Assembly (NCBI GenBank): GCA_963676565.1
Contig: OY781089.1
Coordinates: 3,072,001-3,136,000 of the forward strand
Direction of reading: 5' to 3'
Length of the DNA: 64,000 nt
DNA from: Halarcobacter sp.
Lineage (GTDB): Bacteria; Campylobacterota; Campylobacteria; Campylobacterales; Arcobacteraceae
Numbering within the stretch: position 1 is the first letter of the stretch; every line of letters begins with the position of its first letter. Below are positions 1 to 64,000 of this stretch, piece by piece. A program made the position numbers and the translations under genes. The notes beneath the pieces are model-generated. The model was given only the letters and a program-made list of their open reading frames with translations, made no database searches and was not told where the DNA came from.

Positions 1-17
1 TAATACTCAAAAATATA

Positions 18-632
18 TTAATTTACTAAAAATCTTTGCTCTACTAAAAGTTTTCCCTTTTCATAAATCTTACCTTCAAAGATATCGCCTTCAACAAAAT
101 TTCCAACACCCTTTGGTGTACCTGTCATTAGAATATCTCCATCTTCAAAAGATGAAAAAGTTAAAACTTCGTCAATAATTTCTTTTGGTTTGTTTATCAT
201 TAAAGATACTCCACCTTTTTGTTTAAGTTCACCATTTATATAAAGTTCTAACTCTAGGTCTTCAATATTTCCATTAAAATTCACAAATGGAGAAAATACA
301 GCTGAACCATTGAAACATTTTGCCCTTTCCCAAGGCAAACCTTTTTTCTTTAAAGAGCTTTGAACCTCTCTTAATGTTAAATCTAATCCAAATCCAACTG
401 CAGAGATTTTATTTTCTTCTATCAAAAAAGAGATCTCAGCTTCATAATGACATGAACTATTTCCCTTTGGAAAATTTAATAGTGTAGAAACAGAAGAATT
501 AGGTTTAAAAAAGAAAACCATCTCCTCAGGAGTTTCATTATTTAACTCTTTAATATGTTCTGTATAATTTCGTCCAATACATACAACTTTTGATGGATAT
601 ATTCTCTCTTTTGCTATTAAAATATGATTCAT
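18..632 (-). CDS. Fumarylacetoacetate hydrolase family protein (YcgM/FAHD1-like)
   Basis: KVVCIGRNY..H, FFFKP, HYEAE, DLTLR, WERAK and GDILMTGTPKGVG motifs of the FAH family. Confidence 0.9.
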   Translation of the reverse strand: MNHILIAKERIYPSKVVCIGRNYTEHIKELNNETPEEMVFFFKPNSSVSTLLNFPKGNSSCHYEAEISFLIEENKISAVGFGLDLTLREVQSSLKKKGLPWERAKCFNGSAVFSPFVNFNGNIEDLELELYINGELKQKGGVSLMINKPKEIIDEVLTFSSFEDGDILMTGTPKGVGNFVEGDIFEGKIYEKGKLLVEQRFLVN

Positions 633-1468
633 TTATTTAATACCTTTAATCTTTTTTGGGAAAATGCATCTCCTGATTTTTTATACCATGTTATTGCTTT
701 TTGTTTATCTTTTTCAACGCCATAACCCTTTTCATATAAATAACCAAGCCAAGACATCGAATGTTTATCATTTTGTTGTGCAGCTTTACTAAATAATTCA
801 AATGCTTTTTCGTAATCCTTTTCTACACCATAACCTTTTGCATAAAGGTATCCTAATTGAGATATTCCATATGCATTATCTTTTTTAGCAGTTTTTTCAT
901 ACCAATATCTAGCTTTTTTATAATCTTTTTCTACTGACCAGCCCATTTCGTAATAGTATCCAAGTTCATTTTGAGCATAAGTATCACCCTGAAATGCTGC
1001 TTTTTTAAAATATGAAAAGGCTTTATTTAAATCCTTTTCTACACCATTACCTCTATCATATAAATAAGCAAGTTCCCTTTGGGCAACTGAGTCATCTTTA
1101 CTAGCTGCTTTTTCTAACCAAATATATCCATTTTTGTAATCTTTATAATCTAAAACATAGTTTAAGCCTAATTCTCTTTGGGAATATATATCTCCAGCTT
1201 TAGCTGCTTTTAAATACCAATTGGTAGCTTTTGTTTTATCTTTATCTACTATTTTTCCAACATTGTAATAATATGCAACCCAACTTTGTGCAATAACATC
1301 ACCCTCTTTTGCCTTTTCTAAATAACAATAAAATCTATCCATATTAACTGGAAAACTTTTACAATCATCTATATTGGCATATTTTTTATTTGATAAATTT
1401 GCCTGTCCACTTGCACACCCTGTCAACAAAAAACCTAAAAATACTAAAACAATTAACTTAAATTGCAT
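629..1468 (-). CDS. Sel1-repeat lipoprotein
   Basis: Lipobox LLTGC; repeated A.Q..LG..Y..G.GVEKD..KA..WY.KAA units. Confidence 0.9.
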   Translation of the reverse strand: MQFKLIVLVFLGFLLTGCASGQANLSNKKYANIDDCKSFPVNMDRFYCYLEKAKEGDVIAQSWVAYYYNVGKIVDKDKTKATNWYLKAAKAGDIYSQRELGLNYVLDYKDYKNGYIWLEKAASKDDSVAQRELAYLYDRGNGVEKDLNKAFSYFKKAAFQGDTYAQNELGYYYEMGWSVEKDYKKARYWYEKTAKKDNAYGISQLGYLYAKGYGVEKDYEKAFELFSKAAQQNDKHSMSWLGYLYEKGYGVEKDKQKAITWYKKSGDAFSQKRLKVLNK

Positions 1469-1477
1469 ATCTTTCTC

Positions 1478-2134
1478 CTAAATTAATTTTTTTATTAAAT
1501 CATTGATAATAACTGCTGTTAAACCCCAAATTATGTCACCTTTGTAGTCATAAACCCAAACTCTATGTCGTCTATGTCCCCAAGGTTTATGATAAGCTTC
1601 AGGTAAACCTAACTCTTCAACAGGAAAAAGAATCTCTTTATTCCCATCAGCATCTATAGTATATGGATGAACTTGATACTTTAAATTATATTCAATTGGG
1701 GGATTATTTTTAAAAAAATCTAAGGGAATAATTAATACATCTTCAACTTCATTTTTATCAATTACCATATTTTTGATTGCTCTTTTTTTTACTCTAGCTA
1801 CAAAAGATTCAACCAAAGCACCAATGGGAGCTACATAAGTGTCTAATTGCCCTATTACTTTGATATCTTTTTTCTTAATACCCAATTCTTCATAGGTTTC
1901 CCTTAAAGCAGTCTCTTTAAAATTTTTATCATTTTCTTCTTTTCTTCCACCAGGGAAACATATATCACCACCTTGTCTTATGTGGGCAGCTCTTTTTTGG
2001 AAAATCAAATAATAATCATCTTTTTTCTTAACAATAGGAATTAAAACTGCTGAATTAAAATATCTATCCCTTGCCATAACTCCTGGTTTTTCAGGTAGAT
2101 TTTTGACAAGTTTTTTAAGCTCTTTCTTTTTCAT
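1478..2134 (-). CDS. Nudix hydrolase, CoA pyrophosphatase-like
   Basis: SAVLIP, KR..HIR..G.ICFPGG, Nudix box TALRETYEELG, IWGLTA. Confidence 0.85.
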   Translation of the reverse strand: MKKKELKKLVKNLPEKPGVMARDRYFNSAVLIPIVKKKDDYYLIFQKRAAHIRQGGDICFPGGRKEENDKNFKETALRETYEELGIKKKDIKVIGQLDTYVAPIGALVESFVARVKKRAIKNMVIDKNEVEDVLIIPLDFFKNNPPIEYNLKYQVHPYTIDADGNKEILFPVEELGLPEAYHKPWGHRRHRVWVYDYKGDIIWGLTAVIINDLIKKLI

Positions 2135-2284
2135 ATTACCTTATTCAAATTTTTAAAAAAGTATAGCAAAAAAATTTAAAATATCATATTTTTGTCATAT
2201 GTTCATTATATAATTTTGTTATCCCCATTCATTGAAAACTCATAGAATGATGATTAGTTTAAATACTAGTCGACCTTTTTTAAA

Positions 2285-2321
2285 TAATTTAAAGTCGTAT
2301 TCGCTCCACGACTTTAAATTA
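2285..2321. other. Perfect 14-bp hairpin in a divergent intergenic region (possible sRNA or terminator)
   Basis: TAATTTAAAGTCGT (2285-2298) / ACGACTTTAAATTA (2308-2321), loop ATTCGCTCC; TATAAT upstream at 2209-2214. Confidence 0.55.
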
Positions 2322-2413
2322 AATAACTAGTTTTGATATATTCTTATTACAATATTTATTTGAGTTTAACATTTTTCAAGTATCATTTTAATAAAATAAT
2401 AAAAAGGCTATGG

Positions 2414-5400
2414 ATGAAAGTTATTTTAATATTTCTCTTTCTTTTTACATCTATTTTTGCTAAAGAAATTTCTTTTACAAAAGAGGAAAAAGAGTTTATT
2501 AAAAATCATACGCCTATAAAAGTCGCCTCAATAAAATCATATATCCCCTTTAGTTATGAAAAAAATAATAATAAAATCGGACTTACACATGACCTACTTG
2601 ATTTAATATCTAAAAAAAGTGGCTTAAAATTTGAAAAAGTAAATGGCTCATGGTCAACAATTTTTAAAAAGTTTAAAAATAAAGAGGTTGATATAATAAG
2701 TGAAATCTCTTATAAAAAAGATAGAGAAGCCTATACAGTTTTTACAGATTCTTATTACGAAGTACCAATTGGGATTTTTACAAATGGACTAATAAAATAT
2801 GAGGGGATAAAATCTTTAGAGGGTAAAAGAATAGGAATCTTAAAGGGTTCATTCTTTATTCAAGTTTTAAAAAATATTAAAGATATTGAAGTTATTGAAT
2901 TAGAATCAGAAAAAGAAAAACTTTTTTATCTACTAAACAACCAAGTTGATTTAATAATTAGCAATGCTATGACAGAAAACTACACCTATAATCTAATGTA
3001 CAAAGATGTAAAACTAAGTGGTTTCTTTGAAAGTGAACAAATAAGTAAAGAAGATTTGCGATTTGGAATACAAAAAGAGAATAAAATATTAAGTTCAATT
3101 TTTTTAAAAACCTTTAATTCTATCTCATTAACAGAGATGATTCAATTAAAAAAAGACTGGATATATTCAAATAAAAACCTTTATTCTAAAGCATATCTAA
3201 CAATTGAAGAAAAGAATTTCATAGAAGACAATGTGATAAAAGTTGGAATAGAAAGTTCTAAACCATATATCTTTTTCAATGAAAAGAAAAATGATATTGA
3301 TGGATTTTATTCTGATATTTTTAAACTGGTTTTAGAAAAAACTGGTTTAAAAGTTGAATATGTAAAAGATTCATGGAATAATCTATTAAATAGTTTCAAA
3401 GAGGGAGAAATTGACTTACTTCCAGCAACTTTTTATAATAAAAAAAGAGAAAACTTTGGCTTATTTACAAAAGAATACTACAAAGTTAAAGAGTATATTT
3501 ATACAAAATCATTAAACTACAATGACTTAAAAAACTTAAACAATAAAAAAGTTGCTATTGTAAAAAGTTATGCAACAATTGATAAGCTTAAGAAAAAATT
3601 TCCTGATATTCAAATAATAGAAACAGAAAGCCTAGCTCAATCAGTTTCTTTAGCTTTAAATGAAAGTGTTGATGCCCTTATTGATTATCATTTAGTAGTA
3701 GAAAACTTTTTATTTGAAAATGCAATTTTAGATTTAAAAGGTAGTCCACAAAACTATTTAAACGCTGCTTCAGTTCACTATTTTTCTAAAAAAGATCAAC
3801 CTATTTTAAACTCTATTTTACAAAAAGGTTTAGATTCAATCCTAAAAGAAGAAAAAAATAAACTATACAACAATTGGTTTACTGCAAGTAGTATTTTAAG
3901 TTCCCAAAATTCAAAAACAATAAAAGAGAAAGAATTTATTCAAAAACACCCTCTAATAAAATTTAGAGTAAGACCAAATAGAGCTCCTTATGAATTTGAA
4001 AATAATGGAGAAGCTGCAGGGCTAGCAGTTGATTATGTAAGAGAGAGTGCAAAAAAAATGGGTCTTAACGTTGAGTTTATTATAAATGATGATTCTGTTA
4101 AAGATGCATTTTATCATATAAATAATGATAGAAAAAAATATGATACTTTGATTTATACAGTTAAAAATCCTGATAGGGAAAAGAAATTTTCTTTTGGTAT
4201 TGAATTTCTATCTTACCCACTTATGATTATTACAAACAAAGATGCAGATTATGTTGGATCAATGAATAGTTTAAATAATAAAACAGTAGTTTTAGAAAAA
4301 GGTTTTTTAACAAATAAATGGATAAAAAGAGATTATCCAAAAATAAATATTATAAATGCAAAAGACACAAAAAGTGCATTAGAGATGGTAAATGACAATA
4401 AAGATATTACATATATAGGGAATTTAGGAGTTGCTAATTATCTTAGAGTTCATAATAAATTAGAAAATATAAAAATAGCTGCCCCAAGTGGATATGGAGA
4501 TATAAACTATAGTTTTGTAGCCCCTAAAAAATGGCCAGAGTTGGCTTCTTTACTAAGTAAGGGATTTAAGCAAATAACTCCAACTGAACATATAAAAATT
4601 CAACAAAAATGGTTTTCAGTTCAAGAAATCAAACAAACAGATTATTCTTTAATATTTAAAACCTCTATTATTTCACTTTTTATAATAATTTGGATTTTAT
4701 GGTGGAATAGAAAACTATCAAGGGAAAAAGATAAAACTAAAAAGGCATTGGATGAACTTCAAAAAGCTAAGAATCTTTTAGAAGAAAAAAATAAAGAAGT
4801 TTTAATCTCTCAACAGTTTTTAGAATCGGTTTTAGATGAGAGTCCTAATCCAATAATTATTAAAGATTATAATAATAAATTTATTTTAGTAAATGAAGCC
4901 TTAGCTAAACTTTATAATACAACAAAAGAAAAATTAATTGGAAAAGAGGATGGTTCATTTCTTGATGACAAGGAGATGGCTAACTTTTACAAAGAGAATA
5001 CTAGAAGCGTTATGGATAAAGGTAAAACTCAAATTGTATATGAAGATTCAATGGATTTGAAAACTGGCGAGATTAAAAACTTCATGTCCATAAAAAAACC
5101 ATTTAAAGATACTAATGGGAATCAACTAATATTAGTTATTGCAAATGATATTACAGAAATTAAAAAACTTGAAGCTGAAAGATTAAAAAATCAAGAATTG
5201 ATTTTCCAACAATCTAAAACTGCTTCAATGGGTGAGATGATAGGAAACATTGCCCACCAATGGAGACAACCTTTATCTATTATATCAACTGCTTCTACTG
5301 GTCTTATTGTGGAAAAAGAATTGGGAGTTTTAGATGATAGTAAACTTGTTGATACTCTAAAAAGTATAAATGATTATACACAACATCTATCTAATACTAT

Positions 5401-5896
5401 TGAAACATTTAGGGAGTATATAAAAGATACTAAAGAGTTTAAAGAAGTTATATTACAAGATAGAATAAAAGTTGCAATAAGTATTATAAATGCCTCTTTT
5501 AGTAGTAATTTTATAGTTATAAAAACAAATATTGAAGAGATAGAACCAATTAAGATTAAACTTGTTTTAGGTGAACTATCGGAAGTTTTAATTAACATCT
5601 TTAACAATTCAAAGGATGTTTTAAAGGAAAGAAAAATACGATCCCCTTGGGTTGATATTCAATTAAAAAAAGATATAGACAAAGCAATAATAACTGTTGA
5701 AGATAATGGTGGGGGGATTGATGAAAAGATTATTGAAAGAATTTTTGAGCCCTACTTTACAACAAAACATCAATCTCAAGGTACAGGATTAGGTCTTCAT
5801 ATGAGTTATAAAATTATAACTGAAAGTTTAAAAGGTTCAATATATGTTAAAAACACTTCAAATGGAGCGAAGTTCTTTATTGAATTACCCCTTTAA
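2414..5896 (+). CDS. Sensor histidine kinase with three periplasmic solute-binding (SBP_bac_3-like) domains, PAS and HATPase
   Basis: Start placed at ATG 2414 (AAGG RBS, signal peptide MKVILIFLF) rather than TTG 2333; three SBP repeats, one TM, PAS, H-box IAHQWRQPL, EDNGGG, FTTK, GTGLGL. Confidence 0.88.
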   Translation: MKVILIFLFLFTSIFAKEISFTKEEKEFIKNHTPIKVASIKSYIPFSYEKNNNKIGLTHDLLDLISKKSGLKFEKVNGSWSTIFKKFKNKEVDIISEISYKKDREAYTVFTDSYYEVPIGIFTNGLIKYEGIKSLEGKRIGILKGSFFIQVLKNIKDIEVIELESEKEKLFYLLNNQVDLIISNAMTENYTYNLMYKDVKLSGFFESEQISKEDLRFGIQKENKILSSIFLKTFNSISLTEMIQLKKDWIYSNKNLYSKAYLTIEEKNFIEDNVIKVGIESSKPYIFFNEKKNDIDGFYSDIFKLVLEKTGLKVEYVKDSWNNLLNSFKEGEIDLLPATFYNKKRENFGLFTKEYYKVKEYIYTKSLNYNDLKNLNNKKVAIVKSYATIDKLKKKFPDIQIIETESLAQSVSLALNESVDALIDYHLVVENFLFENAILDLKGSPQNYLNAASVHYFSKKDQPILNSILQKGLDSILKEEKNKLYNNWFTASSILSSQNSKTIKEKEFIQKHPLIKFRVRPNRAPYEFENNGEAAGLAVDYVRESAKKMGLNVEFIINDDSVKDAFYHINNDRKKYDTLIYTVKNPDREKKFSFGIEFLSYPLMIITNKDADYVGSMNSLNNKTVVLEKGFLTNKWIKRDYPKINIINAKDTKSALEMVNDNKDITYIGNLGVANYLRVHNKLENIKIAAPSGYGDINYSFVAPKKWPELASLLSKGFKQITPTEHIKIQQKWFSVQEIKQTDYSLIFKTSIISLFIIIWILWWNRKLSREKDKTKKALDELQKAKNLLEEKNKEVLISQQFLESVLDESPNPIIIKDYNNKFILVNEALAKLYNTTKEKLIGKEDGSFLDDKEMANFYKENTRSVMDKGKTQIVYEDSMDLKTGEIKNFMSIKKPFKDTNGNQLILVIANDITEIKKLEAERLKNQELIFQQSKTASMGEMIGNIAHQWRQPLSIISTASTGLIVEKELGVLDDSKLVDTLKSINDYTQHLSNTIETFREYIKDTKEFKEVILQDRIKVAISIINASFSSNFIVIKTNIEEIEPIKIKLVLGELSEVLINIFNNSKDVLKERKIRSPWVDIQLKKDIDKAIITVEDNGGGIDEKIIERIFEPYFTTKHQSQGTGLGLHMSYKIITESLKGSIYVKNTSNGAKFFIELPL

Positions 5897-5900
5897 TATA

Positions 5901-6317
5901 TTATAATTTCCTATTTTGATATTTTGACCAATCTGGCATCTCATGAATATACCCATCAAATAATGATGAAGATATTATAAAATCGGCTGTTTGTCTATTT
6001 GTTGCAATTGTAATTCTATAGGTATCGCATATTCTTCTAAGAGCGGTAATGTCAGGTTCATGGGGTTGAGCTGCCATAGGATCAACAAAGAAAAATAAAA
6101 TATCGATTTTCCCTTCAGCTATCATTGCTCCTATTTGTTGATCTCCACCTAAAGGACCCGATTTTAATCGGTGAACTCCAAAACCTTTTTCTTGTAAAAG
6201 TTTTCCTGTGGTTCCAGTTGCAAATATCACATGTTTTTGTAAAGTACCTTTATTAAATTGTGACCAATCTATCAAATCAAGTTTTAAGTTGTCATGGGCA
6301 ACTAAAGCTATATTCAT
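5901..6317 (-). CDS. mgsA: Methylglyoxal synthase
   Basis: IALVAHD, ATGTTG, SGPLGGDQQIG, DP..AQPHEPD, ATN signature motifs. Confidence 0.95.
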   Translation of the reverse strand: MNIALVAHDNLKLDLIDWSQFNKGTLQKHVIFATGTTGKLLQEKGFGVHRLKSGPLGGDQQIGAMIAEGKIDILFFFVDPMAAQPHEPDITALRRICDTYRITIATNRQTADFIISSSLFDGYIHEMPDWSKYQNRKL

Positions 6318-6389
6318 ATTCGTCCTTTTTATTAAATATAAATTTCTAGTAGATGGTAGATATTCTATCCAAAATGGGATATTAAATTA

Positions 6390-6908
6390 TTAAACTACAT
6401 TTTCTAATAATATATCTTTTGCCCTTGCAACTTCAATAAAAGCCTCATGTGTACCACCAACATCAGGATGTACTTTTTTTACTATAATTTTATAAGCCGT
6501 TTTTATTTGCGTTTTTTCTAGTTGCCCATGAATAGGTAAGTCTAAAAGTTTTCTGTATTTTCTTTCTATTTCTTGATTTGAATTTTCTTTTTTTCTAAAA
6601 AAGCTGTTAATATTTTCATCAAATTCTTTTTGATTTTTTCTTTGGGTAAAAAAGGCTTCTTTTTGGATTATCTCTTTGTCTTCTTCCCACTTTTGTGTAG
6701 TAAAAACTTCACAAGATTCAAAGGCAATTTTTCCATTTAAAATAAGCTCTTCTAAATCAAAAAAGACCATCTCATATGGTTCTTCAAGGTATGCAATAGC
6801 TTTGTAATTCTTTATTTCAATCTTTTCAATCCAAACAAAATCTCTAAGAACAATATCTTTGTTGTAAATGATATAATCTTCTTCTAAAAACTGTTCATAT
6901 CCTTGCAT
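6390..6908 (-). CDS. C-terminal J-domain (DnaJ-like) protein
   Basis: IKTAYK....KVHPDVGG...F.EV..A..IL at the C-terminus. Confidence 0.75.
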   Translation of the reverse strand: MQGYEQFLEEDYIIYNKDIVLRDFVWIEKIEIKNYKAIAYLEEPYEMVFFDLEELILNGKIAFESCEVFTTQKWEEDKEIIQKEAFFTQRKNQKEFDENINSFFRKKENSNQEIERKYRKLLDLPIHGQLEKTQIKTAYKIIVKKVHPDVGGTHEAFIEVARAKDILLENVV

Positions 6909-6970
6909 TGTAATCCCTTATAAAACTTTATATGCAAGAAGTGTGCTTTTACTAAGTATTTAATTAATAA

Positions 6971-7116
6971 AAAGATTGATTTAAGAAGTAAGATTTCAAA
7001 AGAAATCAAGGCTAGAATGAAAATAGATTGAGGAGTTTACTTAAAGTAAATGACTCAATCTATTTTACTGCGAAACGCAGATTTATGAAGAAAGATGTTT
7101 ATTAGAATAAATCTTT
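6971..7116. repeat. Nested palindromic REP/MITE-like intergenic element
   Basis: Core AAAATAGATTGAG (7020-7032) / CTCAATCTATTTT (7054-7066) enclosing a GAG/TGA internal loop and a TTTACT/AGTAAA stem; CTGCG-AAA-CGCAG at 7068-7080; imperfect outer IR AAAGATTGATTTAA / TTAGAATAAATCTTT. Confidence 0.55.
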
Positions 7117-7121
7117 CTGAA

Positions 7122-8654
7122 TTAATGTAAGAAGTGTCTAACACCTGTAAAATATAACGCCATCCCATGCTCATTAGCAGCATCAATAACCTCATCATCT
7201 CTTACTGATCCACCTGGTTCAATTACACATTTTACACCAGCTTCAGCTGCTGCATCAATTGAATCTCTAAATGGGAAGAATGCTTCAGAAGCAAGTACTG
7301 AACCACTTACATCGATACCCATGTCTTCTGCTTTTCTAAGTGCTGCTTTAGCTGCGTCAACTCTTGAAGTCATCCCCATACCAATAGCAACAACTGCAGA
7401 ATCTTTTACATAAACAACACAGTTAGATTTAGTCCCTGCTGCTACTTTAACAGCAATTTCCATATCTTTTTTCTCTTGCTCACTTGCTTCTCTTGTTGTT
7501 TTAAGTTCTGCATTTTTAACTTCATCAACTCCTACAGAATCTGAATCTTGATAAACAAATCCACCATCAACAATCTTGAAGTTAAAGTCATCATTTGCTA
7601 AATCTAATTTAGCAGTACCTTGTTTAAATAGTTTTAGTCTTTTTTTCTTGTTAAACTCTTCAATTGCATCATCTGTGAAATCAGCAGCAAATACAACTTC
7701 CAAAAAGATTTCATTCATTTTTTTAGCTAATTCACCATCAACTACACCATTTACAGCAACAACTCCACCAAATGCAGAAACTGGGTCACATTTTAATGCT
7801 TCAGTATATGATTCAAATAAAGTATCTTTAATAGCAAATCCACAAGGATTTCCATGTTTTACAATACAAACAGCGTTATCATCCCCAAAGTTTGCAGCTA
7901 TTTTTGCTGCACCACTAATATCACCCATATTGTTAAATGATGCTTCACCTTTTACAGTGATAAATTTTTCTGATAAATGCTTATCAAACTCGTATAATGC
8001 ACCTTTTTGGTGTGGATTTTCTCCATATCTTGTATCAAATACTTTTTCACCAACGATGAATTGTTTTGCTCCCATTCCACCATTGAATCTTTTATTCATA
8101 TAATTTGCAATCATTGAATCATAAGCAGCCGTATGCTCATATGCTTTAATCATCATATCTCTTCTAAATTCAATAGTATTAGTATCATTTTTAAGGTTGT
8201 TTAATACCACATCATAATCAGCTACATCAGTTACAATGATTACAGAATCATGGTTTTTAGCAGCAGATCTAACCATTGCTGGACCACCAATATCAATATT
8301 TTCAATAATCTCTTCAAAGTCATCAGTTTTTTCAATAGTTGCTTTAAATGGATAAAGGTTTACACATACTAAATCAATACCTTCAACACCTAACTCTTTT
8401 GCTTGGTCAAGGTGTGATTGTTTGTCTCTTCTATGTAAAATACCACCATGGATATATGGGTTTAAAGTTTTAACTCTACCTTCAAAACACTCTGGGAATT
8501 TTGTAACTTCATTTGCTTCAATTACTGCAATTCCAGCTTCTTTTAGTTTGTTGTAAGTACCACCAGTTGAAATAATTTCATATCCTAAAGATACTAACTC
8601 TTTAGCAAAGTTTTCAACTCCACTTTTGTCGCTAACGCTAATTAATGCTCTCAT
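7122..8654 (-). CDS. purH: Bifunctional AICAR transformylase / IMP cyclohydrolase
   Basis: [47 protein letters not shown]. Confidence 0.98.
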
Positions 8655-8746
8655 TAAGATTTACCTTTTGATTGTTGTTTCTTGTAAGTTTTCGCGGATT
8701 ATACTTAAAGTTTATTTAATAAAGGCTTTTATAAGTTTATAGAAGA

Positions 8747-8767
8747 GGAGATTGAATTTCAATCTCC
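8747..8767 (-). terminator. Putative intrinsic terminator of the NosL-family gene
   Basis: GGAGATTGA / TCAATCTCC stem about 10 nt after the stop at 8777; weak U-tract. Confidence 0.5.
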
Positions 8768-8776
8768 CTATGGATT

Positions 8777-9478
8777 TTATTTTCTTCCTAAGAAAAGACC
8801 AACTTGTTGTAAAGGTTTCCCTTTCATCTCACCACAAGTTTTATTTTCAGTAATATAAGCTTTAGCTTCTGCTACTGAATCAAATTTTACATCAATTTTT
8901 TTACACATTTTATTGTAAATTTTTTCACCCATTTTTGCAGCTTTTGCTTGTCTTTTTAAGATCATTGCTTTCTCTTTTTCCATCCCTTTTGCAACTAACT
9001 CATAAACTTCATCATATTTTTTTATCTCACCACCATTTGCTTTTTGGAAAGCTATAGCATCTGATTCATTAGCAAATCCATACTTACTAGTCATACTCAT
9101 AGTACCAGGCTTAGAACTTCCAACAACATAAGTAGCATCTTTTGCATCTATAAATTTTAAAGTTTTATTATCAACAACTTTCTCATCAGTCAATTTTGTC
9201 CCATTTAACTCTTTATCTTCAACCATACAATGGATTGAACAATACTGTTTTGTGTGACCTTCATGGTTTGCTGCATGATTTGTTTTATAAAACATTGGTA
9301 AAGTCATACCACAAATTGGACAATATTTTTTTGTTTTACCCTCTTGAACAATTGTTGCTTTTTCCATAGGCACTGCTTGATACATCATTTTTTTTGGTTT
9401 TTTATCCATATCCCCCGCACCAAATGCAAATGTTAAAGATATAATAGCCAAAAGTGACACTTTGAAAATTTTATTCAT
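8777..9478 (-). CDS. Exported NosL-family metal-binding protein
   Basis: Signal peptide; CPICGM, YCSIHC, YVVGS..PGTM motifs of NosL/MerB-like domains. Confidence 0.8.
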   Translation of the reverse strand: MNKIFKVSLLAIISLTFAFGAGDMDKKPKKMMYQAVPMEKATIVQEGKTKKYCPICGMTLPMFYKTNHAANHEGHTKQYCSIHCMVEDKELNGTKLTDEKVVDNKTLKFIDAKDATYVVGSSKPGTMSMTSKYGFANESDAIAFQKANGGEIKKYDEVYELVAKGMEKEKAMILKRQAKAAKMGEKIYNKMCKKIDVKFDSVAEAKAYITENKTCGEMKGKPLQQVGLFLGRK

Positions 9479-9524
9479 CTTCTTCTCCTAAAATATATAT
9501 ATTGATATAATCTTACTCTTTATA

Positions 9525-9568
9525 TGTTAAATTACTGTTAATTAACTGTTATTTAACTCTTAATTGCT
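9525..9568. promoter_or_regulatory. Four imperfect 11-bp direct repeats in a divergent promoter (likely regulator binding array)
   Basis: TGTTAAATTAC, TGTTAATTAAC, TGTTATTTAAC, TCTTAATTGCT in tandem. Confidence 0.55.
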
Positions 9569-9601
9569 ATTATTAATTAATTTTTTATAAAAGGATTTAC
9601 T

Positions 9602-10726
9602 TTGTTCAAATATGTTTTAGTTTTTATGATTTTCTTTACAGCTTATTTAAATGCAGCGACATTCTCCAAAGAAGCCAGCAAAGAACCAATTTTAGTTCAA
9701 AAAGGTGAAGAAAAACATTGGTGCCCTGTTTGTGGAATGAGCATAAAAAATTTTTACAAGACTTCACATACTTCAACTTTAGAAAATGGAACAGTAAGAC
9801 AATATTGCTCAATAAGATGTTTAGCAAAAGATAAAGAAGAGTATGGGATAGATGAGAACAACATCAAAGTAATTGATGCAAAACATGAAAAACTAATAGA
9901 TGCGAAAAAAGCTTTTTATGTAATTGGAAGCAAGGTAAAAGGTACAATGAGTATGACTAGTAAACTTGCCTTTGAAAAAGAGCTTGATGCTAAAGAATTT
10001 ATGAAACAATATGGTGGAAAGATTGCAAGTTTTGATGAAGCATTGAAAGAAGCTCAAAATTCATTAAAAAAAGATGATGCAAACACCAAAAATAAAAAAA
10101 TAAAAAAAGTTTATCCAATGGGTAAAAAAATCTTTGAAAAACTATGTAATGAAGATATCGACCCAACAGAGTATATAGAGATTAATGAATTAAAAGCAGA
10201 TATAAAAAACAATAAGCTTTGTAAAAGATTAGATGAAAAAAAGCTACAAGCAGTTGCTTTATATCTATGGGAAGTTAAAAGATTTGGAGATTTAGATTCA
10301 ATCAAAAATAAAGTACAAGTTGAAGAAAGAGAAAAGTGTCCTGTATGTGGAATGTTTGTTGCAAAATATCCAAGATGGGCGGCACAAATATTTTATAAAC
10401 ATGGTGATCATGAACATAAATTTTCATTTGATGGTGTTAAAGATATGATGAAATTTTACTTTAATCCAAAAAAATGGGGAGATTATCCTGTTTCTAAAGA
10501 TATGATTAGTAAAATCTTAGTTACAGATTATTATTCTCAAGAAGCTATTGATGGAAGTAAGGCTTTTTATGTAATTGGTTCAGATGTATATGGACCAATG
10601 GGTAATGAGTTGATTCCATTTATTAATGAAAATGATGCAAAAATATTCAAAAATGATCATGATGGAACAAAAATAGTGAGATTTGATAAAATTATTGAAG
10701 ATGAAGTTTATAAATTAGATGAATAA
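9602..10726 (+). CDS. Exported tandem (two-domain) NosL-family protein
   Basis: TTG start with AAGGA RBS; two CPVCGM motifs, YCSIRC, FDGVKDM, YVIGSDVYGPMG..LIPF. Confidence 0.85.
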   Translation: MFKYVLVFMIFFTAYLNAATFSKEASKEPILVQKGEEKHWCPVCGMSIKNFYKTSHTSTLENGTVRQYCSIRCLAKDKEEYGIDENNIKVIDAKHEKLIDAKKAFYVIGSKVKGTMSMTSKLAFEKELDAKEFMKQYGGKIASFDEALKEAQNSLKKDDANTKNKKIKKVYPMGKKIFEKLCNEDIDPTEYIEINELKADIKNNKLCKRLDEKKLQAVALYLWEVKRFGDLDSIKNKVQVEEREKCPVCGMFVAKYPRWAAQIFYKHGDHEHKFSFDGVKDMMKFYFNPKKWGDYPVSKDMISKILVTDYYSQEAIDGSKAFYVIGSDVYGPMGNELIPFINENDAKIFKNDHDGTKIVRFDKIIEDEVYKLDE

Positions 10727-11039
10727 AAAAAGTAAGTATTTTATTGGTATCACAATTTTCTTAATTAGTTTACTATTAATACAAATTGTGTACCTTAAAA
10801 CATATGAGTCAATAGACCCCAAACAATTAAATGAAAAAAAAGCCTTTCTAAAAGTTACTGCCCTGCCTGATTTAGCTATTTCAACAGAGGCTATGTATAT
10901 TAGACATAGAACATTAAGTGATACATTTTCTTTATTAAAAGAGAGTCCAGAATTAAGAGAGTATTTTCCATCTACTTTCACCTATTCCCACTCTCATATT
11001 CTAAATAACACACCCTCAAAGGTTTTAAATGAAAAGTAA
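10719..11039 (+). CDS. Small single-TM hypothetical protein of the NosL/ABC operon
   Basis: Overlaps both neighbours; N-terminal TM; LPDLAISTEA.YIRHR. Confidence 0.7.
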   Translation: MNKKSKYFIGITIFLISLLLIQIVYLKTYESIDPKQLNEKKAFLKVTALPDLAISTEAMYIRHRTLSDTFSLLKESPELREYFPSTFTYSHSHILNNTPSKVLNEK

Positions 11040-12216
11040 AATCAATCTGTATTTAATAGAGTTTGCCATAAACTCTTTACTTAGACAAAAATTTAAAAAT
11101 ATATTTATTTTAATAGTTCTTATTTTTTTAACTTCACTAATAGCCTCAATATTTTTTATTTCAAACTCAATTAAATACGAACTAAATACGACACTTAAAA
11201 CTCTTCCTCAAATTACCATACAAAAGTTAAAAGCGGGAAGACATTATGATATGAATTTAAATGATGTGGATGAAATTTTACATATTGCAGGAGTTACTGA
11301 TGCAATTCCTAGAGTTTGGGGATACTACTATTTTGCAAATATGGGTACAAACTTTTCTATAATTGGAATAGATGAATTTGAAAACCAATATAAACAAACC
11401 TTAGTTGAAGCAACAAAAGCAAATGATTTTACAAAAGCCTTAGATGAAAACTCTATGATAGTTGGAGAGGGAGTAAAAAAAGCCTTAGAAGAAAACTACT
11501 ATAAAAAATATTTTAATTTTATCAAACCAGATGGAACTTTCAAAAAAGTAAATATTGGAGGTGTTTTTAAGTCTTCTACAAACCTAGAATCAAATGATAC
11601 AATTTTACTTCCAAAACAAATAGCACTAGAGATTTTTGGAATGGAAGAAGATAAAATTACTGATATTGTTGTAAAAGTTGCAAATCCAGAAGAGATACCA
11701 ACAATCGCTTCAAAAATTCGAATAATATTTCCTGATGCAAGAGTTATTACGAATAAAGATTTAGAAATCTCATATCAAAATATCTTTGACTATAAAAGTG
11801 GAATGTTTTTAGCATTGTTTGTTGTTTCAATATTTACATTTTTTATTATTGTTTATGATAAAGCAAGTGGAATGAGTTCAGAAGAGAAAAGAGAAATTGG
11901 TGTTTTAAAAGCTTTAGGCTGGAAAATCGAAGATGTTTTAAAAGAGAAGTTCTATGAAAGTTTTATTATCTCTTTCTTGGGATATATAATTGGTATTTTA
12001 ATAGCCTTAAGTTTTGTATATATTTTTAACGCACCATTACTAAGTAATATATTCACTGGGTATTCTGAATTAAAAACAGATTTTGAGTTGCCTTTTTTAA
12101 TTGATTATAATACTTTATTTTTAATATTTTTTCTAACGGTTCCTATTTATATAGCTTCAACTATAATACCTTCATGGAGAAGTGCAACAATTGAAACAGA
12201 TAAGGTTTTAAGATGA
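11029..12216 (+). CDS. ABC transporter permease, FtsX/MacB/LolE type
   Basis: 4-TM layout with a large periplasmic loop; KREIGVLKALGW. Confidence 0.9.
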   Translation: MKSKINLYLIEFAINSLLRQKFKNIFILIVLIFLTSLIASIFFISNSIKYELNTTLKTLPQITIQKLKAGRHYDMNLNDVDEILHIAGVTDAIPRVWGYYYFANMGTNFSIIGIDEFENQYKQTLVEATKANDFTKALDENSMIVGEGVKKALEENYYKKYFNFIKPDGTFKKVNIGGVFKSSTNLESNDTILLPKQIALEIFGMEEDKITDIVVKVANPEEIPTIASKIRIIFPDARVITNKDLEISYQNIFDYKSGMFLALFVVSIFTFFIIVYDKASGMSSEEKREIGVLKALGWKIEDVLKEKFYESFIISFLGYIIGILIALSFVYIFNAPLLSNIFTGYSELKTDFELPFLIDYNTLFLIFFLTVPIYIASTIIPSWRSATIETDKVLR

Positions 12217-12896
12217 TAGAACTAAAAAAACTAAAAAAAGTTTTTGAACTTAATAAAAATAATACAATAGTTGCAGTAAATGATATAAGTTTAGAGATAA
12301 ATGATGGGGAACTACTTGTTTTAAAAGGTGCAAGTGGAAGTGGTAAAAGTACAATTCTTTCTTGTTTGGCTGGACTTTCAAAACCTACAACTGGTGAAGT
12401 AATTATTGATGATGATAGAATTTCAAAACTTCCTGATAATTTTGCTTCACTTTTTAGAAGAGAAAAAATTGGTTTTATCTTCCAAAAATATAATTTAATA
12501 CCAACTTTAAGTGTAAAGGAGAATATCTTAATTCCACTAATTCCTGAAAATTTACCTTCTAATGAAACAAAAGAGATTTTAGAAAAGGTTATGAAAAAGT
12601 TTAAAATTGACCATAAAAAAGATGAACTTGTAAAAAACCTTTCAGGGGGAGAGCAACAAAGAGTTGCAATTGCAAGAAGCCAAGTAAATAATCCAAAATA
12701 TATCATTGCAGATGAACCAACAGCAAACTTAGATAAAGAGTTATCACTTCATTTTATTGAGATTTTAAAAGAATTAAAAAATGAGGGTAAAACAATCATT
12801 GTAGCTACCCATGATCCACTTTTCTTTGAGCTTGACTTTGTTGATAAAGTTATTGAAATATCAAATGGAGAAATTTTAAATGAGGCTTTAATATAA
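12213..12896 (+). CDS. ABC transporter ATP-binding protein (LolD-like)
   Basis: GASGSGKS, LSGGEQQRVAIAR, ADEPTANLD, THD. Confidence 0.95.
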   Translation: MIELKKLKKVFELNKNNTIVAVNDISLEINDGELLVLKGASGSGKSTILSCLAGLSKPTTGEVIIDDDRISKLPDNFASLFRREKIGFIFQKYNLIPTLSVKENILIPLIPENLPSNETKEILEKVMKKFKIDHKKDELVKNLSGGEQQRVAIARSQVNNPKYIIADEPTANLDKELSLHFIEILKELKNEGKTIIVATHDPLFFELDFVDKVIEISNGEILNEALI

Positions 12897-13864
12897 TGCT
12901 TTTATCACCTGAAGTTTTAACTATACTTATTATAAATACAATATTTTTAGTATTTGGTACCATTGCTTTTTTTCTATCAACTAAAATTTTTTTAGGATGG
13001 GATATCAACTCAACTTCTAAGAAACAATATACCTTAGAGAAACAAAACTATTTAAGTGCAACAATAATCAAATATATACTTTTTACAAAAATTGTACTTT
13101 TTTTATTTTTTGTTTTTACCCTAGATAAGATATCAAATGTTTTAACAGGTGCCATGTGTGCAGCAGGTGTTGTTGATGCAACTAGTTATGGTATTTATCT
13201 ACTTTTGTTTAAATTAATAAATATCTATTTATTTGGTTTTTGGTTAATAATCCACAAAAGTGATATTGAAACAAAAGATATGAAGTTTACAAAATTAAAA
13301 TTTGGTTTTTATCTTTTTATCTATTTAATTTTTTTAGTTGAAACAATTATTGAAATAACGATGTTTTCTTCAATTGAAGTTGATAAATTAGTTTCTTGTT
13401 GTGGAACCTTATATTCAAGTTCAACAGGCTCATATCTATCTTCTTTATACGCCTTTGATAATAGTTTAATTCTTGGAGTATTTTATTCAATCTTTGCACT
13501 GCTTGTATTATCATACTTTCTAAAAAATGATTTTTTATATGTGATTTTTAATCTTCTATTTTTAATTATCTCACTGCTAAGTTTAATTATGTTTTTTGGA
13601 ACTTATATTTATGAGTTACCAACTCACCATTGCCCTTTTTGTATGCTTCAAAAAGAGTATAACTATGTAGGTTATATTATTTATATCTTTTTATTTTTAG
13701 GAACATTCTATGGTTTTATTCCTGCTCTTAGAAATATCGTTTTGCATATAAAAGAGAAACAAAACTATTATTATAAGATTTCTATTATATCTTCTATAAT
13801 TTATGTGATAATTGTTAGTTTATATCCTATAGCATTTTATATAAGGAATGGAGTCTGGCTATAG
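12896..13864 (+). CDS. Polytopic membrane protein with Cys/His motifs
   Basis: About 8 TM segments; loop motifs GAMCAAG, SCCG, HHCPFC. Confidence 0.75.
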   Translation: MLLSPEVLTILIINTIFLVFGTIAFFLSTKIFLGWDINSTSKKQYTLEKQNYLSATIIKYILFTKIVLFLFFVFTLDKISNVLTGAMCAAGVVDATSYGIYLLLFKLINIYLFGFWLIIHKSDIETKDMKFTKLKFGFYLFIYLIFLVETIIEITMFSSIEVDKLVSCCGTLYSSSTGSYLSSLYAFDNSLILGVFYSIFALLVLSYFLKNDFLYVIFNLLFLIISLLSLIMFFGTYIYELPTHHCPFCMLQKEYNYVGYIIYIFLFLGTFYGFIPALRNIVLHIKEKQNYYYKISIISSIIYVIIVSLYPIAFYIRNGVWL

Positions 13865-13984
13865 TTATCAAAAAAATTATTTTTAAATAAAAAGAACTAA
13901 TTGTATGCTTTTTATATAGCTGCATGTATATATCTTTGTTGGATTAGTGATAAAATTATTATCATATAAACAAAGGACTAAGTA

Positions 13985-15799
13985 ATGAATAACTTAGACT
14001 TAATTTGGATTTTATTAAGTGCTTTTTTGGTTTTCTTAATGCAATTTGGTTTTTCTTTAGTTGAAACAGGAAGTGTAAGAACAAAAAATACAATCAATGT
14101 GGCTATGAAAAATCTAATTGATACAGTTTTTGGAATAATCTTTTTCTGGTTTATCGGTTTTGGATTAATGTTTGGAACCGACTCTTTTGGACTCTTTGGA
14201 ACTGACAGTTTTATAATAGATGGTAAAAATCTAGAACAAAATGCAATATTTTTCTTCCAAGCAATGTTTGCAGCAACTGCTGTTACAATTGTTTCAGGAG
14301 CAGTTGCTGAAAGAATAAAATTTAATGGTTATATTGTTGTTGCGATAATTGTTTCTGCAATTATATACCCTATTTTTGGACACTGGGCATGGAATGAAAA
14401 TGGTTGGTTAAATAAACTTGGCTTTATAGATTTTGCTGGTTCAACTGTTGTTCACTCTATAGGGGCTTGGATTGGACTTATTGGAACTATAGTTTTAGGA
14501 CCAAGACTTGGTAAATTTAAAAATGGAAAAGTGAAATATTTTGCCCCAAGTAATCATAACTTTATAGTTTTTGGTGTATTTATACTTTTTTTCTCTTGGT
14601 TCGGATTTAACGCAGGAAGCTTATTAAAATTTGACTACGAAGTTACCTCAATACTTCTAAATACACTAATAGCTGCTGTTTTTGGTGGATTTGGTGCATG
14701 GATTGTAACTCTTTTTCATAAATCAAAGGTTGATGTTGAAATTTTTAGTTATGGTATTTTAGCAGGTCTTGTGGGGATTACAGCAGGGTGTTATGAACTA
14801 ACTGTTGCACAAAGTGCAATTGTAGGATTTATCTCTTCATTTATAATGCACTATTCAAATGAACTTTTAACAAGATATTTTAAAATAGATGACCCTTTAA
14901 GCGTAGTTAGTATTCATGGTTTTGCAGGAGCATGGGGAACAATAGCAGTGGGTATTTTTGCGAAACTTCCTGATGGTATGACTAGAATTGAATTAATTTT
15001 AGTACAAACAGTAGGAGTGTTTAGTGCCTTCTTATTTGCCATCATTACAGGTTTTGTTCTATTTATTATCCTTTATAAACTTGATTTACTTAGAGTTAGA
15101 AAAAAACATGAAGTAATAGGTTTAAATACAAGCGAACACAATGCCAAGCTTCCATGGGTTGAGACAATTGAAAGTATTGTAACAATTATGAAAACAGGAA
15201 ATATGGGGAAAAAAGTTCATGAAGAAAGGGGTACAGAAGTTGGTTTAGTGGCAAAATTTTTTAATATATTATTAAATATGTTAAAAGAGAAAAATACCCA
15301 ATTAAAAAATAGTAATAAATCTTTGCATAAAAAAGCTTATTTTGATGCCTTAACATCAATTATGAATAGAAGAGGTTTTTTAGAAAAAATAAAAGACAAA
15401 ACTCTTTTCTCAAAATATTCTCTTGCAATAATTGATATTGATAAGTTTAAATCAATAAATGATAATTATGGGCATGATATAGGAGATGAAGTTTTAAAAG
15501 AGTTAGCAAAAGTGGTATCAAATAATATAAGAGATAAAGATTTGTTTGCAAGATGGGGAGGTGAAGAGTTTGTTTTATTGATGGATACAGACGATTTACA
15601 AATAGCACAAAATATTGCAGATAAAATAAGAAAAGCAATAGAAAAAGCACCTTTCTCAACAGTAAATAATATAACAGCTTCATTTGGTGTTAGTAATTTT
15701 AAAAATATAAACGAATCTTTTGATGATGTATTGAAAAAAGCAGATAAAGCTTTATATAATGCTAAAGAGTTAGGGAGGAATAGAGTTTGTAGTTATTAA
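13985..15799 (+). CDS. Ammonium transporter (Amt) domain fused to a GGDEF diguanylate cyclase
   Basis: Amt motifs SGAVAER, DFAGSTVVH, GPRLG, WFGFN, DDP...IHG; HAMP-like linker; D.LT...NRR, DID.FK.IND.YGH..GD, RWGGEEF. Confidence 0.92.
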   Translation: MNNLDLIWILLSAFLVFLMQFGFSLVETGSVRTKNTINVAMKNLIDTVFGIIFFWFIGFGLMFGTDSFGLFGTDSFIIDGKNLEQNAIFFFQAMFAATAVTIVSGAVAERIKFNGYIVVAIIVSAIIYPIFGHWAWNENGWLNKLGFIDFAGSTVVHSIGAWIGLIGTIVLGPRLGKFKNGKVKYFAPSNHNFIVFGVFILFFSWFGFNAGSLLKFDYEVTSILLNTLIAAVFGGFGAWIVTLFHKSKVDVEIFSYGILAGLVGITAGCYELTVAQSAIVGFISSFIMHYSNELLTRYFKIDDPLSVVSIHGFAGAWGTIAVGIFAKLPDGMTRIELILVQTVGVFSAFLFAIITGFVLFIILYKLDLLRVRKKHEVIGLNTSEHNAKLPWVETIESIVTIMKTGNMGKKVHEERGTEVGLVAKFFNILLNMLKEKNTQLKNSNKSLHKKAYFDALTSIMNRRGFLEKIKDKTLFSKYSLAIIDIDKFKSINDNYGHDIGDEVLKELAKVVSNNIRDKDLFARWGGEEFVLLMDTDDLQIAQNIADKIRKAIEKAPFSTVNNITASFGVSNFKNINESFDDVLKKADKALYNAKELGRNRVCSY

Positions 15800-15823
15800 A
15801 ACTAGAGGAATACCTCTAGTTTT
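15798..15823. terminator. Bidirectional intrinsic terminator between convergent amt-GGDEF and purL
   Basis: AAAACTAGAGG-AATA-CCTCTAGTTTT. Confidence 0.8.
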
Positions 15824-15825
15824 TA

Positions 15826-18039
15826 TTATAAATCTTGTTCGATTACTTGTCTAAATTTATTAAAGTAGATATCTTTTGCAGCATCTAACTCAAAATAAAC
15901 ATCATTGATAGAGATTTTCCCTCCACCAATCATACCAAGTTTTGTACAAGTGATTTTTCTATTTGCACAAAGTCTTTCAAAGCTTTCACAGTTTTCAGGG
16001 TCAACTTCAACTAAAGCTCTTGATAGTGTTTCAGAGAAAATATCTTTTTCATCTTCTAAATCTACTTTAGCATCAACACCTCTGTTTCCAACAACAGCCA
16101 TTTTTGCTAGTGCAATTGCAAGTCCACCTACATTTACATCTTTTGCAGATTCTAATAGGTCTTGTTTATTAGCTTCGATAACTGTATTCCAAAGATTTAA
16201 TTCTTTTGAAAAATCAACTTCAGGGTGAGTTCCAGCTACTTTATCATAGAATTTTTTCATATATAAAGATCCACCAAATTCTGATTTAGTATCACCTAAT
16301 AAATATACAAAGTTTCCATCTTCTTTAAATGCAGAAGGTAAAACTTTATTTGCATCTTCATTTACACCAACCATTGCAATTGCAGGAGTTGGGAAAACAC
16401 CAACACCATTTGTCTCATTATATAAAGATACATTTCCACCAATAACTGGAGTATTTAACTCTTTACAAGCAGATTTTATACCTTCACAAGCTTGAGCAAA
16501 TTGCCACATAACTTCTGGGTTTTGTGGATTTCCAAAGTTAAGACAATCAGTAATTGCTTTTGGAACAGCTCCTGTCATAGCTACATTTCTTCCTGATTCC
16601 ATAACAGCTGCTGCAGCTCCAAGTTCTGGATTAATATAACATTGTCTTGTATTACAATCAGCACTCATTGCTAAAGCCTTTCCAGTCTCTTTAATTCTAA
16701 TTACAGAACCATCTAATTTTCCAGGTCCTTTTACAGTATTTGTTTGAACCATTGAATCATATTGATTATAAACCCATGATTTATCAACAACTTCCATATC
16801 ACTAATTAATGCTTCAAATGCTTCTTGGTTTGAGATTTCTTTATCTAAAGTAATATCTTCAATCCCTTCTAAATACTCTGGTTTTGCAACTGGTCTATCT
16901 AAAATTGGAGCTTCTTCTGAAACTGGTTGAACTGGAATATCTGCACATTTTTCACCATGCCAAAATAATTCCATATTTCCAGTTGCAGTTACTTCACCAA
17001 TAACAGCTACATCTAATTCCCATTTTTCAAAGATATCAATAATAGCTTGCTCACAACCTTTTTTAGCACAAATTAGCATTCTTTCTTGAGATTCACTTAG
17101 CATGAAATCATAAGGAGTCATCCCCTCTTCTCTTGCTGGAACTTTATCTAAATGCATAATCATACCAGAACCAGATCTTCCTGCCATCTCAAAAGAAGAT
17201 GAAGTAAGTCCTGCTGCACCCATATCCTGGATACCAATAATTAAATCCTCTTTAAATAGCTCTAAACAAGCTTCTAAAAGTAGTTTTTCAGTAAATGGGT
17301 CTCCAACTTGAACTGTTGGTCTTTTTGATTCAGAATCTTCATCAAATGAAGCAGATGACATTACAGCTCCACCAAGTCCATCACGCCCAGTTTTAGAACC
17401 TACATACATAACTGGGTTTCCAATACCTTCAGCTTTTCCGTAGAAAATCTCATCAGCTTTTGCAATACCTAAGTTAAAAGCATTTACAAGGTTATTTCCA
17501 GCATAACACTCTTCAAAATTTGTTTGTCCACCAATAGTTGGAACACCCATACAGTTACCATATCCACCAATACCTGCAACAACACCTCTTAAAAGAAATC
17601 TATGTTTTTGTGCAGTTTCAGAATCACCCTCAATACCTGCAAATTGGATTAAGTTCATAGAAGCAACTGGTCTAGCTCCCATTGTAAATACGTCTCTCAT
17701 AATACCACCAACACCAGTAGCAGCACCTTGATATGGTTCTATAAAAGAAGGGTGGTTATGTGATTCCATTTTAAATACTGCTGCGTATCCATCACCAATA
17801 TCAATAACACCAGCATTTTCACCTGGTCCTTGAATAACCCATGGAGCCTTAGTTGGGAATCCATTTAAATATTTTTTACTAGATTTATAAGAACAATGTT
17901 CAGACCACATTGCAGAAAAAATTCCAATCTCTACATAGTTTGGTTCTCTTCCTAAAATCTCTTTAATGTTATCTAATTCTTCAAGTGTCAAAGAGTGAGC
18001 AAGTGCTAACTCTTCTAAAGTCATCTCTTTATTTTGCAT
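15826..18039 (-). CDS. purL: Phosphoribosylformylglycinamidine synthase subunit PurL
   Basis: [49 protein letters not shown]. Confidence 0.98.
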
Positions 18040-18112
18040 TTTTCGCCTTAAAATTATGGTTGTGATTGTTTCTAAAGTTCGTGATTATATCTAAAGGGCA
18101 CTTAGCTTTTGA

Positions 18113-19072
18113 TTACCCTTCAGCTAAGATTTTTATTTTATTGTCTTTTAACTCTATGTAAAGCTCTTTTCGTCCATTAAAAGTGTAGTACTTAGTCTCA
18201 TAATCTTCATCCATTAAAACTTTAAACATTTGCTTATTTAATGAGTTTGGGTAAGGAACAATATTTATATTTTTAAACTCTATTTTTTTATTTTCTTTTT
18301 TTGAGAAAATTTTTTCTTTGTAATCTTTAAATTGTTTAATATCCATTCCATCATGTCTTCTGAAGTTTTCTGAATAAAAATTTAAATACCCTTCTAAATC
18401 AGATTTTTTCCAAGCTTCTCTCCATTTATAAATAGAAGATAAGATTAAACTCATTTGATCTTTTGAAACCTTTTTTAAATTTTCATCGGAAATTAACAAA
18501 ATCGATTTAGTATAATCAAAACTTTCATCTAATTCTTCAAGTTTTGGATTATCTAAAGCAATACATCCTTTTGTAAACTCTTCTCTTTCTTCGTTTAAAG
18601 GCATTCCATGAATCCATATACCATGGCCATTTTTATTTAAAGTTTTATCAAAAGTATTAGGATAATTAGTTACTAAAGCTAAAGGACCATAAAATTGATC
18701 CACTGATGTTAATTTTTTTGTTAATTCATAAGCTCCAGTTGGAGTTTTCAAGTCCCCTTCAGATTGTTTATCACCCTCTTTCTCTCCAACAATTACACTA
18801 TCCCTTAAAATTAAGTTATAGTCATTTTTGCCAATTTTATATAAAGCAATCTCTTTAGCATCTTTTTGGGTAAAAAGAAGATATTTTTTTGATTCATAAT
18901 AACCAAAATCTACATTTTTATCTTTTAAATATTTCTTCCAATATTCTTTTTTTGTTAGTTGTTTTTCAAGTTCAATTTTTACAGCCTCCAATCCTTGGCT
19001 TCTATAAATGTCAACTAAATCAGCAATCATAATATTTGAAATTATGATTAAAATTAATACTATTTTCTTCAA
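18113..19072 (-). CDS. L,D-transpeptidase/carboxypeptidase family protein (Csd6/Pgp2-like)
   Basis: GDK..EGDLKTP.G.Y, GIWIHG, TKGCIAL; C-terminal NTF2-like domain. Confidence 0.85.
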   Translation of the reverse strand: MKKIVLILIIISNIMIADLVDIYRSQGLEAVKIELEKQLTKKEYWKKYLKDKNVDFGYYESKKYLLFTQKDAKEIALYKIGKNDYNLILRDSVIVGEKEGDKQSEGDLKTPTGAYELTKKLTSVDQFYGPLALVTNYPNTFDKTLNKNGHGIWIHGMPLNEEREEFTKGCIALDNPKLEELDESFDYTKSILLISDENLKKVSKDQMSLILSSIYKWREAWKKSDLEGYLNFYSENFRRHDGMDIKQFKDYKEKIFSKKENKKIEFKNINIVPYPNSLNKQMFKVLMDEDYETKYYTFNGRKELYIELKDNKIKILAEG

Positions 19073-19156
19073 TTGATAGCTCCCAAAATTCTTTATATAT
19101 TCTTTAGTTGCGCAATTGTATAATATCGCTTCTAATTTTTTTATAAAAGAAGGTAC

Positions 19157-20347
19157 ATGAAAAAAACGATAATCCTATTTCTGTTTATTATTACATCTAT
19201 ATTTGCAAACGTTGTTAAAGAAGAAAAATGGCCCAAAGGTGAAACATTTTTAACCTTTTTAGACAAATATCAAATCCCTCAAAAACTATATTTCGATTTA
19301 GAAAAAGAGGATAAAGAGCTTTGTTCAGAGATTACTGCTGATAACTATTACTATACAATTGAAAATGATGATGGAAGTTTAAATCAAGTTTTAATTCCAG
19401 TTTCTGAAGAGATTCAATTACATTTATCAAAACAAGATGATGGAACTTATAAATTTCAAACTTTGCCAATAAGCTATAGAGAGTTTACTGAAACAATTGC
19501 AATGCCAATAACTAGTTCAGTTTCACAACAACTGCAAGAAGCAACAGCAAGTGCAGCTTTAGCGGCTAACTTAAAATCAATTTTTTCTGGAGTAAGCTTT
19601 AGAAGAATGCAAAAAGGTGATATTGTTGCAATTGAGTATACTCAAAAAGAACTTTTAGGGAAACCATTTGGTCAACCACTTATAAAAGCTGCAATGGTTG
19701 AGATTAACGGGAAAAAACATTATAGATTTTTAAATGATAAAAATGATAAATATTATGATGAAAAGGGTAAAGCATTTACAAAGTTTTATTTCTTTAAATA
19801 TCCTCTTTCATATTCAAGAATTTCAAGTCACTTTACAAAAAAAAGATGGCACCCTGTTTTAAAAAGATATAGAGCTCATTTAGGAACGGACTTTGCTGCT
19901 CCTAGGGGAAGAAAAATTTACGCTGCTGGTGATGGAAGGATTGAATTTAAAGGTAGAAAAGGTGGATATGGTAATACAATTATCATCAGACATCCAAATG
20001 GATACAAAACCTTATATGCTCACCAACATAAATTTAGAGCCGGGTTAAGAACTGGGCAAAGAGTTAAAAAAGGTGATTTAATCGGATATGTTGGAAGTAC
20101 AGGATTAAGTTCTGGACCACATTTACACCTTGGAGTATATAAAAATGGAAGAGCAATTAATCCTTTGAAAATCATAAGAAAACCTGAAACAGTAAAACTT
20201 TCAGGGGCAAAAAGAAAACAATTTATAGCCTTAGCAAAAGAAAAAATAAAAGAATTTGACAAAGTTATTGACAATATTGATAACTATAAAGGAACAAGAT
20301 TAGATAGAATGGCTTCATCAAGCCAACTAAATCCAAAGGAAATCTAA
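19157..20347 (+). CDS. M23 family peptidoglycan DD-metalloendopeptidase
   Basis: HLGTDFAA, YGN, LYAH, GSTGLSSGPHLH. Confidence 0.92.
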   Translation: MKKTIILFLFIITSIFANVVKEEKWPKGETFLTFLDKYQIPQKLYFDLEKEDKELCSEITADNYYYTIENDDGSLNQVLIPVSEEIQLHLSKQDDGTYKFQTLPISYREFTETIAMPITSSVSQQLQEATASAALAANLKSIFSGVSFRRMQKGDIVAIEYTQKELLGKPFGQPLIKAAMVEINGKKHYRFLNDKNDKYYDEKGKAFTKFYFFKYPLSYSRISSHFTKKRWHPVLKRYRAHLGTDFAAPRGRKIYAAGDGRIEFKGRKGGYGNTIIIRHPNGYKTLYAHQHKFRAGLRTGQRVKKGDLIGYVGSTGLSSGPHLHLGVYKNGRAINPLKIIRKPETVKLSGAKRKQFIALAKEKIKEFDKVIDNIDNYKGTRLDRMASSSQLNPKEI

Positions 20348-21702
20348 TGGAAATTAAAGAGCATATCATAACAAATCCTGAAAAACTTTTAGAAAATCTA
20401 AATGAACTTCACCCAAGTGATATTGCTCACTCTTTGAAAAAAATTGAAAAAGACTCTTCTGAGGATTTTTTCTTTATATTAAAACAAATTCCCGAAGATA
20501 TTTTGGGGGAAGTAATTCTTGAACTTCCTGATTATCTAAGGGAAGATACATATGATGAACTTTCAAGTGAAAAACTTACTGAAATAGTTTATGAACTTGA
20601 ATCAGATGACGCGACTGATATTATCCAAGAACTAGAAGAACACAATGTAGAAAAAGCAAAAGAGGTTTTTGACGGTCTAGAAGATGAAGATAAGCAACAA
20701 ATTGAATGGTTAAGTAGATATGAAGAGGATGAAGCTGGTTCATATATGCAAACGGAGCTATTCTCAGCAAACTTAAATGAGACAATTAAAGAATCCCTTG
20801 ATAGACTAACCCTTGGCAAGGAAGAAGATGAGCTAGTAAATATTCATCAAGTTTATATTGTAGATAATCATAAAAAACTTATTGCTTCTATTTTACTTGA
20901 AGATTTAATCCTTATTGATTTTAAAAAAACCTACCAAGAGGTTTTAGACTCCCATGATGAAAATAGGTTTAAAGCAAACATAGTTCATGATAAAGAACAT
21001 ATCGATGATGTTGCAAAAAAGTTTGAAAAATATGACTTAAATGCTGTTGCTGTTGTTGGGTTTCAAGATATGTTAATGGGAAGAATTACTTCCGATGATA
21101 TTTTAGATGTTATTGAAGAAAATGCAACTGAGCAAATGTACCAATTAGCTGGGGTTGATGATGACTTTGAGCACGATGATAATCTTTATATAACAGCGAA
21201 AAAAAGAGGCTTTTGGCTTTTTTTAAACCTAGGAACTGCTATATTAGCATCCCTTGTAATTGGAATATTTGAAGAGACTTTACAATCATATGTTGCATTA
21301 GCAATTTTAATGCCAATTGTTGCTTCTATGGGAGGAAATGCAGGTACTCAAACCTTAGCCGTAATGGTTAGGCAGTTAGCATTAGGAGATATTGACTTTG
21401 ATAATAGTAAAGATGCTATAAAAAAAGAGGTATTTATCTCAATTGTTAATGGTTTGGTTTTTGCAATAATTATTGGTGGTATTGCTTGGTTTTGGTTTAG
21501 TACTGCAATGCTTGGTGTTGTAATTGCAATATCTATGATAATAAACCTTTTTAGTGCAGGTTTTTTTGGAGCTTCAATACCACTTATTTTGAAAAAATTT
21601 GATATTGACCCAGCTATTGGAAGTACAGTTTTACTTACAACAGTAACTGATATAGTTGGTTTTTTTAGTTTTTTAATGCTTGCAAAGGTTATTTTACTTT
21701 AA
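20347..21702 (+). CDS. mgtE: Magnesium transporter MgtE
   Basis: Acidic N-domain, CBS pair, MGGNAGTQT, DPA......LTTVTDIVG. Confidence 0.95.
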   Translation: MEIKEHIITNPEKLLENLNELHPSDIAHSLKKIEKDSSEDFFFILKQIPEDILGEVILELPDYLREDTYDELSSEKLTEIVYELESDDATDIIQELEEHNVEKAKEVFDGLEDEDKQQIEWLSRYEEDEAGSYMQTELFSANLNETIKESLDRLTLGKEEDELVNIHQVYIVDNHKKLIASILLEDLILIDFKKTYQEVLDSHDENRFKANIVHDKEHIDDVAKKFEKYDLNAVAVVGFQDMLMGRITSDDILDVIEENATEQMYQLAGVDDDFEHDDNLYITAKKRGFWLFLNLGTAILASLVIGIFEETLQSYVALAILMPIVASMGGNAGTQTLAVMVRQLALGDIDFDNSKDAIKKEVFISIVNGLVFAIIIGGIAWFWFSTAMLGVVIAISMIINLFSAGFFGASIPLILKKFDIDPAIGSTVLLTTVTDIVGFFSFLMLAKVILL

Positions 21703-21717
21703 TTAATATACAAGATA

Positions 21718-22773
21718 TTAAAGAGAAATTCTCTCTTTAATATCTAAACCAAAACCATTTATTCCAACAAATTCACCTTTTGTTTTTGTTGTTATTAAAT
21801 TTATCTCTTTTATTCCAAGTAGATTTAAAATTTGTGCACCTATTCCATACTCTCTTATCTCTTTCATTTTTTTAGAACTATTTGAAAGGAATACCAATAC
21901 ACCATTATTTTCTTGAAGATATTTTATACTTTTCATCAAATCTTCATATTTTTCACTTGAAGACAATAATTCAATATCAGACATGATATTATGAAATTTA
22001 ACATTAGTATTACTTTTTAATGTTCCAAAAGAGTAAACATAATGTGCCCTATTTTTATGATCTAAAAATCTATATTTATTTGCATTTTGCCCCAAAAAAG
22101 TCTCCATAGAATTATCTGTTATTTTAACTAATGACTCATTCATCATTCTATACTCTACAATATCTGAAATATAAACAATATTTAAATCATGCTCTTGGCA
22201 AAAGATATCCAAATCAGGTCGTCTTGCCATAGTTCCATCTTCTTTCATTATTTCACAAATTACAGAAGAACTTTGTATTCCTGCTAGATGACAAAGGTCT
22301 GTTGAACCTTCTGTATGACCTGTTCTAACTAGTACACCACCCTCTTTTGCAATAAGAGGAAAAATATGTCCAGGTCTAACTAAATCATCTTTTTTAGAAT
22401 ACTGATTAGAAAGAATTTTAATAGTCATATCTCTTTCATTTGCTGAAATACCTGTTACTGCATCTTTAGCATCAACGGAGATTGTAAAGGCAGTTTCATA
22501 AGAAGAATCGTTGTTTTTTACCATTGGAGCTAAATCTAATCTTTGTGCAATCTCTTTAGATAAGGCAACACAAATCAAACCCTTTGCATAGCTTGCCATG
22601 AAATTAACTTTTTGGGGAGTTGATGAATTTGCTGCGTAAACTAAGTCACCCTCATTTTCTCTATCTTCATCATCAACCATAACAACCATTTTCCCTTGTT
22701 TAATATCTTCTATTGCTTGGAATACTCTATTTATTGCTTCTATTGATTTGTTTTCATTTATTGTTGCATTCAT
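21718..22773 (-). CDS. ribB: DHBP synthase with degenerate C-terminal GTP cyclohydrolase II-like domain (RibB/RibBX), copy 1
   Basis: DDEDRENEGD, RPGHIFPL, RTGHTE, CEI; the C-domain lacks the Zn-binding cysteines. Confidence 0.92.
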   Translation of the reverse strand: MNATINENKSIEAINRVFQAIEDIKQGKMVVMVDDEDRENEGDLVYAANSSTPQKVNFMASYAKGLICVALSKEIAQRLDLAPMVKNNDSSYETAFTISVDAKDAVTGISANERDMTIKILSNQYSKKDDLVRPGHIFPLIAKEGGVLVRTGHTEGSTDLCHLAGIQSSSVICEIMKEDGTMARRPDLDIFCQEHDLNIVYISDIVEYRMMNESLVKITDNSMETFLGQNANKYRFLDHKNRAHYVYSFGTLKSNTNVKFHNIMSDIELLSSSEKYEDLMKSIKYLQENNGVLVFLSNSSKKMKEIREYGIGAQILNLLGIKEINLITTKTKGEFVGINGFGLDIKERISL

Positions 22774-22783
22774 CTTCTATCCT

Positions 22784-23347
22784 TTAAATCATATGCCCCA
22801 TAGATTCTTTTTTTGTTCTTAAATAATCTTCATTAAATTTATTTGAAGGCATTATTATTGGCCATCTTTTTACTATCTCTACACCTTCAAGTGATTCTAT
22901 TTTTTTTGGGTTATTTGTAAGAAGGTGAATTTTTTTAATATCAAAATATTCTAAGATATAATTTACTATTTCATAATTTCTCTCATCTTCTTGAAACCCC
23001 AATTGATGATTAGCTTCGATTGTATCTAATCCCTTATCTTGCAGTGCATAAGCATTTACTTTATTAAAAAGGCCAATATTTCTACCCTCTTGTCTTAAAT
23101 AAATCACCATACCACCTGAATCACCTATATTTGCCAAAGCATATTCCAATTGTTCGCCACAATCACATTTTAATGACCCTAGTGAATCTCCTGTTAAACA
23201 CTCACTATGTATTCTAATCAATGGAATATCACCCAATGGTTCTTTAAAGATTACTAGATGTTCTTTTATTCCCTCTTGGAAAGATTGTATTTTAAACTCC
23301 CCAAACTTTGTAGGTAAATTTGCTACATTTGATATATGTATTCTCAT
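22784..23347 (-). CDS. ribA: GTP cyclohydrolase II, copy 1
   Basis: [35 protein letters not shown]. Confidence 0.96.
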
Positions 23348-23361
23348 AACCTATCCTTTAT

Positions 23362-23426
23362 CCTACTTTTTAAAAAAGCTTCAAAAAACTCTTTTAAAAA
23401 GTAGGTTCTGCAAAAAATGCAGAACC
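23362..23426 (-). repeat. Double-hairpin intra-operon element, copy A
   Basis: CCTACTTTTTAAAA / TTTTAAAAAGTAGG overlapping by 2 nt with GGTTCTGCA / TGCAGAACC. Confidence 0.7.
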
Positions 23427-23432
23427 ATTTTT

Positions 23433-24755
23433 TTAAAATTTATATGTTAAATATAACTTAGCAATATTCATGGTGTCATCATTTCCAGTTGCATTGCTAT
23501 CATCTAAATCAACGTGAGCTAATTGTAATCTTGCAGATAAGTCTTTTGTGATTTTATATCTTAAGTCTGCTTGGATTTCAGATGCTCCATCCATATCTAC
23601 TCCTGATACTACTTGACCCTTATCACTTTGAGAATATCTTGAATATGCAAATAGTGTAAATACTCCAGGGATTAACTTAGGAATAACCATAGCTGAAATA
23701 GAGCTTTGACCTGCATAAATATTATCAGTAAACATTTGTCCACCATTATATTTAAAAAAATGTGGTGTATGCCCTAATGCTCCTAAGAAAGAGTTATCAT
23801 CAGATACTTTTGTGTAAGCTAATTTAAATGCTGTATCAAATACTTTACCACCTAGTTTTACACCATACAATGTTGTTTCACCTTTTCCACCATTTGTTGT
23901 TTCATTTGTTGCTCCAATTGCTACATCACCATCATAATCTGTTCCTGCATAATATGCTCCAATTGATAAAGGCATATCTACTGGTAATTTATAATCACCT
24001 TGTACAAAATATGTAGAATATGAATCATTTGTTGCTCTTGGTGCATTTCTTGGATTTCCTATATCATCTCTAACTGCTAAATATTGACCTTCTAATGTTA
24101 AATTTGGAATAGAAGTATTTTTTATATATAAAGATAGAGTTGGATCATCAAAAGTTGTTACATGAGATAATCCATTTGATGCAAATTCACTTGAAGCTCT
24201 ATATCTTTCAATCCATTTTTTAATTCCATAAAATCTTATTTCAGTATTACTAAGATCTTTTGAAACAACAGATAAAGCTTCAAATGTATCTTTCATAGGG
24301 TTTGCATTTGAAACTGCAATTAAAGGAGTAACAATACCTTGTCTACCAACTTTAAATTCAGTTTGTGCAATATTATATTGTAAGTTTGCAATATATAACA
24401 TAGAACCATCAGCAGTAATTCTTCCATCATTTTCTGTAGCAAAACCATTTGGTCCACTTGAAACTACTCCGCTATCATTTTCTATATTAAAACTATGCCC
24501 ATGTTGGAAACCAACATTTACTTTAAATCCATAATAAGCTCCAGTTGAATAGTTTAATTGTAAAGCTACAGCTGAAGAGTTTGCATTTCTAAATGGTCCA
24601 ACTAATGTAGAATCAACATTTGAAGCCATTTCTGTAAAAAGTCTAACCTCCCCTGAAACCTTACCATTAGTTAAAGCTTCAGCTAATGAATCACTTGCAA
24701 AAATTTGTGAATTTAATGCAAGGATAGCCATTAAAGACAACGTTCTTAATTTCAT
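23433..24755 (-). CDS. Outer-membrane porin (OprD-like, Campylobacterota type)
   Basis: Signal peptide, L.EAL.NGKVSGEVR start, KVGRQ.I.TP, alternating beta-strands, C-terminal YKF. Confidence 0.85.
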   Translation of the reverse strand: MKLRTLSLMAILALNSQIFASDSLAEALTNGKVSGEVRLFTEMASNVDSTLVGPFRNANSSAVALQLNYSTGAYYGFKVNVGFQHGHSFNIENDSGVVSSGPNGFATENDGRITADGSMLYIANLQYNIAQTEFKVGRQGIVTPLIAVSNANPMKDTFEALSVVSKDLSNTEIRFYGIKKWIERYRASSEFASNGLSHVTTFDDPTLSLYIKNTSIPNLTLEGQYLAVRDDIGNPRNAPRATNDSYSTYFVQGDYKLPVDMPLSIGAYYAGTDYDGDVAIGATNETTNGGKGETTLYGVKLGGKVFDTAFKLAYTKVSDDNSFLGALGHTPHFFKYNGGQMFTDNIYAGQSSISAMVIPKLIPGVFTLFAYSRYSQSDKGQVVSGVDMDGASEIQADLRYKITKDLSARLQLAHVDLDDSNATGNDDTMNIAKLYLTYKF

Positions 24756-24850
24756 TTTTTATCCTTATGCAATTAAAAACTTAGTTATTTAAAAAGTTAT
24801 TATATTATGCGAATACTTCAAACACTAAGTTTAATAAAAAAAGGTATTTT

Positions 24851-25507
24851 CTAGTATTTTACTAGTTGATACCCTTCGCCTTTTTTTGTTTGTATTAAAT
24901 CAATTGGAAGTTTATGTCTCAACTCCCTAATAATTGATCTAATTCTTTCATGGGGAACAATCTCATTTTGATAAACATAATAAATTATTTCATCAAAAGT
25001 AACAATAGTAGGAGATTTAATAAAAAGGATTTTCAACATCATTGCTTCTTTTCTACCTAAATGAATCCTTTCTTCATGATGAACAAATATTGATTTTTTA
25101 AAATCATAAAAAGTATCATGGTTTATGAAAAAAACATCATCATTCCATAAATTACATAATTTATAAATTCTAAAAACTATCTCTTCTGGAAAAAAATCTT
25201 TAACTATTACATCATTATAAGAAAGGTAATAAATCACTTTAAACATTCGAGGTCGAATATCTTTTTCACAAATGAGAAGTATTGGAGCATCATTTCCATT
25301 TTCTCTAATAAATCTCATTATGTTAATATTTAATGGCTCTTTTAAATTCAAAACAAAGATTGAACACTCTTCTAAAAAAGCAACATCATCATAAACTTCT
25401 ACCTCTTTATGTATAACTTTTGCTTCAAGGGTAACTCTTGTCGCATCTATACATTCGACAATCGCATTAGCAAGTTTTTTATCTGGTTCGAGAAGAAGCA
25501 TTTTCAT
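24851..25507 (-). CDS. OmpR-family regulator with atypical (pseudo-)receiver domain
   Basis: C-terminal winged helix (R.IIRELR.KL, T..GEGY); receiver reads EPD, and VLNL where the phosphoacceptor Asp is expected. Confidence 0.78.
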   Translation of the reverse strand: MKMLLLEPDKKLANAIVECIDATRVTLEAKVIHKEVEVYDDVAFLEECSIFVLNLKEPLNINIMRFIRENGNDAPILLICEKDIRPRMFKVIYYLSYNDVIVKDFFPEEIVFRIYKLCNLWNDDVFFINHDTFYDFKKSIFVHHEERIHLGRKEAMMLKILFIKSPTIVTFDEIIYYVYQNEIVPHERIRSIIRELRHKLPIDLIQTKKGEGYQLVKY

Positions 25508-25509
25508 AT

Positions 25510-26124
25510 TTATTTCCTATCTAATTTCTCATCAAGTAGTTTTTCTAGCTCTTTTCTTTCTTTTTCTAATTTGCCTTCATAATATTCATACTCAGGTTTA
25601 TAGTAGTTAAGAGCACTTCTTAATCCTGTGTGACCAATTTCTACGTGACATGAGGCACAACTAATCTCTTTATTTGTTCCAATTAAGCTATCATAGTGTT
25701 TGTGTAGTTTCTGTGCCATTTTACTATATTTTTCATTTGAATTATATGTTGTATGACAGCTGATACATCCTTCATCGTAAACAAAATGAGCTCTTTTTTC
25801 TCTATTTTTTTGCCAATCAATTTTTTCTGGTTCACCAAAAAAATGAATAACTCCTTCTAATACACCATTTCTAGCTTTTGTATAGATATAAGCAGCCAAA
25901 GAATCATGTGGTAAGTGACACTCTACACATTTAACTTTAATACCAGTATGACCTGCTCCACCATGCACATCATTTTGATAAGCAGCAACCATAGGATCCA
26001 TCTCATGACATACTGAACAAAACTTATCATTACTTGTTCTATGTAAACCTTCATAAGTAGCAAGAGCAATAAGTAAACCAACAAATACACCAATAAAACC
26101 AAATAAAACTATATTCTTTTTCAT
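25510..26124 (-). CDS. NapC/NirT-family tetraheme quinol dehydrogenase (FccC-like), copy 1
   Basis: N-terminal TM; CSVCH, CVECH, CISCH, CASCH; start placed at the ATGA overlap at 26124. Confidence 0.92.
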   Translation of the reverse strand: MKKNIVLFGFIGVFVGLLIALATYEGLHRTSNDKFCSVCHEMDPMVAAYQNDVHGGAGHTGIKVKCVECHLPHDSLAAYIYTKARNGVLEGVIHFFGEPEKIDWQKNREKRAHFVYDEGCISCHTTYNSNEKYSKMAQKLHKHYDSLIGTNKEISCASCHVEIGHTGLRSALNYYKPEYEYYEGKLEKERKELEKLLDEKLDRK

Positions 26125-26561
26125 GGTGTATCCTTCATCCAAAGTTTAATATCATGTTCATGACACTCAATACACATATTTCTAGATGGTTCGTGTTCCA
26201 TATGACACTCATCACAAAATAAAACAGGTCCATCATGAATAGAATTATGAGGATTTACATGAAGTATATTCATAAACTCTAACCTTTTTGCCATAAACTC
26301 TTTTGATTTATGACATGACAGACATCCTTCATCTCCTGGAGCAGAGAATTGTTTTGGATCATCTCCTTGCCCCTCATGACAAAATACACATTCAAATGAT
26401 AATTCTGCATGATGAGATTTGACGGGGAACTCTTTTTTTACTTCCTCTGAAACAACAACTTTCTTTTCAGGAGGCGCTTGTTTAGCACCTCCATATAATA
26501 ATATTGCACTTAAAGATAAAAGAGTTCCAATAACTAAAACATCTTTAATTCTTTTTTTCAT
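26121..26561 (-). CDS. Small tetraheme cytochrome c (FccB-like), copy 1
   Basis: Signal/anchor; CVFCH, CLSCH, CDECH, CIECH; NPH.S.H. Confidence 0.92.
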   Translation of the reverse strand: MKKRIKDVLVIGTLLSLSAILLYGGAKQAPPEKKVVVSEEVKKEFPVKSHHAELSFECVFCHEGQGDDPKQFSAPGDEGCLSCHKSKEFMAKRLEFMNILHVNPHNSIHDGPVLFCDECHMEHEPSRNMCIECHEHDIKLWMKDTP

Positions 26562-26563
26562 GA

Positions 26564-28120
26564 CTATATATTTTCTCCAGCTATCATACCAAATGTTAAG
26601 CAGTCTGTAACTGCAACTGTACCAAGTCTACTTGCACCATGAGTACCACCAGTAACCTCACCTGCTGCATATAATCCAGGAATTGGTTCATGTGTTTCAG
26701 ATGAAATAACTTGTGCCTTAGTATTGATTTTCAATCCACCCATAGTATGGTGTGGTTTTGGCATAAGTCTAACTGCATAATAAGGACCTTTATCTTCAAC
26801 TCCTTGACCATTAAATGCTTTAACAGGTTTACCAAACTCATCAACACCTTTTTTAACACCATCATTATATTTTTTAATACTTTCTTTTAATGGTTTTAAT
26901 GGGATACCATAAGCTTTAGCCAACTCATCTAAAGTTTCATATTTTTTCATAACTTCAGATTGAAGTGCTTTTTCTAATAATGGGATTAATTGTTCAGAGA
27001 ATGTATTATATGTACCAAGAGCAACAGGATAAGCATCAGCTTTTTCATGTAAAATAACATATTCAGCATCAGCTCGTGTTTTTCTATCAGCAAGCTCATT
27101 CATAAATCTTTTACCATTTCTAACATCTACAGCCATACCATATTTAAATAAACCTTGTTGAGTCATAAGTGGGGCAATTCCAAATCCTCTCTCATCAGGG
27201 CTTGCCCATGGTCCTTGTTGAATCCATCCAATATGAATTGGCATAGCACCAATTTTAAATGCTTCTAATAAAGCTCCTGCAGTTGCACCTTTGTGGTTTG
27301 TTGCATCTTGATCAACACCTAATCTTGGATCTTGAAGTTTTCTATAATATTTATCTGCAGCAAAACCACCAGCAGCTAAAACAACACCTTTTTTAGCACC
27401 ATATGCAATAGGAGTACCAGTTTTATTATCTTTATCATCACTTAATAATTTGTCATCAAATCTATATCCAGTTCTTGCTGTAATACCTACAACCCTTCCA
27501 TTATCATCTAAAACAAATTGATCAAATTTAGTACGTCTAACTATTTTACAACCAGGAAGATTTTGTACGAATTTAGTCATTGGTTTAATTACACCTGAAC
27601 CACTCATATTTTCAGTAACAATAGTTCTAGCAACTGAGTGTCCACCAAACCATGCAGGTTTAACATCTTGCCATTTAGCTCCACATTCAACTGAGAAGTT
27701 AAATGCATCGAATGCCCTATTTGCAATTGTTTCAAGTAGTTCAACATGATTAATTCCAAGACCAGCTTTTAGACAATCTTTGATAAATAACTCATTAGAA
27801 TCTTTGATTCCATGCTTTTTTTGTAGATGGTTATTTGGTACAGCCATACCACCACCATTAATAACAGAGTTACCACCAATTCTACCCATTTTTTCAACGA
27901 TTAATACAGATAATCCTCTTTGAGCAGCTTTAGCAGCAGCAGCTAATCCAGCAAACCCTGTTCCTATAACTATTACATCATATGTTTCATCAAATTTAAC
28001 ATCTTTTGCTTTAGGTGTTTCAGATGCCATTGCATTTACTCCACCAAACATTGCTAAACCTGCAGCACCTAATGCACCCATTCTTAAAGCTTGTCTTCTT
28101 GAAATGTTTTCAGTTTTCAT
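26564..28120 (-). CDS. Tat-exported flavocytochrome c flavoprotein subunit (FccA-like enoate reductase), copy 1
   Basis: SRRQAL Tat motif, GTGFAG, GGNS, GGHS..R, RFMNE, HHTMGG, LYAAGE..GG.HGASRLG. Confidence 0.92.
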   Translation of the reverse strand: MKTENISRRQALRMGALGAAGLAMFGGVNAMASETPKAKDVKFDETYDVIVIGTGFAGLAAAAKAAQRGLSVLIVEKMGRIGGNSVINGGGMAVPNNHLQKKHGIKDSNELFIKDCLKAGLGINHVELLETIANRAFDAFNFSVECGAKWQDVKPAWFGGHSVARTIVTENMSGSGVIKPMTKFVQNLPGCKIVRRTKFDQFVLDDNGRVVGITARTGYRFDDKLLSDDKDNKTGTPIAYGAKKGVVLAAGGFAADKYYRKLQDPRLGVDQDATNHKGATAGALLEAFKIGAMPIHIGWIQQGPWASPDERGFGIAPLMTQQGLFKYGMAVDVRNGKRFMNELADRKTRADAEYVILHEKADAYPVALGTYNTFSEQLIPLLEKALQSEVMKKYETLDELAKAYGIPLKPLKESIKKYNDGVKKGVDEFGKPVKAFNGQGVEDKGPYYAVRLMPKPHHTMGGLKINTKAQVISSETHEPIPGLYAAGEVTGGTHGASRLGTVAVTDCLTFGMIAGENI

Positions 28121-28177
28121 TTCTCTCTCCTTTAAATTTAATTTAAAAAACTAGTTGTTTTTTTTAAACTTAATGAA

Positions 28178-28230
28178 ATTTTAACAATCTTTTGTGAGAT
28201 TTTTTGTGAGAAATGAATAAGTATTCATTT
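28178..28230 (-). promoter_or_regulatory. fccA1 promoter region: extended -10, direct repeat and palindromic operator
   Basis: TGTTAAAAT on the minus strand at 28178-28186; TTTTGTGAGA at 28190 and 28202; AAATGAATA-AG-TATTCATTT at 28211-28230. Confidence 0.6.
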
Positions 28231-28299
28231 ATTTGGTTATTTTTTTGTTAGATTATTCTGCTAGGAATTTTTTATATATAGAATCTCTATATGTTAAGA

Positions 28300-29781
28300 T
28301 TATTTTGTTGAATAAGTTAAAAAGTTTTCAACAAAATAAACTTTACATTTAATAGAGTAATTATCATAAAGTTTTACTTCTATTTCTTTTATAAATTTTA
28401 CATTTTCAAACTCACCATCCTTAAACTGGGGCTTATCTGTTCTTGTAATATAAAGAAATTTTCCTTTTAGTGGTTTATTATCAATATTATTAAACATATG
28501 ATAGTGATTTGTAACTACACCTTCTGGGTTATAAATTAAAGAATCAAAAGGATGCGGTTTCATATAAAATATCATCTCAGACATAATCTTTCTATCTTCA
28601 AATATCAATCTATAATTGTATTTTTTTCTTATATTGTCTAAGTTTTTTGCAACTTGTTCCCACCCACTAATTCTCTTATAAGGATCATTTTTCTTTGTTA
28701 ATTCCACACCAAAGGTATTCATTATTGGATGATAAAAGTATAATATTAAAGCTAATAATATATTTAAAGCTAAAGAGATTTTAACAAGTTTAATCTTTCC
28801 ATTCTTTATTAAAAAGGCAACAACTAATATAGTCCCAGCAACATAAACAGGAGCACTCCAATTTGCAAAGGCACGAGAGAGTAAACTAAGTGTTGTAATA
28901 AATAAAAAATATGGAATTACAAAAAGATATAAAAACTTTAAGGATTTATCTGAAAATATTGTTTTAAATTTAAACAATAAAAACAACATAACAGGGAATA
29001 AAACTAAGCCAAAAACACCTAATTGCGATCCTAAGAACTCAAGCATCTTATCAAAATGGAAAAGATCTTTTTCAACTTGAGATATCTCTTTTGTATGAGC
29101 AAAACTTATAAAGTCATGGGTAAATTGCCAATAAAGATTTGGTATAAAAACAATAAATGCAACTACAATTGAGATATAAAAATCTATCTTTTTAAAAACC
29201 TTTCTATAGTTTTTATCTAAAATTAAAACTAGCATTGCTGAGACTAGGAAAAATACCATATTGTATTTACTTAGCATCCCACAACCCGCAAAAAAACCAG
29301 CTAATAACCAATATTTTCTTTGTTCTTCATCTATTGCTTTTAGGAAGAAATAGATTGATAAAGACCAAAATAACAGTAATACAACATCTGTTGATATTAT
29401 AATTGATGACATAGATATGGCTGGAAGAGTAAGAAAAGATAATGCACTATAAAAGGCTATTTTATTATCATTAAAAAGCCTTATTGTAATTAAATATATA
29501 ATAGAAGAGGTTAAAGGGTATACAAATATTGAGCCTATTTTTGTAGCTATCTCTCCATCACCAAATATTGATGTTGTAATCATTATGAGCCAAGCTATCA
29601 TTGGAGGCTTTGAGAAATACCCTAATTCAAAACTTTGAGCCCACCCCCAATAATAAACCTCATCAATATATAAACCATAATCTTTCATTAAGAAATATAA
29701 AACACCAAGTCTAAAAAGTTGAATAAAAATAGCTATTATTAAAAAGTTTTTTAAAGAATAAAAATTTGTAGTATTTGTCAT
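28300..29781 (-). CDS. ArnT/PMT-family (GT-C) membrane glycosyltransferase
   Basis: DE.YYW.W, KPPMIAW, TD..LL, LSKY; polytopic. Confidence 0.88.
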   Translation of the reverse strand: MTNTTNFYSLKNFLIIAIFIQLFRLGVLYFLMKDYGLYIDEVYYWGWAQSFELGYFSKPPMIAWLIMITTSIFGDGEIATKIGSIFVYPLTSSIIYLITIRLFNDNKIAFYSALSFLTLPAISMSSIIISTDVVLLLFWSLSIYFFLKAIDEEQRKYWLLAGFFAGCGMLSKYNMVFFLVSAMLVLILDKNYRKVFKKIDFYISIVVAFIVFIPNLYWQFTHDFISFAHTKEISQVEKDLFHFDKMLEFLGSQLGVFGLVLFPVMLFLLFKFKTIFSDKSLKFLYLFVIPYFLFITTLSLLSRAFANWSAPVYVAGTILVVAFLIKNGKIKLVKISLALNILLALILYFYHPIMNTFGVELTKKNDPYKRISGWEQVAKNLDNIRKKYNYRLIFEDRKIMSEMIFYMKPHPFDSLIYNPEGVVTNHYHMFNNIDNKPLKGKFLYITRTDKPQFKDGEFENVKFIKEIEVKLYDNYSIKCKVYFVENFLTYSTK

Positions 29782-29860
29782 TGTTTCGCTTTAATATGAA
29801 ATGGCGATATTTTATCGATTTTTTACTATAATTGCCATAAAATTTACCCAAAGGCGTTTA

Positions 29861-30796
29861 ATGAAACTCTCAGTAGTAATACCTGTAATGGATGAAGAAG
29901 ACAATATCCAACCACTTATTGAACAAGTTGATGTTGCTTTAAAAGATATTGAATATGAATTAATTTTAGTTGATGATGGTTCTTCAGATAGAACAATAGA
30001 ATTGATTGAAAAATATGCACTAAAAAATACTAAACTTTTAGAGTTTAATAGAAATTATGGACAAACAACTGCAATGGCTGCTGGTATTGATGAAGCAAAA
30101 GGTGAACTGATAGTAACTTTAGATGGAGACTTACAAAATGACCCATCAGATATTCCAATGATGATAGAACTACTTGAAAATGGTGGGTATGATGTAGTTG
30201 CAGGGATTAGAGCAAAAAGAAAAGATGGGATGTTTTTAAGAAAAATTCCAAGTAAAATTGCAAACTGGCTAATTAGAAAATGGACTGGAGTTTATCTAAG
30301 TGATTATGGATGTACATTAAAAGTATTTAAAAATGATGTAGCAAAAAACCTTGGACTATATGGAGAACTTCATAGATTTATCCCTGTTTTAGCAAAACTT
30401 TATGGTGCAAAGATGACTGAAATTGATGTGAAGCACCATGCAAGGATCCATGGGGAATCTAAATATGGGATAGGAAGAACTTTTAAAGTATTTAGTGACC
30501 TTTTACTAATGGTGTTTTTCCAAAAATACAATACAAAACCCATGCATCTTTTTGGAACATTAGGTGGTATCTCTTTTGCTGTTGGTATGATTATAAATTT
30601 CTATTTATTTATAATCAAACTTTTAGGGGAAGATATTGGTACAAGACCATTATTTACTGTAGGAGTTACATTATCTTTAATTGGTGTTCAATTAATTACA
30701 ACAGGTTTCCTTGCAGAGATTTTAATGAGAACATATTATGAGTCGCAAAATAAAAAACCATATGTAATCAAACGTAGATTTGAAAAAGAAGACTAA
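29861..30796 (+). CDS. GT2 polyprenol-phosphate glycosyltransferase (ArnC/GtrB-like)
   Basis: LSVVIP..DE, VDDGS.D, RNYGQ, DGDLQ.DP, H..R..G.SKY, two C-terminal TMs; start placed at ATG 29861 (AAGG RBS). Confidence 0.92.
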   Translation: MKLSVVIPVMDEEDNIQPLIEQVDVALKDIEYELILVDDGSSDRTIELIEKYALKNTKLLEFNRNYGQTTAMAAGIDEAKGELIVTLDGDLQNDPSDIPMMIELLENGGYDVVAGIRAKRKDGMFLRKIPSKIANWLIRKWTGVYLSDYGCTLKVFKNDVAKNLGLYGELHRFIPVLAKLYGAKMTEIDVKHHARIHGESKYGIGRTFKVFSDLLLMVFFQKYNTKPMHLFGTLGGISFAVGMIINFYLFIIKLLGEDIGTRPLFTVGVTLSLIGVQLITTGFLAEILMRTYYESQNKKPYVIKRRFEKED

Positions 30797-31652
30797 CATA
30801 AAAAAGATAGTTAAACTACTTATTCAGATTTTATTTACAGCTATAGCTATAACTATAGTTGTAAATAAACTTGACTTATCCCAAATAAAAAACACCCTAA
30901 GTTCCACAAACTTTTTTTATCTTTTTATAGCATTTTTGATGTTTAATATCTCAAAAATAATTAGTTCTGTAAGATTAAATAGATTTTTTAATGATATTAA
31001 TTTAAAACTTTCACAAAGTTATAATCTAAAGCTTTATTATCTTGGGATGTTTTATAATCTATTCTTACCTGGAGGAATTGGGGGAGATGGATATAAAATC
31101 TATATTTTAAAGAAATATTTCAATCAAAAAATACTAACAATGACAAAAGTGATGTTACTTGATAGGATTTCTGGGCTTATAGCCTTGCTTTTTTTAACTG
31201 GAGTTTTAGGCTTATTTAGCTCTTTTACAAACTATACTTATATTTCCTATCTTACAATAGCTGGTGTAATTTTAATTTACCCTATTACAATATTACTTTA
31301 TAAATATAAATTTAGTGAGTTTTTAAAAAGTTTTCAAATAACAAACTTTCAAGCTTTACTAGTACAACTTTTTCAAGTTTTTTGTGCTTATTTTATAGTT
31401 TTGTCATTTGGGGGAAGTAATGATATTTTTGATTTATTAGTAATTTTTCTAATCTCATCAATAGTTGCTGTTTTACCTTTAACTGTAGGGGGAATTGGAG
31501 CTAGAGAGTTAACTTTTGTATATCTTTTACAATTTCTAGGGAAAGAACCAACAATAGGTGTTGCCCTTTCTGTTATATTCTTTTTAATTACTGCTTTATC
31601 TTCTTTTATTGGAGTTGCATTTATAAACTACAAATGGTCAAAAAAGCAGTAA
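30780..31652 (+). CDS. Lysylphosphatidylglycerol synthase TM / flippase-like membrane protein
   Basis: FYNLFLPGGIGGD, DR..G, P...GGIG.RE. Confidence 0.85.
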   Translation: MKKKTNIKKIVKLLIQILFTAIAITIVVNKLDLSQIKNTLSSTNFFYLFIAFLMFNISKIISSVRLNRFFNDINLKLSQSYNLKLYYLGMFYNLFLPGGIGGDGYKIYILKKYFNQKILTMTKVMLLDRISGLIALLFLTGVLGLFSSFTNYTYISYLTIAGVILIYPITILLYKYKFSEFLKSFQITNFQALLVQLFQVFCAYFIVLSFGGSNDIFDLLVIFLISSIVAVLPLTVGGIGARELTFVYLLQFLGKEPTIGVALSVIFFLITALSSFIGVAFINYKWSKKQ

Positions 31653-31662
31653 TATTTCCTTT

Positions 31663-33330
31663 TTAAATAGGAACTTTTACAGTAAAACATGCTCCTTTTT
31701 CAGTGTTTTTAACTCCAATATAACCATTCATATTTGTTTCAATTATATTTTTTGACATATAAAGCCCTATTCCTGTACCTTGAGATTTATGTTTTGTTGT
31801 AAAATATGGTTCAAAGACTCTATCTATTATCTCTTTTTCAATTCCCCCTGCATTATCTTCTATTTTAACTATATGACACTCTTTGCCACTTTTTATCTCG
31901 ATTACTATTTCAGGATTTTTAATTTTTCTAAGGATTAAAACATCTTTTGCATTATTTAAAATATTTAATATAACTTGTGAGTATTCATTTTCGTATCCAT
32001 TAACTTCTGCATCATCAATCACATTCATTGATAGTTTTATATTATGATAATTTAAAGAACTTTTAATAATGAAGTGAGCTTTTTCACAAGTATATTTTAC
32101 ATTAAAGATTTTCTTTGCCTCTTCTGGTCTAAAAAAGTTTTGAAAATCAGATATAGTTTGGGTCATATATAAAGTCAAAGCATCAGCTTCATCTATTTTT
32201 TCTTCTAAATACTCTTTTGTAAATTCATTAAATTCATATGTTGCAAGCATATTCATATGAATAGCAGAAATCTCACTTAAAGGTTGTCTCCATTGATGTG
32301 CAATATTTCCAATCATCTCTCCCATTGAGGCTAGTTTTGATTGCTGTATTAGAATCTGTTCTTGTTCCATTCTTTTATCTATCTCTTCTTGAATTTTATA
32401 TTCTAGGTTATCTATCATATCATTCATCATAATTTTTAATTCATTTAAAATTGCACTATCAGATTTTTTTGTAAGTCTCATACCAAGGTTTCCACCTTTT
32501 ATATTTTTTAAAACTTCTGTAGCATCTTTTATTAGAATCTCATTCTTTTTAATATTATCTTCAACATTTTGGAAATTTTGATTAATAGATTCTGCCATTT
32601 GGAAAAACTCATCTTTAGAGTGAATTATAATTTTTTGTGCTTTATCCTTTTTATAATTTAGATACTCAAAAAATTCATTTAAACCCCTTTGAACAATATT
32701 TAAAGAAGTTATAATATTGTTTGAAACAAGCCAACCTGCAATAATAGAAAATAGCATTACAACAAGAAAATAAATAGCCACTTCTATTATCAATGATTTT
32801 GATTCTTCAACAGCTTTCATATAAGAATTTTCTACTTCATTTAAAAGTTCACTTTGAATAGAAAGTAAATGATTCATCAAAAGGTCAAAATGTTTTTTAT
32901 CTTTTGTTGAAACATTTATATATGCCCCTTCTTCAAAGCCTCTTTTTAAATATGCTTGTGTTCTTTCAATAACCTTTTTATAGTTATTCCACAAAATAGA
33001 TGTTTTTTTATTTTCTATTTTAATTTTCAAAAAAGAGTTATCAAGTTTTTCTACTAAAAGATTTATATCTTTTTGAATTATTGATCTTTGTTTTTTATTC
33101 GGAGCAATTACAATTGACTGATTTATTCCTCTTAATTTATATAGTGGAGCTATTATATTATCTTGCAAAAGTAAAGTTTTTTCAGATTGAATATAAACAT
33201 CTTTTAATCTATCTTTTGCTTTTTCACTTGTATTTATTGAAATCCATCCAAAAATAAAAACAGAACAACATAAAATTATAAAAAGAATACTCAATTTTGC
33301 TTTGATATTAAATCTATCAAACAGTTTCAT
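31663..33330 (-). CDS. Sensor histidine kinase (periplasmic four-helix sensor, HAMP-like domains)
   Basis: Two TMs; IAHQWRQPL, NAKD, EDNAGG, FTTK, GTGIGL. Confidence 0.9.
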   Translation of the reverse strand: MKLFDRFNIKAKLSILFIILCCSVFIFGWISINTSEKAKDRLKDVYIQSEKTLLLQDNIIAPLYKLRGINQSIVIAPNKKQRSIIQKDINLLVEKLDNSFLKIKIENKKTSILWNNYKKVIERTQAYLKRGFEEGAYINVSTKDKKHFDLLMNHLLSIQSELLNEVENSYMKAVEESKSLIIEVAIYFLVVMLFSIIAGWLVSNNIITSLNIVQRGLNEFFEYLNYKKDKAQKIIIHSKDEFFQMAESINQNFQNVEDNIKKNEILIKDATEVLKNIKGGNLGMRLTKKSDSAILNELKIMMNDMIDNLEYKIQEEIDKRMEQEQILIQQSKLASMGEMIGNIAHQWRQPLSEISAIHMNMLATYEFNEFTKEYLEEKIDEADALTLYMTQTISDFQNFFRPEEAKKIFNVKYTCEKAHFIIKSSLNYHNIKLSMNVIDDAEVNGYENEYSQVILNILNNAKDVLILRKIKNPEIVIEIKSGKECHIVKIEDNAGGIEKEIIDRVFEPYFTTKHKSQGTGIGLYMSKNIIETNMNGYIGVKNTEKGACFTVKVPI

Positions 33331-34973
33331 TATTTAATCCTTAGGGGTACTATAGGTGTATGAAAATCGATAGGATACTTTTTCTCTTCTCTTACGGACC
33401 AATGGTTTTTCGTAATTTTTGTTTTCCATAGTGGAGCAATCCCTCCTGCATATGGTTCATATATAACTTCTTTATTAACAGCAATTACTTTATTATGAGA
33501 AGGAACTCTTAATGTATAAGCCATATCTCTAGCTCTATTTAAAATTTTAGAAACAATATCTTCATAACTTGAACTATTTATTTTTGTAGTAAAAAATTCA
33601 TCTATGTACTCTTTCATAAACTTGTCATTTGGAATAATAGACCAAGGAGAGTCATTTTCATAAATAAACATTACTGTCCAAGGGTTTTGGTAATACCAAT
33701 CATCATCACCCCAAGCTAACAAATCCCAACTTTTGGTATTTTTTGAAGATCTTGTATTTAAAAGTTGCTCATAAATATCTTTTTCACTAGTGGTAACATC
33801 ATAAACTAATTTCACACCATATTTTTCAAGTTGATACTCTATTCCTCTCCATAAAAACATAAACCTATCTTGAGTAAAAACATTTAATACTAATCCATTT
33901 AATAATTGATGTTTTTTTTCTTCTGACATGGTATGAGTTTTATACTCATTTTTTTTTGCAATCTCTTTTACCACTCTAAAGTTTATTGATGTAGCAAAAG
34001 GGGATATTGTTCCTTCTTTTTTATAAATAAAATTTAAAATATTTTCTTGATTTATTGCTTCATTTAACGCTAATCTTATCTCTTTATTTGCTAGTTTTTT
34101 ATTTCCATTTATAAGATTGAAAAATATAATAATATTATTGGTTGATTCTTTTATCACAAGCTTTGAATATTTTGACATCACAGCTTCAATTTTTTTATCA
34201 AAAGGGATTGGGGAAACATCAAGTCTACCCTCATAATTTACTACATTCTCAAAAGCCTCTTCTGTATTAAGTTGAGTATATACTGTAACTTTTTTTATTT
34301 TTGGATACTGTTTATCCCAATAATATGGGTTTGCTTCTAAAACTATCTTTTCTGTTTGTTTTTTACCAACAGCATAACCACTTTTTAATATATAAGGTCC
34401 CATCCCATAAGGTCCAGGTTCTTGAGTTCCAGTTTCAGTCTCTTCAGCTTTTGTTGGATACTTCTTTAAATACTCATCTGTAAAGAAAAAAACCCTTGCA
34501 AGGTCTGTAAAAAAAAGTTCATATTTTTGTTTCAATTCTATTTTAAGTCTATATTCATCCACTTTACTTATCTCAAAATCAATTTTATCTACATTTGAAA
34601 ATAAAAAAGGATTCTTTTTAAAATGATTAAGGTTGTTTATTGCAGAATCAATTGTAAAGGGCGTCCCATCTTGAAATTTTAGATTTCTTTTTATTTCAAA
34701 TATATAAGTATAGTCATCAACTCTTTCATGTGACTTTGCTAAATCATAAACCCAACCTCTTTCATTATCATCAGAACGAATTAAACCTGCATTTGTATTT
34801 TTTGAAATATAAATATAAGGGATACTTGGGAAAAAAACTTTTATATGAGATTTTGGATGCATATATTCAATGGCATTTGAAGAAGAAGTATCTTCTTTAA
34901 AAATCTCATCATCAAGAGCATTTGAATAAGAAAAAGCTAGAATAGCAACTAAAATAAAAAATGTTCTAACCAA
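33330..34973 (-). CDS. Family-5 solute-binding protein embedded in a two-component operon
   Basis: Signal peptide; LA.S.E..D..TY.F.I....KFQDGTP, G.GPY.L, LEANP.YW, IR.ALN.AIN; no permease or ATPase genes adjacent. Confidence 0.85.
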   Translation of the reverse strand: MVRTFFILVAILAFSYSNALDDEIFKEDTSSSNAIEYMHPKSHIKVFFPSIPYIYISKNTNAGLIRSDDNERGWVYDLAKSHERVDDYTYIFEIKRNLKFQDGTPFTIDSAINNLNHFKKNPFLFSNVDKIDFEISKVDEYRLKIELKQKYELFFTDLARVFFFTDEYLKKYPTKAEETETGTQEPGPYGMGPYILKSGYAVGKKQTEKIVLEANPYYWDKQYPKIKKVTVYTQLNTEEAFENVVNYEGRLDVSPIPFDKKIEAVMSKYSKLVIKESTNNIIIFFNLINGNKKLANKEIRLALNEAINQENILNFIYKKEGTISPFATSINFRVVKEIAKKNEYKTHTMSEEKKHQLLNGLVLNVFTQDRFMFLWRGIEYQLEKYGVKLVYDVTTSEKDIYEQLLNTRSSKNTKSWDLLAWGDDDWYYQNPWTVMFIYENDSPWSIIPNDKFMKEYIDEFFTTKINSSSYEDIVSKILNRARDMAYTLRVPSHNKVIAVNKEVIYEPYAGGIAPLWKTKITKNHWSVREEKKYPIDFHTPIVPLRIK

Positions 34974-35649
34974 TTTTATATCCTATCCCAGAAAGATTAT
35001 TTATTATATTTGTAGGTAGTTTTTTTCTTAAATGTAAAACTACAGAGCGTAAAGCACTATCTGTCATAACAAGTTCTTGCCAAACCTTATCTTGTAATTC
35101 ATCATAGGTAACAACTCTATTTTGATTTTGCATTAGTAACTCTATAAATCTAATCTCTTTTTTATTTAAAACTATTATCTCACCTTTGTATTTTAGTTTT
35201 TTAATACCAAAATCGTAAGTATAGTTTTCATCACTTTCTAATTTAATTACTTCATTAATATTTAATGATTCAATACACTTTCCTAAAGTTTCAAAAAGCA
35301 TTTTTGTAGTTATTGGTTTTACAAGATATTTTTCCATATGTAACTCTACTGCTTCTAATAAATATTTCTTTTCTGTATGTGCAGTAATCATAACTACAGG
35401 AGTGGTTTTATCGACTTTTCTTACTTCTTTTATAAACGTGATCCCATCCATTAAAGGCATATGTATATCACTTAAAATAATATCAGGTTTTTTTTCAAAA
35501 TAAAGGTCTAAAGCTTCTTTTCCATTTGTTGCTTCATAGACTTCTTTTGAGTAATATCTAAGTGTTTTTAAAATGTTTTTTCGTATACCATCTTCATCTT
35601 CTGCATAAAGAATTCTCAAAGGTTTTAATTGTAATTTTACGTTATTCAA
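34966..35649 (-). CDS. OmpR-family response regulator
   Basis: AEDE, LSDIHMP, ITA, LVKP, winged helix GIGY; TTG start after AGGAG. Confidence 0.93.
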   Translation of the reverse strand: MNNVKLQLKPLRILYAEDEDGIRKNILKTLRYYSKEVYEATNGKEALDLYFEKKPDIILSDIHMPLMDGITFIKEVRKVDKTTPVVMITAHTEKKYLLEAVELHMEKYLVKPITTKMLFETLGKCIESLNINEVIKLESDENYTYDFGIKKLKYKGEIIVLNKKEIRFIELLMQNQNRVVTYDELQDKVWQELVMTDSALRSVVLHLRKKLPTNIINNLSGIGYKIG

Positions 35650-35667
35650 AATCTTCTCCTAGTTGTA

Positions 35668-35710
35668 AAACTTTTTTTATTATACCAGCGAAACTTTTTT
35701 TATTATACCA
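35668..35710 (-). promoter_or_regulatory. Tandemly duplicated 20-bp extended -10 promoter
   Basis: Two perfect copies of TGGTATAATAAAAAAAGTTT (minus strand) separated by 3 nt. Confidence 0.75.
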
Positions 35711-35819
35711 AATAAAAATTAAACCAATAAATTAAGACAAATTTAAAAAAATAGCAAAATATGTATTTTTTTGCGATTTTTTTCCATTAGAATTAAGGAA
35801 ATCAAAACAAAGGAAAGAT

Positions 35820-36107
35820 ATGCGAAAAATATTATTTACGGCATTAATTTTATTTCAAGCTTCTATGTTTGCTGATGCAGCTACTGCATTTAAAGCTTGT
35901 GTAGCTTGTCATGGAGCAAATGGAGAAAAAGTGGCACTTGGTAAAAGTAAAATCATCAAAGACATGAGTAAAGAAGATTTCATTAAAGCAATGAAAGGTT
36001 ATAAAGATGGAACTTATGGAGGACAACTAAAAGGTATGATGAAAGCTCAGGCTGCTAGATTAAATGATTCTGATATTGAAGCAATTGCAGAGATGATAAC
36101 AAAATAG
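35820..36107 (+). CDS. Monoheme cytochrome c553-like protein
   Basis: Signal peptide, CVACHG, YK.GTYGG..KGMM (axial Met region). Confidence 0.93.
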   Translation: MRKILFTALILFQASMFADAATAFKACVACHGANGEKVALGKSKIIKDMSKEDFIKAMKGYKDGTYGGQLKGMMKAQAARLNDSDIEAIAEMITK

Positions 36108-36120
36108 AAAGTAGGAAAAA

Positions 36121-36678
36121 ATGGAAGCAGTTAAAAGTAATGATTTTTCACAAAGACTAGAAAAGGTATTAATCTTAAAAAATATATTTTCAAGTAAAAA
36201 TGAAGATGAACTATTCAAAGCTTTTTCAGAATTAAATAGTGGTTTAGAAGTTGATAAAACAACTCTTGAATCAGATTTCAATCGATACTTTATAGGTCCG
36301 GATGCTCCAATAGCTCCTCCATATTCATCGGTGTATATTGATAAAACTGATTCACTTATGACAGAAACTACTCAAAAAGTAAGAGATCTTTATGAAATCA
36401 TGGGCTTTAAGAATAAGTTAAAAAATTCTATTCCTGAAGACTTTTTAGGTTTAGAGTTGGATGCTTATTATCAACTACTTTTCATTGAAGAGAAAACTAA
36501 CTATTTATCTGAGATTAGATGTTATTTTTTATTTGAACATATTAAAGTTTGGATTTACGACTTTATAGAGGCTGTGTTATCAAATAAAGATAATCCTTCT
36601 GATGCAATAAATTATATTGTTCAGGAATTAAAATTGTTTTTTGACAACGAATTTAAATACGAAGGAGATTTAAAATGA
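36121..36678 (+). CDS. TorD/DmsD-family redox enzyme maturation chaperone
   Basis: F.GP....APPYSSVY and PED.LGLEL motifs; lies directly before a Tat molybdoenzyme. Confidence 0.88.
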   Translation: MEAVKSNDFSQRLEKVLILKNIFSSKNEDELFKAFSELNSGLEVDKTTLESDFNRYFIGPDAPIAPPYSSVYIDKTDSLMTETTQKVRDLYEIMGFKNKLKNSIPEDFLGLELDAYYQLLFIEEKTNYLSEIRCYFLFEHIKVWIYDFIEAVLSNKDNPSDAINYIVQELKLFFDNEFKYEGDLK

Positions 36679-38954
36679 ATTACGTAAAAGAAAATGTAGA
36701 CTCAATTTTAAATGATGGAGTAAACAGACGTGGGTTTTTAAAAGGACTAGCTGCCTGTGGTGCATTATCTATGTTTCCAGGTGGAAACTTATTGGCTAAT
36801 GAATCTTTAAATACAAAGATTCCTTATTTAGGTAAAAAAAGTTATACAACTTTTAGAAATGCCTGTCCAAGAAACTGTTATGACACTTGTAGTATCAAAA
36901 CATTTGTAAAAGATGGTGTAATGCAGTTTATTGAAGGTGCAACAGAATCAACATATACAAGAGGTGGTTGTTGTGTAAAAGGAAACTCATATGTAAGAAG
37001 AGTTTATTCTCCTAAAAGAATCAAATACCCAATGTTACAAGTAGGTGGTAAAGGTTCTGGTTCTTGGAAAAGAATCTCTTGGGATGAAGCTATTAGCAGA
37101 ATTGGTGACAAACTTCTAAGTATGAAAAAAGAAGATGGACATATGCTAGGCGCTGCACTTACAAAATACTCTGGAAACTTTGGTATTACTCATTACGGTG
37201 TTGAAGGAATGTTTAGTTCTATTGGATATACAACAAGATTTGGTGGAACTCCATGTTGGCCAGCAGGTATTGATGCACAAAATTTTGATACAGGTAATAT
37301 GTGGTGTAATGACCCAGAAGAAATGAAAGATAGTAAATATATCATTCTTTGGGGAGTTAATCCAGCTTCAAACTCTGTTCATAGTATGAAATATATCTAT
37401 GAAGCAAAAAGAAAAGGAGCTAAAGTTATTGTAATTGATCCATTATTTACAGAAACTGCTTCTAAAGTAAATGAATATTATCAAGTTAAAGCTGGAAGTG
37501 ATGGCTTATTAGCTTTAGCAATGGCAAAAATCATTGTTGAAAATAACTTGCATGACAAAAAATGGCTTAAGAAAAACTCTCACGGATATGATAAATTTGA
37601 AAAATATTTAAAAACTATATCAGTTAAAGAAGCTTCTGAAGTAAGTGGTCTTTCAGAAAAAATGATAAAAGAGATTGCACTAGGTTTTGCAAAAGCAGAT
37701 CCTGCAACAGTATGGATTGGATATGGTATTCAAAGACATACAAATGGTGGTTCTATGGTTAGAGCTATTGATGCACTAGTAGCAGTTACTGGAAATGTTG
37801 GTAAATATGCAGGTGGAGCTAGATATGGACACTTAAATACTTGGGGATTTAATTACAATGCAATGACAAATCCTAAACCAGAAGGAAGTATTGGTTATAC
37901 AGGTTCAGCTAAATCTATGGGTGATATTCATGGTGGTGGAGAAGGTGATCATAAAGTTAAATATTCTGATAGATATCTAAATATTAACAAAACAGCTGAA
38001 GGTATTTTAACAGCAACAGATCCAAAAATCAAACTTTTATGGGTTGCATGTAAAAACCCATTAGCTCAAGATTTTGATAGAAATAAAATTATTAAAGCAT
38101 TTAATACTGTTGATATGATAGTTGTTGCTGATCAATTCTTTAACGAAACTACAAAATGGGCAGATATTGTTCTTCCTGTAACAACGCAGTTTGAAGAGTA
38201 TGATGTAAATGTGTCTTATTGGCACTATTGGTTAAGCTTAAATGAACAAGCAATTAAACCACTTCATGAAGTAAAATCTGACCTTGAAATTGCATCATTA
38301 TTATCTAAATATATGAATAAAAAAGAGGCAGGTTCTTGTACTTTCCCTCAAAAATATGATAGTAAAAAGTTAACTATTAAAGAGTTTAACAAAGGTATAT
38401 ATGATCAATTTGGAATTAAATCTTGGAAAGAATTACAAGATGGTCCAAAAAAAGCTAAAGCAGTAATTCCTTTTGCTGATGGAAAATTTAATACTCCAAG
38501 TGGTAAATTTGAATTCTATTCTGAAAAAGCTGTAGAGTACGGACACACTGCATTACCTGAATATTTAGAAGTTAGAAAACCTTATGATAAATATAGATTA
38601 ACAACTCTACACTGTAGATATTCTTTACATTCACAATTCCAAAATTTAGATTGGATGGAAGATATTCATCCTGAACCATTTGTTTATGTGAATCCAGAAG
38701 ATGCAGAATACAAAAGAATTAAAACTGGAGATACTGTAGCAGTATTTAATAAACAAGGTCTTTTAAGACTTAAAGCAAAAGTTACTGATAATACACCAGT
38801 TGGAACATTTATGATGTATGAACAGTGGTACAACAATAGTATTTATAATGTAAATGAATTAGTTGATGATACATCTTCTGACATGGGATCATTTAAAACA
38901 GGTGCACCTGGAATTGCACTACAAGATACTTATGTAAATATAAGAAAAGTATAA
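36675..38954 (+). CDS. Tat-exported Mo/W-bisPGD oxidoreductase catalytic subunit (DMSO reductase family), substrate unknown
   Basis: NRRGFLK Tat motif; CPRNCYDTC...CVKG Fe-S motif; WKRISWDEA; WG.NP; ADIVLP; TPSGKFEF; HSQF; NP.DA. Confidence 0.93.
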   Translation: MNYVKENVDSILNDGVNRRGFLKGLAACGALSMFPGGNLLANESLNTKIPYLGKKSYTTFRNACPRNCYDTCSIKTFVKDGVMQFIEGATESTYTRGGCCVKGNSYVRRVYSPKRIKYPMLQVGGKGSGSWKRISWDEAISRIGDKLLSMKKEDGHMLGAALTKYSGNFGITHYGVEGMFSSIGYTTRFGGTPCWPAGIDAQNFDTGNMWCNDPEEMKDSKYIILWGVNPASNSVHSMKYIYEAKRKGAKVIVIDPLFTETASKVNEYYQVKAGSDGLLALAMAKIIVENNLHDKKWLKKNSHGYDKFEKYLKTISVKEASEVSGLSEKMIKEIALGFAKADPATVWIGYGIQRHTNGGSMVRAIDALVAVTGNVGKYAGGARYGHLNTWGFNYNAMTNPKPEGSIGYTGSAKSMGDIHGGGEGDHKVKYSDRYLNINKTAEGILTATDPKIKLLWVACKNPLAQDFDRNKIIKAFNTVDMIVVADQFFNETTKWADIVLPVTTQFEEYDVNVSYWHYWLSLNEQAIKPLHEVKSDLEIASLLSKYMNKKEAGSCTFPQKYDSKKLTIKEFNKGIYDQFGIKSWKELQDGPKKAKAVIPFADGKFNTPSGKFEFYSEKAVEYGHTALPEYLEVRKPYDKYRLTTLHCRYSLHSQFQNLDWMEDIHPEPFVYVNPEDAEYKRIKTGDTVAVFNKQGLLRLKAKVTDNTPVGTFMMYEQWYNNSIYNVNELVDDTSSDMGSFKTGAPGIALQDTYVNIRKV

Positions 38955-38964
38955 GGAGGAAGTT

Positions 38965-39600
38965 ATGCAAAAAGCTTTTTTAGTAGATAGTGAAAAATGT
39001 TTAGGGTGTAATACTTGTGCAATGGCATGTAAAAACCAATATCACCAAGATAAAGGGATATTATGGAGAAAAGTAAGAGAAATTGGCCATGAAGACTATA
39101 GAACAGATCAAAATAATATTTTACCTACTCTAGTATGGTATGCAAAACCTGAAAAAGTAGATGTTCCTGCTGAAAGATACTATGCATCAATTGCATGTAA
39201 TCACTGTGAAGAACCAGCTTGTGTTGCTATATGTCCTGTTCAGGCTCATACAAAAGATCCAGAAACAGGTATTTGTAAACACGATCAAAGTTTATGTATT
39301 GGATGTGGAGGATGTGTAAAAGCATGTCCATTTGGTGCATCTAAATTCAATGAAAGATTAGGAAAAGCAGAAAAATGTAGTATGTGTTGGGAAAGACAAG
39401 CTGATGGTAAACTACCTGCTTGTGTTCAATCTTGTCCAGTAGAAGCTATTAAACTTATCGATATTCATGATGAAAAATATGCAAATATAGGAGAAAAACA
39501 TCCTTTAGGACTTGATTATGCGGTTGAAGCTCCAACAAGACCAAGTACAAGATTTATTAAACCAAAAATGCCGGATAATATATATCGATTAGAAGGATGA
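38965..39600 (+). CDS. 4x[4Fe-4S] electron-transfer subunit (DmsB-like)
   Basis: CLGCNTCAMAC, CNHCEEPAC...CP, CIGCGGCVKACP, CSMC...PACVQSCP. Confidence 0.95.
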   Translation: MQKAFLVDSEKCLGCNTCAMACKNQYHQDKGILWRKVREIGHEDYRTDQNNILPTLVWYAKPEKVDVPAERYYASIACNHCEEPACVAICPVQAHTKDPETGICKHDQSLCIGCGGCVKACPFGASKFNERLGKAEKCSMCWERQADGKLPACVQSCPVEAIKLIDIHDEKYANIGEKHPLGLDYAVEAPTRPSTRFIKPKMPDNIYRLEG

Positions 39601-39617
39601 TAAGATAAGGATATATA

Positions 39618-40028
39618 ATGAAAATTATATTCACACTTCTTTTTCTTTTTTTAACATTACTTTTTGGCGAGCAAGACTCGCCAAAAGTATGTCCTATAAA
39701 TAAAAAAGATTTTAACTACTACGCTAATCAGAAAGTTGATGTTTCAATTCCTTTAGAATTTTCTTTAGGAAAAAATGAGATAAAAATAAAATTGAGTGAA
39801 ACAGAGTATCCATCAGGATATAATGTTGTAGCTTTTATTGATGTGGAAGTGAGTTCATCAAAAGTTGAACCTGAAGTAGAAAATGGTATTCCAATTACTT
39901 CTATAGAGTTTTTTGAAAAAGGAAAATATGAATTACAATTAAATGTAAATATCATATATAGAAGTAGCTGAGCAGGTGTACAAGTTGCTAGTTTAGCAAG
40001 ACAAAAAATCTCCGTAGCTATTAAATAA
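39618..40028 (+). CDS. Putative exported selenoprotein (136 aa, UGA at codon 118); 117 aa if the TGA is a true stop
   Basis: AAGGA RBS and signal peptide; the frame continues after TGA 39969-39971 as AGVQVASLARQKISVAIK to TAA 40026-40028; SECIS-like hairpin downstream of the TGA; terminator starts at the TAA. Confidence 0.68.
39985..39999 (+). promoter_or_regulatory. Candidate bacterial SECIS element
   Basis: TTGCTA-GTT-TAGCAA perfect stem; loop begins with GU, 19 nt after the UGA. Confidence 0.62.
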
Positions 40029-40055
40029 AATAAGCCCTATAAAATGGGCTTATTT
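40028..40055 (+). terminator. Intrinsic terminator of the molybdoenzyme operon
   Basis: AAATAAGCCC / GGGCTTATTT 10-bp inverted repeat. Confidence 0.75.
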
Positions 40056-40528
40056 AATTGATAGGGATTATACCTCACAAACTTTACATAATTTTTTATA
40101 CCTTCAAATATACCACCATCAAGATTAATCACCCTTTCATAACCTTTTGACTTTAAGAGTTTAGATACTTTAATTGATTCATTACCATTTTGAGAAAGTA
40201 TTGCAAATTCACTATTTTTATCAATAATAGTATTTAAATATCTTAGAAATTGGCTTTCGTCAAACCTTCTATCTTTACGATAAAAAGTTAATAATATACT
40301 ATGTTTTAAAACAGCTGTTCTTTTCAAGTCTTGTTCATTTCTAATGTCAATGATTGGTATATCTTTGAATAAAAAATCATTAGATAATTTTGCATGTTTT
40401 ACCTTTGTAGTATCCACTTCTAATAATTTAAGAACAAACACTACTGAAACCACTATTCCTAAAAAAATTGAAATTGTTACTACTATTAACTTTTTTGCTA
40501 AACCTAAGGTTTCATTATTATTTTCCAT
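40037..40528 (-). CDS. Membrane-anchored rhodanese-like protein lacking the catalytic Cys
   Basis: IIDIR and NLDGG rhodanese motifs; active-site loop reads LSQNGNES; start placed at ATG 40528. Confidence 0.75.
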   Translation of the reverse strand: MENNNETLGLAKKLIVVTISIFLGIVVSVVFVLKLLEVDTTKVKHAKLSNDFLFKDIPIIDIRNEQDLKRTAVLKHSILLTFYRKDRRFDESQFLRYLNTIIDKNSEFAILSQNGNESIKVSKLLKSKGYERVINLDGGIFEGIKNYVKFVRYNPYQLNKPIL

Positions 40529-40545
40529 TTTAATTCCATTATTGT

Positions 40546-40579
40546 GTGCCAAGCTAAGGGAGGGAGAGAAACTTGGCAC
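40546..40579. other. GC-rich hairpin with an 18-nt purine/pyrimidine-skewed loop
   Basis: GTGCCAAG / CTTGGCAC; loop CTAAGGGAGGGAGAGAAA on the + strand. Confidence 0.6.
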
Positions 40580-40638
40580 GGTTTGTGTTTTTTTGATTTA
40601 ATTTTAAATATTTTTTTAAGAGTAAGCTTAGAGAGTTC

Positions 40639-41694
40639 CTAAGGCTTAATATAATTAGTAATGGCAAGACCAAAACCACTAATTCCAACAAGTTCCCTTG
40701 TTTTACTACTTGAAAGTAAAGATATCTCTTCAATTCCCAAATGACTTAGAATTTGAGCACCAATTCCATATTCTTTTATCTCATCCATATTTTTTGCTTG
40801 ACTATCCATAAATATCAAGACCCCACAATGTTCTTTCAAATAAGAGATACTGTTCATTAACTCTTCAAATTTTTTTGTAGAAGAAAACAATTCACAGTCA
40901 GGTACAATGTTATGAAACTTAACATTTGTACATTGTGTAATATTTCCAAAAGTATATGCAATATGATGATTTTCTAAATGGTCTTGAAAATCATATCTAA
41001 CAACTTTTTGTCCTAAAAAATCTGTTTCCAATTCATTAGTTTGTTGTATTAATGATTCTTTCATCATTCTATACTCAACAAGATCTGAAATATAAACTAT
41101 GTTTAACTCATGTTCTTCGCAAAAAATATCTAAATCTGGACGTCTTGCCATTGTTCCATCTTCTTTCATAATTTCACAAATAACTGCTGATTCTCCAACA
41201 CCTGCAAGTTTACATAAATCTACAGAACCTTCTGTATGTCCAGTTCTTACTAGAGAACCACCTTCTTTAGCTATTAATGGAAAAATATGTCCAGGTCGTA
41301 CTAATTCTTGAGGTTGAGATATAGGATTAGCTAAAATTCCAATTGTCATATCTCTTTCTGCAGCTGAGATTCCAGTCTTTGCAGCTACTGCATCAACAGA
41401 GATAGTAAAAGCTGTTTCGTATGAAGAATTATTTTGTTTAACCATAGGAACTAAATCTAATCTTGTAGCAATTTTTTTAGAGACTGCTACACAAATAAGT
41501 CCTTTGGCATGAGAAGCCATAAAATTTACTTTTTGTGGAGTAGAGAAATTTGCAGCATAAACTAAATCACCTTCATTTTCTCTATCTTCATCATCTACCA
41601 TTACAACCATTTTTCCAGCTTGAATATCTGTTATAGCTTGTTGCACTCTATTTAATACAGCTATTGTTTTTTCATTATTTATAAATGCATTCAT
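40639..41694 (-). CDS. ribB: DHBP synthase with degenerate cyclohydrolase-like domain (RibB/RibBX), copy 2
   Basis: DDEDRENEGD, RPGHIFPL, RTGHTEG; paralogue of 21718-22773. Confidence 0.92.
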   Translation of the reverse strand: MNAFINNEKTIAVLNRVQQAITDIQAGKMVVMVDDEDRENEGDLVYAANFSTPQKVNFMASHAKGLICVAVSKKIATRLDLVPMVKQNNSSYETAFTISVDAVAAKTGISAAERDMTIGILANPISQPQELVRPGHIFPLIAKEGGSLVRTGHTEGSVDLCKLAGVGESAVICEIMKEDGTMARRPDLDIFCEEHELNIVYISDLVEYRMMKESLIQQTNELETDFLGQKVVRYDFQDHLENHHIAYTFGNITQCTNVKFHNIVPDCELFSSTKKFEELMNSISYLKEHCGVLIFMDSQAKNMDEIKEYGIGAQILSHLGIEEISLLSSSKTRELVGISGFGLAITNYIKP

Positions 41695-41710
41695 AATCTT
41701 TTCCTTTTAA

Positions 41711-42274
41711 TTAAAGCATATGCCCCATTAATTTTCTTTTTGTTTCTAAATAATCTTTGTTATGTTTGTTAGAAGGCATTACTATAGGCCATCTTTTTAT
41801 AATATTTACATCTTTTATTGATTCTATTTTCTTTGGATTATTTGTAAGAAGATGAATATTCTCTATTCCATAATGTTTTAAAATAAATTCAACTATCTCA
41901 TAAGTTCTTTCATCACTTTTAAATCCTAATTGATGATTTGCTTGAATAGTATCTAGACCTTCATCTTGTAAAGCATAAGCATTCACTTTATTAAAAAGTC
42001 CTATATTTCTTCCCTCTTGTCTAAGATATATAACCATACCACCTTCATCAGCTATATTTGACAAGGCATAATCTAATTGTTCTCCACAATCACATTTCAT
42101 TGAACCTAGAGCATCACCAGTTAAACATTCACTATGAATTCTAACTAGTGGAGCGGCACCAAAAGGTTCTTTAAAAATCACTAGATGATCTTTTATTCCC
42201 TCTTGGAAAGATTGTATTTTTAATTCACCATATTTACTTGGAAGTTTTGCTACATCTGATATATTTATTCTCAT
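41711..42274 (-). CDS. ribA: GTP cyclohydrolase II, copy 2
   Basis: [26 protein letters not shown]; start placed at ATG 42274 by alignment with copy 1. Confidence 0.96.
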   Translation of the reverse strand: MRINISDVAKLPSKYGELKIQSFQEGIKDHLVIFKEPFGAAPLVRIHSECLTGDALGSMKCDCGEQLDYALSNIADEGGMVIYLRQEGRNIGLFNKVNAYALQDEGLDTIQANHQLGFKSDERTYEIVEFILKHYGIENIHLLTNNPKKIESIKDVNIIKRWPIVMPSNKHNKDYLETKRKLMGHML

Positions 42275-42293
42275 CTCTTCTTCCTTTAACACC

Positions 42294-42362
42294 TTTTAAA
42301 AGAATCTTTAGTTAAATTTTAAAAACTCTTTTAAAAAGTTGGCTTTACTTTTTTGTAAAGCC
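42294..42362 (-). repeat. Double-hairpin intra-operon element, copy B
   Basis: TTTTAAAAGA / TCTTTTAAAA next to GGCTTTAC / GTAAAGCC. Confidence 0.6.
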
Positions 42363-42372
42363 TACTTTTTTA

Positions 42373-43623
42373 TTACCATTTAGTATGAGTTAAATCACAC
42401 TGTATCATTTCACCTCTATGTGCAGGTGTACCTGGTTTTTCAGCAGATTCACACAATAAAGTTGTACCATAATCATTTCTTTTATCATGGGCATTAGTTC
42501 TTGCCCAAACTGATACAAGTGCTCTTTCTTCTGGTTTAGCTTCACATTTTCCATCTACTTCAAATGCATGAATTGTATTTTCATGAAGATATAAAAGTGA
42601 ATTCTCCATAGCATCACCTGATACCCACATATCTGGCTCATTTTTTGCTCCTGCATCAAATTGAACTCTTCTAAACTTATCATTTACTTTTACTGTTTTT
42701 AACAAAGGATTATCTTCTCTTATTGCAAAGTTTTTAAATTGTTTTACACAAGCAGGCATTCTCATATTATAATAAATCTCTGGGATAGCATGATTATGAT
42801 AAGGGTATAAAGAATCTACTACTTGAACTGTCATACCAACTTCAGCCCCTACTTTTTCTCCATTAATCTCATCAACTCTTAATAATCCCCAATGTCCTAA
42901 TATTTCAGCATATGCATATCCACCACGAATTATAAGAAAGTTCTTTTCATTTCTTTTACTCTCTTCTGCATACATTGGAAACCATCCTGCTGCTGCCCAA
43001 AGGTTTGGTAAAGAATTCGCACTTACATCATAAGGAAAAGTTTTTGGCATCTTAATCTCATCACCTGTTACCATTTTATAAAAGTTTTTTGTAAACTCTT
43101 TCCCTCTTTTTCTTACATCTTCATTTGTCACTTTTTTATCAAAAAACTCATCAAATGTCATTCTATTTGCCCATTTAGCAACTGGAGATTTTTCTGTTAA
43201 TTCTCTACCTGGATTATAGATCCAGTTTACATCACGTCTTGCAGAGAAACACTCTTTTGCTTTATCAGGATTTTCTAATATTTGGTAAATATTTTTTACC
43301 ATAGTTTTCATATCTCTTCTATCCATTACACAGATTCTTTTTTTCTGTGTTGTATCATAAACTGCTTCATCAGAATTTAGACATTCACTTACTTCACCAT
43401 TTGTTAAAGCTAAAGCATAAGCTTTTATATAAGTTAATGTTTCATCCCATAAAATATCTACATATTTTTGATCTTCTTTTGAGTACTTTACAGGTTTTGT
43501 TAAACATTTAAACTCTGCATTTTTAATATCTTTTTCATCTAAAAAACTTGGGATTTCTAATGCATTACAGCTTATAAAACTAAATAAAACTATAACTGCA
43601 CCTAACTTTTTCTTGTATGCCAT
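42373..43623 (-). CDS. dddY: Periplasmic DMSP lyase DddY-like cupin enzyme
   Basis: About 400-aa Cys-rich exported protein; cupin motif YPYHNHAIPEIYY (H-x-H-x3-E-x-Y) and second motif IHAF; lies beside flavocytochrome genes, as dddY loci are known to. Confidence 0.85.
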   Translation of the reverse strand: MAYKKKLGAVIVLFSFISCNALEIPSFLDEKDIKNAEFKCLTKPVKYSKEDQKYVDILWDETLTYIKAYALALTNGEVSECLNSDEAVYDTTQKKRICVMDRRDMKTMVKNIYQILENPDKAKECFSARRDVNWIYNPGRELTEKSPVAKWANRMTFDEFFDKKVTNEDVRKRGKEFTKNFYKMVTGDEIKMPKTFPYDVSANSLPNLWAAAGWFPMYAEESKRNEKNFLIIRGGYAYAEILGHWGLLRVDEINGEKVGAEVGMTVQVVDSLYPYHNHAIPEIYYNMRMPACVKQFKNFAIREDNPLLKTVKVNDKFRRVQFDAGAKNEPDMWVSGDAMENSLLYLHENTIHAFEVDGKCEAKPEERALVSVWARTNAHDKRNDYGTTLLCESAEKPGTPAHRGEMIQCDLTHTKW

Positions 43624-43687
43624 TTTAAGTCCTTTTATTATCTAAAACTTGATATTACAAAAACATCAAGTTTTAAATTTAATTTCT

Positions 43688-43764
43688 TCTACTTTTTAAA
43701 AGAATCCTCGCTTACACTTCAAAGATTCTATTAAAAAGTAGACCTTACTTCTTTTAGTAAGGTC
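43688..43764 (-). repeat. Double-hairpin intra-operon element, copy C
   Basis: TCTACTTTTTAAAAGAATC / GATTCTATTAAAAAGTAGA (1 mismatch) overlapping by 2 nt with GACCTTACT / AGTAAGGTC. Confidence 0.72.
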
Positions 43765-43773
43765 TTGAAATAA

Positions 43774-44448
43774 TTAACCTACTGGTTTGTGTTCTACATG
43801 TTTTTTATGTAGTTCTTGCTCGTCTTTAATAACGCCATATTTCTTATACTTTTCTTGAACTTTAAGTTTTTCTTCTTCCATTTCATAACGATAAATCTCA
43901 TGCTCAGGTTTATAATAATTTAAAACATTTTTTAAATTTTTATGTCCAGCATCGAAATGGCATGAAGCACATGAAACTTGTTTTTCTGTTCCTTTAAGTT
44001 TTGTATAATGGTTATGCATTTTTTGAGCTTGTTTTGATAAATTTACTAAATTTTTGTCAAATGCATTTCCATGACACTCTATACAACCAGAATCATAAAC
44101 ATAAGAATCTCTATGTTTAAGTTTCTCTACCCAATCTATCTCATCTGGATTTCCAAAGAAGTGAATACCAACTTCTAAAACTCCATTTTTCGCTTTTGTA
44201 AATATATAGTTAACTAAACTATCATGTGGTAAGTGACAATCTACACATTTTGCACTGGCACCTAATTTTCCAGATCCACCATGAACGTCTTGTTTATAAG
44301 CGATAACCATAGGATCCATTTCATGACATGAAACACAAAATTTTTCACCACTTGTTTTGTGAATCCCATAATAAGTTCCATAAGAGACAGAAACACCTAC
44401 TAATCCACCTAGGAATAATAATCCAATTATAAATAATACTGGTCTCAT
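43774..44448 (-). CDS. NapC/NirT-family tetraheme quinol dehydrogenase (FccC-like), copy 2
   Basis: TM; CVSCH, CVDCH, CIECH, CASCH; start at the ATGA overlap at 44448. Confidence 0.92.
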   Translation of the reverse strand: MRPVLFIIGLLFLGGLVGVSVSYGTYYGIHKTSGEKFCVSCHEMDPMVIAYKQDVHGGSGKLGASAKCVDCHLPHDSLVNYIFTKAKNGVLEVGIHFFGNPDEIDWVEKLKHRDSYVYDSGCIECHGNAFDKNLVNLSKQAQKMHNHYTKLKGTEKQVSCASCHFDAGHKNLKNVLNYYKPEHEIYRYEMEEEKLKVQEKYKKYGVIKDEQELHKKHVEHKPVG

Positions 44449-44906
44449 GGTGTTTTCCTCATCCAAACATTGTTTTTAATCTCTTTTTCATGGCATTCCG
44501 CACACATATTTATAGAAGGCTCATGTTCTCTATGGCATTCGTCACAATAAAGATTTGGTCCATCATGAACAGAGTTATGAGGATTTGCTTTATGTGTGTC
44601 CATAAAAGCTAAACGTTCAGCTAAATATACTTTTGTTTTATGACATGATAAACAAGCTTCTTCTCCTGCCGCTTCAAAATGCTCAGGATCTTTTCCTTGG
44701 TCTACATGACAAAAAACACATTCAAGAGATAGACTTTCATGTACACTCTTTAGTGGATACTTTTCTTTTTGCTCAGGTGTAACAGTTACCATACTCTCTT
44801 CATCTTGGGGGAAAGGCAAGCTTTCCCCATCATTTGCTTGTGCAAATACATAAAAAGATAAAAGTAAAATAGACATGCCACCTATTACTTTTATTATTGT
44901 TTTCAT
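44445..44906 (-). CDS. Small tetraheme cytochrome c (FccB/ArdB-like), copy 2
   Basis: Signal peptide from ATG 44906; CVFCH, CLSCH, CDECH, CAECH. Confidence 0.92.
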   Translation of the reverse strand: MKTIIKVIGGMSILLLSFYVFAQANDGESLPFPQDEESMVTVTPEQKEKYPLKSVHESLSLECVFCHVDQGKDPEHFEAAGEEACLSCHKTKVYLAERLAFMDTHKANPHNSVHDGPNLYCDECHREHEPSINMCAECHEKEIKNNVWMRKTP

Positions 44907-44908
44907 AA

Positions 44909-46447
44909 TTAGATATTTTCTCCTGCAACCATACCAAATACTAAACAATCAGGAATTGAACAACTTCCAAGTCTACTTGCTCCGTGTGTTCCACCTGTAA
45001 TCTCACCAGCTGCATAAAGACCAGGAATTGGTTTTTTAGTTGCTCCAGAGATAACTTCTGCTTTTGTATTGATTTTTAATCCACCCATTGTATGGTGAAG
45101 TTTTGGTACACCTCTAGTTCCATAGAATGGAGCTTTAATAATTTGTACACCTTCAGTTTTTTCAACTGGTTTACCAAATTCTGTATCTTTATTTGCTTTT
45201 ACATATTTATTATATGAATCAATTGTTGCTTGTAATTCAGCTGCTGGGATTTTATACTCAGCTGCTAATGCAGCAACTGTATCGAATTTTTTAACAACAC
45301 CAGATTTTAAAGCTTTTTCAGCAATTTCTGGAATAATTTTGTCAACAGCTGCTTGATCACAAATATTAATTGGATATGCATTAGTCTCTTTTGTTACTTT
45401 GAACATTGCTTGTGCTCTTGTTCTTCTATCTGCAAGCTCATTCATGTATCTTTTACCTGTTTTAGGATTTACTGAAATACCATATCTAAATGTAGCATTG
45501 ATATTGAAGTTAGATGCTGCACCAAAACCTTTTTCATCTGGACAAGCCCAAGGACCAAATTGAATCCAACTTAAATGAACAGGAACTGCACCAAGCTCAA
45601 ATGCTTTCATTAACACACCAGCAGTTGCTCCTGGTTGGTTAGTTGAATCTGTATCAGCAGGGATTCTTGGGTCTTGTTGTTCTCTTAAGAATTTATCTCT
45701 ACTAAATCCACCTGCTGCTAAAATAACACCTCTTTTAGCTTTATAGTATTTTACTTTACCAGTTGTATTTTCAGAATCATCATCGTTAGCATTATTATCA
45801 AATTTATAACCTTCTCTAACTTGAATTCCAACTACTCTTCCACTATCATCTAATACAAACTCATCAAATTTTGTTCTTTTTTTGATTGTTCCATTTGAAA
45901 GTTTTTGGAAGTGAGAAATCATTGGTAATACAATACCTGATCCACTACCATTTGAAGAAAGATATGTTCTAGGAACAGAGTGTCCACCTAAGTGAGAAAG
46001 TTTCTCATAGAATTTTGCACCAGCTCTTTCAACTAGTTTTAAAGCATCATTTCCTCTTTCACCAATTACTCTAAGTAAATCAGGGTGATTAATATATCTA
46101 CCTGCTTTCATACTGTCTTCCATATAAATGTCGATAGAATCTTTAATACCTTCTTTTTTCTGTTTAGGGTTATTAACAACAGCTAAAAGTCCACCATTAA
46201 TTACAGAGTTTCCTCCGATTCTTCCCATTTTTTCAACAATAACAACTTTTAAACCTTTTTCAGCAGCTGTAATACCAGCTGATAATGCAGCATAACCAGA
46301 ACCGATTACAACAACATCATACTCTTCGTCATACTTAACACCTTTTGAATCAACAGCCATTGCATTTGCAGCTGTACTTCCAAGTGCTATCATACCAGCA
46401 CCAACAGCACCCATTCTCATAAAATTACGTCTTGTTATATCACCCAT
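44909..46447 (-). CDS. Tat-exported flavoprotein (FccA/ArdA-like), probable acrylate reductase, copy 2
   Basis: TRRNFM Tat motif, GSGYAA, GGHSVPR, HHTMGG, HGASRLG; same operon as dddY. Confidence 0.9.
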   Translation of the reverse strand: MGDITRRNFMRMGAVGAGMIALGSTAANAMAVDSKGVKYDEEYDVVVIGSGYAALSAGITAAEKGLKVVIVEKMGRIGGNSVINGGLLAVVNNPKQKKEGIKDSIDIYMEDSMKAGRYINHPDLLRVIGERGNDALKLVERAGAKFYEKLSHLGGHSVPRTYLSSNGSGSGIVLPMISHFQKLSNGTIKKRTKFDEFVLDDSGRVVGIQVREGYKFDNNANDDDSENTTGKVKYYKAKRGVILAAGGFSRDKFLREQQDPRIPADTDSTNQPGATAGVLMKAFELGAVPVHLSWIQFGPWACPDEKGFGAASNFNINATFRYGISVNPKTGKRYMNELADRRTRAQAMFKVTKETNAYPINICDQAAVDKIIPEIAEKALKSGVVKKFDTVAALAAEYKIPAAELQATIDSYNKYVKANKDTEFGKPVEKTEGVQIIKAPFYGTRGVPKLHHTMGGLKINTKAEVISGATKKPIPGLYAAGEITGGTHGASRLGSCSIPDCLVFGMVAGENI

Positions 46448-46503
46448 AATAGGTCTCCTTCTAAAAAATTTATAAGGAATCTTAATACAAATAAGTAATC
46501 AAA

Positions 46504-46533
46504 AAATAACCTTTTAGGGTAAAAAGGTTATTT
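46504..46533 (-). terminator. Inverted repeat, likely terminator of the kinase-regulator operon
   Basis: AAATAACCTTTT / AAAAGGTTATTT. Confidence 0.55.
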
Positions 46534-46543
46534 ATTTTAAAAA

Positions 46544-46563
46544 AAATGAATAATTGTTCAGTT
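46544..46563. promoter_or_regulatory. Imperfect palindrome matching the fccA1 operator
   Basis: AAATGAATAATTGTTCAGTT versus AAATGAATAAGTATTCATTT at 28211. Confidence 0.55.
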
Positions 46564-46573
46564 TAAGCAGAAA

Positions 46574-47266
46574 TTAATGTGTACTTCTAATTTTGTATCC
46601 ACAACCAGATACATTTTCAATGATGTCATTATATGTTTTTTGACGTATTTTTTTTATTCTCATTCTAAGTGCTTCAATGCTCATACTTTTTTCTTGCCAA
46701 GCATAACTCTCTATTGTAGAATAATCAACTATTTTATCTATATTTGAGATTAATAAATGAAGAATCTCCATCTCTAATTTTGTTAACTTAACAGTCTCTT
46801 CATTTGAATTTATCAATTGCTTTGAATTTTTATCATAGGTAAAACCAAATTTTAGTTGAACTCTAAAATTATATATATCTTTTGTTGCCATAAGTAAAGA
46901 GGTTTGTAAATCTTCAATCACAATTGGTTTTCTTAAATAGTTATAAGCACCCTCATTGATGCTTTCAGAGATATTTGAGGGGGTATCGTAAGAAGTAATT
47001 ATAATAACTGGTAAATGGGGAGAAACTTCATGCATAGCATGTACCATATCTAAACCATTCATTTCTGGCAAGTTTATATCTGATATTACAATATCAGGTT
47101 TAAATTGTTCAAACATCTCAAACCCTTCTATACCATTTTTTGCTACATCTACACGTTTACAATGTAGTCCTAATGCTTGCCTTAAAGCAAAAGATGTTGC
47201 TTCATCATCTTCTACAATTAATACATGTATTTGAGAAAGTTTTTTTAATACTTTTAAATCAATCAT
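46574..47266 (-). CDS. OmpR-family response regulator
   Basis: VEDD, ISDINLP, ITS, LRKP, winged helix. Confidence 0.93.
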   Translation of the reverse strand: MIDLKVLKKLSQIHVLIVEDDEATSFALRQALGLHCKRVDVAKNGIEGFEMFEQFKPDIVISDINLPEMNGLDMVHAMHEVSPHLPVIIITSYDTPSNISESINEGAYNYLRKPIVIEDLQTSLLMATKDIYNFRVQLKFGFTYDKNSKQLINSNEETVKLTKLEMEILHLLISNIDKIVDYSTIESYAWQEKSMSIEALRMRIKKIRQKTYNDIIENVSGCGYKIRSTH

Positions 47267-49253
47267 TATTATCCTTTATTTTTTTAGGGAAAGTAAATAA
47301 AAAAGTTGTTGGATTTTCATAAGATAATATAGTCAAATCTCCATAAAGTTTATTTCTAGCAATTAATCTAGATAAATAAAGACCATTACCTGTTCCATTT
47401 TCCCCTTTTGTAGTTTTAAAAGCTTCAAATAGAGTTTCACGAATACCAACTTTAATTCCTAAACCATTATCTTCAATTCTTAAATGGTATTTATCTTCAA
47501 GCTCTTTTATTGTGATTTTAATATACTTATTCTTTTTATTTTTATCATCAAGTAAAGAGTCTCTTGAATTCAGAACTAAGGCACTTATTATTTGTTGGAA
47601 TTCATTTTTATAGCTGTGGCATTCAAATTTTATTTTTTCATGAACTACGCTAATATCAATCCCTGAATTTTTAAAATGTGGTTCAAGTATTATTTTTGTA
47701 TCTTCTATAGCTTTTATAATATCAAAAGATTCGATTTTTCTACTTGGAAGATAAAAATTTTTAAAGGTATCAATTGTATCAGAAAGATAATGGGTACTAG
47801 ATAAAACACGATTTAGGTTATCTTTAAATATCTCATCACTTAAACATTCCATCTCTTTAAATTGTAAAGTGTTACCTATAAGTAAAGATATAGAGTTTAA
47901 AGGTTGCCTCCATTGGTGAGAAATTGCACCAATCATTGCTCCTAAATCTGCCATTTTAGTTTGTTGGAATAAAATATCTTCCTGCTCTTTTTTTAACTTT
48001 TTAGCTGTTTCATTTTTAGTAACATCTTCTACAAAAAAGATAACTCCTTTATACTCTTTGTTTGCATCTAAGACAGGAATAGAAGTAAAAGATAAAAAAA
48101 CTTTTTCTTTTTTTTCAAAAAAATGAAAAGTATTAGTATATGTTTTATGATTTTCTTTTGTTGCTTTTAATTGTTTAGTAATACAATCAGTTATCCATAT
48201 AGGAACCCTTCTAAAAAGTTTTGTACACTCAAGTAAATTCCTATCTAAAAGTTTATTTTCTGAAAGACAAAGTAATTTAGAAAACTCATTATTATAATAT
48301 GTTACTTTTTCATTGTCATCTGCAATTAAACATCCTCTTATATCTGATGCGAGGAATTGTTTTATTAAGTTTTTTGATATTTTTAATTTTTCATCACTTA
48401 GTTTTTGAGTTCTATTATAAAATAAATTCAACCATAAAAATATGATCATACTTATTCCATATAAAGTAAAATTTATTTTTAATTGAAAATCAACTCTTTC
48501 GTAAACTTTTTCTTTATTTAACTCAGATATAAGATACCAATTACCATATTTAATGAATCCTTGAGAAAAAATACTATTCTTTGTAACAGTTAACCGGCCT
48601 TTTTTGTCAATTTTTTGATTAAATCTTTTAAATCGTTTCTTTTTATCTTTATGTACTAATATTTTTTTGTTTTTATCTAATAAAAAAACATTCCCATCAT
48701 AGGGTAAAGATATCTTTAAAATCTCTTTTTCTATATACTCCAAAGGAAGAATACCACAAACTACTCCGGTTTGACCTCTTTTTGCTTTTGTAGTACTACA
48801 AACTGCAACTACCAAAGTATCAATTATAGATGAAACATAGGGATTTGTAATTGTTATATCTTCATTTCTTATAGTCTCACGATACCAAGGCATTGATATA
48901 GTGTTATATGTAAGAGGCTTTATAATTGTTCTACTAGATATAATTGAATTGTCTTCATAACCAACAAACATATAGGGGAAACCTGCAACAGAGGAACCAT
49001 GTTCCAGTAAACTTCCAATACTGTATTTATCTTGTTTATGATCCATATTTGAGATAAGTGCTTCTACATTTTTTACTGCTTGTATTTTTTCTTCTGTCCA
49101 CTTTACAATTTGTTTAGAAGCATTGTTAATTGCATTTACTTGTAAATCATTAATTGCATTTTTTAGAATATAAAGATTAATAAAATAATTTGCAAGTACC
49201 AATATAAGAAAAAGCATACTAACAAATAAAATAAACAGTGTACGTTTTGACAA
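47259..49253 (-). CDS. Sensor histidine kinase with dCache and PAS domains
   Basis: TM-dCache (PWY..., IT.PY)-TM, PAS, ISHQWRQPL, EDNG.G, FKTTK, GTGNGL. Confidence 0.9.
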   Translation of the reverse strand: MSKRTLFILFVSMLFLILVLANYFINLYILKNAINDLQVNAINNASKQIVKWTEEKIQAVKNVEALISNMDHKQDKYSIGSLLEHGSSVAGFPYMFVGYEDNSIISSRTIIKPLTYNTISMPWYRETIRNEDITITNPYVSSIIDTLVVAVCSTTKAKRGQTGVVCGILPLEYIEKEILKISLPYDGNVFLLDKNKKILVHKDKKKRFKRFNQKIDKKGRLTVTKNSIFSQGFIKYGNWYLISELNKEKVYERVDFQLKINFTLYGISMIIFLWLNLFYNRTQKLSDEKLKISKNLIKQFLASDIRGCLIADDNEKVTYYNNEFSKLLCLSENKLLDRNLLECTKLFRRVPIWITDCITKQLKATKENHKTYTNTFHFFEKKEKVFLSFTSIPVLDANKEYKGVIFFVEDVTKNETAKKLKKEQEDILFQQTKMADLGAMIGAISHQWRQPLNSISLLIGNTLQFKEMECLSDEIFKDNLNRVLSSTHYLSDTIDTFKNFYLPSRKIESFDIIKAIEDTKIILEPHFKNSGIDISVVHEKIKFECHSYKNEFQQIISALVLNSRDSLLDDKNKKNKYIKITIKELEDKYHLRIEDNGLGIKVGIRETLFEAFKTTKGENGTGNGLYLSRLIARNKLYGDLTILSYENPTTFLFTFPKKIKDNND

Positions 49254-49477
49254 AATAAAGCCTTTTATTATTAGCTTTCGGAATTATAGCTTTTCATTAA
49301 TTTTATATATCTGAAAAGAAAAGTTATTTTTTAGTCATTTTAAGTTGATATAGTTAAAAAATTGAAAAAAAGTTTTCTTAAATCTTTTTCTTAATAATTA
49401 ATTATGAAAGTTTCTGTATAGTTTCATTTTAGAAACATAGTATGTTTTAATATAAGTAAGAAAGGCAAACTACAGTA

Positions 49478-50248
49478 ATGTTTAAAAAGAGGAACTCCCT
49501 ATATTTTTTTATTATCTTTTTAATCACAACAATATTTATAATACAATATTTACAAATAAAAGAAGATCAAGAAAAGAAAATAATACAATCACTTAATAAG
49601 CAATCTTTAAATCTAGACGCATGGTTGTTAAAAAAGAAAAATTTTCTTGAAAAATTGTCGAAAGATTTAGGAAATATGGATTATGACAAAGAAACTTATT
49701 TAGATTTAATGAAAGACACAAATAAAAAAATGGGTACAAATAGTATTTTTAGTGGTTTTAAAAATGGAGAATACATTGATACCCAAGGATACTGGATAGA
49801 TAATTTTGACCCAAGAAAAAGACCTTGGTATATAGAAACTTTACAAAACAAAGAAACTACTTTTTCTGGACCAATGTATTATAATGATATTAGTGGTCAA
49901 CAAATTGTTTGGTGGGCAATTTCATCAGTTCTCTCAAAAGACAATGAACCTTTTGGAGTAGTTAGTAGTGAAATACTCCCAGATATGATTATTGAGCATT
50001 TAAAAAATATTCAACTAGATGATTTAGAACATATTTTTTTATTCCATAAAGAAACAGGAATTATTATATCAGCAATTAATAGAGATATAGAATTAAAATA
50101 TGTTCAAGACATATTTTCTGTAAGAATTTTTGAAAAATTTCAAAATACAAATGAAACAAAAATAGAATTTAAATATAAAAATCAATCTAAAACTGCCTAT
50201 AAGGCTCATTTAACTGAAGCGCCTTGGATACTTTGTATTATCAAATAA
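49478..50248 (+). CDS. Stand-alone membrane-anchored dCache_1 domain protein
   Basis: One N-terminal TM; FDPRKRPWY...P.Y.D; ends at W.L.II with no second TM or output domain. Confidence 0.8.
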   Translation: MFKKRNSLYFFIIFLITTIFIIQYLQIKEDQEKKIIQSLNKQSLNLDAWLLKKKNFLEKLSKDLGNMDYDKETYLDLMKDTNKKMGTNSIFSGFKNGEYIDTQGYWIDNFDPRKRPWYIETLQNKETTFSGPMYYNDISGQQIVWWAISSVLSKDNEPFGVVSSEILPDMIIEHLKNIQLDDLEHIFLFHKETGIIISAINRDIELKYVQDIFSVRIFEKFQNTNETKIEFKYKNQSKTAYKAHLTEAPWILCIIK

Positions 50249-50273
50249 ATTACTAATTTTTTTATTTAAGGAT

Positions 50274-50299
50274 GAACCACTTTTAAATAAAAGTGGTTC
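50274..50299. terminator. Bidirectional terminator between convergent genes
   Basis: GAACCACTTTTA / TAAAAGTGGTTC. Confidence 0.75.
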
Positions 50300-50305
50300 T
50301 AAAAC

Positions 50306-50878
50306 TTATTTATGTAAAGATTGAGCAACTATAGAAAGGAACTCATCTTTTGTTTTTTTCTCTTTTTTAAATAATCCTCTAAGTGCTGAAGTTACAGTTG
50401 TTGAACAAATTTTTTCAACCCCACGCATTTCCATACACATATGTCTTGCATCTATCATAACTGCTACACCTTTTGGTTTTAAAGCATCATTTAATGCATC
50501 ACAGATTTGTTCAGTCATCTGTTCTTGAATTTGTAATCTTCTTGCAAAAACATCAACAACCCTTGGTATTTTACTAAGTCCAACAACTTTTCCATTTGGT
50601 ATATAAGCTATGTGTGCTTTTCCTATTATTGGTAACATGTGATGCTCACACATTGAGTAAAACTCAATATCTTTTATAACAACCATTTCATCATTTGAAC
50701 TTGTAAATAAAGCTGAATTTATAATTTCAATTGGATCTTGTTTATATCCACCACACATAAACTCATATGCTTTTCTAACACGACTTGGCGTTTTTTCAAG
50801 ACCTTCTCTATTTACATCTTCTCCAATATACTCTAAAATATTTTTAACTGAATCTTCAAATTCTAACTCTTTACTCAT
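50306..50878 (-). CDS. folE: GTP cyclohydrolase I
   Basis: REGL..TP.R, SMCEHH.LP, GLSK..R, R.Q.QE, H.CM..RG. Confidence 0.98.
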
Positions 50879-50889
50879 TTATATTCCTC

Positions 50890-52068
50890 TTAAGACTTTA
50901 ACATATCACTCATACTCCACAATGGGACAAAAATAGCTAAGATAATCCAAACAATAAGTGCCATTATGATTATGAAAAATAGAGGTTCTATTAAAGTAGA
51001 AAAAAACTTCAATTTATCTTCAAATCGTCTTTTGTAAATAATCTTAATCTCACTAACAACAATATCAAGAGAACTGCTAGCCTCTGCACTGTTTATTAGA
51101 TTTAAAATAATATCATCAAATAGATTTGAAGACTCAAATGCAAGTTTTACACTTTTTCCACTTTTTAGCAGATTTTCTATTTTGGTAATCTTATCAAAAA
51201 GATGTTGATTATTGATTAAAGTCTTTGCTTTTATAAAAGCATCAAGAAACTCATACTTACTTTTTAACAAAATATCTAAGACAACAAAAAATGTATACAA
51301 ATTTTTGTATTTATATAAAGAACTTATTATATAAAGATTTTCAACTATCATCTTATCTATAAAGACTCTTACTTTTTTTTCTTTTTTATAAAAAAGAAAA
51401 ATTGATATAATAAAAGCAATTAAAGTAAAAACAATCAAAAATAAATAGTTTTCAAAGATATCTTTGACAAATAATAAAGACCTTGTAGCCAAAGGTAATT
51501 GACCTTTTGCATTATTAAATATAGATTCAAAATTTGGAACGACAAATTTAAAAATACCGATTAAGGCAGAAAAAAAAGTTATCAATAAAATAAAAGGATA
51601 GGTCATAGCTTTTTTAAAATCTTTTTTTATTTGTATATTTTCACTTATAATATCACTTAAAAAAGAGAGGTTTTCTTTTGTATTACCACTATCTTGGATT
51701 ATTTTAAACATCGATTTTATTAGTGGATTTATTTTAAACCTATCTATACTTGTATAAATATCTGAAGAGTTTGAAAAAGAGTTTTTTAAACTTTTCAAAA
51801 AATCATTAATATGTTGTTTCTTTTCATTTTTTATTAAAATATCAAAGGCATCATCAAGCAAAATCTTTGAATTCAACATCATACTTAATTCATAAAGTGA
51901 ATTTCTAATTTGATTATCCGTAATCTTTTCTTGAAATTTAAACTCAAAAATAGACTTTTTTATCTCAATTATATTTGAGGGTAACTCCTCAAGCTCTAAA
52001 TTATTAGTTTCTATAGTTTTTGATTTTAAATTACCATTTTCTTGATAAACAATTTTATACTTTTTCAA
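50890..52068 (-). CDS. Type II secretion / type IV pilus platform protein (GspF/PilC family)
   Basis: K.A.TYP, VVPNF..IF....QLP..T, LIEP, I..P.W. Confidence 0.88.
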   Translation of the reverse strand: MKKYKIVYQENGNLKSKTIETNNLELEELPSNIIEIKKSIFEFKFQEKITDNQIRNSLYELSMMLNSKILLDDAFDILIKNEKKQHINDFLKSLKNSFSNSSDIYTSIDRFKINPLIKSMFKIIQDSGNTKENLSFLSDIISENIQIKKDFKKAMTYPFILLITFFSALIGIFKFVVPNFESIFNNAKGQLPLATRSLLFVKDIFENYLFLIVFTLIAFIISIFLFYKKEKKVRVFIDKMIVENLYIISSLYKYKNLYTFFVVLDILLKSKYEFLDAFIKAKTLINNQHLFDKITKIENLLKSGKSVKLAFESSNLFDDIILNLINSAEASSSLDIVVSEIKIIYKRRFEDKLKFFSTLIEPLFFIIIMALIVWIILAIFVPLWSMSDMLKS

Positions 52069-53398
52069 CTACTTTATATACCTCAGATATTGTAGTTATA
52101 CCCTCTTTAACTTTTTGTTTTCCATCATCTAACAATGTTTTAAATGAAACTTTAGATAAATATTCATTTATATTCTCATTTTTAATAATATAAAGTGAAA
52201 GGTTTTCATCATTTTTTAAAACTTCACCTAAAGAGCTTCTTCCTAAAAACCCAGTGAAATTACATCTTTGGCAACCTTTTTTTAAACAATTTTGACAAAT
52301 TTTTAAAACCAGTCTTTGGGAGATTATATATTTAAGGGTATTTGCTAAAAGGTATCTATCAGCTTTTAAATCAATTAACCTATTAATTGTTTCTAAAGAG
52401 TTATTTGCATGAATTGAAGCTAATACTAAATGCCCTGTTAAAGATGCTTGTAGAGCAATATTTAATGAAGTTTCATCTCTAATCTCACCTATTAAAATAA
52501 TATCAGGATCTTGCCTTAAGATATTTTTTAATACTTTTTCATATCCTAATTCAATCTCATCATTAACCTCAATTTGTTGTATCGATTCTAATTTATACTC
52601 AACAGGATCTTCTATAGTAATAACTTTCTTTTTTGAAGAAGAAAGTTTTTTTAATAATGAATATAAAGTAGTACTTTTACCACTTCCTGTAGGACCTGTT
52701 ATTAAAACTAATCCTTGTCTTAGATTCTCAATTTCATTAAATGAATCTATAATATCACTGGAAAACCCTAATTTTTCTATATCTTTTTCAACTGTATTAT
52801 TATCCAAAATTCTAATTACTATTGACTCTCCAGTAATAATTGGCATAGTTGAAACTCTGAAATCATATTTTTTATCTTTAATTTCAAAGGAGAACCTACC
52901 ATCCATAGGAGTTCTAAAATTAGTAATATCTAATTTTGAAACCATCTTTATATATGAGCTTAAAACCTTTGAAAATGATTTACAGAAAGTGTAAAAAACT
53001 TTTAATGTTCCATCAATTCTAAATCTAATTTCAATAGAGTTTTCCTTGCTCTCAATATGTATATCACTAGTTCTATTTGAAATAGCTTTTTCTAAAAGTA
53101 TTTGAAAAAAAGAATTTATATGATTTAAATCATTTTCAAAACTTTGCATTGATTTTTTCGCTAAATCATATAATTTTATTCTAGTATCTAAATCATTTAG
53201 AAAAAAGAGAATCTCTTGTTTACTTATTAATTTTTTTCTAAATACATGGGAAACTGTTAATAAATTAATATCTGATTCTTTGCAATAATAACAATAAAAA
53301 TAGATACCATCTTTTTTTATTGGGATAATTAAACTATCTATTAATAGTTTTTTGTCAAATGATTTTAGGTATTCGTAGTCAATATTTTCAAAACTCAT
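52055..53398 (-). CDS. GspE/PilB-family secretion ATPase
   Basis: SDIHIE, RFRIDG, GPTGSGKS, TIEDPVE, LRQDPDII..GEIRD, TGHLV, CxxC..CxxC. Confidence 0.95.
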   Translation of the reverse strand: MSFENIDYEYLKSFDKKLLIDSLIIPIKKDGIYFYCYYCKESDINLLTVSHVFRKKLISKQEILFFLNDLDTRIKLYDLAKKSMQSFENDLNHINSFFQILLEKAISNRTSDIHIESKENSIEIRFRIDGTLKVFYTFCKSFSKVLSSYIKMVSKLDITNFRTPMDGRFSFEIKDKKYDFRVSTMPIITGESIVIRILDNNTVEKDIEKLGFSSDIIDSFNEIENLRQGLVLITGPTGSGKSTTLYSLLKKLSSSKKKVITIEDPVEYKLESIQQIEVNDEIELGYEKVLKNILRQDPDIILIGEIRDETSLNIALQASLTGHLVLASIHANNSLETINRLIDLKADRYLLANTLKYIISQRLVLKICQNCLKKGCQRCNFTGFLGRSSLGEVLKNDENLSLYIIKNENINEYLSKVSFKTLLDDGKQKVKEGITTISEVYKVVEKV

Positions 53399-53399
53399 A

Positions 53400-54038
53400 T
53401 TAATTTTTCTCTTGTAAATTTAAACTTATTTTTTTGAACTTATTTTCCATAAGTACACTTGTTTTATTGATTTTTTTAATCTCAAATCTTTCTATCTTGT
53501 CATTTAAACTAAACCACTTATTGTTTATAAAAACTTTTTGACCAATAATTGCTTTTAACTCATAAATTTGCTTTTTCTTTTCTTTAATCTTCTCAAGCTC
53601 TTTATTTAAATCTAATTTTTCTTTTTTATAAAATTTTTTAAAATCAATTGATACTTTTAAATTTTCATCACTCATTTGAAAACTTTTTATTTTAGAAAAG
53701 GAATTGTATTTTTCTAAATAGATTAATAAACTCAATCTTTTTTTTAAATCACTATTTGCAATGAAATCTAAACTACTATCCCCTTTTGTAATTTTGTTTA
53801 GATATATCTCATTTTTAAAGGCAAAATTTTCAATATCTTTTAATACATCTATCAATTTCATTTTCATTTTTATTTTCTCAATATTTACAAGTGAAGGGGT
53901 TTTATTAATTGGTTTTTTAATCTCCAAAAAATATAAATAGATTAAACAAAATATTGTAAGTGGAAACAAAAAGATTATAACCTTTGTTCTAAAAGATAAA
54001 AGGTAAAAACTATTTTCTATGGATTTTAAAAACTGCAT
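53400..54038 (-). CDS. Hypothetical single-TM protein of the T2SS/competence operon
   Basis: Operonic overlap; TM; C-terminal LKAIIG.KVFIN.KW, resembling PilP/GspC-type beta-domains. Confidence 0.65.
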   Translation of the reverse strand: MQFLKSIENSFYLLSFRTKVIIFLFPLTIFCLIYLYFLEIKKPINKTPSLVNIEKIKMKMKLIDVLKDIENFAFKNEIYLNKITKGDSSLDFIANSDLKKRLSLLIYLEKYNSFSKIKSFQMSDENLKVSIDFKKFYKKEKLDLNKELEKIKEKKKQIYELKAIIGQKVFINNKWFSLNDKIERFEIKKINKTSVLMENKFKKISLNLQEKN

Positions 54039-54798
54039 TGGCTAAATAAACCTTTCTTTGAGAATCGTAAGTTATATCTTCCACTTTGAATTTTTCTAAT
54101 TTTTTAAAAAGAGCATAAAGATCTTGTTTTTTTGATGATTCAAGTTCTAAAAAAAGTTTTGAATTAATAAGACTTACTTTTAAAACCTTTACTAAATGTT
54201 CTTTACTTAAAAGAAAAATATCAATAAGTTCTTTACTTACAAAATAAAACTGTGAGTTAAACTCAATTTGTTTAGTATTTGTTCTTATCTTTTCTAGGAT
54301 ATTTTGATTATCAATTTTTGAAAAATCTAATATATAAAACCCAAAACAAAGAGTAAAAAAATATAAAAGAAAAAATTTAAGAAGATGTGACTTTTTAATT
54401 TTTAGAAATTGGTGTGTATTTTTCTTAGTAAATTTTAATTGAGAGTTTATTTGAAGGTTTTCAATTTTTAGTATCTTTTCTAAAAACTCTTTAACCTCCT
54501 CTTTTGTATTTGTTTTATCAATTTTCTGACAAAAATATAATTGTTTATTTTTAAAAACCAAAGCTAAATTCTCATAAAAAAATAGATTTGGATTTTTATT
54601 AGAATCTAAAAAAAAGTACTTTGGTATTTGTGTTTTGAAATGAATTACTTGGTATATATTCAGAGATTTTATGTATGAGTTATATAAAAAACTACTCTTA
54701 TCATAATTTAAAGAGGAGTTTTCTATGTAGTTTTTAATATATTTGTCTAAAAAATTTGAGTTTATCTCTTCATTAGATTTTATTTCTATTAAGTCTAT
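54010..54798 (-). CDS. Lead gene of the T2SS/competence operon; start uncertain (non-canonical ATA at 54798, or TTG at 54561)
   Basis: The frame is open for 82 codons upstream of TTG 54561, up to TAA at 54808-54810; AAGGT RBS lies 6 nt before ATA 54798. Confidence 0.55.
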   Translation of the reverse strand: MDLIEIKSNEEINSNFLDKYIKNYIENSSLNYDKSSFLYNSYIKSLNIYQVIHFKTQIPKYFFLDSNKNPNLFFYENLALVFKNKQLYFCQKIDKTNTKEEVKEFLEKILKIENLQINSQLKFTKKNTHQFLKIKKSHLLKFFLLYFFTLCFGFYILDFSKIDNQNILEKIRTNTKQIEFNSQFYFVSKELIDIFLLSKEHLVKVLKVSLINSKLFLELESSKKQDLYALFKKLEKFKVEDITYDSQRKVYLANAVFKIHRK

Positions 54799-54882
54799 TT
54801 TAATACCTTATTTATTTTTAATAAGGTATTTTATTATTTATTACTTTGTATTTTAATTAAATAAATATATTTTTTTATTATT

Positions 54883-55767
54883 TTAAAAAGTTACGTCATA
54901 TCCTAATTCTTTAAGACCTTTTCTATCTTTTGTCCAACCTTTTTTAATAGAGACAAATAGTTCTAAATAACACTTTCTTCCTGTTAATCTTTCTATTTTT
55001 TGTCTTGCATCTTTTCCTATTCTTTTGATTGCACTTCCACCTTTCCCTACAATCATACCTTTTTGAGTTCCTTTTTGAACTATAATTGTTGCATTAACTA
55101 CATCAATATCTTTTTTCTCTTGCACCTTATTGATTTTTACATCTGTTTCATATGGTATTTCATCGGAAATATTCTCAAAAATTGATTCTCTAATAAACTC
55201 TTTAAAGATATCTCTCATATGTTCAGTTGTTAAAATTTCTGGGTCGTATAAGTAAGGATGCTCAGGGAGATATTTTACAACAACATCTAAAATATCATCA
55301 TGGGTAGTTTGTTTTTTTATTGATACAGGAATGATAGCTTCATATTTATCAGTATGTTTTTCATACTCTTTTATTTTTTCTAAAACTTCATTGTTTCCAA
55401 CATTATCAATTTTTGTTAAAAGTAAAATATGTTTTGTGTTTTTTTTATTTTTCTCTAAAAAGTTCTCATAGTGAGTCAATTTATCAGTAACAGGAGCTAA
55501 AAATAAAATCAAATCACAATCACCAATTGCTTTTAAAGCCTCATCAAGCATAAATTGATTTAATAACTTTTCTGTTTCGTGTAAACCAGGAGTATCTACA
55601 AATATAATCTGATCCTCTTTATGCATCACAATTATATTAGATCTTTTTCTAGTAGCATTTGCTTTATGCGAAACTAAGGCAATTTTTTCACCAACTAACC
55701 AATTTAATAGTGAACTTTTACCTGCATTAGGTCGACCTACAACTGAAACATAACCACATTTACTCAT
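54883..55767 (-). CDS. era: GTPase Era
   Basis: GRPNAGKS, DTPG, TKID, EIPY, KH domain VGKGG..IK.IG. Confidence 0.97.
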   Translation of the reverse strand: MSKCGYVSVVGRPNAGKSSLLNWLVGEKIALVSHKANATRKRSNIIVMHKEDQIIFVDTPGLHETEKLLNQFMLDEALKAIGDCDLILFLAPVTDKLTHYENFLEKNKKNTKHILLLTKIDNVGNNEVLEKIKEYEKHTDKYEAIIPVSIKKQTTHDDILDVVVKYLPEHPYLYDPEILTTEHMRDIFKEFIRESIFENISDEIPYETDVKINKVQEKKDIDVVNATIIVQKGTQKGMIVGKGGSAIKRIGKDARQKIERLTGRKCYLELFVSIKKGWTKDRKGLKELGYDVTF

Positions 55768-55817
55768 ACAATTCCTTCAAACATTTTAATAAGGTGATTA
55801 TATCTAAAATTTTCTAC

Positions 55818-57314
55818 TTATCTTCTTCGGTAAGAAAGAGATTCAAGTAAATGTTTTTTTTGTATATTTGTAGACTCTTCTAAATCTGCTATTGTACGGC
55901 TAACTTTTAATATTTTGTTTATACTTCTAAAGGATAGATTTAAATTGATTCTTGCTTTTTCTAAAAGCTCTTTTGTTTCAGAATCCAAAATACAATATCT
56001 TGCAATTTCATCATCACTTAACTTACCATTTAGATTTTTTTGACCTCTTAACATTTGCATTTTAAAAGCACTTATTACTTGCTTTCTTATTTCATGGGAA
56101 CTTATTGTTGATTTTGAATCCACACTTGTATCACTCATAATTACATATAAATCAATCCTATCTAAAAAAGGTTCACTTAAACGATTTTTATACCTTTTAA
56201 TTTCAAGTTCATTGCATCTACAATTATTTGAAACTGAGAGTAAATTTCCACATGGACATGGGTTCATTGCTGCGACAAACAAAAACTTTGTCTCATACAA
56301 GACTTTTGAATTTGCACGACTAACTAATAAAGAGTAATCCTCCAAGGGTTCTCTTAATGCTTCTATTATTGAGGAACTAAAATGTGGAAGTTCATCAAAA
56401 AATAAAATTCCTGAATTTGCTAAACTTATCTCCCCTATATTTGTTCCCCCTACAATAGAAGCTTTTGTTGAAGTATTGTGAGGACTTCTTATTGTTCTAA
56501 TTGGTTTGAAATCAGGTTCTTTTAATTGCAAGGCTTGTAATTTTGCAATCTCTAAAATCTCATCAATACTCATAGGTGTCATTATAAAAGGTAATCTTTT
56601 TACAAGCATAGATTTTCCAACTCCAGGACTTCCTTCTAAAATTATATTGTGATTTCCAGCTGCTGCAATAAGTGCAGCTTTTTTTGCAATTTCTTGACCC
56701 CTTATATCTTTAAAATCCAACTTATATTCATTTGTAAAATAAAACTCTTTACCGTTTATATTGATTTTTTCATATTCAAACTTTTCTTTTTTATATAAAT
56801 ATTTTTCTTTTTCTTTCAATTTAAAAAAATCAATTGCCTCCAATAAATTTTTAACACAATAAATATTTATATTTGGGATTTTAGATATTTTTCTTGCACT
56901 TTTTTCACAAACTAATACGTTTTTTATTTTTCCTTGTTTTACCAAAGATAAAATTATTGGGAAAATAGAATAACTATCTTTAATATCACCATTTAAAGAT
57001 AATTCTCCAAAGATATGATACTCTTTAAAATCAACTTTTTCTTCATATAATGAGACTAATAATGCAATTGGTAAATCAAAATGACTACCCGTTTTTTTAA
57101 TCTCGCTAGGTGCTAAATTTATGGTGATTTTTTTAGGAGGAAATTTAAATTCATTGGTTAATAATGATGATTTTACTCTATCTTTTGATTCTTGTATACT
57201 ATTTGTTGCTAATCCAACAATTGTAAAACTTGGTAATCCTTTAGTAAATGTTGCTTCAACATTTACTTCTTTTGCTTCTATTTCATTTAATGTTGCTGAT
57301 TTTATAATTTTCAT
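55818..57314 (-). CDS. comM: YifB/ComM family AAA+ ATPase
   Basis: GLP.FTIVGL, INLAP, G.HFDLPIA, G.PG.GKS, DELP, AMNPCPCG, DRID. Confidence 0.9.
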   Translation of the reverse strand: MKIIKSATLNEIEAKEVNVEATFTKGLPSFTIVGLATNSIQESKDRVKSSLLTNEFKFPPKKITINLAPSEIKKTGSHFDLPIALLVSLYEEKVDFKEYHIFGELSLNGDIKDSYSIFPIILSLVKQGKIKNVLVCEKSARKISKIPNINIYCVKNLLEAIDFFKLKEKEKYLYKKEKFEYEKININGKEFYFTNEYKLDFKDIRGQEIAKKAALIAAAGNHNIILEGSPGVGKSMLVKRLPFIMTPMSIDEILEIAKLQALQLKEPDFKPIRTIRSPHNTSTKASIVGGTNIGEISLANSGILFFDELPHFSSSIIEALREPLEDYSLLVSRANSKVLYETKFLFVAAMNPCPCGNLLSVSNNCRCNELEIKRYKNRLSEPFLDRIDLYVIMSDTSVDSKSTISSHEIRKQVISAFKMQMLRGQKNLNGKLSDDEIARYCILDSETKELLEKARINLNLSFRSINKILKVSRTIADLEESTNIQKKHLLESLSYRRR

Positions 57315-57496
57315 TTAACTTCTTTAAATAATTCATTTAATTATAACAATTTATATATTTATTTTGAATAATAAATAATTGTATTTTTTATTTTAAATTA
57401 TAAAATCTAAAATATTATATTAAATATATATTTTTATTCTTATTCACTCAATAAATTTGTTATAATAATTAAAGATTCAAAAAAGAAGATAATATT

Positions 57497-58891
57497 ATGT
57501 CAAAAAATAATGCTCTACTTAAAACGAAACTTGTTTATTTCATTGTTTTTTTATCCCTAACATTCTGGGCTCTATTTGCTTTTTTTACAATGCATCAATT
57601 AATTAGTTCCCAAGAAATTTATGCAAAGATAATCAATATAAGTGGTAAACAAAGAATGTTATCACAAAAAACTACATTGATGGCAAAAAGAACATTTGAA
57701 ACAAATAATCAAAATTTTTTAGACCATACTTTAGAATTAATTAAAGAGATGAAAGAAGACCATAATTTTTTAATTAATAATTTGGCTTCAAAGGATATGA
57801 AAAATATTTATTTTGATGAACCCCATTCTCTTGATAAAAGAGTTAAAGAGTATTTTTCAATCTTTGACAAGTTCTTAAAAGAAAAAACAAAATCTAATCT
57901 TCAAAAAATAGAAGAATATTCTTATAACTTATTACCAAAATTAAATATTGCAGTTTATAAATTTGAAGAGGAGAGTAATCAAAAAATACTTGAACTTAAA
58001 AAAAGAGAATTTATAATACTTTTTGGGACTTTATTAACTCTATTTCTAGAAGCATTTTTTATAGTTATTCCCTCAATAAGAATAAATGAACAAAAAGAAA
58101 AAGAATTACAAGAGATAAATAGCAACTTAGAAAATAGAGTAAAAGAGGACATAAAAAATTTAAGAGAAAAAGACAAAATTATAAATGAACAATCAAAAAT
58201 GATTTTAATGAGAGAAATATTAAATAATATCTCTCATCAATGGAGACAACCATTGTCAATTATAACTACTGCTGTTAGTGGAATAAAACTAAAAAAAGAA
58301 TATAAACAATTAAATGATAAAGATTTAGATGAATATTTAAATGTAGTATTAGAAAATAGTGATTATTTATCAAAAACAATTGATAATTTTAGAAATTTCT
58401 TTGAAGATAAAGATGAGATGACTACATATAAGTTTTCATCTTTGATTGAAAATATTGAAGATCTTCTAAAAGAAGAGTTTGATAAGTATAAAATTGACTT
58501 TATTTTAGATATTGAAGAGTTACATTATTATGGAAATGAAACAAGACTCTTAAATTCAATACTTCATATTTTACATAACGCCATTGACGTTTTAAAAATC
58601 AAACAAGATCAAAGACTTATATTTATAAGTATATATAAAAATGAAAAAATTCATATAAAAATAAAAGATAATGGTGGAGGAGTAAAAGAAGATATTATAA
58701 ATAAAATATTTGAACCATATTTCACCACTAAACATAAATCTTTAGGTAAAGGAATGGATTTATATATTGTTAAAGAATCAATAGAAAAAATCTTAAAAGG
58801 TTCTATAAAAGTCACAAATGAACAGTATACTTACAAAGGAAATAATCAAAAAGGTGCATTATTTGAAATAATTTTACCTTCAAATCAATAA
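57497..58891 (+). CDS. Sensor histidine kinase with a NarX/PilJ-like periplasmic domain
   Basis: P-box-like INISGKQRML after TM1; SHQWRQPL; DNGGG; FTTK. Confidence 0.85.
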   Translation: MSKNNALLKTKLVYFIVFLSLTFWALFAFFTMHQLISSQEIYAKIINISGKQRMLSQKTTLMAKRTFETNNQNFLDHTLELIKEMKEDHNFLINNLASKDMKNIYFDEPHSLDKRVKEYFSIFDKFLKEKTKSNLQKIEEYSYNLLPKLNIAVYKFEEESNQKILELKKREFIILFGTLLTLFLEAFFIVIPSIRINEQKEKELQEINSNLENRVKEDIKNLREKDKIINEQSKMILMREILNNISHQWRQPLSIITTAVSGIKLKKEYKQLNDKDLDEYLNVVLENSDYLSKTIDNFRNFFEDKDEMTTYKFSSLIENIEDLLKEEFDKYKIDFILDIEELHYYGNETRLLNSILHILHNAIDVLKIKQDQRLIFISIYKNEKIHIKIKDNGGGVKEDIINKIFEPYFTTKHKSLGKGMDLYIVKESIEKILKGSIKVTNEQYTYKGNNQKGALFEIILPSNQ

Positions 58892-58950
58892 AAAAGTTAC
58901 AATATATTTACTTAAATTAAATATAATATACATGTATTAAAGGAGTTGAT

Positions 58951-59433
58951 ATGCAAACAGAAATTAGTACTCAAGATGAAAGGTCAAAAAACTATCTAAA
59001 AGATTGTTTTATGCAAAAGTGTAGAAATGAATATGATGATTATCTAAAGGATGAAGAATCATCGTTGGACAAATATGCAAAACTTTCAATACAATATCTT
59101 CAATATATATCATTGGGAGTATTTTCTACTGCTGTACTATTACAATCACCCTTAAACTTTAACTTTATAGCAGCATTTTTAGCATTGTCTGTTATAGTTT
59201 TTTTCACATCAGTTATATTAATTTTAAGATACTCTATGAAAAATAGTAATGATATGAAACTAAAAAATGATATCTATGATGCATGGACTAAAACTGTTCT
59301 TTTTGCCATTTTATTAAATCTATTATTGTTTTTTGTAGAAAATGGTTTAAATCAAATTCTAGTGGTTTTATTTTTTGCAACAATTGCAATAGTATTTATT
59401 CAAAAAAGTAAAAAAAATATTCAAGAACAGTAA
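58951..59433 (+). CDS. Hypothetical membrane protein (about 4 TM)
   Basis: AAGGAG RBS, TATAAT upstream, hydrophobic segments. Confidence 0.7.
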   Translation: MQTEISTQDERSKNYLKDCFMQKCRNEYDDYLKDEESSLDKYAKLSIQYLQYISLGVFSTAVLLQSPLNFNFIAAFLALSVIVFFTSVILILRYSMKNSNDMKLKNDIYDAWTKTVLFAILLNLLLFFVENGLNQILVVLFFATIAIVFIQKSKKNIQEQ

Positions 59434-59494
59434 GTATATTAATACCCTTTTTAGTTGTAGATTTATAATTAAAAAGGGGGAAAGCTAAAAAGTT

Positions 59495-60007
59495 TTATTT
59501 ACCTTTTAACTTCTTTTTCCATTCTTTTTCAAATTTTTTTCTTTTGATTATTGAAAGGTTTTCTATAAAAAGATGTCCCGCTAGATGTTCCATCTCATGT
59601 TGCCATGCAACAGCTAAAAAGTCTTCACACTCCATAGTTTGTTTTTGACCATCTCTATTATAATATTCAACTATTATATGCTGAGCTCTTTTAACCTCTT
59701 CATTAAATCCAGGTACACTAAGACACCCTTCTACAAAAATTTGAACACCATCTTTATGGGTAATTACAGGATTAATTGCTTCAATTAAATCCTCTTTGTC
59801 TTGAATATCTTCCTCATTTGGAAGATTAATGATTAATACATTTAAAGGGATACCAACTTGAATTGCAGCAAGTCCTACTCCATTTTGATCAATCATTGTT
59901 TCATACATGTCATCTAAAAGAGTATGAAGTTCTTCATCAAACTTCACTACATCTTTAGACTTTGTTCTTAATAATTTATTTGGATATGTTAATACTTCTC
60001 TAATCAT
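59495..60007 (-). CDS. def: Peptide deformylase
   Basis: GVGLAAIQ, EGCLS, QHEMEHL. Confidence 0.97.
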   Translation of the reverse strand: MIREVLTYPNKLLRTKSKDVVKFDEELHTLLDDMYETMIDQNGVGLAAIQVGIPLNVLIINLPNEEDIQDKEDLIEAINPVITHKDGVQIFVEGCLSVPGFNEEVKRAQHIIVEYYNRDGQKQTMECEDFLAVAWQHEMEHLAGHLFIENLSIIKRKKFEKEWKKKLKGK

Positions 60008-60015
60008 TTCAAACT

Positions 60016-60600
60016 TTACTTATGGCTAGTGATAACCTCATCAATTAAACCATATTTACAAGCTTCTTCAGCACTCATAAAGTTATCTCTATCAGTATCT
60101 CTTTCAAGAACTTCTAAAGGTTGCCCTGTTTGTGCTGCTAAGATTTCATTTAATGTATCTTTCATTCTTTGAATCTCTTTAGCTTGAATTTGGATATCTG
60201 TAGCTTGTCCTTGAGCTCCACCTAATGGTTGGTGAATCATTACTCTAGAGTGAGGCAAAGAATATCTTTTACCTTTAACTCCAGAAGATAATAAAAATGC
60301 ACCCATAGATGCAGCTTGCCCAATACAAATTGTACAAACATCAGGTTTAATATAATTCATAGTATCATAAATTGACATACCACTTGTAATTACTCCACCT
60401 GGAGAGTTGATATATAGATAGATATCTTTATCTGGGTCTTCAGCTTCTAAGAATAAAAGCTGAGCAACAATAGATGAAGCAACTTGGTCATTTACCTCAC
60501 CACTTAACATAATAATTCTATCTTTTAGAAGTCTTGAATAAATATCATAACTTCTTTCACCTCTTCCACTTTTTTCAACTACGTATGGTATATAACTCAT
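60016..60600 (-). CDS. clpP: ATP-dependent Clp protease proteolytic subunit
   Basis: [29 protein letters not shown]. Confidence 0.98.
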
Positions 60601-60615
60601 TTTCTTTCCTATTTA

Positions 60616-61920
60616 TTAGTTTCCTAATTTTTCGTCTAATAATTTTGTAATTACTTTATCTTCAATCATAGACATTTTAATAGCAGGTAAATATCCAGCT
60701 TCTTGGTATTGTTTTAATACATCTTGTGGATTTTGACCCATTTGCATTGCCTCATAGTAAATTACTTGAGTAACTTCTTGGTCATTTACCTCTACACCTT
60801 CAGCTTTTGCTAATGCATCAACAATGAAAGTTGCTTTTACAGATTTTTCAGCATCTTCTTTTAATTCATCTCTGATAGTTTCTACTTTTGATGCATCTTC
60901 TTGTAATTCTTTAATCTCGTCTTCTGACATTGATCTAACTTTGTTATTAAGTGCAAAGTTAATCTCTTGATCTACAACAGTTGCAGGTAATGAGAAGTTT
61001 AATTCATTTACTAAAGTATCAAGGTAAGCTGGTTTTAACTCATTTCTATAATAAGTACCTTTTTGCTCAGCTACCATTTGTTCTTTAATTTTTTCTTTTA
61101 ATGCATCAACATTTGCTTCACCATCATAACCTGGTAAGAATTTAGCAGCAAATTCATCGTTGATTTCTGCTGGTACTTTTTCTTGAATCTCATTAAGAGT
61201 TACTTTGAATACAGCTTCTTTTCCAGCTAACTCTTTTGATTGGTATTCAGCAGGGAAAGTAACAGTTACATCTTTTTGCTCTTCATATTTCATACCAATA
61301 ATTTGATCTTCAAATCCTGGGATAAAAGAACCTGAACCAATCTCTAGTGGATATTGTTCACCTTTTCCACCTTCGAATGCAACACCATCAACAAATCCTT
61401 CGAAATCAATTACTGCGAAGTCACCTTCTCTAACCATTCTTTTTCTTTTGATTTTTTCTAATGGAGCAGATTGAGCAGCTAACTCATTTAATCTTTCCTC
61501 AACATCTTTTTCTTCAATCTCTTTTAATTCAACAGCAGGAACTAAAGATTTATAATCACCTAAATCAACATTTGGCTTACAAGCAACTTTGATTTCAATC
61601 TCAATTGAACCATCTTCTTTTTTGTCAAATTTAGCAAATTGTGGTTCACCTACTAAATCTTCGTTAGCGATTTCTAACTCTTTTAAAGCATCACCAAGGA
61701 TAGCTCTAACTGCTTCACCTTCAGCATCTTCTCTTAATTTGTCAGCATATCTTTGTTTTACAACAGATACAGGAACTTTACCTTTTCTAAATCCTTGGAT
61801 ATCCATTGTTTTAGCAGCTTGCTTAGCTACTTTATCAATATTTTGCTCTACAGTTTCTGTAGAAATTGTTGAAGTAATAACAGCATTTGCGTCATCAACT
61901 CTTTTTGCGTTAAATTCCAT
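60616..61920 (-). CDS. tig: Trigger factor
   Basis: GFRKGKVP, FKBP domain FIPGFE..., tig-clpP order. Confidence 0.97.
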   Translation of the reverse strand: MEFNAKRVDDANAVITSTISTETVEQNIDKVAKQAAKTMDIQGFRKGKVPVSVVKQRYADKLREDAEGEAVRAILGDALKELEIANEDLVGEPQFAKFDKKEDGSIEIEIKVACKPNVDLGDYKSLVPAVELKEIEEKDVEERLNELAAQSAPLEKIKRKRMVREGDFAVIDFEGFVDGVAFEGGKGEQYPLEIGSGSFIPGFEDQIIGMKYEEQKDVTVTFPAEYQSKELAGKEAVFKVTLNEIQEKVPAEINDEFAAKFLPGYDGEANVDALKEKIKEQMVAEQKGTYYRNELKPAYLDTLVNELNFSLPATVVDQEINFALNNKVRSMSEDEIKELQEDASKVETIRDELKEDAEKSVKATFIVDALAKAEGVEVNDQEVTQVIYYEAMQMGQNPQDVLKQYQEAGYLPAIKMSMIEDKVITKLLDEKLGN

Positions 61921-62019
61921 TAACTTTACTCCGATTTTTTAGTTTAGCCGTGATTTTATCTTAATTTTAATAAAATAGCCATTAGATATATTTAGACCAA
62001 ATAAAAAGAGTAAAATACT

Positions 62020-63762
62020 TTGCAATTTCTATACCATAATGTGTTATTTTTAATGTTAATTCCGATTTTTTTGTTGATGTTTTTGATTATTTCAAATAAA
62101 GATAGTTTTCAAAAACATTTTTCACAAGATATATTAGAGAAACTTTCAGTTTCAAATAAATATATGGGAAAAACAACAAGGAATATTTTGTTTTTTATAT
62201 CATTAATTTTAATGACAATTGCACTTGCACGCCCAGTTATGAATGAAAAAGAACAATCTTTTAAACAAGAAGTTGCTTCAATTGTTATTGCTATTGATGT
62301 TTCTAGATCAATGCTTGCAAATGATGTTTATCCAAATAGATTAGTAATGGCAAAACAAAAACTTCTTAATATCATAGATGAATCAAAACAAAATGCCCTT
62401 GCAGTTATTTTATTTGCAAAATCATCTTTTATACTTTCACCTGTAACACAAGATTTTAATTCATTAAAAATATTAGTTGAAAATTTAAATACTGGAATGA
62501 ATTTTGATAATGGCTCAAATATTTTTTCAACATTAGAAGCAACAAACAAACTTTTAAAAGATTATGAAAATAAAAATCTACTTCTGTTAACAGATGGGGG
62601 AAATGCAACTTCTTATGAAAAAGAGATTGAATATGCAAATGAACATAATATAAATGTTTATACTATTGCAGTAGCAACAAACAAAGCCTCTGCAATAAAA
62701 CTTGATGATGGAAAATTTTTAACAAAAGATGATGGATCTATTGTAACTGTTTCTTTAAATGAAAACATAAAAAAATTAAGTTTAAATACAAATGGTGGAT
62801 ATATCCACTACTCAATAGATAATAATGACTTAAAACAAATTCTTAATGATATTGAACAAAAATCAGTAAAAAAACAATTAGAAAGTAAGAAATTTAAAAC
62901 CTATACTGAACTATTTTATTATCCTTTAGGACTAGCTATTTTAATACTTTTTATTGCTTTTTCTTCATTACCAAGATTTCTTTCGAAAAATGTTGTAAAG
63001 ACTATAATTTTATCTTTAATTTTTATTTCATCAAATGACTTAAAGGCTTTAGAATTTGATTTTGAAACTATAGAAAAAGCAAAGGAAGCATATGAAAATA
63101 AAAACTTTGAAGAGGCATCAAAGAACTTTGATAAAGTCTTAAATACTCCAGAAGCAAGATATAACTATGCAAACTCTTTATACAAAGAAAAAAAATATAA
63201 AGAGGCTTTAATGCAATATAAAAATGTAATTACTTCTAATAAAAATCTTGAGTATAAAAAGTTGCATAACATGGGAAACTCTTATGTTAAATTAAATGAT
63301 TTAGAAAATGCAAAGAAGATGTACGAAAATGCTTTGAAAATAAAAGCAGATAAAGAAACTAGGGAAAACCTTGAAAAAGTTCAAGATATTTTAGACAAAA
63401 TTAAAAAACAACAAAACAAGAATCAAGAAAATCAAAATAATAAAGATAAAAAAGACAAGAAAAAACAAAAAGAACAAAAAGAACAAAAAGAACAAAAGCA
63501 AGAAAAGCAAAACAAAGATAAAAAAGAAGAGAAAAATAAAGAACAGAATAATAAAGAAGAAAATTCAAAAGATAAACAAAACCAGCAAGATAACAATGAT
63601 GATAAAAAAGAAGAGAATCGAGAAAAGCAAAGTCAAAAACCTGAACAGTTATCAGATTTAGAAGAAAAGAAATGGTTAGAGAGATTAGAGAATAAAAAAT
63701 CCCCAGTATTACTAAAAAAGGTTAAAACCAAGAATGAAGATACCTCTTCTAATCCTTGGTAA
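62020..63762 (+). CDS. VWA + TPR domain protein (BatB/BatC-like) with a Q/K/E-rich tail
   Basis: ALARP, MIDAS DVSRSM, P.R, TDG, TPR segments, low-complexity C-terminus ending in PW. Confidence 0.88.
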   Translation: MQFLYHNVLFLMLIPIFLLMFLIISNKDSFQKHFSQDILEKLSVSNKYMGKTTRNILFFISLILMTIALARPVMNEKEQSFKQEVASIVIAIDVSRSMLANDVYPNRLVMAKQKLLNIIDESKQNALAVILFAKSSFILSPVTQDFNSLKILVENLNTGMNFDNGSNIFSTLEATNKLLKDYENKNLLLLTDGGNATSYEKEIEYANEHNINVYTIAVATNKASAIKLDDGKFLTKDDGSIVTVSLNENIKKLSLNTNGGYIHYSIDNNDLKQILNDIEQKSVKKQLESKKFKTYTELFYYPLGLAILILFIAFSSLPRFLSKNVVKTIILSLIFISSNDLKALEFDFETIEKAKEAYENKNFEEASKNFDKVLNTPEARYNYANSLYKEKKYKEALMQYKNVITSNKNLEYKKLHNMGNSYVKLNDLENAKKMYENALKIKADKETRENLEKVQDILDKIKKQQNKNQENQNNKDKKDKKKQKEQKEQKEQKQEKQNKDKKEEKNKEQNNKEENSKDKQNQQDNNDDKKEENREKQSQKPEQLSDLEEKKWLERLENKKSPVLLKKVKTKNEDTSSNPW

Positions 63763-63769
63763 TTTAGCA

Positions 63770-64000
63770 TTAATAGTTTTGAGATTTTCTCATTTGCATT
63801 AATTCTTTTTGAACAGAAATATTAATATTTTCATTTGGTTCAAAATCTAATTTATAATTTCTTCCATCATAATCAACAGAATTAAGTATAATTTTCATTG
63901 CTTCTTTTCTTGCTTTATGTTTGTCATCACTTCTTACAACATACCATGGCGCTGATCTTGAAGAAGTACGTCTTAGCATCTCATATTTCTTTTCAGAAAA
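63770..64000 (-). CDS. ppk2: Polyphosphate kinase 2, C-terminal fragment (runs off the window edge)
   Basis: Frame open to the window end (FSEKKYEMLRRT...); APWYVVRSDDKHKAR motif. Confidence 0.8.
   Translation of the reverse strand, partial: FSEKKYEMLRRTSSRSAPWYVVRSDDKHKARKEAMKIILNSVDYDGRNYKLDFEPNENINISVQKELMQMRKSQNY

Follow-up and report, generated by a model that had tools for sequence, protein, structure and literature searches.

SoxY, the sulfur carrier of the Sox system, is a small periplasmic protein with an Ig-like β-sandwich fold. It binds its substrate covalently through one reactive cysteine (Cys), which has small residues on either side, and presents the bound substrate to its partners, including the molybdoenzyme SoxCD. 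The cysteine is located in a flexible C-terminal GGCGG tail, and SoxY, which pairs with SoxZ, serves an enzyme of the sulfite-oxidase type. Sud of Wolinella succinogenes is a periplasmic single-Cys protein with a rhodanese fold that transfers polysulfide sulfur and feeds a Cys-ligated Mo-bisPGD reductase. We know of no selenocysteine (Sec) form of Sud, and to our knowledge no small Cys- or Sec-bearing protein has been described for S-/N-oxide or selenate reductases of the DmsABC/YnfEFGH type. Here we examine a small gene (39618..40028, plus strand) that ends a molybdoenzyme operon within a 64 000-nucleotide stretch of DNA, referred to below as the window. The reading frame, TGA-bearing orthologues, Cys-bearing homologues and the predicted fold indicate, with a probability of about 0.88, that it is a genuine selenoprotein gene missed by annotation, in which UGA codon 118 would be decoded as Sec to give an exported protein of 136 residues (the Sec118 protein). 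Judged from sequence, it almost certainly founds a previously unrecognized selenoprotein family, in which the recoding appears standard and the protein and its partner enzyme are uncharacterized.

The reading frame and codon 118

The mechanical open reading frame (ORF, 39618-39971) closes on a TGA at 39969-39971. Past this codon the same frame continues for 18 more codons, AGVQVASLARQKISVAIK, to a TAA at 40026-40028, yielding 136 codons plus stop. An earlier note on this DNA had proposed the read-through from the letters alone; on re-checking, all of its coordinates were correct, as were the product length of 136 residues and the sole cysteine near the mature N-terminus, C25 in VCP. Position 118 would be the second such residue, with Sec standing in for Cys. 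The signal peptide, delimited by eye, covers approximately residues 1-17 (MK, a hydrophobic run, then G-E-Q) and has no twin arginine. As a chance control, we considered the mechanical ORFs of this genome with at least 100 aa and a TGA end (n = 466). An in-frame extension of at least 15 codons was found in 122, a comparable hairpin in 13 and both in four, namely fdhA, the Sec118 gene and two chance-like others that look accidental on inspection. Strain-level DNA contigs carried the TGA and the hairpin unaltered. Contigs from two metatranscriptome runs, derived from a relative, covered just 39016-39048 and 39464-39636.

The TGA is shared across two families of the phylum. When 184 genomes of the family were searched in six frames, five same-genus orthologues (70–74% identity) were recovered, each of 136 codons and each with just one TGA, at this same codon. 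They read ...YRSS*AGVQVASLARQ.I.... and end on TAA in four cases and on TAG in the fifth (L025). A phylum-wide search (401 genomes) added nine more, confined to one genus of another family (Sulfurospirillum), all of them with the TGA and reading ...MYKGS*GGILVASLANTKIRFTAKKPK. The TGA and the tail were also found in five metagenome contigs, which amount to three distinct sequences. Together with the window, the TGA at the same codon and the conserved tail were thus present in 20 of 20 Sec-form DNAs. Within the 54 nt past the TGA, frame 0 is open in 16/16 sequences, compared with 6/16 and 5/16 for the other two frames, and the tail keeps its β-strand pattern while its nucleotides diverge. Separately, the family search returned four weak matches in other genera (E 0.001–0.006), one of which (L030) contains three stops.

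Other homologues carry Cys in the column of the UGA. One of them is a stop-free protein of 131 residues with 35% identity from G107 (locus L028), a sixth genome of the same genus; it reads ...YKNSCGGIQFSNLL... and has the motif NSCGG. An exhaustive search of a representative library gave 22 matches, of which 19 were used; the excluded P0021, P0022 and P0029 are long multi-domain proteins matching merely as repeated weak stretches. Thirteen of the 19 span the UGA column with Cys in the motif [KR][ST]SC[GA]G, and the other six stop one residue short of it. Invariant columns are P65, G67, P92, G102 and S117, together with the Cys/Sec column itself. The earlier note had asked whether homologues show Cys or an in-frame TGA at codon 118 and conserve what follows; they do so over the downstream 18–22 residues, in the 20 Sec-form DNAs as well as in the 13 relatives and L028.

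Public gene calls end at the TGA. Ten of 12 word-index matches are 117 aa long and stop one residue before the UGA column, and the remaining two are a protein of 136 aa with W118, from a code-4 gene call, and a 95-aa fragment. In RefSeq, GenBank and UniRef, the Sulfurospirillum copies are hypothetical proteins of 122–123 aa.

The genome from which the window derives (complete, 3.34 Mb) encodes selA (562.4 bits), selB (298.8 bits, cut-off 242), a tRNA-Sec gene (selC) adjoining selA, and two selD genes with one in-frame TGA in each. The check for selA, selB, selC and selD that the earlier note had called for therefore found every one of them. Two fdhA genes with an in-frame TGA are also present. 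Among other carrier genomes, selA was found in 10 of the 10 tested, comprising nine Sec-form genomes and G107.

The hairpin downstream of the UGA

The candidate SECIS element is a perfect hairpin at 39985..39999 (plus strand), formed by TTGCTA (39985-39990), GTT (39991-39993) and TAGCAA (39994-39999). In the transcript this corresponds to a 6-bp stem (UUGCUA/UAGCAA) and a GUU loop, with 19 nt from the UGA to the loop G. Published rules for bacterial SECIS (bSECIS) elements specify a loop of 3–9 nt, a stem of 4–16 bp and a spacing of 16–37 nt (Fig. 2 legend, PMC13188914), along with a G within the first two loop positions and a minimum free energy (MFE) of at most −7.5 kcal/mol (PMC13188914). 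With its GUU loop, 6-bp stem, 19-nt spacing and MFE of −7.6 kcal/mol, the hairpin agrees with all four rules. The MFE in the window lies on the −7.5 limit, and orthologues range from −8.6 to −11.6 kcal/mol. The selD1 SECIS of the same genome is built similarly, with 7 bp in its stem and a GGG triloop located 17 nt past the UGA. A long outer stem around the UGA, predicted by RNAfold in the window, was dropped because orthologues do not keep it.

The hairpin coincides with the most strongly conserved nucleotides of the gene. Across six same-genus genes (74–85% pairwise nucleotide identity), the longest nucleotide-invariant run spans 25 nt (39981..40005, plus strand; CDS positions 364-388) and includes the hairpin; the runner-up measures 8 nt. 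In the same six genes, third-codon positions are invariant in 8/8 of codons 122-129 compared with 49/137 gene-wide. For stem covariation, we aligned 16 of the 20 Sec-form DNAs, leaving out L037, L039, L056 and L057 as duplicates or near-duplicates. All 96 of 96 stem cells were paired. Pair 5 is the sole variable pair and was never broken across the 16 sequences (U-A, n = 7; A-U, n = 7; C-G, n = 2), its changes falling on the wobble positions of one codon for Ala and one for Leu/Met. The observed pairing was matched by no shuffle, slid registers came nowhere near it, and RNAalifold on the aligned Sec forms returned this hairpin only. The loop is G-U-N in every Sec form aligned, and the hairpin is absent at that site in the Cys homologue. 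What had been described from one sequence as a perfect hairpin with a GU-starting loop is thereby verified, with published constraints and a compensatory change behind it. The putative SECIS is nonetheless minimal: its covariation consists of one column of six, with approximately three lineage-level changes at codon wobble positions. The peptide VASLA, which is conserved and also kept by the Cys form P0016, imposes a constraint of its own on the five invariant stem pairs.

The molybdoenzyme operon and the protein fold

The Sec118 gene is the last gene of its operon in the window. At the operon head lies a small exported c-type cytochrome (35820..36107, plus strand, 95 aa), followed on the same strand by a TorD/DmsD-type chaperone (36121..36678, 185 aa), a Mo-bisPGD catalytic subunit (36675..38954, 759 aa) bearing a TAT signal and the conserved motif TPCWPAG, and a DmsB-like 4Fe-4S subunit (38965..39600, 211 aa). 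The cytochrome, chaperone and 4Fe-4S subunit were assigned by profile scan. Upstream, a divergent regulator set (31663..35649, minus strand) comprises a response regulator (34966-35649), an SBP_bac_5-type periplasmic binding protein (33330-34973) and a histidine kinase (31663-33330). The chaperone, both enzyme subunits, the small gene and the flanking regulator trio are found again in Sulfurospirillum (L042) and G107 (L044), and the Campylobacterota operons examined are without a DmsC-type anchor. Cys forms occur at nine Desulfobacterota loci, two of which were scanned for neighbors. At both, the small gene is transcribed divergently from the operon of the enzyme and lies beside a LuxR-type regulator, the chaperone and a Mo subunit of 756–757 aa; at L046, the Fe-S subunit and a DmsC anchor are also present.

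A 10-bp hairpin identified by hairpin scan (40028..40055) lies between convergent genes and is a likely terminator. The earlier note had taken it for the operon terminator, beginning at the TAA and not at the TGA. The 10-bp hairpin and its start at the TAA stood, whereas the T-run rule is satisfied on the minus strand only, and the element is best called a shared hairpin of convergent genes. A rhodanese-domain ORF (40037-40579, minus strand) encodes a separate neighboring protein, its PF00581-type domain being absent from the Sec118 protein itself.

The catalytic subunit falls below every curated NCBIfam cut-off with which it was compared (score/cut-off: 280/777.7 for dmsA_ynfE, 234.6/694 for PhsA, 102.8/1600 for ArrA, and 193/1650 for YnfF), and its best solved relatives score ~160 bits. 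The Cys of TPCWPAG aligns within a few residues of the formate dehydrogenase Sec ligand. A word-index search yielded 1541 relatives at E ≤1e-50 among 7998 candidates scored, with representatives in Sulfurospirillum, Seleniivibrio, Geovibrio, Desulfuromusa and Desulfovibrio-like genera, among others. Public databases use generic names for the subunit: 'molybdopterin-dependent oxidoreductase', 'MopB_3 family' (UniRef, for a 75%-identical copy) and 'DMSO reductase'. The Mo subunits of L042, L044, L046 and L048 show, as a set, identities of 89, 74.5, 59 and 59% to that of the window, and the two from Desulfobacterota are 59% identical over the full length. In G107, the Mo subunit is 89% identical to that of the window but the small protein only 35%, implying that the partnership tolerates large change or replacement. 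A complex prediction for the G107 Mo subunit (residues 42-759) with the Cys-form small protein (residues 17-131) gave a score of 0.00 (mark 0.32) and speaks neither way on binding.

AlphaFold2, using a 23-row alignment, predicted an Ig-like β-sandwich for the Sec118 protein (mean pLDDT 92.4), in which a signal helix and a second, short one (29-36) precede seven strands; residues 11-30 are modeled at pLDDT 71–77. Strands 102-115 and 121-135 form a hairpin whose turn is S116-S117-U118-A119-G120. The beta-rich protein anticipated in the earlier note, with SSUAG in a loop between two strands and the extension as the last strand, was thus reproduced. Since strand 121-135 lies past the UGA, a 117-residue product would be without a core strand. 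Foldseek against the PDB returned generic Ig/PKD-like rows only (best E 1.3e-3). In VIA-align against 48,161 chains, the best matches (Z up to 7.5) were Ig-like domains of filamin and glycosidases, and SoxY was not among the matches listed. A PDB profile search identified no solved chain, its two matches being at chance level (E 0.78 and 0.92).

The protein also fits no named family among the collections searched. The read-through protein (P0001) matched no Pfam or NCBIfam family at E ≤0.01, and across all 23 members at E ≤1 there were only scattered single matches to unrelated models. In a protein atlas, the Cys form P0016 fell into unnamed clusters only (0.80–0.82, under the level that counts). 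A May 2026 inventory lists 119 prokaryotic selenoprotein families in its Table 1, with a domain identifier in 116 of the 119 rows; the exceptions are two GenBank-annotated families and one with a CDD identifier only (PMC13188914). None of the families considered from that table fits the Sec118 protein by motif or fold, and no match to PF07610 or another family of the inventory was found at E ≤1 in any of the 23 members. A full-text literature search over main texts, that of the BSepDB paper included, found no description of the family. Within Pfam, NCBIfam and the tabulated inventory (PMC13188914), the initial impression that this is not a named selenoprotein family accordingly held.

Possible roles and comparison with known systems

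We propose that the small hairpin 19 nt past UGA118 would recruit SelB with Sec-tRNA(Sec), and that the ribosome would insert selenocysteine at this codon and carry on for 18 codons to the TAA at 40026. The product would cross the membrane unfolded via the Sec pathway and adopt the Ig-like β-sandwich, exposing its selenol on the S-S-U-A-G tip of the last hairpin. There it would work with a module of a TorD-like chaperone, a Cys-type Mo-bisPGD subunit of 756–759 aa and a 4Fe-4S subunit. Our best guess, by analogy, is that the selenol is the working group and acts as a carrier or redox partner of the molybdoenzyme. We rank covalent carriage first, a Cys25-Sec118 redox couple second and a fixed subunit third. 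If the gene does encode a selenoprotein, Sec118 may bind a chalcogen or metalloid species covalently, as substrate or product, and carry it to or from the Mo site, as the thiols of SoxY and Sud suggest, a reading that we put forward tentatively and at somewhat less than even odds. More specifically, the enzyme might reduce a chalcogen or metalloid adduct bound to Sec118 (to Cys in other lineages) and not a free solute, which we consider doubtful.

The strongest competitor is a self-contained periplasmic thiol/selenol oxidoreductase that cycles through a Cys25-Sec118 selenenylsulfide with no bound substrate. Known selenoproteins are mostly redox enzymes in which Sec has a partner Cys (PMC13188914), and an N-terminal Cys (x-C-P or x-C-S) is found in every Sec form. 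Of the 11 Cys forms whose N-terminus is complete, seven have it too. The pairing of Sec118 with this Cys, suggested in the earlier note, is therefore compatible with all Sec forms but fails in the other complete Cys forms (P0017, P0031, P0033 and P0034), in which the N-terminal Cys is missing. Moreover, the two residues are 93 positions apart in a protein with neither a UxxC/CxxU motif nor a thioredoxin fold, and the segment containing Cys25 belongs to the part of the model with lower confidence (residues 11-30, pLDDT 71–77). On balance we regard such a cycle as rather unlikely, and only a shade less so once the gene is granted to encode a selenoprotein.

Alternatively, the selenoprotein could serve as a third, fixed subunit of the molybdoenzyme, with Sec/Cys binding a metal centre or shaping the substrate funnel. 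At the four loci scanned, which span two phyla, the small gene invariably accompanies the genes for the A and B subunits, and the missing DmsC-type anchor in Campylobacterota operons leaves room for a different third subunit. Yet the Mo subunit has its own conserved Cys (TPCWPAG) near the formate dehydrogenase Sec position, and divergence is far more rapid in the small protein than in the enzyme (35% vs 89% identity in G107). The Sec-type signal of the small protein, as opposed to the TAT signal of the Mo subunit, further implies that the two cross the membrane separately, and a fixed subunit appears improbable. Least probable by far is that the TGA is a true stop giving a 117-residue product, followed by a conserved non-coding RNA element such as a regulatory or terminator-associated hairpin: the uniform public gene calls, the small size of the hairpin and the 122 of 466 TGA-ended ORFs with a chance extension of at least 15 codons are in its favor, but all 13 full-length relatives and L028 read through with Cys and align over the whole tail, frame 0 alone is open throughout and its β-strand pattern survives nucleotide divergence, a truncated protein would lack the partner strand of 102-115, and the operon hairpin begins at the TAA.

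The reading we favor, an exported selenoprotein that works with the molybdoenzyme, has several consequences. A selenoprotein exported by the Sec pathway, Ig-like in fold and bearing its Sec at the tip of a hairpin would be unusual in make-up. Current annotation would truncate the Sec forms of the family, the RefSeq copies of Sulfurospirillum included, and gene callers and selenoprotein predictors could take up the family together with a SECIS of such small size (6-bp stem, GUN triloop). The small protein also offers a handle on a large and phylogenetically broad molybdoenzyme clade that has no assigned substrate, and its having a partner with Cys/Sec dedicated to it points towards the chemistry of sulfur, selenium or metalloids. 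If covalent carriage is correct, it would represent a new mode of substrate delivery in the DMSO-reductase superfamily and the first carrier-type selenoprotein.

Compared with described systems, the Sec118 protein resembles small bacterial selenoproteins (the thioredoxin-fold UxxC/CxxU proteins and the DUF1573 'UGC' proteins) in being short, with a single Sec and Cys-bearing homologues, but differs in having no UxxC/CxxU motif, no thioredoxin fold and no PF07610 match. With FdhA/FdnG it would share export, a molybdenum link, SelB-dependent recoding and a SECIS just past the UGA, and an fdhA is found in the same genome. In FdhA, however, Sec is the molybdenum ligand in the catalytic subunit, whereas here the catalytic subunit has Cys and Sec would reside on a separate 13-kDa protein. 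The neighboring A, B and chaperone genes match DmsA/YnfE, DmsB and DmsD/TorD, with a DmsC anchor added in Desulfobacterota, although the Mo subunit remains far under the curated cut-offs that define DmsABC, YnfEFGH, PhsABC and ArrAB. Like SoxY, the protein would be small, periplasmic and, by prediction, Ig-like, but such a fold is generic. In contrast to SoxY, its Sec/Cys lies in a β-hairpin turn 18–22 residues from the C-terminus, its signal is not of the twin-arginine type and its associated enzyme is of the Mo-bisPGD type; no SoxZ-like partner was seen at the locus, and Sox families were absent from the Pfam/NCBIfam scans. Sud differs in fold, P0001 being Ig-like with no rhodanese match (PF00581), yet it offers a parallel in setting, that of a periplasmic Cys/Sec protein of Campylobacterota paired with a Cys-type Mo-bisPGD enzyme.

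Selenoprotein genes across the genome

On the Halarcobacter contig (G000:C1), two selD paralogues, each with a single in-frame TGA (G000:C1:1992297-1993211, plus strand; G000:C1:1958723-1959640, minus strand), and two fdhA genes with in-frame TGA (C1:1974644 and C1:1980511) lie outside the window. Counting the small gene of the molybdoenzyme module, predicted to encode an exported selenoprotein (39618..40028, plus strand), the genome would therefore carry at least five selenoprotein genes. At G000:C1:2163699 (plus strand) and C1:1379415 (minus strand), two further ORFs that end in TGA combine an open extension with a G-loop hairpin; both look like chance occurrences. The former corresponds to the C-terminal end of a 703-aa ORF bearing CPxC motifs.

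Cysteine forms and start of the small protein

P0016, a 141-aa metagenome protein and Cys-form relative, retains the peptide IQVASLAKQ, whose coding stretch in Sec forms (relatives with in-frame TGA at the same codon) holds the SECIS hairpin. This retention would reflect either a recent Sec-to-Cys conversion or selection on the peptide itself. Divergence was discordant when L044, a locus from another genome of the genus (G107:C4, 7317-10641), was compared with window positions 36675-40028: the Mo subunit shares 89% identity with its window counterpart, but the small protein, here also a Cys form, only 35%. This suggests replacement of the L044 small gene or very fast evolution after a Sec-to-Cys change. 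In the Sulfurospirillum loci L034-L041, the mechanically called small-gene ORF extends 20-55 codons past the conserved Met on the 5' side, into the end of the Fe-S gene. Translation probably starts instead at the internal Met preceding the signal peptide.

Rhodanese-type neighbours and a candidate sensor

Convergent to the small gene lies an ORF encoding a rhodanese domain (PF00581, E 2.8e-8) with an N-terminal membrane helix (40037-40579, minus strand), and its stop codon falls within the 10-bp hairpin at 40028-40055. Its translation, inspected by eye, contains no Cys, so the protein would be catalytically inactive. At the Sulfurospirillum locus L042, a ferredoxin-thioredoxin-reductase beta-chain domain is fused to a rhodanese domain (5799-6542, minus strand) in a gene that lies immediately ahead of the operon and is read from the other strand. 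The module thus has rhodanese-type neighbours in two lineages.

In three lineages, a gene for an SBP_bac_5-type periplasmic binding protein (window 33330-34973, minus strand) sits between response regulator and kinase genes, an arrangement that looks like a three-component sensor. The ligand of this binding protein could reveal the substrate of the Mo enzyme.
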